From assembly GCA_951406725.2 (NCBI GenBank), contig OX597820.1, forward strand, positions 68,138,001 to 68,202,000: a stretch of 64,000 nucleotides of DNA, read 5' to 3'. Source of the DNA: Octopus vulgaris (lineage: Eukaryota). Below the pieces are notes generated by a model. It was given only the letters and a program-made list of their open reading frames with translations, was not told the origin of the DNA and did not search any database. The translations under genes and the position numbers were made by a program. Shown here piece by piece: positions 1-64,000 of this stretch. Positions within the stretch are counted from its first letter, which is position 1; each line of letters starts with the position of its first letter.

Positions 1-655
1 ATGAAGTGATGCCAAAAGTTGGTGCTTGACTTTGGTAGTATAGTCTAAAGCGCGCAAATGTGTGAGATGTCTATTAGACCTTTTCCTTACAACATCCACT
101 TAATGGATTGGGACAGACTTGGCTTCGGTGAGGTTCTGTTTAGTTTAGATCAGTAGAAACTTAATATTTAATGTAAGCGTCTACATTTACTATGATATTT
201 TGTAGATGAATGTAGTTATTATACTGTGGCCTTGCGCAACTAGTCTCAAAATTTCTGCTATTTGGCTTTAGTTCAGAGATTTTGAGCCAACATTTGCTTT
301 TATTCTCTGACTTACAAGATATTGGTCCTTGAGTGGTTTTCTCTACATGTTTTTTTCAATATATTTGCGAAAACACGTCCAGTTGTTTTGGGTTTATCTA
401 AATCTGTCGTTTCAACACATATGACGCACGTTTCATGTTCCTTATACTTAGCGGCTTTGCTACATTCTTAGTATTTCTCAAGACCTGCTGTTGCTGTTTT
501 GTATTCATTTTGTATTCGTATCAGAGACCTTGTGTGTGAGGTAGGTATATTCTAACTACATCAGCTTTGGCATGGTAGCTTCCGAAGTCTATGAGAAGTA
601 TTTTTCCAATGTCTAAATATCTCAACTCCCTTCAAATCAGGTTTCCAGCTAAATA

Positions 656-869
656 CTGGGTTGTCCGGAAAGTTCGTGTTGATTTTTAAAGGAAAGAAAA
701 TGGTCAATAAATACTTGCCATTACATTTTTAATCAACCAAATATGAACCATTTTGTTGCACAATGCGTCTCCATCTTTCCTTTAACTTGAGAATACCCTC
801 TTCCCAGAATTGAGGTGGTTTCATGGCAAAGAATTCATCAAGGTATCTTTTTACGTCATCCAAGGAATT
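656..869 (-). mobile_element. Mariner transposon fragment (one TIR plus transposase 3' end)
   Basis: Begins TA|ctgggttgtccggaaagttcgtg and is collinear with the start of the mariner at 48822-49390. Confidence 0.85.
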
Positions 870-979
870 ACAGCTTCACTGAGTTGAAGCTGTAATAACT
901 AATTGCAAAAAAACGAGCGTATTAACAAATATCTTCTTTCTAACATTATATCCTGCTTTTAATGTAACTTCACACTTAA

Positions 980-1543
980 GGCGGCGAGCTGGCAGAAACG
1001 TTAGCACGCCGGGCGAAATGCTTATCGGTATTTCGTCTGCCGTTACGTTCTGAGATCAAATTCCGCCGAGGTCGACTTTGCCTTTCATCCTTTCGGGGTC
1101 CATTAAATAAGTACCAGTTGCGCACTGGAATCGATGTAATCGACTTAATCCGTTTGTCTGTCCTTGTTTGTCCTCTCTGTGTTTAGCCCCTTGTAGGTAG
1201 TAAAGAAATAGGTATTTCGTCTGTCTTAACGTTCTGAGTTCAAGTTCCGCCGAGGTCGACTTTGCCTTTCATCCTTACGGGGTCGATTAAATAAGTAACA
1301 GTTACGCACTGGGGTCGATATAATCGACTTAATCCGTTTGTCTGTCCTTGTTTGTACTCTCTGTGTTTAGTCCCTTGTGGGTAGTAAATAAATAGGTATT
1401 TCGTCTGACTTAACGTTCTGAGTTCAAATTCCGCCGAGGCTGACTTTGCCTTTCATCCTTACAGGGTCGATAAATTAAGTACCATTTGCGTGCTGGCTCT
1501 TCCCCCAAAATTTCGGGCCTTGTGCCTAGAGTAGAAAAGAATA
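980..1543 (+). mobile_element. SINE family A (tRNA-like head, probable Nin-type central domain) with three internal ~183-bp tandem units
   Basis: Head ggcggcgagctggcagaaacgttagcacgccgggcgaaatgc; core gagttcaaattccgccgaggtcgactttgcctttcatcc repeated at ~1052, ~1236 and ~1420; many other copies in the window. Confidence 0.85.
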
Positions 1544-2288
1544 TAACTTGACTATTGTGTAGTACCCTTTCCTTATCTTTGCCTCCATTTTTCTGTTTTG
1601 TACATTATCGGTTTCTTTTTCTAAATATACGGGTTGTATGAGGTGAATTCTCTGATTTCAGTATTTATGTTTAGTTTCACACACCTAGTTCTAGTACATC
1701 AATTATTGCATATAAAAGCTTTAGCGTTCATAGAAACTCCTCTAATTCCATATCCATTCTTATGTCTTGGCTAAACCTATGTACTATTTTTATCAGGTTT
1801 CCAGCTAAATATTATTTCTCGTAAATATTTTCAAACCATTCGTCGTTTATAGTTCCACTGTAGCATCATCTGTTCCTCATTGTTATTTCATTCAACGTGC
1901 TTGTTAATGGCGTCAGTACAAGGCAAAAGATTTTGGGGTGGATATAGAAACCCCTTGAAAAATTCTTCTGCTTATAGATATTGGGCTGATTCTGTCTCTT
2001 CTTTGCTTTATAATGACATCATGTTTTTCGATTAACTAATCAGCATAGCTGATGTATTTCATTAGTATTGGAAACCCCTTTATGTTTGCAAAGTGCTATC
2101 AAATGCTTTTTAGTAGTCAAATCCAACCGCGCTACAGTTGGCTCCCTTCAAAGCGTATTGATCTTGTACTTTTCTTTTCTTTATTTTTCTACTCTTTTTT
2201 CCCCTTTTGATGTAGCATTCCTCTCTGTCTTCCTTAAAAGAAGAAAAAGATCTCATGTTTGCCTCAACTTTCTGAATATTTCCTCGCG

Positions 2289-2289
<1 letters not shown>

Positions 2290-2356
<67 letters not shown>

Positions 2357-2372
2357 TTTTATTATTATTATA
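2290..2372. repeat. (TTA)n microsatellite
   Basis: Direct reading. Confidence 0.95.
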
Positions 2373-2374
2373 AT

Positions 2375-2711
2375 GGTGAAGGCACATGGCTCAGTGGTTA
2401 GAGCGTCGAGTTTACGATCGTGAGGTTGTAAGTTCGAATCTTGGACCGGGCTGCGTGTTGTGTTCTTGAGCAAGACACTTTATTTCACGTTGCTCCAGTT
2501 CACTCAGCTGTAGAAATCAGTTGAAACGTCACAGGTGCCAAGCTGTATCGGCCTTTTCCTTTCCCTTGGATAATACTGGTGGCATGGAGAGGTGTGGCTG
2601 GTATGCATGGGCGACTGCTGGTCTTCCATAAACAACGTTGCCCGGACTTGTGCCTGGGAGGGTAACTTTCTAGGTGCAATCTCATGGTCATTCATGACCG
2701 AAGGGGGTCCC
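2375..2711 (+). mobile_element. tRNA-derived SINE family B (probable Meta/MESC-like central domain)
   Basis: Pol III A box TGGCTCAGTGG and B box GTTCGAATC followed by gtgttcttgagcaagacactttatttcacgttgctccag; near full-length paralog at 26689-27036. Confidence 0.85.
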
Positions 2712-2721
2712 AGCATTATTA

Positions 2722-3150
2722 AGGCAGTGGGCCGGTAGAATCGTTACCGCGCCGGACAAAAGGCTTACTGGCATTTCATCCGTCTTTAAGTACAGTTCAG
2801 ATTCCGCCGATATTGTCTTTGCCTTTCAACCTTTCTGGGTCGATAAAATACGTACCAGTTGCGCACTGGGGACAATGTAATCCTCAAAATTATTTCAGGC
2901 CTTTAGTAGAAAGGATTAATATTCTCATTGCGGCAGCGAGCTGGCAGAATCTTTAGAACATCGAACGAAATGCTTAGTGGCATTTCTTTCAGCCTTTATA
3001 AAGCTTTCTGATTTCAAATTCAACAGTGGTAGAATTTGTTTTTTATCATTCCGAGATCGATAAGATGAAGTAGCAGTGAACTAGCTGAATCTATGCAATG
3101 GACTAACCCCTTCCTCTAATAGTGCCGGCCTTGTACCAAAATTTGAAACA
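2722..3150 (+). mobile_element. Two decayed SINE family A copies in tandem
   Basis: Heads at ~2722 and ~2932 (ggcagcgagctggcagaatc), degenerate core gcctttcaacctttctgggtcgataaaa. Confidence 0.7.
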
Positions 3151-4237
3151 AGAAATTATCATTTTCTTTATTCCTGTGTGACCATCATATCACCTTAGCT
3201 CCATTTAAGTTTCAGTCAATTATTGAAATGATTGGGAGATTTTTGCATCGCATAAGGTTTGTTACTTTTCTTACAACTCATTTTGTTGCAAAGTTGACTA
3301 AGAACTGAGAGTAGTGGCCGTCTACCGGTTAGGCCCTCTTATAGGGCCGAATTTGTTGAAACTTTTCTTGAAATGTCTATCTTGGAAATAAAAAAAAAAC
3401 AAATGGCGTCGAAGCTGACAGACCACGAGGAAGAATAAAGGCTTAAAGAAACCAAGCAGAGCATTTATTTATGAAAGGGAAATCTTTTATTTTTTTTAAT
3501 GGAAGATAAAAACGTATGCAAGTTATCCATGCTGATTTGAGAAATGCACATTAGCAGCAACATTGGCAAAGCCACAAGTAGCATCGACCGAAACACTGTC
3601 AAAGACACCATCATCTATATCAACGCCACCAGCATCAGTGTGGTGATGATGCTAACACTATTACTGTTATCAGGAAGCTTAGCGCGGCCAGAGGTGAGAC
3701 GATTTCCACAGATGGTACCACCATCCAATCCGTCGACAACATTCGGAACAGCAACAACACTATACCACCACTATTGCCACCGGCACCAACAGCAGTAACA
3801 ATGAAAACAGCAACAACAACAACAGCAACAACACTACCACGGCCATCATCACCGCCAGCAACAGCAACAGGGAGAATGCCGTATCGCCCATCGCCTTTAC
3901 TGGAGTCAAGTAGAGTGCGGCGTCTGTTTTGTCATGATCATCATCAGCAACAGCGTCGATATCAATTGCAACAACGGCAACAACAATCTCGACTAACTTC
4001 ATCAAAAGCAACACTTTTGTCATCACCATCGCCACCAGTATAAACAAAGCCATCTCTTTTGCCGGATCCATACAATTCTGAATGGAACAGTCACTGACGA
4101 ATAATGAAGGCTTCGGGCAAAAATACAACGCTTGCATTGTTTAGCTTGACATGTTAGCCCTGCCAGAGGGAGAAACCGAACAGACGAAGGGACAGATCAT
4201 ACAGCATAAATATATCAACCATAAAATCAGGAATAAA

Positions 4238-4580
4238 GTTGACAACCCTATTCCTCTATAAGCTAAAAGTTGCCCGAAGGATGCGTGAGGGACCATATGA
4301 CACATCAAAAGAGGAAGGCAATATGGGGCAGTGACAGCCTTGTTTTCCATGAAGAAGAGACCAAGAAAATAGCAACAAAAGGCTACCCCTTCGAGGAATA
4401 TAAGGAATATATATAATTGACAACGCTACTCTTGTATAGGCCGAAAAATGCCTGAAGGTCGCATGGTATGCCATATGACATATGAAGAACGGGAGGCAAT
4501 ATGGAACGGTGGTAGCCTTGTGCTCAATAAAGAAGAGGCCAAGAAAATAGCAACAACAGCATGCTCGAGTATATATACAT
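4238..4580 (+). repeat. Diverged ~180-bp tandem duplication
   Basis: ccatatgacacatcaaaagaggaaggcaatatgg...aagaagagaccaagaaaatagcaacaa recurs as ccatatgacatatgaagaacgggaggcaatatgg...aagaagaggccaagaaaatagcaacaa. Confidence 0.8.
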
Positions 4581-6906
4581 ATATTATGACCATTTTGTAT
4601 AGCTCGGCAAGTAACTAAGGCGACAAACAATGATGCAGCACCTGACATAAACATTCATTTCTTAGTAATCATATTGAATGATCATGGACATGTGATCCCC
4701 TCCAGGTCAACCTCTCACCAGAACTAGTCGGAGGTTAAAATAGAGATTCACATTATGTTCACCTCTGCAAACTTCTGGAAATTATCGATAGGGAAGGAGT
4801 GCCAGGTGCTCCAATCACCTGAAGAATTTCTGTCCTCAGGTCAATGGAGAGAAACAACCCTTGCTACCTGTGCTATGACCACAAAATACACAGCAGTAGA
4901 AACTACAGCAACAGAAGCACTGAAAACCTAAGCAGTTGAGATAGACATCTAAGAAGAGTTGGTGAACAAGTAAGGACAGGGGCCCTGTTGTTTCAGAAGC
5001 TGGAATCGGATCTTTGCACCATTTCACTTGTTCTTTGAATATTTCCTAAAAATCTTCGAAGTAGGTATCGAGCTCTACAGCCTGTCATGAATTTCACACA
5101 AAGCTGTATATATCCGCTTGGAATCATCGGTTACAACACGCCCTTTGTAATCTGTTAAAAAAAAAAACCGTGTCATTCATCGCTTACCATTATATTTCTT
5201 TATCAGCTGGGTCCATCGTACATTTTTAGCGTTTGCGTTCCTTGGCACATTGAACCTCTTTGCTTGAAGAAAAGATTAAAAGATATTCTCGCCGCTTCTA
5301 TTTGTTTGTGAAACCCATTTCTATCCTTCTATCCTTCTATCCTTAGCTATCCTTTTATTCTGATGTATCCTGTTTACACTTCCTCTCTGCATATTATTGA
5401 GTCTTCTCTAATTTTTCTTTTCAAGCCTGCTTACCACTTGTTGTTCTACAATTGCTAATAGCTGCCAGAAATTCCCATAAAAAAACGTCACGTCGCTAAA
5501 TCGTACTCTGAAGGCTTATTCGTAGTGTGAACGCCGCGTACGGTTTTAAGCAACCAAATCACAATCTAAATGTCTTACTCACACTGGCTGTACAGATACT
5601 TGTTGACGCCTACTCATGTAAATCATTATACAACAGTGACAAGAAAGAAGGTGCTTATTGTTCAATGGGAATAACCAGAACATGTCCATAGTTGTCACGT
5701 TTACTTACCAAAATGAAACTGAATTAATACTTATCAGTGAGCTAATGATTTCTTTTCCTCTCTGCATAATTAACATTAATCAATTTGATTTTTAATCTCA
5801 AAATATCAATGGTGCTAACTGTTACTTTCGCACAGATGGCGTTCTGGGATAATTTCTTTCCCTTCCTTTTCGCTATGATCTCTTCCCCTGTACAATACTG
5901 TTCACAAATAAAATAATTCTTTCATCATTAACCTGTGTAGGGTACCTTAGTTCTTCATCCAGGATGTCTAATAATACCAAAGTTTACCAAGAGTTTCGGC
6001 CCATGTCCAGATCTAATTAATAATGGTCATTGAATTTTTCTTCTCACCAGATAAATATTATTTCTTAATGAGACTTGATCCATCATTACATTGAGTACCA
6101 TCATTCCAAATTATTTTGTTATATTCATTTTGTTTATATCACTCTTGATGAAAAATAAATGTCGTTGGTTGCTGGTTTCCAACGGATCAATTATTACTGC
6201 ACTGAATTTCTGGTGGTGAGAGTAATAGAAGAGTGCTCGAAAAGTTGTTCTTGTTAATCTATTAGATAGGTTTTCCCCCTCAACTACATTAAATATGAAG
6301 GGCCTAACATGACTACGGGTTTACTTGCAGATCATCCCTGGATAATTTTCCTCGATAATTTTCCTTTCATTACATTAGCAAATGTGTCGCGTCCGCTCCA
6401 TGATAGATGATATTTTAAGAAGTATTTGGTTGCTATTTCTAGATGGTCGAGCGACTACGTGGGAGGGGGGACTGTCTCCTCGGCAATATATAGAAATAGT
6501 GATTAGCTAATACTACAACCTATTAGCACCTGGTCACCACTGTTAGTTTCTTTACGAGCAGTGCTTCAATAACAACATTGCTTGAGTTGTTCTCCGTAGC
6601 TTTTAACATAGGATGTAACATATTCTCAGGACTCGCAAGTTGCTTTAACACTCGACAATTTTGGGGGAATGCCGCGAGCTGGCAGAATTGTTAGCATGTC
6701 AGACAAAATGCCAAGCGACATTTGCTTCGGCTCTATACATCGCTAAAGTTAAACTATGCCTTTCCTCTCTTCCGGATCGATAAAATGAAGTACTAGTCAA
6801 ATACAACCGACTCGTTCTTTCTCCTCAAAATTTCTGGCCTTGAATCTTGCAGCGGACTGGTGATCTGTTCAGGGGGAATATTGTGATCCGATCACTTGTG
6901 CCCTAT

Positions 6907-7146
6907 GGAGGCGCTTGGCTTGGTGGCTAGGGTGTTGGACTTATGCTCTTAAGATTGTGGTTTCGATTCCTGGCCCGCGTGACGCCTTGGTTCTTGAGTA
7001 AAACACTTCATTTCACGTTGCTCCAGTCCACTCAGCTGACAAAAATGAGTAATTCTGCGACGGACCGGCGTCTTGTCCAGGTGGGGAATATATATACACC
7101 ATGAAACCGGGAAACCGGTCCTTATGAGTCTGTATGACTCGAGAAT
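6907..7146 (+). mobile_element. tRNA-derived SINE family B variant
   Basis: ggaggcgcttggcttggtggctagg...gtttcgattcc...ttcttgagtaaaacacttcatttcacgttgctccagtccactcagctg. Confidence 0.75.
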
Positions 7147-7633
7147 GTAACCGGCTTTATGAGTCCTAGGGATCAGGAAAAATATATAAAATAAAATATT
7201 GGTGGTGGGAAGTTTCTGTGTGTTATTAACCTACTAGGAATTTAGTCAAATCTCCCCTTTAATCCTTCCTCACAATCTCAACAAAAATGAGCCGCTGTAG
7301 TGCAAGCTTACACTGTATCTTAACCAAAAAAATTCTGATTTTGGCATAAGGTAAGCAATTTTGAGGGTAGTGGAAAGTTAAGTACATTAATCCCATCGCT
7401 CAACTGGTTCATCACGAAATGATGAAAGGTAAAGTTGACTTCGGCAAAATAGTCAAGCGTTAAATGTTTTTTATCTTAGCTCAGTTCAACTGAGCTAAGA
7501 TAACAATTTACTAGAAGCATATTGCAAACGGTCCCTGATTGTTAAATATCTTGGCGATGGCACCGATTCATCTAAACTGGTGGTGACAGTGTATGAATTG
7601 CTCGACTTCTCGATATCTATGTGATGTTGACAG

Positions 7634-7756
7634 ATCATCATCATCATACCACCGTCGTCGCCACCACCACCACCACCACCACCACCGCCATCGCCGCCGT
7701 CACCAAAGCCACCACCACCACCACCACCACCACCACCACCACCACCGACGCCACCG
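7634..7756. repeat. (CAT)n/(CAC)n trinucleotide repeat
   Basis: Direct reading; source of the poly-His, poly-Thr and poly-Val ORFs. Confidence 0.9.
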
Positions 7757-8769
7757 AGGCTGTTCCGTCAATCGAATCAACTGGAACCCTTGTCGTCGTA
7801 ACTGACGGAGCCCCAGTAAGCAGGAAACTGATGAAGGTACCCTGTAAACGCACAAAGCCTTTAGCTCTCACAAACGTCAAACTTCTTTAATTTATATGTG
7901 GCTACGTATGTCTATTAAATCTCTTCCACTTGAAACCTTTCTCAAGCCAATTGACCACGAACCACTCCCTCATTCCGTTTCGGAATTCTTCTACTTGGTT
8001 GTCAATTGCTGTAAATATCGATCAATAGAGGATCAAAAACATTTGACATTTGCGAATAGAATTTCTAACAAGATCATCATGTCGGAACAATTTTCCTTTC
8101 TGAAAGCTATCCATTATTCTTTCCTACCTCAGGCACTTTTATCAGTCTTTCGTATAATTTCTGAATTTACCTCCAAGAAAATAACACTTGCAATCAGAAA
8201 TATTAAGCGAAAGACGACACTAACGCATCAACAATTGTGTACAGCGCACAAACCAGTAAAGGAGCCTCTATGGGCTTGTTTGATTTGTTAGAAACAACAG
8301 CGAAATCTCCCTGAAATATTTTCTTGCTACCCTCCTCCCCCCCCCCAAAAAAAACCCCCAATGTATAATGAAGTCTGCGAGTATCCTGTTAGAGCAAAAT
8401 ATGCAATGGCCATGGCTGGAATGCCTTTATACACAAGTCTGTGTGACCAGGGTAAAAATTATTGCATACAGATATCAAAAGATATTCATAAATACAAATG
8501 AGAAATATATAACTGAAATAATTAATCATGGAAAAATAATGTAGAATAATACCGGTCAAATATATTACTTTCAGCTTCAGTTACATGAAGTCGTTCTGTA
8601 ATCGGAATGATACCATTAGGCGCATCTGTTTGGGTGCTGATAATTTGGTACCATTGATTGGACTTTCAGTTAGTTTGGGCGACGGTACATTTTGGCACTG
8701 GAAGCAAACACATCCATACACATACACGCACACATACACACGCACGCACACACTCACACATATATATAT

Positions 8770-9000
8770 AAGGAGAATAAGACAGGGTAGAAAATTCTAA
8801 AATAATTTTATCATGAAGAACGTTTTAGTACTGGTTTCAGCCTTTGCGACTTTTTCATCTTAGAGTAAAGTATGAAAAATAATTAAATTGTGGAAAAATG
8901 AAATGAACTGCTTTTTAAAAATGTTTCCATAGTTTTCAAATGCCAGGGACATTTTCCTTTTTCCGGTCTGTCTCTGTCTCTCTTTTTTACTCTTGTGAGT
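8770..9000 (-). mobile_element. Decayed copy of HHR-bearing element family P2 (see 20405)
   Basis: Shares ggtagaaaat(t/g)ctaaaataattttat...agtac(t/c)ggtttc with 20405-20630 and 21789-22110; starts at a (TA) tract; ribozyme core eroded. Confidence 0.65.
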
Positions 9001-9038
9001 TCTAGCAGCAGTTAGTAGTAGTGGATAAAGGAAGTGGC

Positions 9039-9125
9039 GAAGAAGAAGAAGAAGAAGAAGAAGAAGAAGAAGAAGAAGAAGAAGAAGAAGAAGAAGAAGA
9101 AGAAGAAGAAGAAGAAGAAGAAGAA
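9039..9125. repeat. (GAA)n microsatellite
   Basis: Direct reading. Confidence 0.95.
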
Positions 9126-9213
9126 TGCAGGGCTGGTATGACAGTAGCAGGATGTTGGTGGAATCCTTTTAAATGGTCTGACTTAAAAGTGACCCGTCGT
9201 GTTTGGAATAGTA

Positions 9214-9296
<83 letters not shown>

Positions 9297-10712
9297 CGAC
9301 AGGCTTTCATACAGTTTTCCTCTACTACATTCACTCGCATGGCATTGGTCGGTCGGAGGTTGTATGAAAAGGCCGAAGGAGCCCCATGATGTGACTGAAT
9401 CCGATGGCACGTGATTGCAAAATGAGCTTCTCAACCACACAGCCATACCTGTGCCTGTCAAGGGAAAGGATATTTTACAGAAGTTCTCGAGAGCTACAGT
9501 GCGCTGGAATGTGACTTAATAGAATAAATTGAAGCAAATCCTACCTAAAGGTAACTATGCTTATAACCAGCGAAAAGTACGTATCGGAGAACCATGTGTA
9601 TCGTAAAACTGGAGTTACACTTTCATTTCTTATGAATCCTTCCTCCGTGACACATGACTAGGATTTATTCATATTTTTTGGAAGTGAATACATCAGATAT
9701 GATATTCCTTATCATAAAAGCAATATCACTTTTTCCGACACGAAAAAGAAAATTAACCTCAACCTGTAAGGGACAAATTGTTCATATATATAATTCATAT
9801 TCAAGCTAATCAATTCCTTAATATATAACGAATTAACTATTTCTGCTATAGTTATTAAATACTAAGAAACTACATTAATTACTTTATGTTATTTCTTCAC
9901 TGTAATAATGTATATTTAAACTGAGCATGATTACGTAAACAATCATAAGCCAAATAAGACTGTGTACCATGATTTTTTCCCTTGGGTAGCGACTGTTATT
10001 TTCTACTTGCTTACCCCTAGAAAGTATGCAGAATGGCGATTTCTTTCAAACTTTACTTTTCTTACATTTGTTCAAACCCCAAAGAATCCCTCTCAGCACA
10101 TGGATTTGATTCTTCCCCACTTCTCCTGGTCCTCATCAGAGTTGCACATAGTGTCAGCCACTTAGGGACATGCTCAAGGGGTTAAAGTCAAGCAACTGAC
10201 AAGCAAATCTGTGGTATTATTGAGCAGAATATTTGCTACAACGATATTCCTGCTTCTGCAACTCAGCGCTGAATCTGTCTGAAATGTAATGGAAAATAGG
10301 TCAGTTTTAAAACATTGATGTCCAAGTCACAAATGCAAAGCTTGAAGGGAATAGCAATTTCCTTTGATTTCTAGATAGAAGAAAATATGATAACGGTTAC
10401 TTGGTTAAACTGTTATACAGTGTAATGAATTCATCTGCTTAGATTACTGTTTGTATGGATAAGTTTATATCAATAGATATATGTACGCAAGATTTAGAAT
10501 TTATCAGAGAAGCTACTGATACAAGAAAGTTGTTAACTATGCATTATACGGCATCTATGCTTATAGGCAGTGTGTAAAAGAATGTGCGTCAAGAGATAGA
10601 CAAAAACGTTCTATGAAGAGCCATCAAAATAATACTATAGCGCATACAATAAGAGCTACCCATCTTTGTCACGACTGTGCTAAAGCATTTAAGTACCCCA
10701 TTCGTGCTGCCA

Positions 10713-11117
<405 letters not shown>

Positions 11118-11622
11118 AAAATCTGTATGTGTGTGTGTATGTGTATGAATATGTATATGTACGTAAGAGTGGCTATATGGGTGCACCTGTGCGTGTGGGA
11201 GAGGGAGAGGAAAGAAAGAAAAGAGAGAGTGGGGAGAGAGAAGAGAGTAAGGGAAGAGGTGGAGAGGGCAGGGGAGAGTGAGGAAAGAGAGTGGGGAGAG
11301 CGAGAGAGTGTGTATGTGTGTGTGTGTCTCTCAGAGTTTATTTTTGACTTTTCTTTAAATTGACATCAGAATAGATTAATGGGGGTTTTGTTTTCAGTGG
11401 CATGTTTCCAGTTGTCAATACGAACACATGCAAACAACCATACGCATTTAGGTGCTCAAACACACATATACATACACATATGTATTGTGTATATATGTAT
11501 ATATATATATATATATATATACATACATACATACATTAATATATATACGTTTGTGTGTGCGTGTACACACACTCACATATGTATATATGCACACATATAA
11601 GACCGTAATAGTACACACGTGC

Positions 11623-11673
<51 letters not shown>

Positions 11674-12562
11674 TACACACCCAGTTATACGTTTACATAT
11701 ATGTGTGTTTGTGTGAATGTATGTGTTTGTGTGTTTGAGTGTATGTGTGTGTGCATGTGTGTGTGTGTGTGTGTATGGCTTTTTTTTGATATTTCGTTTC
11801 ATTCATACAACGTTATTGGTTGCTTCACCTTGTCTTCCTGATTGCATTGAAAGATATTTCTAATTTCAATTAGCTATTAGCCAAATATTCATAACGTATG
11901 AAAGCCACTGAAAAACAAAAGGTTAAGTTCCTGATCAAGGTCTAGTTCTCCCTACAATATCTGCTGCTGGGTGATATGAATGACCTTTAATATTCACGGC
12001 ATTGCTTTTGTAAGTACAGAATTTTAAACTATGGCAAAAATTCATGTTGACGCTATAAAGAGAAATAATTGTAGGAGATAAAAATTATTAGAACTGCTTA
12101 CTTTACAGAATTAGTTTGAGACCAATTATAAAATTATATTTGTGAGTATCAAAGCTTAATATATGCTAATTAATCTCTTACTGAATTCACTTGAATAATA
12201 TAACTTCATACGCATAAGTAACTGTGTAAACTTATGCCTCAGTTACTCCTTCTTTATGTGGAACCAAATGTTCCTTGTTTTTAAACGTCATTAGTCTTAA
12301 GAAATTTCTTTTTCATGAAATGCAATGACTCATCGCATTGATATTTTATGCAATTTTCACAAAAGTTCAATGGGCGATAGAATGAAATTATTTAAATTAA
12401 GACGATATATGATGTTTTTGCAGCCGATCAGAGTCGATTTTCTGCCTAAATAAACTGAGTAAAGATGAAATGAACGGATAGATAAGGTATTCGACGACTG
12501 ATGTGTTGCAAGTTCAAATCCGATCTAGTAGACATTTTGGTGTGTTTATATGCTAACAACAT

Positions 12563-12618
<56 letters not shown>

Positions 12619-13111
12619 CCACACACACACATGTTTGTGTTAAGTATGTGTGTTCTCTACTGTTTTTAATTATTTGAACTCATCCTTTGAGGAAGGAGCT
12701 GGTTTCTAAAAAAGATACGAAGCTCCATCCTTGAAATGTAGATAACAAAACCAATGTTATAATTAAATCTGAGAAAAGTCTTGTATATTCTTACTGTTCT
12801 AATTGCAAGTTGTATTTGTGATATGCGCGTTGGTTGATTTCTTTTCTGAAAACCTTAACTTAACCGAACTGTCAGAAGACCATCAATTGTTATTGGATTA
12901 AATATGAATTTATACTCTGATATAGAAGCTGGAGGTTCAGAAGTATTTGTCTATAGTTATCTTTTTTCTCTATAGTTATGTTTTTTCTCTTTGAATTTCA
13001 AAGAGATATTTGGATTAGCAGTACAATTGACCTATATGATAGTACATACATTTTTTTGTCTGTCCCAAACATCAATGTCGGACCTGTTATGTTTCCACTT
13101 ACTCTTTTTCT

Positions 13112-13479
13112 TTTTACTCTTTCTATTTTCTTCAGTCATTTGACTGCGGCCATGCTGGAGCACCGCATTTAGTCGAGCAAGTCGACCCCTATTCTATCGG
13201 TCTCTTTTGCCGAACTGCTAAGTAACGGGGACGTAAACACACCAGCATCGGTTGTCAAGCGATGTTAGGGGACAAACACAGACACACACACACACATATA
13301 TATATATACATATATACGATGGGCTTCTTTTAGTTTCCATCTATTAAATCCGCTCACAAGGCTTTGGTCGGCCCGAGGTTAGAGTAGAAAACACTTGCCC
13401 AAGGTGCCACGCAGTGGGACTGAACCTGGAACCATGTGGTTGGTAAGCAAGCTACTTACCACACTGCCACTCCTACACC
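13112..13479 (-). mobile_element. SINE family C (tRNA head, CORE-like domain, internal TG/TA microsatellite, CR1-like tail)
   Basis: Reverse complement of 17470-17866; head aggagtggcagtgtggtaagtagcttg, core ggcaccttgggcaagtg. Confidence 0.85.
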
Positions 13480-13804
13480 TATATATTTTGACGGGAATGT
13501 TCTAGCAACATTCCTTGTGTAGGTGTTTGGGTATGTATTCAATAACAAGGGAATCTTTGTATTTATTCCAGGCACATTTTCGAATGACATTGTACAATGT
13601 TTTTTGTGACCTCGGCGTGTCGTATAGGAAGGAAATACTTGCTCAACTAAAGGCGATGACTCTTTTTGGGCAATTTTTGTGCACGTAAGTAAGCATGTAT
13701 GTATATGTATATTATTTATAGATTCGTGATCGAGATGACTCCGGTCATTTGATGAGATGCCTACGAATCTTTGAGTTGTGTGATGCTGAGTCAAAGTGTC
13801 AACA

Positions 13805-13878
<74 letters not shown>

Positions 13879-13937
13879 CCTATCTATCAGTCTGTCTATC
13901 TGTCTGTCCATCTGTCTGTCTGTCTGTCTGTCTGTCT
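13805..13937. repeat. (TATC)n/(TGTC)n microsatellite
   Basis: Direct reading. Confidence 0.9.
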
Positions 13938-14315
13938 TTCTAACTATCTTTGCTTCCTTCAGATCAGCTTTCTTGGTGTGGAGCAGCCCGGTACGATACC
14001 TGTTTACTCATTATTCATCTCAATGTATCTCTTGTAATGATCCTGAAGGAATAAATTCAAGTAATCTGTGCATAACTTAAACATTACATTCATGATCCCC
14101 ACCGGGACGTCAACAATATACAATTCTCGCTGGTAGGAAATGAAGTTTCTAAAATGGGAGATAGAGGAATTCAAAGAGTTGCTTCGGTACAATTGTAGAG
14201 CACCTGTCATGCCTACAGGAAATGCTGGGTCGAGCCAGAAGGGCAGCCTTCAACTTTTTCTTTCCAAATGGGTTTTACAAGCCAATATTTACACTCTGTT
14301 ATTTAAGCATTATAA

Positions 14316-14535
14316 GACGGCGAGCTGCCAGAATCGTTAACACGCTGGGCAAAATGCTTAGCGCTGTTTCGTCTGTTTTTACGTTCTGAGTTCAAATTCC
14401 ACTGAGGTCGACCTTTGCCTTTTAGCCTTTTGGAGTGGATGAAGTAAGTACCAGTTGAGTACTGGGTTCGAAGTATTCGAATCATCCCCTCACACCCCCA
14501 AATTGCTGGCCTTGTGTCAAAATTTGAAAACATTA
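14316..14535 (+). mobile_element. SINE family A monomer
   Basis: gacggcgagctgccagaatcgttaacacgctgggcaaaatgcttagc...gttctgagttcaaattcc. Confidence 0.8.
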
Positions 14536-14927
14536 TTAAACCTTTATATGTACTTGGGAAACTAATTCCAAAGAAAGAACTATTCCATTTTTTCTTGAAA
14601 GTTTATCAATTCTTATGACGTCATAACACACTCTCACACACACACGCACACACACACACACATATATACACATACATAAATATGAGGTAATAATGGTCAA
14701 ATAGATCGTGGTCATTAGTTCCTTATCAACCAGCATACAATCAATCGGTTAGTGTAAAACATTCAAAATAGACATTCAACAAATATATAATGACTTATAC
14801 ATATTTAATGCATGCAAAATGAAATACTGTGCTCCTAGTAGCAATTAATATGTACGTACCAGGTGCCAGAGATGTTGATAATAGTTAAATTGGTATACCC
14901 AGTAGCGCAACGTGTTCGTACATGGTT

Positions 14928-14994
14928 AATGGATTAGATGTGGCGTTGAAGAAGGGGCAATAACTACCGAAATATGTATATACACCCATCCATT
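14928..14994 (+). ncRNA. Degenerate HHR-like motif
   Basis: aatggat...TTGAAGA A gggg...cc GAAA tatgta TA...atccatt; the outer stem pairs but stems II and III are imperfect. Confidence 0.3.
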
Positions 14995-15128
14995 ATCTAT
15001 TTTAATATCGTTGATTGCATTGTTCACATAAACGTATTTGTATAAGAAACGTCGAAAACTTCAGTGCTAGCTCTAAAGTCTATAGAAAATATGTAGACAT
15101 AATTTAAAAGTGATTATATTATAGGCAT

Positions 15129-15175
<47 letters not shown>

Positions 15176-15227
15176 CACACACATATATGCATATACATAT
15201 ATATATTTATTTATGTTCTCATGCATA

Positions 15228-15303
<76 letters not shown>

Positions 15304-15540
15304 CATATATACATATATGTATACGTGTGTGTATGTATAAATATGTCTGTGTGTGTGTATGCTTGAGTGTGTGTGTCTTGCGCGGGCATATTGTTCTGAG
15401 GAAGGCGATGAAGCCGCTCCTCCGAAGTTACCTTTACCATGGCGAAATTTAATAAACATATATTCTAATAAAACTAAATAATATTTCAGGTTAACCTTAA
15501 ATTACTTTTATATATATATTACTTGAGATAAAAGTATACA

Positions 15541-15571
<31 letters not shown>

Positions 15572-16485
15572 CATACATACATACATACATACATACATGC
15601 ATACGAACGTACATACGTACATACATACATATCCAAAATTTAGGAATGTTGGTTAATATTATATTCTAAATGTTGCAAGACATCATTCTTCTTATTTCAT
15701 ATTTGATAGTTTTACTCATTCTTCCTCACAGCAATGGCTATTAAATTAGATATTAGTATTCTAGTTAGGCGGGTTGAATTGACTATACTTCCGCCTACTA
15801 ATTAGGTTACATGCGTAATCAAAACTAATTATTATACTAAGAAACAGTGAGATATTCGCTGTTACAGTTTACATTTATATATCACATAAGGCATTCAATT
15901 TTCTTAAAATATATGCACAGAACAAGGAAGGTGTCTCGCTAATATTTAAGCTCTGACAGCACCCTTAATTAGCGTTGTGTAAAGTTTAATGAAAATTGAA
16001 CTACTGGAGGTAACATGTTGAATCATTAAGAGATTTCTTGGTACAAAGGCCTTAATTTTTCTACTGAACTTTTAATGATTTTCTACTCAAATCAGATAAA
16101 TGGAATTCCGTATTCTAGAAAGTTCTGAAAGTGAGAATAATTAATACTTACGGGCAATATGGATTTGACATAATTTTAACGAACGTCATAGCGAATGCAC
16201 CTCTAATTTGCGGTTTCGTGCATCTATAAAATTTCGAAAAGTAATTTGTAGGAACCGAGGAGATATACTTCCACGGAAGTGAATATGAAGAAGTGATTAT
16301 GTTCGTTAATAATTTATTCGAAACGAACGTATTGATTGCAGCATAAAGTTGGCAAGTTGCAAACATTCTTGCAAATGATGTTATCTACGACTATACACAT
16401 CTCGCGTACATGGAAGCAGTCTTAAATACACACACACACACATTCACATATATATACACATACGCGTGCGCACTCAAATACACAC

Positions 16486-16527
<42 letters not shown>

Positions 16528-16624
16528 GTATGTATGTTATATATATGTATATATATATATATACATACATATATACGCATAGACAAACACACACACGCAC
16601 ACACACTGTCTCACACACACACAT

Positions 16625-16717
<93 letters not shown>

Positions 16718-17469
16718 CGCAAGTGCATATGTACAAATAAAAGGGAATGGGTGCTCTGTACTAAAAGATGACTGATATTAGATTTTATTGACTCATGAAA
16801 AGTTTCACAAATTGGCGAGTTTCACGTTGCCGATCTACAAACGAAATATGAAGCAGATGTAACAGCGTGACAGTAACAACTACACACGCGCACGCGCACA
16901 CAGATACACAGAGATACATGTAAGAATATATGTGTATGAGATTTATCTATGCATGCGTATTTGTGTATGGAGACAGTGTACGTGAGTATTCTTAAGAGCT
17001 TCTATGCTTTTGTGTATTTCTAGAAGCAAAATTCTTTCAATAATATTATCTGAGGTATTTGTTCGTCCCTTGAATCTCTATCCACTTTTTACTTTTTTTG
17101 TCTTACGAAAATGTTGCAATACTTAGCAAAGTACGGGTATCTGGCATCGATACAACACCCTAAAACATCTTTCAAGAGGTAAATCTTGTATGGTTGCAGT
17201 CCAATGATTGATAGCAATGATAGAATACCTCAAACATGCATGCATATATACTTAAATATTTACATGTGTGTGCATATGTGTGTGCATATGTGTGTGTGTG
17301 TGTTTGTACATGCGTATATGCTTACATGCACCTATGTATGTATGTTGCATGTACGTATGTGTGTAGATAGATGGGGAGAGAGGAGGGGAAGTGAAAGAGA
17401 TAGTGTGTGGATATGTGTGTATATGTGCGTTTGTATGTGCGCGTGTGTTTGTGTGTGTGTGTCTACTAT

Positions 17470-17866
17470 GCAGGAGTGGCTGTGGTAAGTAGCTTGTTTA
17501 CCAACCACATGGTTCCGGGTTCAGTTCCACTTCGTGGCACCATGGGCAAGTGTCTTTTACTATAGCCTCGGGGCGAACAAAGTCTTGTGAGTGGATTTCA
17601 TAGACAGAAACTAAAAAAAAAACAGTCGTATATATGTATGTGTGTGTTTGTGTGTGTGTGTCTGTTTGTCCCTCCAACATCGCTTGACAACCGATGCTGG
17701 TGCGTTTACGTCCCCGTAACTTAGCGGTTCAGCATAAGAAACCGATAGAATAAGTACTAGGCTCACAAAGAATAAGTCCTGGGGTCGATTTCTTCGACTA
17801 AAGGCGGTGCTCCATCATGGCCACAGTGAAATGACTGAAACAAGTAAAAGAGTAAAGAGTAAAGAG
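17470..17866 (+). mobile_element. SINE family C, full length
   Basis: Head gcaggagtggctgtggtaagtagcttg...ggttccgggttcagttcc, internal (TG) tract, tail ggcggtgctccatcatggccacagtgaaatgactgaaacaagtaaaagagtaaagagtaaagagta. Confidence 0.9.
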
Positions 17867-18534
17867 TACCTATCTACACAAACAGAAGAAGAGTATAAAA
17901 CGTAAAACTGATAATCTTAACAAGAGTATTCTATATCTTTGGCATACTCATAAGAAGCAGGTTGTAGCCATAGGGGGTCTCACCTGGCAACTCTACTACA
18001 AACATATTATTTGAGTGAATTTGTATCATATATTTTAAATGTTTAGTATCTTACACACATACTTACATATCTGTAGATAATAAGTTAAATATTTTATACA
18101 TTAATTAATAAATTTATTGATCTGTTAAGGATTATAATCACTTTGAAGTTATCTCTACAGGTTTTCTATTAAATTTGGAGACGATTACGTCTATGCAAAC
18201 AGTGCGGTTGAAGATAGGAAAATAGGTAATGGATGTGTAAAAAATCCGTAGATAACAAAAGTGATTGAATAGCACTGCTTGTACAAAAAGTTGGGCTTTT
18301 ATATATTTAATGTCCTTGATAGCATTTTGTGGTTACAAAAGGAAGAACGGTAACCCTACCAGCAATTTAAGATAACATAATAAATGTTTATAATTATGTA
18401 TCTATGTGTGTGTGTGTGTATGTGTGCCTATATATACGCTTAACATATGTTTCTATTCAATGCGTTTTTAGCCCATTGTTTACGCGGTATTATTTGTAGC
18501 TTTATCTTCTCCGAGTTCCCCGTTAAAACGAATA

Positions 18535-18570
<36 letters not shown>

Positions 18571-18587
18571 GTCTGTGTGTGTGCGTG

Positions 18588-18619
<32 letters not shown>

Positions 18620-18872
18620 TATAGTGAATAAACAAAGAGGGGTAATCCCGAACTGACAAAAAAACCTAGTTTTATAATGTATCAATCAATACTAGGGTCC
18701 GATCTGCGTTTATAGATCACCTGGTCTGAAAAAATAATAGCGTAATGGGAAACAAACAATCAATAAGTTAGCTCTGGCATGTTTGTGCTGTTCAAATATG
18801 AACCTATGGCTCCAGAAAGTGTACCACAGAGCTGATAATGATATATTTACGCATTTTGCCATAAACAAGTGC

Positions 18873-18916
<44 letters not shown>

Positions 18917-18917
<1 letters not shown>

Positions 18918-19534
18918 TGGTGCAGACTCCTTTACTCATGTGAGGCATGGACTCTTTACAGACGTCAAAGAACTTTGAACGCTTTCCTCAGAGATGTCTG
19001 AGAAACATTCTGAATTTTGCCTGGACCTTATAAACTCCAGACACACAGTTCTTAAGAAAAGCTGATATCTTGAGTAATAAGGCGATGGTGCACAAGCACC
19101 GGTTACGTTGGAATGGACACCTTATAAGAATGGACACCTTATTAGAATGAAGGATTGCAGGATCCCTAAACAGACGCTATATGGGGAAAGAGACCCAGGC
19201 AGAAACCAAGGCTGCGATTTAAAGACTGTGTCAAGTCCTCATTAAAGACCTGTGATATGCAGGAGACCCACTGGCAGAACAATGCCTGTCATCGCCACAG
19301 ATAGTGGAAGCGGGTTAAGGAGGAGGTCGACAATTTTGAAAGAGCACATATTCTCCATGAAGTATTTAAGCGTGCTGCTCGAAAGCGCATTGCTGGCTTG
19401 GTGAATAGAGAAAGCTTGGTTTGCAATGTTTGCAGTCGTATATGCTTGCCAAGAGCGGGGCCGCAAATACAAAATATAAGTAACTCCTAGAACGCACAAT
19501 GGTCCTCCTCGGTCACGAGTGGACGACCATCATA
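18917..19534 (+). mobile_element. 5'-truncated RTE-clade LINE, 3' end
   Basis: Frameshifted translation LLYSCEAWTLYRRQ...RCLRNIL...RLRWNGHLIRMKDCRIPKQTLYG...KPRLRFKDCVKSSLK...LVCNVCSRIC, typical of the RTE/BovB ORF C-terminus. Confidence 0.85.
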
Positions 19535-19785
<251 letters not shown>

Positions 19786-20360
19786 TAAAATACACTCCCA
19801 TATACTCATATGTCCATACACACACACACATACAAAGCCATATATCTGTATTAGATTTTGCTTGTAAGCTATGTACAAAAGGATAGTCAATAATAATGAC
19901 ATCATTTACAGTTCATTTATTAATTCAGCAAGGTTTTAAAATATTTTTTCAATACAAACCAAAAATTCAACTGGATGTACCAACATTTTATCATCAAATG
20001 CCCGAGATTTAAGCATTTGAAAGTTTTCTCCTGACACTGTCATGCACAAATGAGTAGAATGCATGGTTCTTAGCACCCAAGTACATTATGTCATGTGTCG
20101 CCTTTCATATTGTTGTGACTCATATCAACTTGGTATAACTATAATTAACGAATGTTATATGGATTTACCAATTTCACTAATGCCATTATGAAAAAGTTAT
20201 GGGATATGCACTGAGATGGTGTGTACAGGCGAAGACATAGGTGTATGGTTAAAAATATTGCTTCCCAACAGCATGATTCCGGGTTTAGTCTCCTATAGCC
20301 TCTGGCCGACGAAAGCCTCGTGAGCGGAAACTTGCTAGACGGAAACTGAAAGAAGCACGT

Positions 20361-20404
<44 letters not shown>

Positions 20405-20409
<5 letters not shown>

Positions 20410-20630
20410 AAACAAGTCAAAATAGAAAATGCTAAAATAATTTTATAAAGAACATTTCAGTACCGGTTTCGGTCATTTTGAGACCTTTTCAACTGTAACG
20501 ATTAAATAATTAAATTTAGAAAAATTAAAAGAAAAGTTTTTTAAAGGAATATTTGTATAGTGTTCAAATATAAGTGGCATTCTGCCTTTCTCTGTCTCCC
20601 TTGTTTGCACTTGTGTGTTCGAGGCCGTTG
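20405..20630 (-). mobile_element. HHR-bearing non-autonomous element family P2, flanked by (TA)n
   Basis: (TA)n on both sides; homologous to 8770-9000 and to both arms of 21789-22110. Confidence 0.7.
20456..20498 (-). ncRNA. Type I hammerhead ribozyme motif with U3/A8 variant core
   Basis: Minus strand: cag UUGAAAA gguc-ucaaaau-gacc GAAA C-CG-G UA cug. Stem I cag/cug, stem II gguc/gacc, palindromic stem III ACCGGU, GUA cleavage triplet. Confidence 0.65.
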
Positions 20631-20646
20631 ATATATATATATATAT

Positions 20647-21425
20647 CCCAGAGCCTAAATCAGTGAGGGACCTGGGTATCGACATGAGTGATGATAATTC
20701 TTTCCAAGTGCACATTACCAGGATGGCGACAAAGTGTAGAGGACTGGCTGGCTGGATCCTGAGAATATTCAGAACTAGAGATAAGGAAACCATGATGGTC
20801 TTCTGGAGGACGTTCGTCCTCAGCCGCCTGGATTACTGCTCACAGCTATGGTCACCCTCCAGTGCGAAATTAACAGCGGACCTTGAAGCGATCCAGAGAA
20901 GATTCTCAAAGAAGATCGTCTCTTAGCAACTGCTCATCTACTGGGAAAAGCTGAAACAACTAATACTCTACTCCCTGGAGAGAAGGCGGTATACAGTAAT
21001 ATATATCTGGAAGGTCCTGGAAGATCCTGGAAGGAATTGTGCCAAAGTTTGGCATTGAAAGTTACACCAATGCCCGAACGGAACGACACAGCATAGTGCC
21101 AAATATCCCAGCAACGCCATCGCGCTTCAGGACCAGTTACTGCAACAGCCTGGGTTTCAAGGGCCCACAGCTTTTTAATACTTTCCCAAAGAGCCCGAAA
21201 AACCTGCACAAAGTAGATGTAGGCGTTTTTATATCAAAGCTGGACCTCTTCCTGTCAAGAGTCCCAGATGAACCAACATCACAGCAAGAGGTGCAAATGA
21301 GGGTAGCTATATCAAACACCATTCTTCATCAAGTGCCACATATTGGAGGAGGCTCTCAGTAATAACACTGTAACAAAACGGCGGTGCATCAGCGTGGCCG
21401 TAGCTCTGAGCTGAAACTAGAGGAA
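20647..21425 (+). mobile_element. 5'-truncated CR1-clade LINE, RT C-terminus and 3' UTR
   Basis: ORFs 20615-20926 (VRDLGIDMSDDNSF..HI...WILRIFRTRD...SRLDYCSQLWSP...LEAIQRRF) and 21039-21362 (GPQLFNTFP...FISKLDLFLSRVPDEP), with YSLERRR between them. Confidence 0.9.
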
Positions 21426-21440
21426 AAATTATACACACAC

Positions 21441-21473
<33 letters not shown>

Positions 21474-21489
21474 TGTATGTATCTATCTA

Positions 21490-21771
<282 letters not shown>

Positions 21772-21788
21772 CGTATGTATGTATATAT

Positions 21789-22110
21789 GGAAAATAAGTC
21801 CAGGTAGAAAATGCTAAAATAATTTTATAAAAAACATTTCAATACCGGTTTCAGTCATTGTGACTTATTCAGCTGTAAGCGTGGAAGACAATTACATTTT
21901 GGAAAGATTAAATGCAAAGTTTTTTAAAAGAATATTTGCTCCATCTGAATACTATGCAAATATTCTTTTAAAAAACTTTCCATTTAATTTTTCCAAAATT
22001 TAAATTGTTTTTCATGATTACAGTTGAAGAAGCCTCAATGACTGAAACCGGTACTAAAATGTTTTTTAAAAAGTTATTTTAGCAGTTTCTACCTTGACTT
22101 TTTTTCCATA
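21789..22110. mobile_element. Head-to-head inverted pair of family P2 copies (~150-bp arms, ~16-bp spacer), each with an HHR motif
   Basis: 21789-21940 is the diverged reverse complement of 21956-22110; HHR motifs at ~21838-21878 (-, core CUGAAUA) and ~22018-22058 (+, core UUGAAGA); short TA tracts outside both arms. Confidence 0.8.
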
Positions 22111-22143
22111 TATATATATCAACTCGTGTGTTCCTTTTCAACC

Positions 22144-22221
<78 letters not shown>

Positions 22222-22899
22222 ATACATACATGTGTGTGTTTGTGTATGTGTGTGAAAGAGAAAGTGTGTCTTTGTGGTTACGTCCCCGTAACTTAGTGCT
22301 TTGGCAAAAAAGTCAATGTTTGATTAAAATCTTTCAAAGCGGTGCTCCACCATGGCCATAATCAAGTGACTGAAACAGATGAAAGAATAACAGATTATCT
22401 AGAATATGTCTGCCGTAGAGATAAGTATTGAATCAGTTCCCTAATGCGATTTATGAATGAAGTGATATTACCAACGTCCTCGATCGCATTATATATATAT
22501 ATATATCATTATCTCTGTGATATAAACTCTATCTTATTTTAATCACACATGTTTTTACCATAGTATTATACAATCGATTATGTTCATGTCTGTCAATACG
22601 GATTTGTTTTAAATAAATATAAAGTTAATTTTTCTAGATTAGGTTGACCAAGTAAACTAGATCAACCATCACATCTAATCAACAAGAACTTTAACTGATT
22701 AAAAGAAATAACTTTATATGAGGTTAGGGAATAAATTACAGAAAATATCACATATCTATTTTCTTGTTTTCTCAATTATTTTATCAAATGAATACCTATA
22801 TTTTTTTGTATGATTTATTTAATTTTTGCGATGTGATTATAATAATCTTTGTTTACAAGAGATTAATATTTCTTATAATACAAAACCTGTTGAACTGTT

Positions 22900-23430
22900 T
22901 CAGTTGAACGGTCGAAAGACAAGTGCGTAAAGTGAGTTAGCAGGAAATGACTTTATGCTACAACGAATCCAAGGCTTGTGCTATGTTTGCTGGGAAAATA
23001 GATAATGAACTAATTTCAGATACCTGGAAATGGAGCTAATGAAGTTGAAAGGAAATCTTCGTTTGCCAAGTCAAGTTGTGGAAAGATTCTTTGAAATTAA
23101 AGGATTCCGTTTACGCAAAAAGTCACAACATGAATCTTCACTTGTAAGCCGAAAGCATATTTATCTGAAACTAATAGTGATGTTGGCATAACACTGTTTG
23201 CATCTTCAGGCTAAACAGGAAAATTTCCAAAAACTTGTCTGTTTTTCATTTGTCAGTTTGGTTTAAGGAAATAATACACGGTTGGAAGGAAAACTATTTC
23301 AAATTTAAGAGCTGACATTAAAATGCAAGCAGCTTAATAACAGGCAGCGGAAGTAGGAAACTATGTTATAGCGTCAACATTATACCAAACTTCTCTGCAC
23401 AGCCACAGCATCAAAGCAGCATAAATTCTT
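22900..23430 (+). mobile_element. Possible highly decayed hAT (SPIN/GTF2IRD2-like) transposase C-terminus
   Basis: Fragmentary resemblance only (ENFQKL...SL.G.N...EKLF... and QPQHQSS near the end) to the hAT dimerisation region; many frameshifts. Confidence 0.25.
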
Positions 23431-24318
23431 CTAGCTCGCTGTTGCCTCGAAACGGTTTCGATTTTCAATTGAAGAAATGTTTGCCAAGTAAATCTCTTAG
23501 AAAACGAATAAACATGGTACCATCGTGATCTTTATCCTGATAACTGTGCCACAGTAAAATATATAAATTTTTATGTTCACACATTAATAAAATAAGAGAT
23601 AAGCATGAGCTTGTATTTATGCGATTCTCAAATGTATGCTACCGACTCGGATCCCGCTGCGAGGCACCTTGTCAAGGGTTTTCTAGAGTCAGACCCAGTT
23701 GAGTGAAGGACATGGTGTAGATGTAAACGTTGGAAAATAGTTTCACTTGACGTTAGTAACAGCTAAAATCATTTCATGAATATAACGTTATCAATGTACA
23801 CTTCCCATAAAGATGACATATACATGTACATATATATATATATGCGCACACACATACACTCGCGCGCACGGACATACACACTCACATATATACGCACACA
23901 CCCATTTAGGTATGTATGTATGGTTGGCTGGCTGGATGGAAGGATGGACGAATATATGTACATTTGGATGTTTGTGTATACTCTTAATTTTAAACATAGA
24001 TTTTCAAAAGCGTCTAAAATTTAACATTAGGTATACGAGATAACGATCCCTATTGATCAATTTTTTTTTTCCTCTCCCCCCTTTTTTTTAACCCCCCTTT
24101 TTTGTCCTCTTTCTCTCCTTTTACGATCCCTTTTGATCGAAACTCCCCCTTCCCTTTCTTTTTTTTTTAAACCTTCAAAAGAAAAGCTCTACCTTGTAAT
24201 TTGTTCTATCTGTGTGCAGCCCTGTGTGGCTAATAAAGAAACATATCTATTTATCTCTCTGCCTTCCTATCTATCTATCTATCTATCTACCTACCTACCT
24301 ACCTACCTACCTACCTAC

Positions 24319-24378
<60 letters not shown>

Positions 24379-24426
24379 GTGTACACACACGCACACACTC
24401 ACACATGTCTATACATCGTTATAAAG

Positions 24427-24454
24427 AATGATGATGATGATAATAATAATAATG

Positions 24455-24517
<63 letters not shown>

Positions 24518-24555
24518 GGTGGTGGTGGTAATGATGATGATGATGATGATGATGA
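24427..24555. repeat. (GAT)/(AAT)/(GGT) compound trinucleotide repeat
   Basis: Direct reading. Confidence 0.9.
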
Positions 24556-25460
24556 GGTAGGCCACAATACTTTTAACTTCTGACATATTATGATTACTAA
24601 GGTACACTAATAAATCAAATGAAAACACACCGCTTTCCAAAATTTTGAAACGCGAAAGATAAGGGAGAAACGGTATATGATTACATTTATATTCGGTATT
24701 TTTCTTCATATTCATTGAGTGAACTGTGTCAGAAACGGTGAACTGGCAGTTCTTTTGACTCACTACTAACCTTTGTGACCCTTATCCCGCATCAGCCACA
24801 GAGTGTCCTGTTCTATTACTCGTTCGTCTTATTTTTCAACACTGACCATTATCTGCTGTTTATATTTTTCTTTTGATGTGGTTTACAGCTGTACAACCCC
24901 TTCGGCCATACCCGCACATTCTGTTTATCTTGCGTTCAGTAAGTTAAAGCATTGTTTAAGAACCGTGCTCAACCTTCGATCACCTTCGGGGCAGACGCCA
25001 ATTCTGCCACCCTTGGCCAAACATATATCTTCACCTTATAACTGTAATGGCGTCAGATCTATTTAGCTTAATCCGCAACAAGCACTGGTTTTGTCTTTTT
25101 GTTCTGTCTCCCTCAAACCTCATTGTTTTTAGAATAATGTTATCAATTTCTATCAACAGAGATCAAGTAAAAACATACACATATACAGACTACAATGGCA
25201 CCAAAACAAATAAATCTTCTATCGTCTGTTTTGTCGTACGTATTTTCATACACAAACACGTATACGCTGACACAAGAGAACATGCACCCCCAAAGCACAC
25301 TCAAGGACACACATATATACACATACTGCTTATACATATATATATGTATATATATGTTTTTATGTATGTATGTATGTATGTATGTATGTATGTATGTATG
25401 TATGTATGTATGTATATATAAATATATACATATAGTGGCGTACGTACACTTTTGGTCTCC

Positions 25461-25516
<56 letters not shown>

Positions 25517-25600
25517 ATATGTGTACATGTGTAGTGTATATATGTGTATATATATATATATATGTATGTGTTTATATCTATATATACATGTATATATATG

Positions 25601-25673
<73 letters not shown>

Positions 25674-25897
25674 AATGTATATATATGGGTGGGCTGGGTG
25701 GTATATGTGTATAAATACATTAATATTGTTTTAGATGATGAAAATAACTAGCGAATATATCTTAAGGCTGGAGATAAATATTTCTAAGTAGTACATTAAA
25801 ATGTTTTCATACGCATTCACACACACTTGCACATAGACACATAGATAAATATGAACACATATATGCATACTTATGCACATAGCTATACATACGTATT

Positions 25898-25944
<47 letters not shown>

Positions 25945-26009
25945 CATATGTATAAGACATAATACATCCATAAGTATGCATATGTGTGTATGTATATGTA
26001 TGCGTGTAC

Positions 26010-26075
<66 letters not shown>

Positions 26076-26688
26076 GTGTGCATTTATTTGTGATTGTGTT
26101 TGTAAATACATATAATGTAGGATTTATGGAACTTTCCTAGAAATGTTTAGTTCTGGAAATGAAGAATAAATAAAGATCATTTAAGATAAATCACTTGTTC
26201 TCTCTTTAGCCTTCGCACACACACGCACACATGCACACACATCCCTGGGTACGCTTAAGTATATTAGTGACTTGGCATATGAAACTGTAAAGAAAAGACT
26301 TAGCAGGATCTATGTTCGCTACAACACATTCTGAGTCCGTATATCGCTAAAGGTATTTACTGTGTCTTAGAAAAGATAAATTGTCTACGTGTACTATATA
26401 TTATGAAAAGAATGGTGCCAGGCATATTACTGTGATCTTTCTATGAATCGAAATAATTTTGAGAGGATGAGAGTGTTGCGTTCTTAATCCTACTTTTTGG
26501 TGATAAACTATTCAGACAACCTCGAGAAGCTGACAATTATCGAAATCACACCTGCGCGGACACAAATACATACAAATGCATACACACTCAACACGCGCAT
26601 TCTTATCTGTCCGTATGTTTGTAATTCTATTAATATGTGTATGAATGTATGGAGGAATATATTGGGTGTGTAAATATATGTATGGTAT

Positions 26689-27036
26689 TGGAGGCGCATG
26701 GCTTTGTGATTAGGTTGTTCGACACACGATCGCAAGATCACAATAACGAGGTAGTGAGTTCGATTCCCGGACCGGGCTGTGTGTTAGGTTCTTGAGCAAA
26801 GCACTTTATTTCACGTTGGTCCTATTCACTCAGTTGTAGAAACGAGTTGCGACGTCACTGGTTTCAAGCTGTATCGGCTTTTACCTTTTCCTTGGATAAC
26901 ATCGGTGGTGGAGAGAGAAGAGGATTGTATATATGGGCAACTGTTGGTTTCCATAAACAACCTTGCCCGGACTTGTACCTTGGAGAGTAACTTTCTAGGT
27001 GCAAACCCATGGTCATTCATGACCGAAGAGGGTCTT
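26689..27036 (+). mobile_element. tRNA-derived SINE family B
   Basis: Collinear with 2375-2711 through to ggtcattcatgaccgaag. Confidence 0.85.
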
Positions 27037-27964
27037 TTTCCATTACCCTATATGTATATATATATATATATATATATGTTATAAAACTTACTTGGCAAAG
27101 GATGCGTGGCGTTCGATCATATAATAATATAAATAATATAAATATATGCATATATACATACATATATGTACATACCTACATCTATATGTATATATACATG
27201 CATATATGGGTACAGGTTATCAAAAAAACCTTGAACACAATGAGAAACGAAAACATAAAAACAATAACAAAGAAAACAAACAGAGAAACGAGACATGCAA
27301 CATAAAGAATATTCCCCTTCACCAGTTGTGCCTGTTTCATCTACTCCACGTTTCGAAACAGTTGTGACAATCACTAGCTTACTTCGAATACTATGTAAAA
27401 ACAATTTAAAGACCGAAAGAATATTTTTATGACTGATGTAACATCTTTGCGAAAAAGATCGAGACTTAAGCAAGTTCTGTCGCTGTCACTCGCATCCAAA
27501 ATAACGATCAGATTGTTCTTTTCACCTAAGTTCATTTAAACCTTTTGACACCAACTTTAACATGATAAAATTACAAACCATTCATCAATGTTTCATGCTA
27601 AATTATGATCCAAACTTAATAACAAACAATTTGACCAAACCCTTCCTTATTTTCAAAATTAAATGAAATAAAGACAGTCTATTTAAATAGAAATATGATG
27701 ACAAAAATGGTTAAAATCATTAATTGATTTTTAATTTCTTGAAATTATCTCCCTTTGCCATGTGAGTTGCTTGCAATTTTCGTCAGGATTTTGATTTCCA
27801 TCGATGTGCAATAAGAGAATTTTTTATACACCTTTTGATTTTGTTATCCGAATACATGGCTTTGTTAGAGTAAAATTAATTTTCCTTAGCTCATTTTAGT
27901 TTCAATTATACAAACATCTTATAATCGATTAGACACTAAATTCTTTTTTGTATATCTTTTTTCT

Positions 27965-28340
27965 TTTACCTTTTCAGTCATTAGCCAGCAGCCATCACGG
28001 AGGACCACCTTGAAGAGTCTTGAGAGACAAATCAATCCCAGTAGTTATTATATTTCGTCAGGTATTCACTCTATCGGTCAATTTTGCTGAATCGCTAGAT
28101 TAAGGGACGAAAACAAATCAAAACAGGCTGTCAAACAATGTGGGAAACAGATACAAATATGAAGACGAAAATAAATTTATATACATAGATGTATAATAAA
28201 TTTATATACATAGATGTATAACCGATGAGCTTCTTTCCTTTTCCACTTACGAAATCCACTCACAAGGTTTTGGTTGATCCAGAAGAAGACTTGCCGAAAG
28301 TGCCATGCAATGTTACTGAACTCAAAACCCCTGACAAGTA
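27965..28340 (-). mobile_element. Decayed SINE family C
   Basis: ttttcagtcattag...aatccactcacaaggttttgg...gacttgccgaaagtgccatgc. Confidence 0.65.
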
Positions 28341-29100
28341 AAAACAATGTTGTACTTAAGACGCCAAATGATGGTCTAAAACTTGGCTATCACTTACTTT
28401 TGAGACAAAAATCATATTATGCTTCCTTACGTTGTAAATTTAACCGTGCATTTATTATAAGCGTCTTGGAGTGCTCTCACTCGTTAAGAATTCCTAACAA
28501 TTACTGCGGCACAGGATAGGTTCATTTCTCATTTAATCTTTTCTCTAAAGGAAGTTCAACAAGAAAATAATCAGATTGATACCTCCTTCTACTTAGTTAC
28601 TCATAAAACCTGCAGTGTAGTCATTTTGTTTGAGTTTTGCTGGGTATGTAACTGCTTTTAATGTTTATTAAAATGTTTACCTTACATCTTAAAGTACCAT
28701 ATGTTGCATTGTGCACTGTTAATTATACATACTTATATATGTATTTCTCTTCCCCACTGTCTCTCCTCCACCTTTCTTTCTCTCCCGTTCCCTCTCTTTA
28801 TATATATATATATATATATATAATTGAGAATATGTGAGCGAGGGAGACGGGGAAAAAGAGTGGCAGTGAAGAGGTTATGTATAACAGAGAATTATGTTTG
28901 CACACACACACATACACGCACACACAGACACGCACACACATACACACACACACACGCACATACACACAAACACACACACATACACATACATATGTACGTA
29001 TACAACATAATATTATAGATGGGTATATGTGACATTTCCATATCAAAATCCTGTGTGAATTCTTATAACCTAAACTTATGTATATGCGTTTGTGCGTCTG

Positions 29101-29210
<110 letters not shown>

Positions 29211-29866
29211 CATATATATATATACGTATATATATGTGTTCATTTCTATATATGCATGCATATATATATATATAAATATACATTTTTCTCTCTCTCTCTC
29301 TCTCTCTGTATATTTGTATGTACATGTATTTAGGTACACGGGTATCCACGTTTCAGAACACATAAACTTACATATGCCCACTCAATATACTTCTATACAT
29401 GTGCGTAGAGTTACACTAATATACCCACAAGTGCGTTTATGGTGTGTTCATGTCTGCGTGTGGCGTAGAGTTGCATAAAAGCAAGGATTTAAAACACATA
29501 GATACCCATATCTTTCCAACACGTCCTTTTATTTTGTCTCATTTTCTCAAGGCAGTTTCTCTACATGGCAGGGGACTTAGGCTGAGATTAGTGAATAAAA
29601 ACACGTGCCCCAAAGCTTAACGCTTTTTTTTCTTTTGGTTATTCTACCCATCATTCATGTCAGCTAGCTCTTCTTGCATCTCATGAATATATTTATACAC
29701 CAGCAAAAAAAAAAAATGAACCTAACGACAAGTATATGATCGTGTGTATTGTTACAAGTATTTGCTACAAAAACAGAGTAAATTTTCATATATCTTAAAC
29801 CTCATATTTTGTTCAAATCTATTTCTTTTCAGAAGTGTTTGCGCATGTATAAGAAGCTACATATAT

Positions 29867-29970
<104 letters not shown>

Positions 29971-30126
29971 ATCCAGAAATGAGAGAAATTGAGTAGATAA
30001 AACACAGGACTACATATGTTTCATAGCTAGCGGAACATCAGAAGTAGTAAATTATCCAATCGTGGGGTAGATCGCAAGCTACACTTCAGGCCAAGGGTAC
30101 CTGTATACATATATACACGCACAAAC

Positions 30127-30176
<50 letters not shown>

Positions 30177-30191
30177 GTATATATATGTATA

Positions 30192-30343
<152 letters not shown>

Positions 30344-30389
30344 TTATATATATATATATATGCATGCGGGTTTGTATGTTTTATCTTTT

Positions 30390-30640
30390 ATTTGTTTCAG
30401 TCATCGGATTGCTACCATTGTCTTGAAGAGTTTTAGCCAAACAAATATATACCAACACCTATCTGATACTTACTGTATCAGTTTTATTTGTCGAACCTCT
30501 ATGTTACGGGGACGTAACCAAACCAACACTGGTTGTCAAGCTTGCTGATGAGGTACAAATACAGAATAAAAGACACGCACATATATATGCGTCAGGCTTC
30601 GGTCTCTCGTCTGATTACCTCTACCAAATTTGCTTACAAG
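30390..30640 (-). mobile_element. Decayed SINE family C (3' part)
   Basis: ttgtttcagtcatc...gttacggggacgtaaccaaaccaacactggttgtcaagc. Confidence 0.65.
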
Positions 30641-31222
30641 GAAATCCTATACGTTATTTTAACAGCATGGAAATGTGTGGTGCAGTAGTTTCTGCTATAT
30701 GTTTTGGATTTCAATGTGAAATTCAAATGAAATCAATTTTATACATACAGACATACATACATCCCCCTCACACATACCTGTACGCATGTGTATATGGCCT
30801 GAATATATTTTCAAGTTTCTCTGCGATATTACATTGATTACATTGGCCACTGTATTCAACTGGTCCTTATTTGAGCCCAGAGCGTAAAGACGGGCCAAAT
30901 GCCGATAAACGGCATTCTAACGATTCTTATTTCTTTTACTGCCCACAAGGGGCTAAACACAGAGGGGTCAAACAAGGACAGACAAATGAATTAAGTCGAT
31001 TATATCGACCCCAGTGCATGCATACACTCATACATACATACATACATGCATATATGTATGTATGAGTGTAGGTATGTGTGTACGTATCACGTATTTAAAT
31101 ACTGTAACTATTAAATTACATTTATCTGTAACTGAATGGAGTACTTTCTTATGATGATCCTACCTATATCGTAGCACTAAACTCTCTCTCGCTGTCTCTC
31201 TCCCTCTCCCCCTGTCTGTCTC

Positions 31223-31253
<31 letters not shown>

Positions 31254-31339
31254 GAGTGGAAAAACGAAAGGACTTGCGAAACTTGAAGTAGCACGGAATT
31301 CGAATTAATCTGTTTTTAATAATATACAGTATATGTATA

Positions 31340-31530
31340 TAGTTGAAATTTATAGAAAATCAAAAGACGAAGACAGGTGTATGAACAATAAGCAAGTGTA
31401 TTAATTTGACGCTCGGGAAAATGAAAAAGTCTTTCTACGTTTCGAGCCTACGCTCTTCATCAGAATCGAATGAGAAAATAAACAGGGAGAATGAAAAAAA
31501 CAACGTATAGATTTAGCTGTTAAGCACGGC
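31340..31530 (-). mobile_element. Family P3 element with minimal HHR (31433-31465)
   Basis: Minus strand: uu CUGAUGA A gagc-guag-gcuc GAAA CG UA gaa. Canonical core, palindromic ACGU stem III, weak stem I; homologous to 10803-10990. Confidence 0.7.
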
Positions 31531-31559
31531 GAATGATAATTATGTATGTGAGTGTATTG

Positions 31560-31650
<91 letters not shown>

Positions 31651-31841
31651 TAAGTAATTAAGGGTTTAGCAACGAATTGCCTCACCAAAACACCGAATTT
31701 AGAAATAGCAGTCAAAGAGATATAGCTATTCCTTCTACTAAAAGGGGGATCTCAGTAAAAACACAGCACTTGAAAGGCAAACACAGACAGGTAAGAAAGA
31801 AAGAATGAAATGACGGCAATCTATCATACAATTTTAAGTTA

Positions 31842-31933
31842 CCTACGGACGTACGTTTCGAGATCAAGTTTTAGGAGAGCATAAGAATTAGAAAATTCTA
31901 CTTTACCCAAACTTCTTCTCTCATCGGCGCAGG
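31842..31933 (-). ncRNA. Type I hammerhead ribozyme (P1 copy 1)
   Basis: Reverse complement of 33132-33223. Confidence 0.8.
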
Positions 31934-32429
31934 ATACTACAATTATGAATAATTGTATATTAAATTTTGAGATACTAGAAGGCATCATCTCAACTCAGTG
32001 TCAGAGCGAGCCAAAGCATGACCAGTACCACGAACTTCAAAGTTTGAATGAAAGTTTGTGTCACCAGCCCCTTCCACCCGCGTGTAGCGAAGACAAAATG
32101 CTGCGGTCATTTACTGGGATAAAATATGGTTATCAGTAATAATAAAGGGTGAAATTAATTAATTTGGAATAATTATCAATTACACCAAGTAGATTTCGGC
32201 ATGTAAAAGCCCCATTCGAGGAAAATTTAAGTAATACTAAGTAATTAAGGGTTTAGCAACGAATTGCCTCACCAACACACCGAATTTAGAAATAGCAGTC
32301 AAAGAGATATAGCTATTCCTTCTACTAAAAAGGGGGATCTCAGTAAAAACACAGCACTTGAAAGGCAAACACAGACAGGTAAGAAAGAAAGAATGAAATG
32401 ACGGCAATCTATCATACAATTTTAAGTTA

Positions 32430-32521
32430 CCTACGGACGTACGTTTCGAGATCAAGTTTTAGGAGAGCATAAGAATTAGAAAATTCTACTTTACCCAAAC
32501 TTCTTCTCTCATCGGCGCAGG
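32430..32521 (-). ncRNA. Type I hammerhead ribozyme (P1 copy 2)
   Basis: Reverse complement of 33132-33223. Confidence 0.8.
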
Positions 32522-33131
32522 ATACTACAATTATGAATAATTGTATATTAAATTTTGAGATACTAGAAGGCATCATCTCAACTCAGTGTCAGAGCGAGCC
32601 AAAGCATGACCAGTACCACGAAGTTCAAAGCGTAGGTAACTTAAAATTGTATGATAGATTGCCGTCATTTCATTCTTTCTTTCTTACCTGTCTGTGTTTG
32701 CCTTTCAAGTGCTGTGTTTTTACTGAGATCCCCCTTTTAGTAGAAGGAATAGCTATATCTCTTTGACTGCTATTTCTAAATTCGGTGTGTTGGTGAGGCA
32801 ATTCGTTGCTAAACCCTTAATTACTTAGTATTACTTAAATTTTCCTCGAATGGGGCTTTTACATGCCGAAATCTACTTGGTGTAATTGATAATTATTCCA
32901 AATTAATTAATTTCACCCTTTATTATTACTGATAACCATATTTTATCCCAGTAAATGACCGCAGCATTTTGTCTTCGCTACACGCGGGTGGAAGGGGCTG
33001 GTGACACAAACTTTCATTCAAACTTTGAATTTCGTGGTACTGGTCATGCTTTGGCTCGCTCTGACACTGAGTTGAGATGATGCCTTCTAGTATCTCAAAA
33101 TTTAATATACAATTATTCATAATTGTAGTAT

Positions 33132-33223
33132 CCTGCGCCGATGAGAGAAGAAGTTTGGGTAAAGTAGAATTTTCTAATTCTTATGCTCTCCTAAAACTTG
33201 ATCTCGAAACGTACGTCCGTAGG
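33132..33223 (+). ncRNA. Type I hammerhead ribozyme (P1 copy 3), predicted cleavage after C33217
   Basis: Stem I ccugcg(33132-37)/cguagg(33218-23); core CCGAUGA(33138-44); stem II gaga(33145-48)/ucuc(33202-05) extended by aaguuu/aaacuu and agaau/auucu; GAAA(33206-09); palindromic stem III ACGUACGU; GUC(33215-17). Confidence 0.85.
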
Positions 33224-33513
33224 TAACTTAAAATTGTATGATAGATTGCCGTCATTTCATTCTTTCTTTCTTACCTGTCTGTGTTTGCCTTTCAAGTGCT
33301 GTGTTTTTACTGAGATCCCCCTTTTAGTAGAAGGAATAGCTATATCTCTTTGACTGCTATTTCTAAATTCGGTGTGTTGGTGAGGCAATTCGTTGCTAAA
33401 CCCTTAATTACTTAGTATTACTTAAATTTTCCTCGAATGGGGCTTTTACATGCCGAAATCTACTTGGTGTAATTGATAATTATTCCAAATTAATTAATTT
33501 CACCCTTTATTAT

Positions 33514-33576
<63 letters not shown>

Positions 33577-33927
33577 CATACAATACACACATATATGCGT
33601 ACGCACCCACATATATGATGAACGATCAATGACAAGATAAAGATATAAGACGGACAATTTGAAACAAATATACATACGTGTGTATGTATGTATATATGTG
33701 TATACTTGTGCCGACAAAAAACTGAAAAGATCAGTGCTTTAGGAAACATATATCAAGTTGCAGAATCTTGGGAACCGAACCAGAAACTATGTAGCTGTAA
33801 AAATCGCTTCTTAAGATCACGCCTATACATGCACCGGTAGACACTTTGTGCCACAGCACTGAAAACAATGTAAATATTATTGAGAGTCGAATGAAAATAT
33901 CTCAATTGGAATAGCGAGTGTGTTTAA

Positions 33928-34133
33928 GTAGCAGAATCGTTACCGCACCGGGCAAAAATTTTTAACGACATTTCGTCTGCCGTTATGTTCTGAGTTCATT
34001 TTCGCCGATGTCGACTTTGCCTTTCATTCATTCGGAGTCGATAAAATGAGTACCAGCTTAACATTGTGGTCATTGAGGTCGATTTAACCCTTACCTTGAA
34101 ATTGCTGGCCTTGTGTCAAAATTTGAAATCAAT
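33928..34133 (+). mobile_element. SINE family A monomer, decayed
   Basis: gcagaatcgttaccgcaccgggcaaaa...gtcgactttgcctttcattc. Confidence 0.75.
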
Positions 34134-34195
34134 ATACTAGAGCAAAATATGATGTTATATAAGTATCAAGACATGAAGCACAGCTTGAGGTGAAG

Positions 34196-34268
<73 letters not shown>

Positions 34269-34877
34269 GTATATATATATGAATATATACATATATATAC
34301 ACACACATATATGTATATATACATACATATATATGATATATATATATACATACATATATATATACATATATATGATATATGTATATATATATATAAAATC
34401 AAGGGTATCAAATATAAAATGTCCTCATTCAACATGATTTTCTAAAGATCTTATTCATATTGCCATGAATAACTGAATTTCATCTTTCATCCACATTTGT
34501 ATTCATGTCAAATCTAAATTTTTCGTTTTGGTATGGATTGAGTCAGCGAAGAGACATTCAGAGTAGTTGTTCCTTTCTCAGCTCAAACAGAATTCACAGT
34601 CTTTGAAATTTAACATCGAGACAGTACGAGCAAAAGCTAAATAATTCGACAAAAATATAAGCTTTCACAAAAATCTGTAGCAAATGTTGTGAAATGTTTC
34701 TTTCTTTCTTTCTTTATAATTCTATCAGCATTTGGTAACTTCTATTAATGTTATCAAACTATTTTCAGATATTATGTTGTCATGTGGAAATGAAAATGAT
34801 GTATACACATATACGTATTCACTTAAAATACATATATACACATAGACTATACATACATACATACATACATACATACA

Positions 34878-34912
<35 letters not shown>

Positions 34913-36974
34913 GTGTGTGTGTGTGTGCGTGTGTGTGTGTGTAAACGCAAAAAATATACATGCACACACAACATAAATACATAATTTATCAGACAGGAAT
35001 ATAAAGTGAATAATACTTCGATGTCTCGCTAGCAACGGTAAAAATTATGTAAAAATGCATGTCTATCTGTCTGTCTGTCTGCCTGCCTGTCTATCTGTCT
35101 AACTGTCTGTCTGTCTGTCTGTATGCATGTATGTATGTATGCATGTATGTATGTATGTATGTATGTATGTATGTATGTATGTATGTATGTGTGTGTGTAT
35201 TTTTTTCCGTTGACTATTTTACTTGTTTCAGTAATTTAACTGCGGCCATGCTGGATTATGTGTCTACATTTGTCTACGTATGTATGCGTGGGCACATATG
35301 TGCGTGCTTGTGAGCATGTGCATTGATATATGAAAGTGGAATACTTATATATACATACGACATGACGCTGAATTTCTCTAAAATCGACATAACGGGACTG
35401 AAGGCGTAAGAGAAAATAAATATTTAGATTTTGTACATCTTCATTGCTCTTCAATTTAAAACTCAAACTTCTAATCCCGCCCTGATTGACCTAGAAGCGA
35501 TTATCTCCCTTAGAATAACTTCTCGCCAGGGCACGCCAAGTGCCGAAAAAGTATTTTCTTCGGATAAATGCAAAGCGCCTTTTTTGAGAAGACTGTGACA
35601 GTTACTTAGCAATTAGACTGATTAATAATACGACTATATAGGCCATGTGAATCACTAAACTAAATTAATGCCAGGGACGATTCTTCGACCTTCTGCTTGA
35701 GAAAGATGAAATGAGCCCAAAATATTCCGCTTATTTACATTTTAGAGTTAAGCAATTGTAGCAGGTATAGTCGGTGATCAGTTAGAGACACTGTCTTTAT
35801 CTAGGCGGAGTAGATGAATATAAGAATATTATGATGAGTAAGCAAGAGTTTCAATTCCTGGTTGAATTAAATTTCTTTCATTTTCATCCATAAGCCGTTT
35901 GTTGTATAAGTAAATATCACACATTTTCATAACTCGTACATATAAATTTACCACTGATATTTGAAGACATATCTAACAATGGGCACTAAGAGAAGATAAC
36001 ATCAGAATGTCAAGTTTTAATAAATGTATTAGTTTAACGCTTAAAAACAATGGAAAGCATTTCGACGTTTCAGACGCTAGTCCTTGATTTAAAAAAAATA
36101 AGAAAAGGTGTTGAGAGAAATAGAGTTGTGGGCCAAGATGCATGTTGATCTGCATCAAGAGCCAATGCCTTAAAATAACGTAACTATATTTATTAATTTA
36201 TTGAAAGAATACATACGATATACATTAATGGATGAAAGAAGATATATAATACTTGTCCAGGTATGCAATTTACTGTGATCTTTATAAGGAGTTATTCTAT
36301 TTGTTCTCCTTGTTTGGTTTATTAAAGTAAACATGGCATACCATAGGCCGTAACGCTTTGATGGAATCGCAGGGGCATTGCTGCGACTTTCGTAATGTCT
36401 TGGATATTTTAAACATGGCAGAGCCCATCCCACTCTAGGTTTGACCACAGTCGATTTCTCCCGGAAGGGAACTAAGATTCAGAGATATAAAGAGCTACAG
36501 AAGAAAAATAATTGATCCTAACATGACTGCTGCTTTCTCAATCAACACCGAATAAAGGAAAATTGAAGGTGACTTCAGCAGGATTTGCACTCACAGCGCA
36601 AAGAGCCGGAACGATTACTGCAACACAATTTTGCCGTGGCCTAAATATGACTCTGCCAGTTGGCCGTTGTAAGCAGCCCAATTCATATGGAATTAGTGGC
36701 CATTACATAAATGCTCTCCTGCAGTTAATCGGATGGTAGACTTATAGTAAAAACAAATGGCGTAATATTTATTTGCACTAACAGGCTTCTTGCTATTTAC
36801 AATGTTATTCATTTAATTAGTTCCTGCAATATATCGATGCTGTTATTATTTGTTTTCAAGTCCGTCGTAAATGTGCGGACCTACACTCAAAGGCATACTA
36901 ACCCTGGTTATTCTTTCCTTTCCTTTTGGTTTTGCTTTTAAAAGTAGTGTTATAGTTAGTCTACATTACTCTGT

Positions 36975-37188
36975 AAGTAGCATAGGCTCGCTTTCCCGGT
37001 TTCTCTGGTGTGAATATTCCTCACTGGACGGACGTCGACCCGTCGCAGGAATACTCACTTTCACCAGCTGTGTGCAACGTGAAATGAAGTGATTTGCTCA
37101 AGAGCACAACGCGTCGCCCGGTACAGGAATCGAAATCACAATCATACGATCATGAATCCGACACTCTATCCACTAAGCCATGCGCCTC
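36975..37188 (-). mobile_element. tRNA-derived SINE family B variant
   Basis: Minus strand gaggcgcatggcttagtggatagagtgtcgg...gatttcgattcc...gtgctcttgagcaaatcacttcatttcacgttg. Confidence 0.75.
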
Positions 37189-38186
37189 ATGTAGTGCAAT
37201 CAGCGCTAATTATCCATCGTGTTCTTTGTCAAGCAATCTAAGGAGAGACTTTAAGGTTTTTTTAATTTACGATTTCTAGCAGATCGAGAGTAACTACCTA
37301 GTGAATTCCCTTCATTGGAATAATTCTATAAATGTATAAGAACAGGTAGTATTGTCATTTGTGACAGATATTCTTTTATCGAAGAATAAAAGTTTGGTTT
37401 ATTCTTTCACAAGCAGAGATATAAACAAATATTCAGCAAGAATGACTCAACGTAAAAGTATTGATTCCTTTTACTACTAGCACAAAATTACATCCCCTTT
37501 AACATCGTCTGAGTTTTCATTACTGTTATGATATGAACATTACTGGAAAGATAATGAAAAAAAAAATAAAAACGTGTTCTAAAACTAACCTTCCCATTAA
37601 GAGCCTGGAAATACTTTAGATTCGAAAGATTACAGAATTTCTACAAAGTTCAGTCTATATCTACAATACTGACCTGCTTTTATAAGTAGGATTGTACAAC
37701 CTATACATATAAAAATACTCCAAATACTCCAATGATTCCCATACGAATTATTAGCAAGAACCCTCTGTTTTTCCTGTTCTGACTTGAACAGTCTCAACCT
37801 TTAAACCCATCCAACACATTCTGTGCCTCTCCTCTAACTCCTAAGCCGCTTCCTTTTTCTGTTGAAACATCAGTTTTTCTCTGCAGTCTTCCGCTTGCAG
37901 GTGCTCAAGGTGGACATCTACTGTGTCTTGAAAGACTCTGAATTTCCTGAAAAAAACCCAAAAAAACTTTCTCTTTTCACCAGCATCATAAAATTAATTA
38001 TGAAAGGGTCGGCATTGATCGAGCAGACACATTATCCAACGCGTTCTAGCCATGATTATTTCATCTTAGCTTTGATGATAACATTATCTAATTCACCCTG
38101 ATTCTATTAAGTCTGTAGAGTACTATTTCTTACGTGTCGGGCAAACCGCAAATGGGTTTTCTCGATTGTAACGAAAACAGTGCGAT

Positions 38187-38220
<34 letters not shown>

Positions 38221-41214
38221 GTATGTATATGTATGTATACACACACTTATATATATAAATGTGTATGTATATATAATGGCTGAAATAGTGTTTAATCCTC
38301 TGGTCTATAACTGACGAAGAATTGGTGACTTTCTGTGTTGTCTGTCCGTCTGTGTATTTAGTATATTTTCGCTTGTTTATTTACTACATGTTTTTTTTAA
38401 AAATTATATATATATAGTTGAGTCATATTTCCCGTTTGTTGTCTTTTTATTTAATCCCGAAAAGAAAATATCTATTGATAGATGTGCAATAGAGTATATG
38501 TGAAATATATAACGTTTTCTATCGAGCCCTTATTTAAACTATAATAGAACAGTAAAGAGATGTCAATCATGAAACACTGCTTTGTAATCTTCTCATTTCC
38601 TGAAAAATTCTTGGCTTGATAAATTAGTTATGGCTTTCTTTCCGGTGCACCAGTATTTGCTGTAATGTTATTTAGTACGATTGCTACTTGCTGACGTAGA
38701 TCAACATGAGTATTTTCTAATGCTCGTGATTATCTTAAATTTATGATGTAGGTCAATGTGTGACATTTTTATTTCTAACAAATGGCTTACTAATATAAGT
38801 GAAAGAAACTTAATTCAACTGGGATTTGAAATCGAACCCAGAAGTTTAATTCTTGCTGATCTGGGATCAACTTCTCTAAGTGCCATATTCTAAGCAGTTT
38901 ATTTACGAATTTATTGTTGTTGTTCGGGAAAATTTAAAAAAATGAATATTGTTAGGCTATTTTGTTTTACTTGAGAATGCACAAAGAAAAAAAAATCTGT
39001 TAAATAGAAAATTCGAAGAGTTTTATAATTTGAATTAGCTGCAATAGTTTCAAATTTAGCGTTAATCAGACAATCAAAACACCGTACATCTGCTGCCTCT
39101 CAGAGATCACTTGTTTTATTTTAAGATTAGCATAAGTCTGGCAAACTTCACCATTCTGTTTCTTTAGCCATCGCCTAATTTCTTAGCATAAAATGCAATT
39201 CTAAAACTGAATTATTTCTTTCCTACACCTTGAAAAGCAAAATCCCGAACCTACTTAAGTACCATACAAGCGTTTATTCATGTGATGTCGATTTAATTAG
39301 CTGTGTATATCAAGCACTTTGCATATGCTTAGCCCTTATCTATATTAAGCACGTTTGTATGCTACTTTGAGCATCATATTTAGTATTGCTTGTGATCCCT
39401 GATTAATTATCTACAAAAGACTTCAGGCACTGTTAACTCTCACAACAACTTTTACCACTGTCACCACTTGCTTTTCATATTCTCACACTTTCAGTCTTTT
39501 CATTATTCAAATGTCATAATTGTGTTTAGAGCCTGCAGCTTACAGTGCGAAGGAGCTCACCTCAAACGAGAGTTTCATTCTTATTCATAATACTTCATTA
39601 GGAAGAAGTATATTGCAAAATAGTAAAAAGAAAGAAAAGAAAGAAGAAAAAGAATAGAGAGAAAGGGATAAAGCTAGCCAGGAAAATAATACAAGTGAAA
39701 GATACAAGCAAAAACATAAAACGGAAAGAAAGATCTAAAAAAAAAAAGAGAATGAATGAAACAGTTGAAAGAAATAACATTTATCTTCAAAGTTATTTTC
39801 TAAGTATTCTATTGCTGTGGTTTATATAAATCATAAATGACGGAAAGAAGTGTTTTCCGTTAATTGACAACTAGTATTACGCTTTTATATTATGTCACCA
39901 GTGGCATATTTGCTATGAATGTGTTGAGACTACAGTCACAATATTCGACCAAACGCAAGTTCTTTATTAGGAAACACAAAGTGAAACAGTTAGTGTTCAT
40001 GAAATGTAACAGTGAAACTTTAAATCAACTTCTTCGAATTGGGTAGAGCGAGTTCAATACGGGAAGCGTTGTCTCATACATCTTTATGTGTTATTTTCAA
40101 GAGAATATCCTAGAGGTAACTATTGGTATAACATCTAACTGCGATCAGTGGTTGAAACACACCTGAATGTACTTCAGACAGATCAGAAGACTTCATTAAA
40201 TTAGGTTAACAAATGCAGAATATGCCCTCGGCTCTTCCACTGAGTTCGTTTGCTGCTTATTTAATCTTTCTTGCAGAATAGATATTCTATATATGAACTA
40301 AATGGCTGAAAGCCCAATCATCTGACGATGCATTTTGAAGAGTAGATAAACTAAAGCAGTAAATGATATTTTATTCAAAGAATAAAACCCAAGGATTGGA
40401 CACAATGAAAGAACAAACTCGAAAATTTAGACAAAGGGCTCAAGGAAGCCTAGGCATTGTTTTCTTCGTTTTGGTGTTACTCTTTTAAACGGAGAATCCT
40501 AACATGAGTTGCCCAGAGGATGGAAAACCAATTAAATTCATATTTGTTCTGAAACTAAGGATCGTCCGCTTCATGGCTTTATGATTGTCATCAGCCAAGG
40601 ATGAATTTATAATTTGTGAAATTTTCTAGGAGATTTTCAAGGAGAAATTACGAAAAACATTTGTTTATCAATAATAGACGTGACTGTTGCTCCAAATGTT
40701 TAGTGAAACTTATTTTGTGCACGCATATTCTCTTGTTGTTGCTATTGTTGTTGTCGGTTTTTCTTTTCTTGTTACAACTATGTCTATTGTTAATGCCACT
40801 ATTGCATTTTTGTTAATATTCTCATTGTTAAGCCACCGCACAATATATGTTTATATATAACATGTAATTTATTATATAATATTTTTAACGAAACAAAACT
40901 AATATTCGAATAAAAATAATGTTGAAACTAGACGAATAAAAAGTATAAAAATTACTCACTATATTTGTAAATATGTATGTATGCATGTATGCAGGTATGC
41001 ATGAACGAATGAGTGTATGTATGTATGTATGTATGTATGTATGTATGTATGTATGTATGTATGTATGTATGTATGTATGTATATATAATTATATATATAT
41101 ATATGTTTATATGTATATATATGTAATCATATATATCAATTATTATACCTATCTATCTATCTATGTAGAAATATATAAATGCATGTGTATATGTCTATAT
41201 ATGTGCATTATATA

Positions 41215-41250
<36 letters not shown>

Positions 41251-41280
41251 TATTGCGTTTACATTATGCGTATATTATAG

Positions 41281-42235
41281 GGCGGCGAGCTGGCAGAATC
41301 GTTAGCACGCCGGGCGAAATGCTAAGCCGTATTTCGGCTTTCTGAGTTCAAATTCGCTGAGGCCGACTTTGCCTTTCAACCTTTTGGGGTCGATAAATTA
41401 AGTACCTGTTGCGTACTGGGGTCGATCTGATTGACTGGCACCCTCCCCAGAAAGTTCGGACCTTGTGCCTAGAGTAAAAAAGATTATGTGTATATTGATG
41501 TAAATATGGTAAGGCGGCGAGCTGGCAGAATCGTTAGCACGCCTGGCGAAATGCTTATCAGTATGTCCGGTTATGAGTTCAAATTTTGCCGAGGCCGTCT
41601 TTGCCTTTCATCCTTTCGAGATCGATAAATTAAGTGCCAGTTGAGTACTGGGGTCGATGTAATCGACTGACTCCCTCCCCGAAAATATCGGGCTTTGTGC
41701 CTAGAGTAGAAAAGATTTGTGTAAATATAGTACTGCTTTACTAGGTCAACACCATATCTATCCAAAACCATAACATTTTTTTCGTGAAAAGGGTTATCCA
41801 AAGCCTATATAAATGCTTCTCGTCTACATTTGGTCATGGTTTATCGAAACCTTTAGTGATCCGAAGTTTTAATGGCGCAATAGTGAGCACGCCTGGCTTC
41901 ACTTTCTGAGTTCAAATCTCGTTGAGGTCGACTTTGCTTTTCATTCTTTCGGTTTCGACAAAATAAGTACCAGTTAAGTGTTGCAGTCAATGTAATCGAC
42001 TATCCTCCTATCCCAAATTTCAGGCCTTGTGCCCATAGTAGAAAGGACTGGCAGAATCGTTAGCATGCCGGACGAAATGCTTAGCGGTAACGGCTGTTCA
42101 ACATAGCACCACAAGTTAACAATACTCGTACATTAGACGAGTGCATACAGACCGGTTTCCCTGGACATAAGAACGTACGAAATGCCGCGATGCATTTTGT
42201 CCTGTGTGCTAACGATTCTGCGAACTCGCTGCCTT
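41281..42235 (+). mobile_element. Cluster of SINE family A copies (41281-41485, 41512-41716, ~41895-42089 on +; isolated head at 42181-42235 on -)
   Basis: Repeated ggcggcgagctggcagaatcgttagcacgcc heads and gcctttca...gtcgataaattaagt cores. Confidence 0.85.
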
Positions 42236-42740
42236 GATGATGATGATGATGATGATGATAATGACGATGACGATGACGACGACGACGACGACGACGGCGA
42301 TGGTGGTGGCGGCGGCGGCGGCGGCGGTGGTGGTGGTGATGATGTATTATGGAGATGTACTTGCATAGCAAATGACCTGATCTGAGATTGTGTGCTGGAA
42401 CGAAAATAATTGCAGCGTTTAAGAAACACACAAAGAGATGCAGAACGGAATTTTGTCAGTGAACAGGTCGCGGTCTCAAAGTGACGAAAATGTTTTGGCA
42501 AGTTAAATTTAAATGTTGAAGTGAATCTAACGATTTTTGTGTGTTTCTTAAATGGCTTTTAAACACCTTCCACGCTACAATAATTATATACATCGATCTA
42601 AAACAACAGGAATACTAAAGGAAGGCCGGATTTTAAGAGAAGAGAAAACCAAGAGGTCTCATGCTAATTAATAAAAACAATTCCTGAGTAGAACTTATTA
42701 TTATTACCTCCGCCTTTGAAACTACTGAGCCAAAATTATT

Positions 42741-42771
<31 letters not shown>

Positions 42772-42856
42772 CCACCACCACCACCACCACCTTCCACCAC
42801 CACCACCACCACCACCACCACCACCCTCCTCCTCCTCCTCCTCCTCCTCCTCCTCA

Positions 42857-42913
<57 letters not shown>
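42236..42913. repeat. Compound trinucleotide repeats: (GAT/GAC/GGC/GGT) at 42236-42345 and (CAT/CAC/CCT/ATT) at 42737-42913
   Basis: Direct reading. Confidence 0.9.
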
Positions 42914-42914
<1 letters not shown>

Positions 42915-43395
42915 GTGAGAGAGCAGTGCATGCCATCAAAGTGACACTGGGGTAAAATATACGAAGCCCAGTATACCTATCATGACTACCCCTCTGTTAA
43001 GAGTACACCAGGCACATGCATCATGACTATATGTTCGCGACATGGTGATCTCATATAAAGATAAACAGCAGATGGGGTCCAGTTAGAATTTTCTTCAGAT
43101 CAAGAAGCCCACCTTGCTCAAAAGATCTCTGAATAAGGATTGTTTAAAGATGTTTCCAAAGGTGAATTATTCAAACACCAAAGAATTCTTCGGAACACAT
43201 GGCTATTATTCCCCCTGTGATGCCAGTAAGAGACATGCTCAGCTGGTTATGGTCAAACAATAGACAAGCAAATCTGTGAAAATTGAGCAGAATATATGCT
43301 GTAGCCCATCATTTATACCAAGTCAAAACAATATACATGATAACACTTATACTCATCAGATAAGATCGGAAGCCATGGGAGCCGCTGCCTGGTAT
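42915..43395. repeat. Unclassified dispersed repeat (partial paralog at ~10065-10240)
   Basis: Both loci share tcaaac.ccaaagaat...cacatgg...gacatgctca...gacaagcaaatctgtg...ttgagcagaatat.tgct. Confidence 0.6.
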
Positions 43396-43570
43396 TGTTG
43401 TTGTTATTATTATTATACTGGTTGCCAACAAATGCACAAGACCACCAATTTTGAGGCAAGAGAACAAATAATATTATCGATTCAGTTCCATATTTAAGAG
43501 ATGAGGAATTACGTACATTATTTACATTATTTACATTAGATGGATATTTGACCTCATCTTGTTTGTTGTT

Positions 43571-43616
43571 AACACAATGTTTCAGCTGATATACCCTCCA
43601 GCCTTCATCAGGTGTC
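43571..43616 (-). ncRNA. Type I HHR motif in a short element (~43494-43680, family P4)
   Basis: Minus strand: gacac CUGAUGA A ggcug-gagggtatat-cagcu GAAA C(A)UU guguu. Stem I 5 bp, stem II 5 bp; the stem III palindrome AACGUU appears CpG-decayed to AACAUU. Confidence 0.65.
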
Positions 43617-44010
43617 TTGGGGGAAATTTCGAACCTGGGTTCTCATTCCTAAGATATTTTTTCGATGTTATTATTATTATCCATTGCTGCATGAAATTGA
43701 TAACTGGTACTTTACTTAATCGAAGGATAATCTTAACCCGGAAGGTTAAAAAGCAAAATGAACCCCAATAATATTCTCCGAACTTAAAGGAACATTATAT
43801 AACGCAGTAAAGCATTTTCTACTGACGTAAGGAGAGGAATTTAGAGAGTAGACAAGAGATTATAGCCACTTGATTGACGTGACTTGATTGATGTGATTGA
43901 TTGACGTGACTGATTGACGTGACTGGTATTCATCTTTTCTTTCGCAGCAGGATAAAATGGACTAGTAGTGCAATAAACTAATACATACTTTTACCAAACG
44001 ATGATAATAA

Positions 44011-44223
44011 TCCTTTTTATTATAGGTACAAGGCCTGAAATTTGGTGAGAGGGGCTAGTCGATTACATCGACGCTAGTGTTTCACTGGTACTTAATTTAT
44101 CGACTCTGAAAGGATGAAAGGCAAAGTCGACCTCGACGGAATATGAACCCAGAACGTAAAGAGGGACGAACTGCAACTAAGCATTTTGTCCGGCGTGCTA
44201 ACGATTCTACTTGCTCACCGCCT
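44011..44223 (-). mobile_element. SINE family A monomer
   Basis: aaaggatgaaaggcaaagtcgacctcgacgg...ggcgtgctaacgattct is the reverse complement of core and head. Confidence 0.8.
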
Positions 44224-44314
44224 TCTAAACGATTATAATAATGAATATGATTAAGATTCAGGCTATAATCACAGCCAAGTATCCTATATAAGACTTTGTT
44301 TTTAATTTAATAAC

Positions 44315-44380
<66 letters not shown>

Positions 44381-44384
44381 ACCC

Positions 44385-44429
<45 letters not shown>

Positions 44430-44617
44430 CATACATATATACATACATATATTATATATATATATATATACATACATATACATACATACACGTACATACA
44501 TTGAGGGGTCACACAGTGCAGTTTCCGAACTATCAGGTCAGTGGACCAACTTAAATAAACTGCTCACACACTCCCCACCCTACACGTATCTGTGTGTGTA
44601 TTTATATATGTATATAG

Positions 44618-44684
<67 letters not shown>

Positions 44685-44716
44685 TTTATTTAAAGCAGCA
44701 GAAAATTCAACAAAAC

Positions 44717-44754
44717 CTGTTACTCTGAGTTTCCCGTTGCCGTTCATCGGACAG
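44717..44754 (-). ncRNA. Type I HHR motif (family P5; element ~44682-44780 inside (TA)n)
   Basis: Minus strand: cugu CCGAUGA acg-gcaa-cgg GAAA CUC-A-GAG UA acag. Stem I cugu/acag, stem III ACUC/GAGU, GUA triplet; paralog at 63290-63327. Confidence 0.7.
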
Positions 44755-45114
44755 TTTCACATTTATGTGTTTACTCCGGTATATATATATATATATATAC
44801 ACACATATATATGTACACACACACACACACATACAGGCATACATACATACATGCATACATACATAAGGCGCCACACTATGCAGTCTCCGAACTAGCAGGT
44901 CAGTGGACCATCTTAAATAACTGCTTATACACTCCCCACCCAGCACATATGTGTGTGTATGTGTTTGTATTTACGTATGTATATAGGTACGCAAAGGTCG
45001 GTGGAGTGACGTGCATAGTTATACAATGAAATTCACGTCCACCCCTATTCTTGAACATATATACATGCATGTAAACATTCAGACATTCACGTCTATACCT
45101 GTTTTCACAATATT

Positions 45115-45515
45115 CTATTCTACTCTAGGCACAAGGCCCGAAAATTTTGGGGAAGGGGCCAGTCGATTGGATCGACCCCGGTATGCAAATGGTACTTAAT
45201 TTATCGACCCCAAATGGATGAAAGGCAAAGTCGACCTCGGCGGAATTTGAACTCAGAATGTATGTAAAGACAGACGAAATACCTGTTTCTTTATTACCCA
45301 CAAGGGGCTAAAAATAGAGGGGACAAACAAGGACAGACAAAAGGATTAAGCCGATTACATCGATCCCAGCTCGTACCTGGTACTTAATTTATCGACCCCG
45401 AAAGGATGAAAAGCATAGTTGTCCTCGGCAGAATTTGAACTAGGAACGTAAAGACAGACGAAATGCCGTTAAGCATTTCACCAGGCGTGCTGACGTTTCC
45501 GCAAACTCGCCACCT
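45115..45515 (-). mobile_element. SINE family A dimer
   Basis: Two tandem ggatgaaaggcaaagtcgacctcggcggaatttgaact units. Confidence 0.85.
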
Positions 45516-45688
45516 TCCTTATGTTTTTAACATTTTGTATAAACATACACGCACAGAAAAAGACATACATATATATAAGTGTGTGTTCATATATATTCAA
45601 TTAAAATATTCAGAATATACTGTTTAAATAAATGTAGGAGTGTGCATATATGGATGTATATATTCATGACGATTGTTCATCTTTCCTA

Positions 45689-45732
<44 letters not shown>

Positions 45733-46085
45733 AGGCTTTCTGTTTCTCTGTAGCAAATCCACACACATGCTTTTAGTTGGCCCGAGACCATAGTAGGTGA
45801 CCCTTAATAACTCCTGCTGTATTCTCATTCCTTCTCTCTCTTTCTGTCTATCTATCAATCAATCAGTCTATGTATGTATGTATGTATGTATGTATGTATG
45901 CATGTATCTATCTATCTATATATATATATATATATATATACTATATATTCAAGCTTTTAAACATATACACAGATATGTATGAATGCATATAATGCATATA
46001 TGTGTGTGGGTGTGTGCATGTATGTGTTTATGTAGATACGGTTATTTCTCTCTCTTCCCCTCTCTCTCGCCTTCCCTCTTCCCGT

Positions 46086-46140
<55 letters not shown>

Positions 46141-46213
46141 GTACTGGAATTTATCTTTCATTTCAAATTAATATAATGATATGCACTATTATATTAGCAT
46201 ACGATAAAATATA

Positions 46214-46273
<60 letters not shown>

Positions 46274-46839
46274 GCACACATACATATGTATATATATATG
46301 TATGTATGTACGAATATATATGTACAATAGGTAACGTATGTCATGATGTATGTTTGGTTTCAATGCGTGTATAATTGCATGTCTGCGGAAACAAAAAATA
46401 ACATTCCATGCACTAAACATTCCTCATATCTGCATTGTGTTTTACACAACACAATATTAGCTTCAGTATGGAACCGAAACCTGATGCATGGCGGCAAGTA
46501 ATTAGCGAGAAACCTAGCCAAAGTTCAGTATCCCAATAGCATTTGTCAATATATTTAGGAAATCAGTATATCAAGTTAATTACAAACTTTGTTCCAACTT
46601 TTACACGACTTCTTACCAAAAGTGTTAACGAGAACAAATATATCTTTGAGCAGTCTGTGTAATTATCCACTTTATCTGTAAAAGGAAATAACTAGAATAC
46701 CCAATAAAAGACTTAAGCATGAATTCATGTTAGAAAAGAAAAAAAGGAGAAAGCTGAAACGAAACATAAAAATTAAAAGATTAAAAGCAAAGGAAAATAT
46801 TTCATGTAAAAATCTCCACGAAACAGAATGTAACAGAAA

Positions 46840-46886
<47 letters not shown>

Positions 46887-47681
46887 GAGATATCTTGATA
46901 GATATATATATACATATATACATATATATATATATACGTATGTATGTATATATATATATATATATATATAGATAGATATATATATATATATATTTATCGA
47001 ATGCTTCGAAATGATGAAATAAGGCTCTCTGTACATAATTTAAGAAGGAGAAGAAATACAAGAAACACAACAAAATTAGCACCTTCTAAGACAACAACAA
47101 CAACAACTACTACAGCAATAACACAAGGAAACAAAAGACAAACAAAACATCTAAATAACAACGATGAAAAATCAGTGAAAATTAAACAGTGTTGTTGTAT
47201 TGCAATTGATAACAGTTTATGGGTAATTAGCTGTTTTGGAGTAATCATGCAATAAATGTTCCGCAAAAATGCATGAGCAATAATATTTAAATATAGCAGC
47301 ATAGAAGAAATGTATCGTTTCTAAATAGATGAATGTTGTTAGTTCATTAACATAGTGTAAGCATCCTAACAAAAAGAAAAGTCTGTAAAGGCTTCTGTAT
47401 GGATATGTGTATATTATATGTAAGTAGGTGTAAAAAGCTGAATAGTGGTGTGGTGTGGTGTGCATGATAAAATGGAGAGCTCTTCTTTCTGGTTAGTACG
47501 TATATAATATATTCGTAGGCAGACACACGCAAACACACATACACACACACACAAATACATACACATTCTCTCATTTTATATAAATATATATACAAATTGC
47601 TAAATAAGCATATATAAATATATATCTATATGTGTATATACATTTATATGCATGCATATATTTACATATGTGCGTGTATGT

Positions 47682-47778
<97 letters not shown>

Positions 47779-48639
47779 GAAAGGAAGCAAGATAGAGAGA
47801 GGGAGAGATTGAGAGAGAGAGAGGTGTTCATAAAATATACATACACATGTACAATGTAAATGTATACATGAAGCGAGTGTGAGTGTGTGAGTGTGTGAGT
47901 GTGTGTGTATGTGTGTGTAGGTTATTCCTAAATTGAATGTTCGATATTCGTCTGAGAATGTGGGCTTGTTGAAATGTTTCTCTCTATAAAAGTACCAACT
48001 CTGCATTTGGATTTCGGAATTACTGAGTAATAAGGGCGTGTTGCTCTATACGTGGTGTCACCTACATATATATACATACATTCATACATACATTCATACA
48101 TACATACATACAAACATACATACATACATACATACACACATACCTTCCCATTTATATATACACACATAAGTATGCAAACATATTTGTATACATACATATA
48201 TACAATACACACACACACTCATACACGCGCGCGCGATCACAAATTATAGAAGAAAAACACAAAGAATGGAGAATTATACATTCTTTAATACCCTTACGTT
48301 CGTTTCAGCTCGCTTGACGTTTCAAGATTCTACGATGTTGTAATCATGCATATTTATCTCTTCCATATTTGTTCAATTAACATTCTACGGAGACTGAGAA
48401 ATTTAACACCATCCTATCCTTATCGAAGCCCTTATAATGCATCAATTTGGCGTTTGAAGTTTGGATTTGCAAAGTTTGACAGTGACAGTTAAATCAATTT
48501 TAATCCCGTCGTGGCTTTCACAGTTTAATTTTGTTATAATTAGGCAAGTTTGATCCTTGCAGAGTGCTTAAATGTATTCAGATGGAGTTTTAATCTGTTT
48601 TAAAACCTTGAATATACTTTTATCCCTATATTTCTTTCA

Positions 48640-48800
48640 GGAATTTTACTGCGGCCATGCTGGAACACCGCCTTTAGTCGAACAAATCGACCCCAAGATT
48701 TTGTCTTTGTAAGTCTAGCACTTATTCTATCGGTCTCTTCTACCATATCGCTAAGTTACGGGGCCGTAAACACGCCAACATCAAACACAGGCACACAAAT
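48640..48800 (-). mobile_element. SINE family C, 3' half
   Basis: actgcggccatgctggaacaccgcctttagtcgaacaaatcgacccc. Confidence 0.75.
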
Positions 48801-48821
48801 ACATACCTACATTCATATATA

Positions 48822-49390
48822 TTGGGTTGTCCGGAAAGTTCGTGCCGATTTTGAAAGAAAAGAAAAAGCTCAATAAATACATGTCATTACATTTTTGATC
48901 AACTAAATATGAACCATTTTGTTGCACAATGCGTCTCCATCATTCCTTTAACTTGAAAATACACTCTTTCCAGAATTGAGGTGGTTTCATGGCAAATAAT
49001 TCTTCAAGGTATCTTTTTACGTTATCCAAGCAATTTAAATTTTTACCATTAAGACTATTCTGCAGAGACCCGAATAAGTGTAAATCCGAAGGAGCAATAT
49101 CTTGTGAATATGGAGGGTGGGGTAACACATCCCAGCCGAGCTGCAGCAATTTTTGTCTGGTTCCCAAATCATCAAGTGCCGAAAATGGTCTTTCTTATCT
49201 TCCATTTTAAAGGGTTTTAAAATTTTACAGAATTAACACAGGTTATAGGAACATAAAACTTCTTCCACGAAAAGATAGCTTAAACTAAATGGAGGTGTAG
49301 TCAAATCCTATTTTATGTACTCAACCATGTTCTAAAATAAGTCGAAAGCTAAGCTTCTATAAATCGGCGCGAACTTTCCGGACAAATATT
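48822..49390 (-). mobile_element. Internally deleted mariner (DD34D-type) element with both TIRs and TA flanks
   Basis: Left TIR TA|ttgggttgtccggaaagttcgtgccgattt; right TIR aaatcggcgcgaactttccggacaa....|TA; ORF 48940-49167(-) QKLLQLGWDVLPHPPYSQDIAPSDLHLF matches the mariner YSPDLAPSD motif. Confidence 0.92.
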
Positions 49391-49680
49391 TATACCCCTT
49401 AATCTTGAAGTCTATTGATATGTTATTGAACCGTTTCATGAATCTGTTTCGTTTATTTGCACGACTACGGCGTGTTATTTTTATGGTGATATGTTTGGTA
49501 GATTTTAAACATTGACGTCTTCTTCGCATGTAGGCTACTTGTATACGTATTTGTTTGTCCTTAATTGATTTATAAATTGATTAATTTTACCTTAACCGGT
49601 TGATTGCATGCAGACTACCTGATAAAATCAAACGTAGATTTAGGACAAAATGTAGATTTTATCCTTAATTTTTACCATAT

Positions 49681-50083
49681 ACTCTCTTTTACTTGTTTCA
49701 GTCATTTGACTGCGGCAGTGATGGAGCACAACCTTTAGTCGAGGAAATCGACCCCAGGACATATTCTTTGTAAGTCTAGTACTAATTCTATCGGTAGCTT
49801 TTGCCGAAGCGCTAAGTTACGGGGACGTAAACACATCAGCATCGGTTGTCAAGCGATGTTGGGTGGACAAACTCATACACACAAACATATACACACACAT
49901 ACTAATACATATGTTTATATGTATAAATATGTGTATATGTATATATATATATATATATATATACACGATAAGTTTCTTTCAGTTTCTGTCTACCAAATCC
50001 ACTCACAAGGTGCACGTAGTGGGACTAAACCCGGAACCATGAAGTTGGTAAGCAAGCTCCTTGCCACACAGCCACTCCTGCGT
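49681..50083 (-). mobile_element. SINE family C
   Basis: Tail ctcttttacttgtttcagtcatttgactgcgg and head cacagccactcctgcg. Confidence 0.85.
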
Positions 50084-50135
50084 CTACACACACACACGCA
50101 CACATATATATACATACATATATATATTAATAGTG

Positions 50136-50221
<86 letters not shown>

Positions 50222-50284
50222 CATACATACATACAAACACACACACACCCATATACATACAAACATAAATATATCATTATTCAT

Positions 50285-50505
50285 TTACTTCTTTCATTCA
50301 TTTAACTGCGGCCATGCTGGAGCAACACTTTGAAGTGTTTTTTTGTCGGACAAGTCGACACCGTGACTTATTTTTAGGCCTAGTACTTATTCTGTCGATT
50401 TCTTTGGTTGGTCCAGGGCTATAGTGGAAGACGGTTGTCCAAGTTGTCACACGGAGGGACTGAACCCGGAACTATGTGGTTGGGAAGCAAACTTCTTGCA
50501 ACACA
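50285..50505 (-). mobile_element. SINE family C, internally deleted
   Basis: aactgcggccatgctggagc...gggactgaacccggaactatgtggttgggaagcaa. Confidence 0.7.
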
Positions 50506-50525
50506 TCTAAGCCTAAAGAGAGAGC

Positions 50526-50556
<31 letters not shown>

Positions 50557-50671
50557 GGGAATGAGAGGAAGAGAGAAGGGGGAGTGAGATAGGTGGAGGG
50601 GAGGCGTGAGAGAGAGAAGGGAGTGTGAATGAGAAGGGGTTGAGTGAGATAAAAAGTGAGAAATAAAAAGA

Positions 50672-50720
<49 letters not shown>

Positions 50721-51285
50721 GTTTAAACGCTTCTGAATATTTATGAAACTATGATAGCAGAAGCTTGCATATCTCAATATATAATAAAGTATAAACTTAG
50801 ACACAATACAGAATCACAAACAGTCACACACACACATGCGTATATACATACATGCGCCTGCGCATACACACCTATGTGTTTGCGCAGGCGCATATATGTA
50901 TATATACGTATTTGCATGTGTGAGTGTGAGTGTGAGTGTGTGTGTGTGTGTGTATGTGCGTGTGTATGCGGGCATAGAATCATGTACTACACTGTTAACA
51001 CGTACGTATTATAATTAATATCATTATTAGTACGTACGTGCTGCATGGATAGATGTGTAATTAACGACCTCTATATACTTGATTGTAATGCATAAATCTT
51101 AGTTTTCTTTATCTTACTCTCTCTCTCTCTCTCTCTCTCACATGCACGCACACTCAGACATACAGACGTACACACGCATGCCCATATGTGTGTGTGTATG
51201 TGTGTGAATTTGTGCATGTATATACGTATATACACAAACCTTTATACATAGATATGTGTGTGTGTGTGTATATATATATATATAG

Positions 51286-51328
<43 letters not shown>

Positions 51329-51342
51329 TAGAGAAAGAGATA

Positions 51343-51386
<44 letters not shown>

Positions 51387-51535
51387 AAGAGAGAAAGAAT
51401 GGGAGAGAGAGTGATAGTCATATACACACATAGACTTCTCTCCCGGTACATATCTACATAGATATTGATATTTATATAAACATATATTACATAAATACAT
51501 ACACACATACATACATACATACATACATACATACA

Positions 51536-51619
<84 letters not shown>

Positions 51620-51692
51620 AACAGAGAGAGAGATAGAGATAGATAGATGTATATATGTATATATATATATATATCTTCATGTATACATATAA

Positions 51693-51746
<54 letters not shown>

Positions 51747-51789
51747 GTATGTATTTATATATATATATATATATGTATTTATATATATA

Positions 51790-51820
<31 letters not shown>

Positions 51821-52187
51821 GCGTGCATATGTTTTTGCAATGCTTATAAGGAAAAGTTTGAAAAACTTCAACGAATCAGAAAGTTTCTAATTCCATTAAT
51901 GCCATGTTAAAACTACGTTGATATACCGAATACATGGTTGCTGTTACTGCTGAAGGAAATGAAGATAATGTAGATTTGCATCTGCTAAAACTGATGCTAG
52001 ATGGCTAATTGCTAGAGTCGTTAGTATATTAGATAGATTGCCTCGAGGTGTTTGTTCCAGTTGCCTGCTTCCTGAGATCGAATCTCGTGGATATCAACTA
52101 TACTTTTCATACTTACCAGACCGATAAATAAATTGCCTTAAGATCAGCTATATCATTTTAGTGAGGGAAGACTAAGATATTTCTTTT

Positions 52188-52368
52188 CTCACAGCTTCTC
52201 TATCAAGTCGGAGCACCGGTTCTTGTCGAATCACCGAAGTTAAGGAACGTCGAACCTAGTTAGTACTGAGATATGTGACCGCTTGTTCAACCTAGAAGCT
52301 GTAAGTATCACTTGTTTACTCAAGGCGGTGTTCCAGCATGGCCACAATGCAATGAAACAAGTTAAAAA
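52188..52368 (+). mobile_element. 5S rRNA-derived SINE (SINE3-type): 5S head 52188-52305 plus CR1-like tail 52324-52368
   Basis: caccggttcttgtcgaatcaccgaagttaaggaacgtcgaacctagttagtactgagatatgtgaccgc matches metazoan 5S (CACCGGTTCTCGTCCGATCACCGAAGTTAAGCAACGTCG...GTTAGTACTTGGATGGGTGACCGC). It is followed by ggcggtgttccagcatggccacaatgcaatgaaacaagt, the same tail as SINE family C. Confidence 0.8.
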
Positions 52369-52494
52369 CATCTGTCAGTGAGAGGCTAGCAGCTCTTCTC
52401 AGAAATCTATCTGAAGTTCTATTAAAGTCCTCCAAAATCAGTTCTGATGGGCTGTTTGGCACAGGACAAGTTATAGAAGAATCCTGATCTTTTT

Positions 52495-52715
52495 CTTGCT
52501 TCAATCATTAGACTGCGGCCTTGTTGGAGCACAGCGTAAAATAATTTTTAGTCGAAAAAACTCAAGTCCTTATTTTTTAAGCCTGGTACCTGTTCTATCG
52601 GTCTCTTTTGCAGACCCACTAAATTAAAGGGGCATAGTCATACACTCTCTCTCACACACACATTTATATACATACATACATACATACATACATACATACA
52701 TACATACATACATAC

Positions 52716-52759
<44 letters not shown>

Positions 52760-52880
52760 GGCAGGCTTCTTTCAGTTTCCATCTACCAAATTTACTCACA
52801 ATGGCTTGATCGGCCCGAGGCTACAGTAAAAGACACTTGCCGAATGTGTCACGTAGTGGGAATGAACCCTGAACCATATT
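52495..52880 (-). mobile_element. SINE family C, decayed, with expanded internal microsatellite
   Basis: gactgcggccttgttggagcac...ggcccgaggctacagtaaaagacacttgccgaatgtg. Confidence 0.75.
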
Positions 52881-54019
52881 TGGGAATATGTAACAATTTG
52901 CCTACGTATGTGACTATCTGAACTGGAACCTAATACGGACGGTCGGCTGTGCACTTGCTATTTCCTCGTCAAATAATTGTTGAAGAATAACTAAAAAAAA
53001 AAAAAGAAAAGCAAACATGCTGTTTTGGAAAGAAATAGGGTTTTTCCCACAATTCCCAGAATGACAAACTGTTGGCCAAAACACTAGCCATATCTACCAG
53101 GAAAAAGAAAAAAGGTAAAGAATGCAAAAACGTCATTGAATCAACTATTTGAAACCTTTTGTTTTCCTTTGCAAAGCCAAAAGAAAAGAAAACCCTTTAG
53201 ATTCTCTTACCATTTTAACGTCTCCTTTCTTCACTGCAACATTAATAGGACTGAATAGCTGAATGCTCTTGATCTGGAGAATGTTTGCAATAAGAGTCCT
53301 GCATTGAATGACCTGTGGTTAGTTCATTTTAATATAGTTGTCATCAGAGAGACAGGGTTTCTAACACACAGTCTCTCGTAATTCTTCAAGCCAAATTCGC
53401 GGATGTTTAAGGCTTTTCTGTTTCAGTTTACCAAAATGTTGGCAAGAAACAGTGGATTGCTTACCTAAATATGGATTTCGATGCCTGCCTCTACAGTATA
53501 CTCCAGCGGTTTGTAAATTCGATTTCTCGCCAGAGCTGGATAGTCTTCGCTACAAGCTTTATATTGTCATGACATATTTTCGCTACCCTTCTGACAGACA
53601 TATACCATAACTGACAGCAGACAAGGAGGATTTCAAGTTCTTTGAGATAAGGAATATTGGAATCCTTGGTGAACGATGCAAGCAAAGGAACTGTTATTGA
53701 AAACTTACTACACATATATCTGCTGAATGTAAGATTAAAGAATTTGCTTAGTGAGATTCACACTGCTATGGAGAAGGTTGTCAAGCTAAAACATAGACAA
53801 ATCTAGCCAGGGCACCCACCACTTCATAAGATACCTTGTAGAAGATATGCTCAAAGTACTGCGAAAAGCTGCATCTATATGCTTCCTTCAAAATCCTCTG
53901 TGCTGTCTGGGGTAAAAATGGCACAACGTTCTCTGTGTGTGGTCGTTTCAGGGTACTATAAAACACTGGCATGGTGTTCATGAGTATTCTGTTGGTTTTA
54001 CATTGCCTATATCTATATC

Positions 54020-54234
54020 TGCGTGGTGAACCCGCGCAGTTGTCGAGTGGTACCCGCGTGAGCGGAAACGACCACTCAGAAAACCTCCACAACAGAGGAG
54101 TTACGATTTTAAGAGGGCGATTGGGATCACGTGGATGAGGAAGGCGCGATCCAGAGAGGAGTGGACAGCGTGCTGTGACCAGCGGTGTCAAATGGACGCC
54201 CGACGGACTGGTCGGTCAAGGTGATCAAGGTGAT
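54020..54234 (+). mobile_element. RTE-clade LINE, extreme 3' end
   Basis: TRAVVEWYPRERKRPLRKPP...ITWMRKARSREEW translation with a short tandem tail caaggtgatcaaggtgat. Confidence 0.75.
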
Positions 54235-55656
54235 ATTTATATCAATTTTTTATTGTGTCGAAGTGTCGCAATATTGCTCAGCAGACATATCTGCAGTCTC
54301 AAACGAGTCTCTGACTATGCTTGGACATGGCAAAGATTGTAGAAAGGATTGGATATGAAAGTTAAAACAGCAATAATTGTAGCGGGGGTGATAAATAGGA
54401 TAGAACTCGAGCCTTGTTTGCTATTCTGATCCACATTTCAATGAATCTATTGAAAACGAAGCATCAGTCTCTCCAATCTTATTAATTGTCTATTTGAGTT
54501 TGTCTAGAAAAGAAAATGTCTGTCTTTGGCCTTTCAGTCGTCTCTGCTAAATAAACGCTTTCGCCATAGCTCCTTGACAGACGAAAACTAAATATCCGGT
54601 CCAAAATGAAGGTAGCATAGGAAACTCAATCGACAGTCACACAACTCATGACAACAGTTGTTCGACACAATATACAATTCAAAATGATCAGACTCACTCC
54701 ATGTTTGTAGAGTCCGTCTTGCACTGGCAAGGTGACGGATTTCTGGAAGCTATTAAAATCTCCTAGCTAAATGTCCTCTAGACGAGACAAGTTGCTTGTT
54801 TCATGTCGATGCTAAGACTTTCACCCAGAATGTTCAACCACTTGTCTACCACTGATTCTCTATAGAGTGCTTCCAGTTACAAGGCGCACTATATTGGTCT
54901 TCTTTCTACAAAAGACTACAGCTTTGACGAGAATACGAGCTGTAGGGGAAAGTGGAGGACAAAGGGTCGCCACGCCTGCTAACCGTCTAGGAATCCTGCG
55001 GAAGCGGCAGTCTCGGCACATGTCTTTGTACGTGTCTTTGTATCAGTATATTGAGCCATCAATCTAGAGGTTAATGGCAGCAGATGGACCGTCTGAGGTT
55101 CCCTCCAAAAGAAGCAGCATCAATCGTTACAATCTAATAAGACATAAACAAGTATAAGTTAAAACAGTTGGGCGACCATATATAGAGGTGGTGATATTTG
55201 TGTTCAGCCCGTCTACACGACCTTATATACGGAATGCCCGGCCCGGAGCCAACCATTGCTATAATCTATTTCTTTTAATCCAATGCGTTACACGATGGTT
55301 ACACGAAGTGTGGGGACTATTTAAAATACGTAGCTGTTGCATGCAAACGAGTATAACTTAGTAGTGTGTACCATGCTTTCGTTAGTTCTTTTAGGAGTTC
55401 ATGCAGTTACGAGCAGTCATAGACATACCATCGGTCCACCCAGAGTAAACTTGAGATACACGTAATTCTAAAATAAACTGTTGCGTATATATTACTGCCA
55501 AATTACTCCTCCTATTTTTAATATTGTAAGCAGTTTGGCAAGTTAGCCTTTAGCGAAACTTTTAATTAACTGTTAATTTTTTTGACAGTGTACTCTGTAG
55601 ATTGTATTGAGTCCTTTGACCAGTTATTGTTTGTTGTTCTTATGTGTTTATAAGTG

Positions 55657-55726
<70 letters not shown>

Positions 55727-56253
55727 CGCGTGCATTGTAGCTGAGAATCTTTATTTTGCAAGGTAATGTCTTGAAGCAAAATCTTATTCATTATTCTACA
55801 GTCCCGCGGGATAATTATATCGCAAAAGAAAAATACAAAATTACCAGAATATTTTAAATATAGATTAATAGGGTGGTGGTGTTTGAAATTCACAAATTAA
55901 CACTAATCATGATAGAAATTGTTCGAAAATGGAGAAAATTGAAACAATTCAGTCTGCCTTAATACAAACTCAGGGGTTAGTGTTCTTCAGGCAGTGTTCT
56001 TAATTTGTTTATTATCTTGAAACGCACAGTCTTTGTTTTCAAAATCTTAACCGAAATTAATTAAAATAAATACTTATTCATTTCACTTAACTTTTTGAAT
56101 TTTAAGATAATTGTCTAAATCTGTTAGCACATAATGTGCTATTATTTACAGCGTTTAATTCTAATTTGTAACGACACAGTAATACCTACAGGCGTGTTTT
56201 ATCTAATATTTCTTTGGTATTATTTATAAGATACACAATCCAATATACGAAAG

Positions 56254-56301
<48 letters not shown>

Positions 56302-56347
56302 ATATATATATATGTATATATATATATACTTATATATACATATATAC

Positions 56348-56382
<35 letters not shown>

Positions 56383-56829
56383 ATATGTATATGTATACAT
56401 ACATACGTATATATATGTAGGTATATGTGTGTGATTGTGTGTATTTATATATCTATGTATTCTTGCGTATATGAATTAGGAATATGTGTTCGTGTGTAGC
56501 ATGTTCCATTTCGTCATTTCATGAGTTTTGTTCATTAAATTAGAAGCCTCACCGAAAGCATAGATCAATTTGGGACATAGAATATTGGCAGGTATAAAAA
56601 AGAAACGTGCAACTTGCTTATATTTTTATTAGATCTAATTGAATATGATCTAAACTAATTTTTAGGAAATATAATTGCAATTAGATGTAACATGAATGCT
56701 CTCTCACGAAAGATTGAGATTGTTTGCCGCTTAGTAAGGAAACCATACAGACAAGACGTACATACATATATACGTACGTACATACATACATTCATCATGC
56801 ACCTTACCCACCGCAAATATATATGCAAG

Positions 56830-57165
56830 TGGAGATGTGGTTCTGTGGTAAGAATTTTGCTTCCCAACCACATGGTTCCGGGTTCAGTCCCCATGCATAA
56901 CATCTTAGGCAAGTGTCTTCTACCATAGCTTTGCAAGTGGATTTGGTAAAAGAAAACTAAAAGAATCCCATCGTGTATATATGTATATGTGTCTGTGTGT
57001 GTATGTTTGTCTCCCACCACCGCTTGATAACCGGTGTTGGTTTGTTTACGTCCCCGTAACGTGGTGATAGTAAGCTTAAAAAATAAGTACCTGGGACAAT
57101 TTGTTCGACTAAACTTTTCAAGATGACTCCAGTATGTCTGAAGTCTAATGACTGACAAGTAACAG
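56830..57165 (+). mobile_element. SINE family C, decayed
   Basis: ctgtggtaagaattttgcttcccaaccacatggttccgggttcagtccc...tttacgtccccgtaac. Confidence 0.8.
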
Positions 57166-57564
57166 CTAAAACGATACAATATATGAATGCATGTATCAGA
57201 GGCGACTCCAGATCATCACCGTTACTCGGGATCATCATAGATTTCGTATAAGACACATGTACAGAACGGAAACTTTTCATAGATTGGAATTTAAATCCTA
57301 ATCTCTGCACAGGAATTTATTGTTTCAAGAAAATATTGAATTCGAATTACTTTTAATTGTTACGATTATAAATAACGAAAATAAATTAACTACAATCAGG
57401 CTCAATAAAAGGAGCCCGAGCTATTGACGACAATTACATACTTTGAAGTCAGTGTTGGAAGAAATTAAATCAGCTTGAAAATACACTTTCACTAAATTTA
57501 AACTGGGGCTAAGCCCGAACAGCGCGAGTGACGGAGTTGTCACTGGTATATCTATGCATGTTAA

Positions 57565-57982
57565 GGCAGCGAGCTGGCAGAAACATTAGCACGCCGGGCG
57601 AAATGCTTTGCGGTATTTCGTCTGTCTTACGTTCTGGGTTCAAATTCCGCCGAGGTCGACTTTGCCTTTCATCCTTTCGGGGTCGATAAATTAAGTACCA
57701 GTTACGCACTGGGGTCGATGTAATCGACTTAATACCTATGTCTGTCCTTTTTTGTACTCTCTGTGTTTAGCCCCTTGTGGGTAATAAAGAAATAGGTATT
57801 TCGTGTGTCTTTACGTTCTGGGTTCAAATTCCGCCGAGGTCGACTTTGCCTTTCATCCTTTCGGGGTTGATTAAATAAGTACCATTTACGCACTGGGGTT
57901 GATGTAATCGACTTAATCCGTTTGTCTGTCCTTGTTTGTCCTCTCTGTGGGTAGCCCCTTGTGGGTAGTAAAGAAATAGGTA
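57565..57982 (+). mobile_element. SINE family A with two internal tandem units
   Basis: Closely matches 980-1390. Confidence 0.88.
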
Positions 57983-58261
57983 TATATGTATGTTTATGGG
58001 CGTTTTGATATACATGTATGCATGCATACATACATATACATAGTTATGTGAAACGTCAAAAACGTACTTCCTCTTCCGTTTATCAAATCAAGCTAGATAG
58101 TTGAAAAACATCTAAACAGATTTTATTTCGAAACCTCATTTTATTTAGGTAAAATTGATTCAGGTGTGCTTGGTCTAATTTTTAGGGCCCAAAGAAGTCG
58201 GTTGGACAGCAAATGGAGGTAATTGCCATTCATAGAATTCCCTATATAATAGATGAATATT

Positions 58262-58680
58262 CTTCTCTACTCAAGGAAAAAGGCCCGAAATTTTGGGGGA
58301 GGGTGCTAGTCGATTAGTAGGCAGCTGGTACTTAATTTATCGACCCCGAAAGGATGAAAGGCAAAGTTGACCTCGGCGGAATTTGAACTCCGAACGTAAA
58401 GAGAGACGAAATACTGCTAAGCATTTCACTCGGCGTGCTAACGTATCTTATTTCTTTACTGCCCACAAAGGGCTACACACAGAGGGAACAAGTAAGAACA
58501 GACAAACGGATTAAGTCGATTATATCGACCGCGGTGCATAACTGGTACTTCTTTAATTGACCCCGAAAGGATGAAAGGCGAAGTCGACCTCGAAGGAATT
58601 TGAACTCAGAACGTAAAGAGAGAGGAGATATTGCTAAGCATTTTGCCCGGCGTGCTAACGCTTCTGTCAGCCCGTCGCCT
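58262..58680 (-). mobile_element. SINE family A dimer, inverted relative to 57565-57982
   Basis: gaccccgaaaggatgaaaggc(a/g)aagt(t/c)gacctcg occurs twice. Confidence 0.85.
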
Positions 58681-59434
58681 TAGATATATAATATATGAAT
58701 AATCTTTGTTATATTTAATTCTTTTTTTAACTTTAAAAGGAAAAGATGAAAATAAATATGTTTATACAGAATCGTCTCCCAAAATTGTTCACGAATTTGA
58801 ACAATTTTGACGGACGAATTCGTTTTATATTTAATAAATTTCAAACTCAAAGTTGAGTGTTTATGTTTTTAAATGGTTAGAATCGGTAGATTTACGAACA
58901 CGTTTTTGTTTCCAAATTCCGCTAAAAGAATGCAGGTGTTACTCTCGTAATGAGTATGTAGGAAATGGTTGGCATATTTTATAAAACCCCAAGCTTATCT
59001 GACAGAAAACGGATATGATGATTATAATATCCAATAATAGCTCTTAAGTAATATAAATGACTCCTCCTTTGAGTAACGAATCTTGACAAAATGTTTGCTT
59101 GCTTTGAATTACAATTTCCTTCCCCGATATTACAATTTAAATTTTGTAAAATTACCTGAAAATCAGGAAGTATTTATTTCGAACTTTAATGAATATTCAG
59201 GTTAAGTTTACTCCTGCTCCTGCTGAGAGTGCGTTTGGGAAATATTCATGACATATTAATGTATTATTGAGTTGATGGATTGGGGCTGACCTTAGTTTTA
59301 ATGTTCACTAAGAATATCTAAATACGATTAAAACTATTGGCCAAACTACGCAGAGGGAGATATATTGTCTTCAAAATACTTATTGTCATCACTTCGGCAC
59401 ACAGCATCCCTAGTTAAGCTGACTAATGAATCTT

Positions 59435-59625
59435 TTATTCTTTAATTGTTTCAGTCAATAGACTGAGACCATGCTGGAGCACCGTTTTGAAAGTATCTTT
59501 CGAACAAACTAACACCCTTAGTCATGCATTTTTTGTATATATTCTGTCGATACTTTTTTACTAAACTGCTTAGTTATGGGGACGTTAACAATCCAGCACC
59601 GGTTGTCAAACCACGTGGGGTGTGA
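59435..59625 (-). mobile_element. SINE family C, 3' half, decayed
   Basis: ttgtttcagtcaatagactgagaccatgctggagcaccg...cagcaccggttgtcaa. Confidence 0.65.
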
Positions 59626-59721
59626 CGAATGGACATACACACACGTACGCGCACGCGCACACACACGTACACACACGCGTACACACATACATTTGAATAC
59701 ACTTACACACACACATATACA

Positions 59722-60912
59722 CAGGGTGCGATGGGTAAACTGTCGCAATGATATATTTTTAATTTCGCGCATGCGCATTGTTTGTTTTTTTGATTTTGTC
59801 GACTACACAGTATAGTAGGGTCAGTTTGGCACCTTCTATGAGAAAAAACAGCACAGTGACGCAATTCATTCTGTCAGAAATTTGGAAACGAGATGTTTTA
59901 CTGCTTGGCATTCACGCCGGAAACTCCAATACGAACATTCCAGAGTTAGGGTGTCAATCTGAGGACACGTATCGAGAGTGATAAAAATCAAACATCCAGT
60001 CAACATCGTGATGTTTGAAGTGGTCACTAGTGATGGTGACGTTATGCCTCCATTCGACTTCCAACATGGCCTCAGACTCAACACGGAGGCCTACATCAAG
60101 AGCCTGGAGGAGTTAGTGCTACTCTGGGTCTAGAGGACGGCTGCTGGAAGACCCTATGACTGGAAATAGGAGTTTGCACCATGCCGCACAAGTAGGAGAA
60201 CCCAGTCATGGCTGTCAAATAATTTCTGCGGCCACAAAACCCCTGTCATCTGACAACCTAACTCCCCAGACTGCAACGCTTTTGTTTATTATGTGTGGGG
60301 CGTAGTTGAGCAAAAGACCAACAAAACTCCTTGTAACACCAAAGATGAACTGAAGGCAAGGAATACGGTAGCTTCACAAACTTAAACAAGGAGACCGTCC
60401 AGAAGAGTTGCAGGAGATTCCAAAGTCGTCTGGAGACCGTGGTTGAAGCCAATGGCGATTTTATTGAATAAATTTACTCTTTAATATTTGAAGATATTTT
60501 GGTAAATATATCTGTAAAAATGCGTGGAGGCACATGTCCTAGTGGTTAGTACAGCGGACTCGCAATCTAGGGATCGCAGTTTGGGGATCGCGGGTTCGAG
60601 TCTCAGACCGGGTGATGTGTGTGTTTACGAGCGAAACACCTAAGATCCATGCGGCTCCGGCAGAAGGTAACGGCAAACTTCTGCTGACTCTTTCGCCACA
60701 ACTTTCTCTCACATCTTTCCTCCTGCATCCAACAACTCAATTCTGAAAGACCAGCGTCCCGTTCAGGTGGGGAGCCTATACGCCATTGAAACCGGCCGTT
60801 ATGGTGCCGGGCAAAGCTCGAGAAGGAATAAACAACATAGCTGTTAAAATGAGACCTCAGTGTTATTTTCCTTTTTGCGTAATTTAGATGACACCTTATT
60901 CACTGCACCCTG
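59722..60912 (+). mobile_element. Internally deleted DD37D (maT-type) Tc1/mariner-superfamily transposon with both TIRs and a nested SINE
   Basis: TIRs cagggtgcgatgggtaaactgtc and gacaccttattcactgcaccctg|TA; pseudo-ORF KHPVNIVMFEVVTSDGDVMPPF...W.*EFAPC...*QPNSPDCNAFVYYVWGVVE...RLETVVEANGDFIE*; 37 residues separate the (mutated) second and third catalytic positions. Confidence 0.85.
60523..60836 (+). mobile_element. tRNA-derived SINE nested in the maT element, with a 15-bp target-site duplication
   Basis: Head ggaggcacatgtcctagtggttag...gggttcgagtc; TSD atatctgtaaaaatg (60508-22) and atagctgttaaaatg (60837-51). Confidence 0.8.
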
Positions 60913-61240
60913 TATGTATGTATGTATGTATGTATGTATGTATGTATGTATGTATGTATGTATGTATGTATGTATGTATGTATGTATACATATGTGTGTG
61001 TATATGCACATATATATATATATATGTGTGGGTGTGTGTGTGAGTGTGTGTGTGTGTGTATACATATATAGATACATCTTAATTATGTTCCTTTAGTTTC
61101 TGCTTGCATTTCTTCCGTTCAAAGTAAGAAGTGAAATATAGCTCACTTGCAGCACTACAACTCCAGTACTCCAGTCTATTTTTGCGAGTATTGTTAACAC
61201 AAGCAATCTCAAAATAAAGCTGTGTATTTTATATACATAC

Positions 61241-61292
<52 letters not shown>

Positions 61293-62063
61293 GACGAGCT
61301 TCCAAACAATCTCCGTGTATCAAGTCTACTCACACGGCATTGTGGTGCTATAATATTAAATACTTTCCCACGTTGTCGTACAACAGAGCTGAACCCGAAA
61401 CCACGTGATTGCAAAGTGTGCTTTTCTTTTATGCATTTAAAAAATGGTTGGATTTGATAAGAAGTAACACCTCTGCTATGTCTAGCTCATGAACATTCCT
61501 CGCTGGTTTGCATAAATACCACTGATATAGAAAGTTAACAGTGAATGCAGTATTCTTGAATGTTAAAAGGACAACTTGATATCTCTTATAAAATGTGTGA
61601 CAAAGATTCAATCAAAATAAAGAAAAAAAACAGACAGTAAATAAACAATTATTTTATTCAATATTATGTTGCTATGGTGAAATATCTAAAGTAATAAAGA
61701 CGGATGTGATGCAATTTGAATGTCTAAAGGAATTGTTTCTTTGAAATAACTTCGATAATCAGTGAGAAAAAAGGAAGGAACACAGGCATCCTCCATTATA
61801 ACAATCAAAGAATTGTTTGTCTTATATCTTAGAGCGACTGTGTGATGTATTACCTGGTATAAGAAAGAGAACAGCGTTTCATATAATCATAAACATATTG
61901 AGCTTAAAATGTTGTGATAGGCGCAGGCATGGATGTTTTTGTTACGAAATACGTTTCGGAACCAGTTGATTTCGAGTTCATCCCAAAACGCGGCAACTTA
62001 GACGAATATCTTCTACTATAGGTCCATGCCAACCTATCAAGTAGACAAAAACTGCGGAAATGC

Positions 62064-62463
<400 letters not shown>

Positions 62464-62464
62464 C

Positions 62465-62495
<31 letters not shown>

Positions 62496-62525
62496 AATAT
62501 ATATATATATATGTGTGTGTGTATA

Positions 62526-62925
62526 CTCTCTTTACTCTTTTACTTGTTTCAGTCATTTGACTGCGGCCATGCTGGAGCACCGCCTTTAGTCGAGCAAATC
62601 GACCCCGGAACTTATTCTTTGTAAGCCCAGTACTTATTCTATCGGTCTCTTTTGCCGAACCGCTAAGTGACGGGGACGTAAACACACCAGCATCGGTTGT
62701 CAAGCAATGCTAGGGGGACAAACACACAAACACACACTTACACACATATATATACATATATACCACAGGCTTCTTTCAGTTTCCGTCTACCAAATCCACT
62801 CACAGGGCATTGGTCGACCCGGGGCTATAGCAGAAGACACTTGCCCAAGATGCCACGCAGTGGGACTGAACCTAAAACCATGTGGTTGGTTAGCAAGCTA
62901 CTTACCACACAGCCACTCCTGCGCC
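62526..62925 (-). mobile_element. SINE family C, full length, well preserved
   Basis: Complete reverse complement of the family C structure from tail (tactcttttacttgtttcagtc) to head (cacagccactcctgcgcc). Confidence 0.9.
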
Positions 62926-63148
62926 TATGTATATATATATATATATGTATATGTATTGTTATATTTTTATCTTATATTTGATATTTCTATTATATGTCAT
63001 TTTCTAGATGGTGTAAATTAATTTTTCATTTTGAATTGATAAAAAGAAATTTTTTCTAATTTATATATATATTATATTTTATTAAATTTGATTTAGTATC
63101 TCTAAATTGAATTTTTCTCTGTAAGTTTAGAATAATATTCCCTCAAAA

Positions 63149-63229
<81 letters not shown>
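63149..63229. repeat. (ATT)n microsatellite
   Basis: Direct reading. Confidence 0.95.
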
Positions 63230-63289
63230 GTATATGTGTATATATATATATATATACTTTATTTAAAAGCAGTAGAAATTCAACAAAAG

Positions 63290-63327
63290 CTGTTACTCGG
63301 AATTTCACGTTCCCGTTCGTCGGACAG
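63290..63327 (-). ncRNA. Type I HHR motif (family P5, second copy; element starts at (TA)n ~63255)
   Basis: Minus strand: cugu CCGACGA acg-ggaa-cgu GAAA uuc-c-gag UA acag; flank tactttatttaaa(a)gcag.agaaa(a)ttcaacaaaa shared with 44682. Confidence 0.7.
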
Positions 63328-63801
63328 TTTTGATAAAATAGAACCAAGAAGACAATTTTATCAAGACTAGTATAAACGATACACCTTTAAAAATGGATTT
63401 GTTTGATTGGTCCTTTCAAATAACGGTCATATGCGAGCGATAAACAAAAATACACAAAACAAATAAATGGGTTCGATATGAAATTATAAAAATCGAGGAA
63501 AAACCTTAAATCAAAGGTTTGATTCAAATACATATCGTCATTAATTATATAGAAAATATAATTCGATTAATACAATTAATACATAAAAAATTGAAATTAA
63601 AATATATTAAAATATTTCACAACAGTACATACTCATACTAAACCATCACTATACATGTATGCATACATCAAAATACACAGATAGATTTGCACAGACCACA
63701 TACATATACAGACATAAATGCAAAACGAAAATATACACACAAATACATGTATACGTGTATACGCAATCTTGCTCGCATGCAAAAATCACTTGGTGTATAC
63801 A

Positions 63802-63854
<53 letters not shown>

Positions 63855-64000
63855 ATTATTATTATTATTATTTTTATCAATATTAGGGAATTTATTTCCG
63901 AGTCCACAGGGGAGAGAAATTCAATTTAATGGTACTAAAATGAATTTCTCGCTGTATTATATACATATATATAAATAGGTTTAAGAGACAGAACCACCTT

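Follow-up and report, generated by a model that had tools for sequence, protein, structure and literature searches.

A head-to-head insertion of a retrozyme-like repeat in Octopus vulgaris and a family-wide step of 5' ends at its predicted hammerhead cut

Can an insertion in genomic DNA preserve the footprint of a self-cleaving RNA? The question is raised by two oppositely oriented arms of a 587-nt repeat found in the 64,000-nucleotide stretch of Octopus vulgaris DNA (contig OX597820.1, positions 68,138,001 to 68,202,000) that we analyzed, hereafter the window, to which all coordinates below refer. The repeat encodes a type I hammerhead (33132..33223, plus strand), with fold and covariation placing its predicted cut at 33217/33218. 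The first-pass annotation had placed the start of the right arm exactly at the ribozyme cleavage site, and this stands: its first base is the one that follows GTC, at an offset of exactly 587 from 33217/33218. A single such junction is weak evidence when taken alone; the value lies in the pattern across the population of insertions.

The insertion and its family

The insertion is flanked by (TA)n microsatellites, which carry no strand (31560..31649 on the left; 33517..33580 on the right). We number the unit such that +1 is the first base 3' of the predicted cut, which falls between GUC and C. The left arm (31647..32630, minus strand; 984 nt) is the unit in reverse complement, running through positions 393-587, 1-587 and 1-201 with 99.6% identity to the unit multimer (4 differences). 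The right arm (32631..33515, plus strand; 885 nt) comprises a whole 587-nt unit from the predicted cut followed by positions 1-298, and is 100% identical to the head-to-tail unit. The two meet in a blunt junction (32630..32631) joining unit 393 of the left arm to +1 of the right; in the alignment neither arm can be extended across it, and microhomology and filler are both absent. The predicted cut is itself crossed three times at the locus, once by the right arm and twice by the left, whose alignment places the traversed hammerhead copies on the minus strand at 31842..31933 (predicted cut 31848/31847) and 32430..32521 (predicted cut 32436/32435). Both arms carry C346, a variant found in 2 of 144 sampled insertions. 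The two left-arm passes deviate at unit position 400 (window 32623 and ~32035), with different bases, at a site that is otherwise near-invariant across the family (233/236). Fold-back of a single cDNA was ruled out for this locus, neither arm being contained in the other; it is a possible origin of short co-terminal pairs. Elsewhere, the window holds copies of an abundant SINE-like repeat (1027-1481, 41281-41723, 57612-57983 and ~33925-34100), some of them as 184-nt or 232-nt tandem dimers.

The family is large: in the animal's own 2.8-Gb genome, one 24-mer taken from the unit occurs 2,260 times without mismatch, and there are more than a thousand young insertions. Its unit, 587 nt at the locus and 584-596 nt in relatives, forms head-to-tail arrays that reach ten or more copies (e.g., G000:C9:34225250-34231344) with one type I hammerhead per unit; it is non-coding, the longest stop-free stretch being 52 aa on the plus and 84 aa on the minus strand, and GC is ~0.37 around the element. 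Our verdict is that it constitutes a large non-LTR retrozyme-like family, presumably mobilized by a Penelope-like element. As described for metazoan non-LTR retrozymes (PMC7229834; 10.64898/2026.07.22.740005), it is built of AT-rich units without coding capacity, repeated head to tail and each bearing a single type I hammerhead, with thousands of dispersed copies. It differs from them in its 587-nt unit, against the typical though not strict 150-450 nt given there, and in its 62-nt helix II extension and a U4C core in about half of the sampled copies. Circular intermediates and Penelope-like mobilizers have been proposed for metazoan retrozymes (Cervera and de la Pena 2020, PMC7229834; 10.64898/2026.07.22.740005), and a retrozyme–Penelope link is argued by Li et al. 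2026 (10.64898/2026.07.22.740005); in the text of these two reports available to us, we found neither two-site head-to-head insertions nor a 5'-end step.

The arms obey a simple rule at their 3' ends, which abut the microsatellite and occupy one of two sites, unit 201/210 (site A) or unit 293-311 (site B), ~97 nt apart. By these classes, defined across insertions, the left arm of the locus ends at the putative priming site A (unit 201; 31647, minus strand) and the right arm at site B (unit 298; 33515, plus strand). We collected 106 head-to-head pairs and dropped 8 that were cut by locus ends; the remaining 98 comprise 66 A+B, 1 A+A and no B+B pairs (66 of 67 classifiable), together with 31 in which an end lies outside the two classes, some of these probably being split alignments. 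In 13 of 112 pairs the two arms have rare variants in common (17 variants shared, as against 103 in a single arm). The use of one arm per site, together with these shared variants, suggests two primers acting on one RNA or on sibling RNAs, and the paired arms are likely to result from twin priming by a Penelope-like protein. The top-hit sample of the family was biased by the phase of the query, and served for architecture only.

Several other insertions echo the build of the locus. An independent one with other flanks and 93% identity (L201, G000:C13:30701980-30705033) is nearly identical in its architecture, its 984- and 888-nt arms beginning at unit 392 and -3; in three more (L078, L191 and L192) an arm near +1 is likewise joined to an arm at 339-393. 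At two loci (L112 and L206) one arm stops at the predicted junction and its partner crosses it, as seen here. The two arms co-terminate within 30 nt in 7 of 24 unselected pairs; we rejected such co-termination as proof of a free RNA end, as it is common at all positions.

The hammerhead and the step in 5' ends

In the hammerhead at 33132-33223, helix I has 6 bp, helix II has 4 bp and a 62-nt stem-loop extension, GAAA is present, helix III has 2 bp with a palindromic loop, and the core carries U4C. The constrained hammerhead fold has -20.5 kcal/mol, against a minimum of -24.4 kcal/mol, and an Rfam search at gathering and E-value thresholds did not detect it. We accept the type I fold because of covariation across 205 distinct copies: pair 6 of helix I is C-G in 148 and U-A in 53, 130 copies have A-U and 72 have G-C at pair 3 of helix II, and the unpaired N7 position is variable. 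Judged by these compensatory pairs, the three helices and their type I topology are real. The core CUGANGA...GAAA...UH is canonical in 104 of the 205 copies and has U4C in 100, the locus copy included. A U4C hammerhead of a viroid is described by Perreault 2011 as weak in vitro yet sufficient in vivo (PMC3088659). Going by its predicted fold, the octopus ribozyme may cleave after GUC. In one insertion (L106), both arms share an identical 8-nt loss in helix III, i.e., a ribozyme-dead template was still mobilized; five (L105, L106, L409, L427 and L440) are read-through copies that lack 4-15 nt directly before +1.

If cleavage left a trace in the DNA, it should be sought in the family as a whole. 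A histogram of 5' ends, the check proposed in the first-pass annotation, shows that they are not uniform and that they step exactly at the predicted cut. Ends were picked in the animal's own genome by patterns requiring a match downstream and a mismatch upstream; an initial pattern was replaced, being swamped by an insertion-bearing sister subfamily (572 matches). Set A comprised 81 matches: 68 distinct contexts scored by script, 10 left unfetched whose printed match indicates read-through, 2 segmental duplicates that were collapsed, and 1 palindromic arm re-added by hand; 10 were scored as read-through, and two arms of one insertion, which carry a substitution, were repositioned in the counts. 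It yields 17 ends in -17..-1 (1.0 per position) against 42 in +1..+9 (4.7 per position), with 7 at +1, 6 at +2, 5 at +3 and none at -1. Set B, of 78 matches (73 scored, 4 of them read-through; 5 unfetched and taken as read-through; two ends moved by hand), has 36 ends in +10..+20 (3.3 per position) and 13 in +21..+31 (1.2 per position). The contrast of +1..+5 with -5..-1 is 23:3 (P = 4e-5), and a Poisson change point falls at +1 with a relative weight of 0.96.

A looser anchor gave set C, which overlaps set A and of which all 80 matches were scored: 44 ends, 26 read-throughs and 10 with an absent or weak downstream element. Here 11 of the 44 ends lie at +1, none at -1 and 33 over -11..-1 (P = 8e-4); the upstream background is ~2.7 ends per position, with three apparent read-throughs discounted on inspection, and the 6-7 ends found at -3 make the cliff less sharp in this set. 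Overall, exactly +1 is enriched 4-7 fold over the positions just upstream, and ~75-85% of the exact +1 ends exceed background. The first-pass figure of 1 in 587 for a chance hit was thus the wrong measure, overstated about a hundredfold: two arms offer two chances, and the measured enrichment is the 4-7 fold just given. Based on 1,228 anchor passes and an assumed filter pass rate of 0.69, excess stops in +1..+20 amount to ~6% of passes, with ~1% at +1 itself.

The step persists at microsatellite-free junctions (14 ends in +1..+5 as against 10-11 over the 17 positions upstream) and within each of the three subfamilies (8 vs 5 upstream; 6 vs 6; 9 vs 5), and base composition cannot explain it because +1..+5 is as GC-rich as -5..-1. 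It is equally strong in the canonical- and U4C-core subfamilies, a comparison that does not favor cleavage: that the young subfamily with the weakening U4C core retains the step in full is not what a cleavage model would predict, and counts against it. The profile as a whole is a saw-tooth, abrupt on its upstream side at the predicted cut and tailing off over ~20 nt downstream, a shape that would fit a free or awkward RNA end trimmed before joining. Public contigs of guessed type, in which RNA ends and circles would not be visible, reveal no starts or ends of the unit, and we gave them no weight.

A control window at unit 322-340 has ~25 ends over 19 positions, or ~1.3 per position (33 matches, counted by eye and without a denominator). 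A second, broad pile-up lies at unit 372-395 (window 33002-33025), with 54 ends over 24 positions, ~2.2 per position (counted by eye and without a denominator, for 100 of 101 matches listed); it has no ribozyme to explain it, the left arm of the locus starts within it, and it may mark either a region of transcription start or a structural stop. Some junctions contain fillers composed of short segments beginning at +3..+5, with as many as four in succession (L026:1440-1510; L045:1645-1665; L117, L188 and L211), which suggests repeated re-priming close to the cut. Deletions whose end falls exactly at +1, considered as a sign of trimmed and re-ligated circles, occur in 5 insertions, which is not clearly above neighboring positions.

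Possible explanations of the step at +1

We advance, with moderate confidence, a Penelope-like double priming on the element RNA in which the predicted cut or re-joining site acts as a partial stop for reverse transcription. Briefly, tandem copies would be transcribed and, going by fold and covariation, the hammerhead would cut after GUC; the monomers may then be held by helix I as nicked circles, or be ligated into circles. A putative Penelope-like endonuclease/reverse transcriptase would cut (TA)n, and the two DNA ends would prime one each at unit 201/210 and 293-311, as the one-each rule shows. Both cDNAs would extend 5'-ward and usually cross the junction; in ~6% of passes they end at +1 or fall short of it by as much as ~20 nt, perhaps on account of a free 5' end or of an awkward linkage, with subsequent trimming. 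The cDNA ends would finally be joined head to head, or one of them to the flanking (TA)n. Probably, though not certainly, the junction at 32630/32631 is one such cut-site stop.

A narrower version of this proposal, which we put forward tentatively, is rolling-circle twin priming: a dimeric Penelope-like protein would act on a self-cleaved and re-closed 587-nt circle, making one cDNA per fixed site with strand displacement and dropping off at the cleavage/ligation scar once per 15-20 passes. In Flores 2009, unusual linkages at hammerhead ligation sites are described as able to block reverse transcription or cause a jump, and a prominent stop is noted as absent for one viroid (PMC3185496); circular templates have been proposed at the stage of hypothesis (PMC7229834, PMC4209133). 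If true, the rolling-circle reading would be direct genomic evidence for hammerhead-processed circles as the template of an animal retrozyme, would explain Penelope-type inverted repeats, and would mean that even a U4C ribozyme cuts in vivo.

Among the alternatives, the best surviving, which we nevertheless think unlikely, is that the reverse transcriptase stalls on a folded, uncut hammerhead, the pile-up then being a structural footprint on uncleaved multimers. The geometry allows it, as helix I spans +1..+6 and the core starts at -1, such that the predicted cut is also the end of helix I; likewise, the step is no weaker with the U4C core, many ends lie at +6..+8 (the base of helix I), over 90% of passes cross the site precisely, the other broad hot spot at 372-395 falls in a predicted helix, and unprocessed RNA is the dominant in vitro substrate in the account of Frangieh 2024 (PMC11167929). 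Yet a stall should peak 3' of the helix and then fade, whereas +1/+2 exceed -1/-2 by 13:1 (P = 9e-4); the longer helix II arm just upstream has the lowest density of ends; and 9 of the 13 ends at +6 adjoin microsatellite, their position being blurred by microhomology.

For the single junction at the locus, background truncation may have landed on +1 by chance, a reading that overlaps the others and that we regard as distinctly unlikely. With 1.0-2.7 background ends per position against 7-11 at +1, about 1 in 5 ends at +1 would arise in this way, and the similarly built L201 insertion (392 and -3) misses +1 by 3 nt; on the other side, +1 is the most used of all positions in -11..+1 (set C).

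The first-pass annotation had proposed that reverse transcription ran to the 5' end of a self-cleaved RNA. The genome-wide step at +1 upholds this in part, but the event is a minority one (~6% of passes); at the locus itself, the blunt start at +1 agrees with a run-off, but the partner arm crosses the cut. Taken literally, copying of the right arm would have ended at the free 5' end of a linear cleaved RNA that retained one uncut ribozyme, and the left arm would stem from another, longer RNA bound by the same protein dimer, a scenario that we consider very doubtful. Beyond the blunt start, ends in +1..+20 are mostly first-pass (65/83 vs ~65% at risk, P = 0.011), short fillers start at +3..+5 at several junctions, and Frangieh 2024 predicts that the Penelope protein forms a dimer (PMC11167929). 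Against it, the one-arm-per-site rule and shared variants (C346 here) speak for a single RNA or for sibling RNAs; were both arms copied from one linear RNA, the left would have reached 195 nt past the point where the right arm stopped. Simple run-off from one cut RNA is thus insufficient because the partner arm crosses the same site: run-off at this locus needs a second RNA molecule, or else a template that is circular or nicked. Loci at which one arm stops and the other crosses are better fitted by a circle, nicked or intact, that has a partial stop.

Finally, an assembly or fold-back sequencing artefact is next to negligible in probability, in line with the earlier view that a random assembly chimera is unlikely: none of the public contigs listed bridges the junction, which is uninformative, but the arms differ at 4 sites as well as in length and phase, a single rule is obeyed by 98 other uncut head-to-head insertions elsewhere, and such inversions are described for Penelope-like elements (PMC8557442).

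Related systems, a candidate mobilizer and the wider bearing

In L1 twin priming, two target ends prime on one RNA to yield a head-to-head inversion, with the arms copying different parts of that RNA; in contrast, the arms of the 587-nt repeat overlap and each can exceed one unit. The resemblance to EN+ Penelope-like elements is closer, as these are described with partial tandems, inverted 5'-truncated partners, microsatellite targets and tails (PMC8557442), and with a hammerhead upstream of the start sites (PMC8557442, PMC11167929). The Penelope element of Frangieh 2024 likewise has two internal starts of reverse transcription, with both strands extended (PMC11167929). Unlike Penelope-like elements, the repeat has no ORF, and its starts lie ~97 nt apart as against a 30-40 nt tail. 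In the account of Frangieh 2024 there was no difference between strands, no RNA-seq ends at the cut, and cleavage was dispensable in vitro (PMC11167929), whereas here the paired arms use one site each and genomic ends pile up at the cut. The HDV-like ribozyme of R2 offers a further parallel, its cut site being mirrored at the 5' junctions in the genome, where variability was ascribed to microhomology (Eickbush et al. 2013, PMC3774820); it differs in the class of ribozyme and of element, and in that the R2 cut defines the full-length 5' end, whereas here it is a partial stop that is mostly crossed.

As to the mobilizer, the same genome contains a young autonomous Penelope-like family of ~4.8 kb (L371-L387) that inserts in (TA)n. 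Of its 20 loci we retrieved 17; they carry an intact reverse transcriptase plus GIY-YIG frame of 781 aa (771 aa in one), and the family has two 3' ends in (TA)n, ~43 nt apart. It is a candidate only: the best alignment of the unit to 17 of its copies scores 34, against a shuffled maximum of 49, and is not significant, and among 30 GIY-YIG loci in the genome we found no linked match to the unit. In this autonomous family, a further ORF may be present in an A-rich stretch of ~1.3 kb upstream, and a degenerate hammerhead-like motif is seen by eye ~90 nt before the 3' end. Hammerhead-like motifs with unrelated stems also occur near GIY-YIG loci (L292/L372, L284/L389, L285, L288, L379 and L381), suggesting further retrozyme-like families in this genome.

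The role of the hammerhead in Penelope-like elements and retrozymes is stated as unclear in a report on the former (PMC8557442). We found no report of a 5'-end step at a hammerhead cut for either group in the main texts of the open-access literature; Fig. S2 of Frangieh 2024 may bear on the point. The octopus family provides a natural read-out, combining a step of 5' ends at the exact nucleotide of the predicted cut with a rule of one arm per priming site, and both patterns give sharp predictions for reconstitution.
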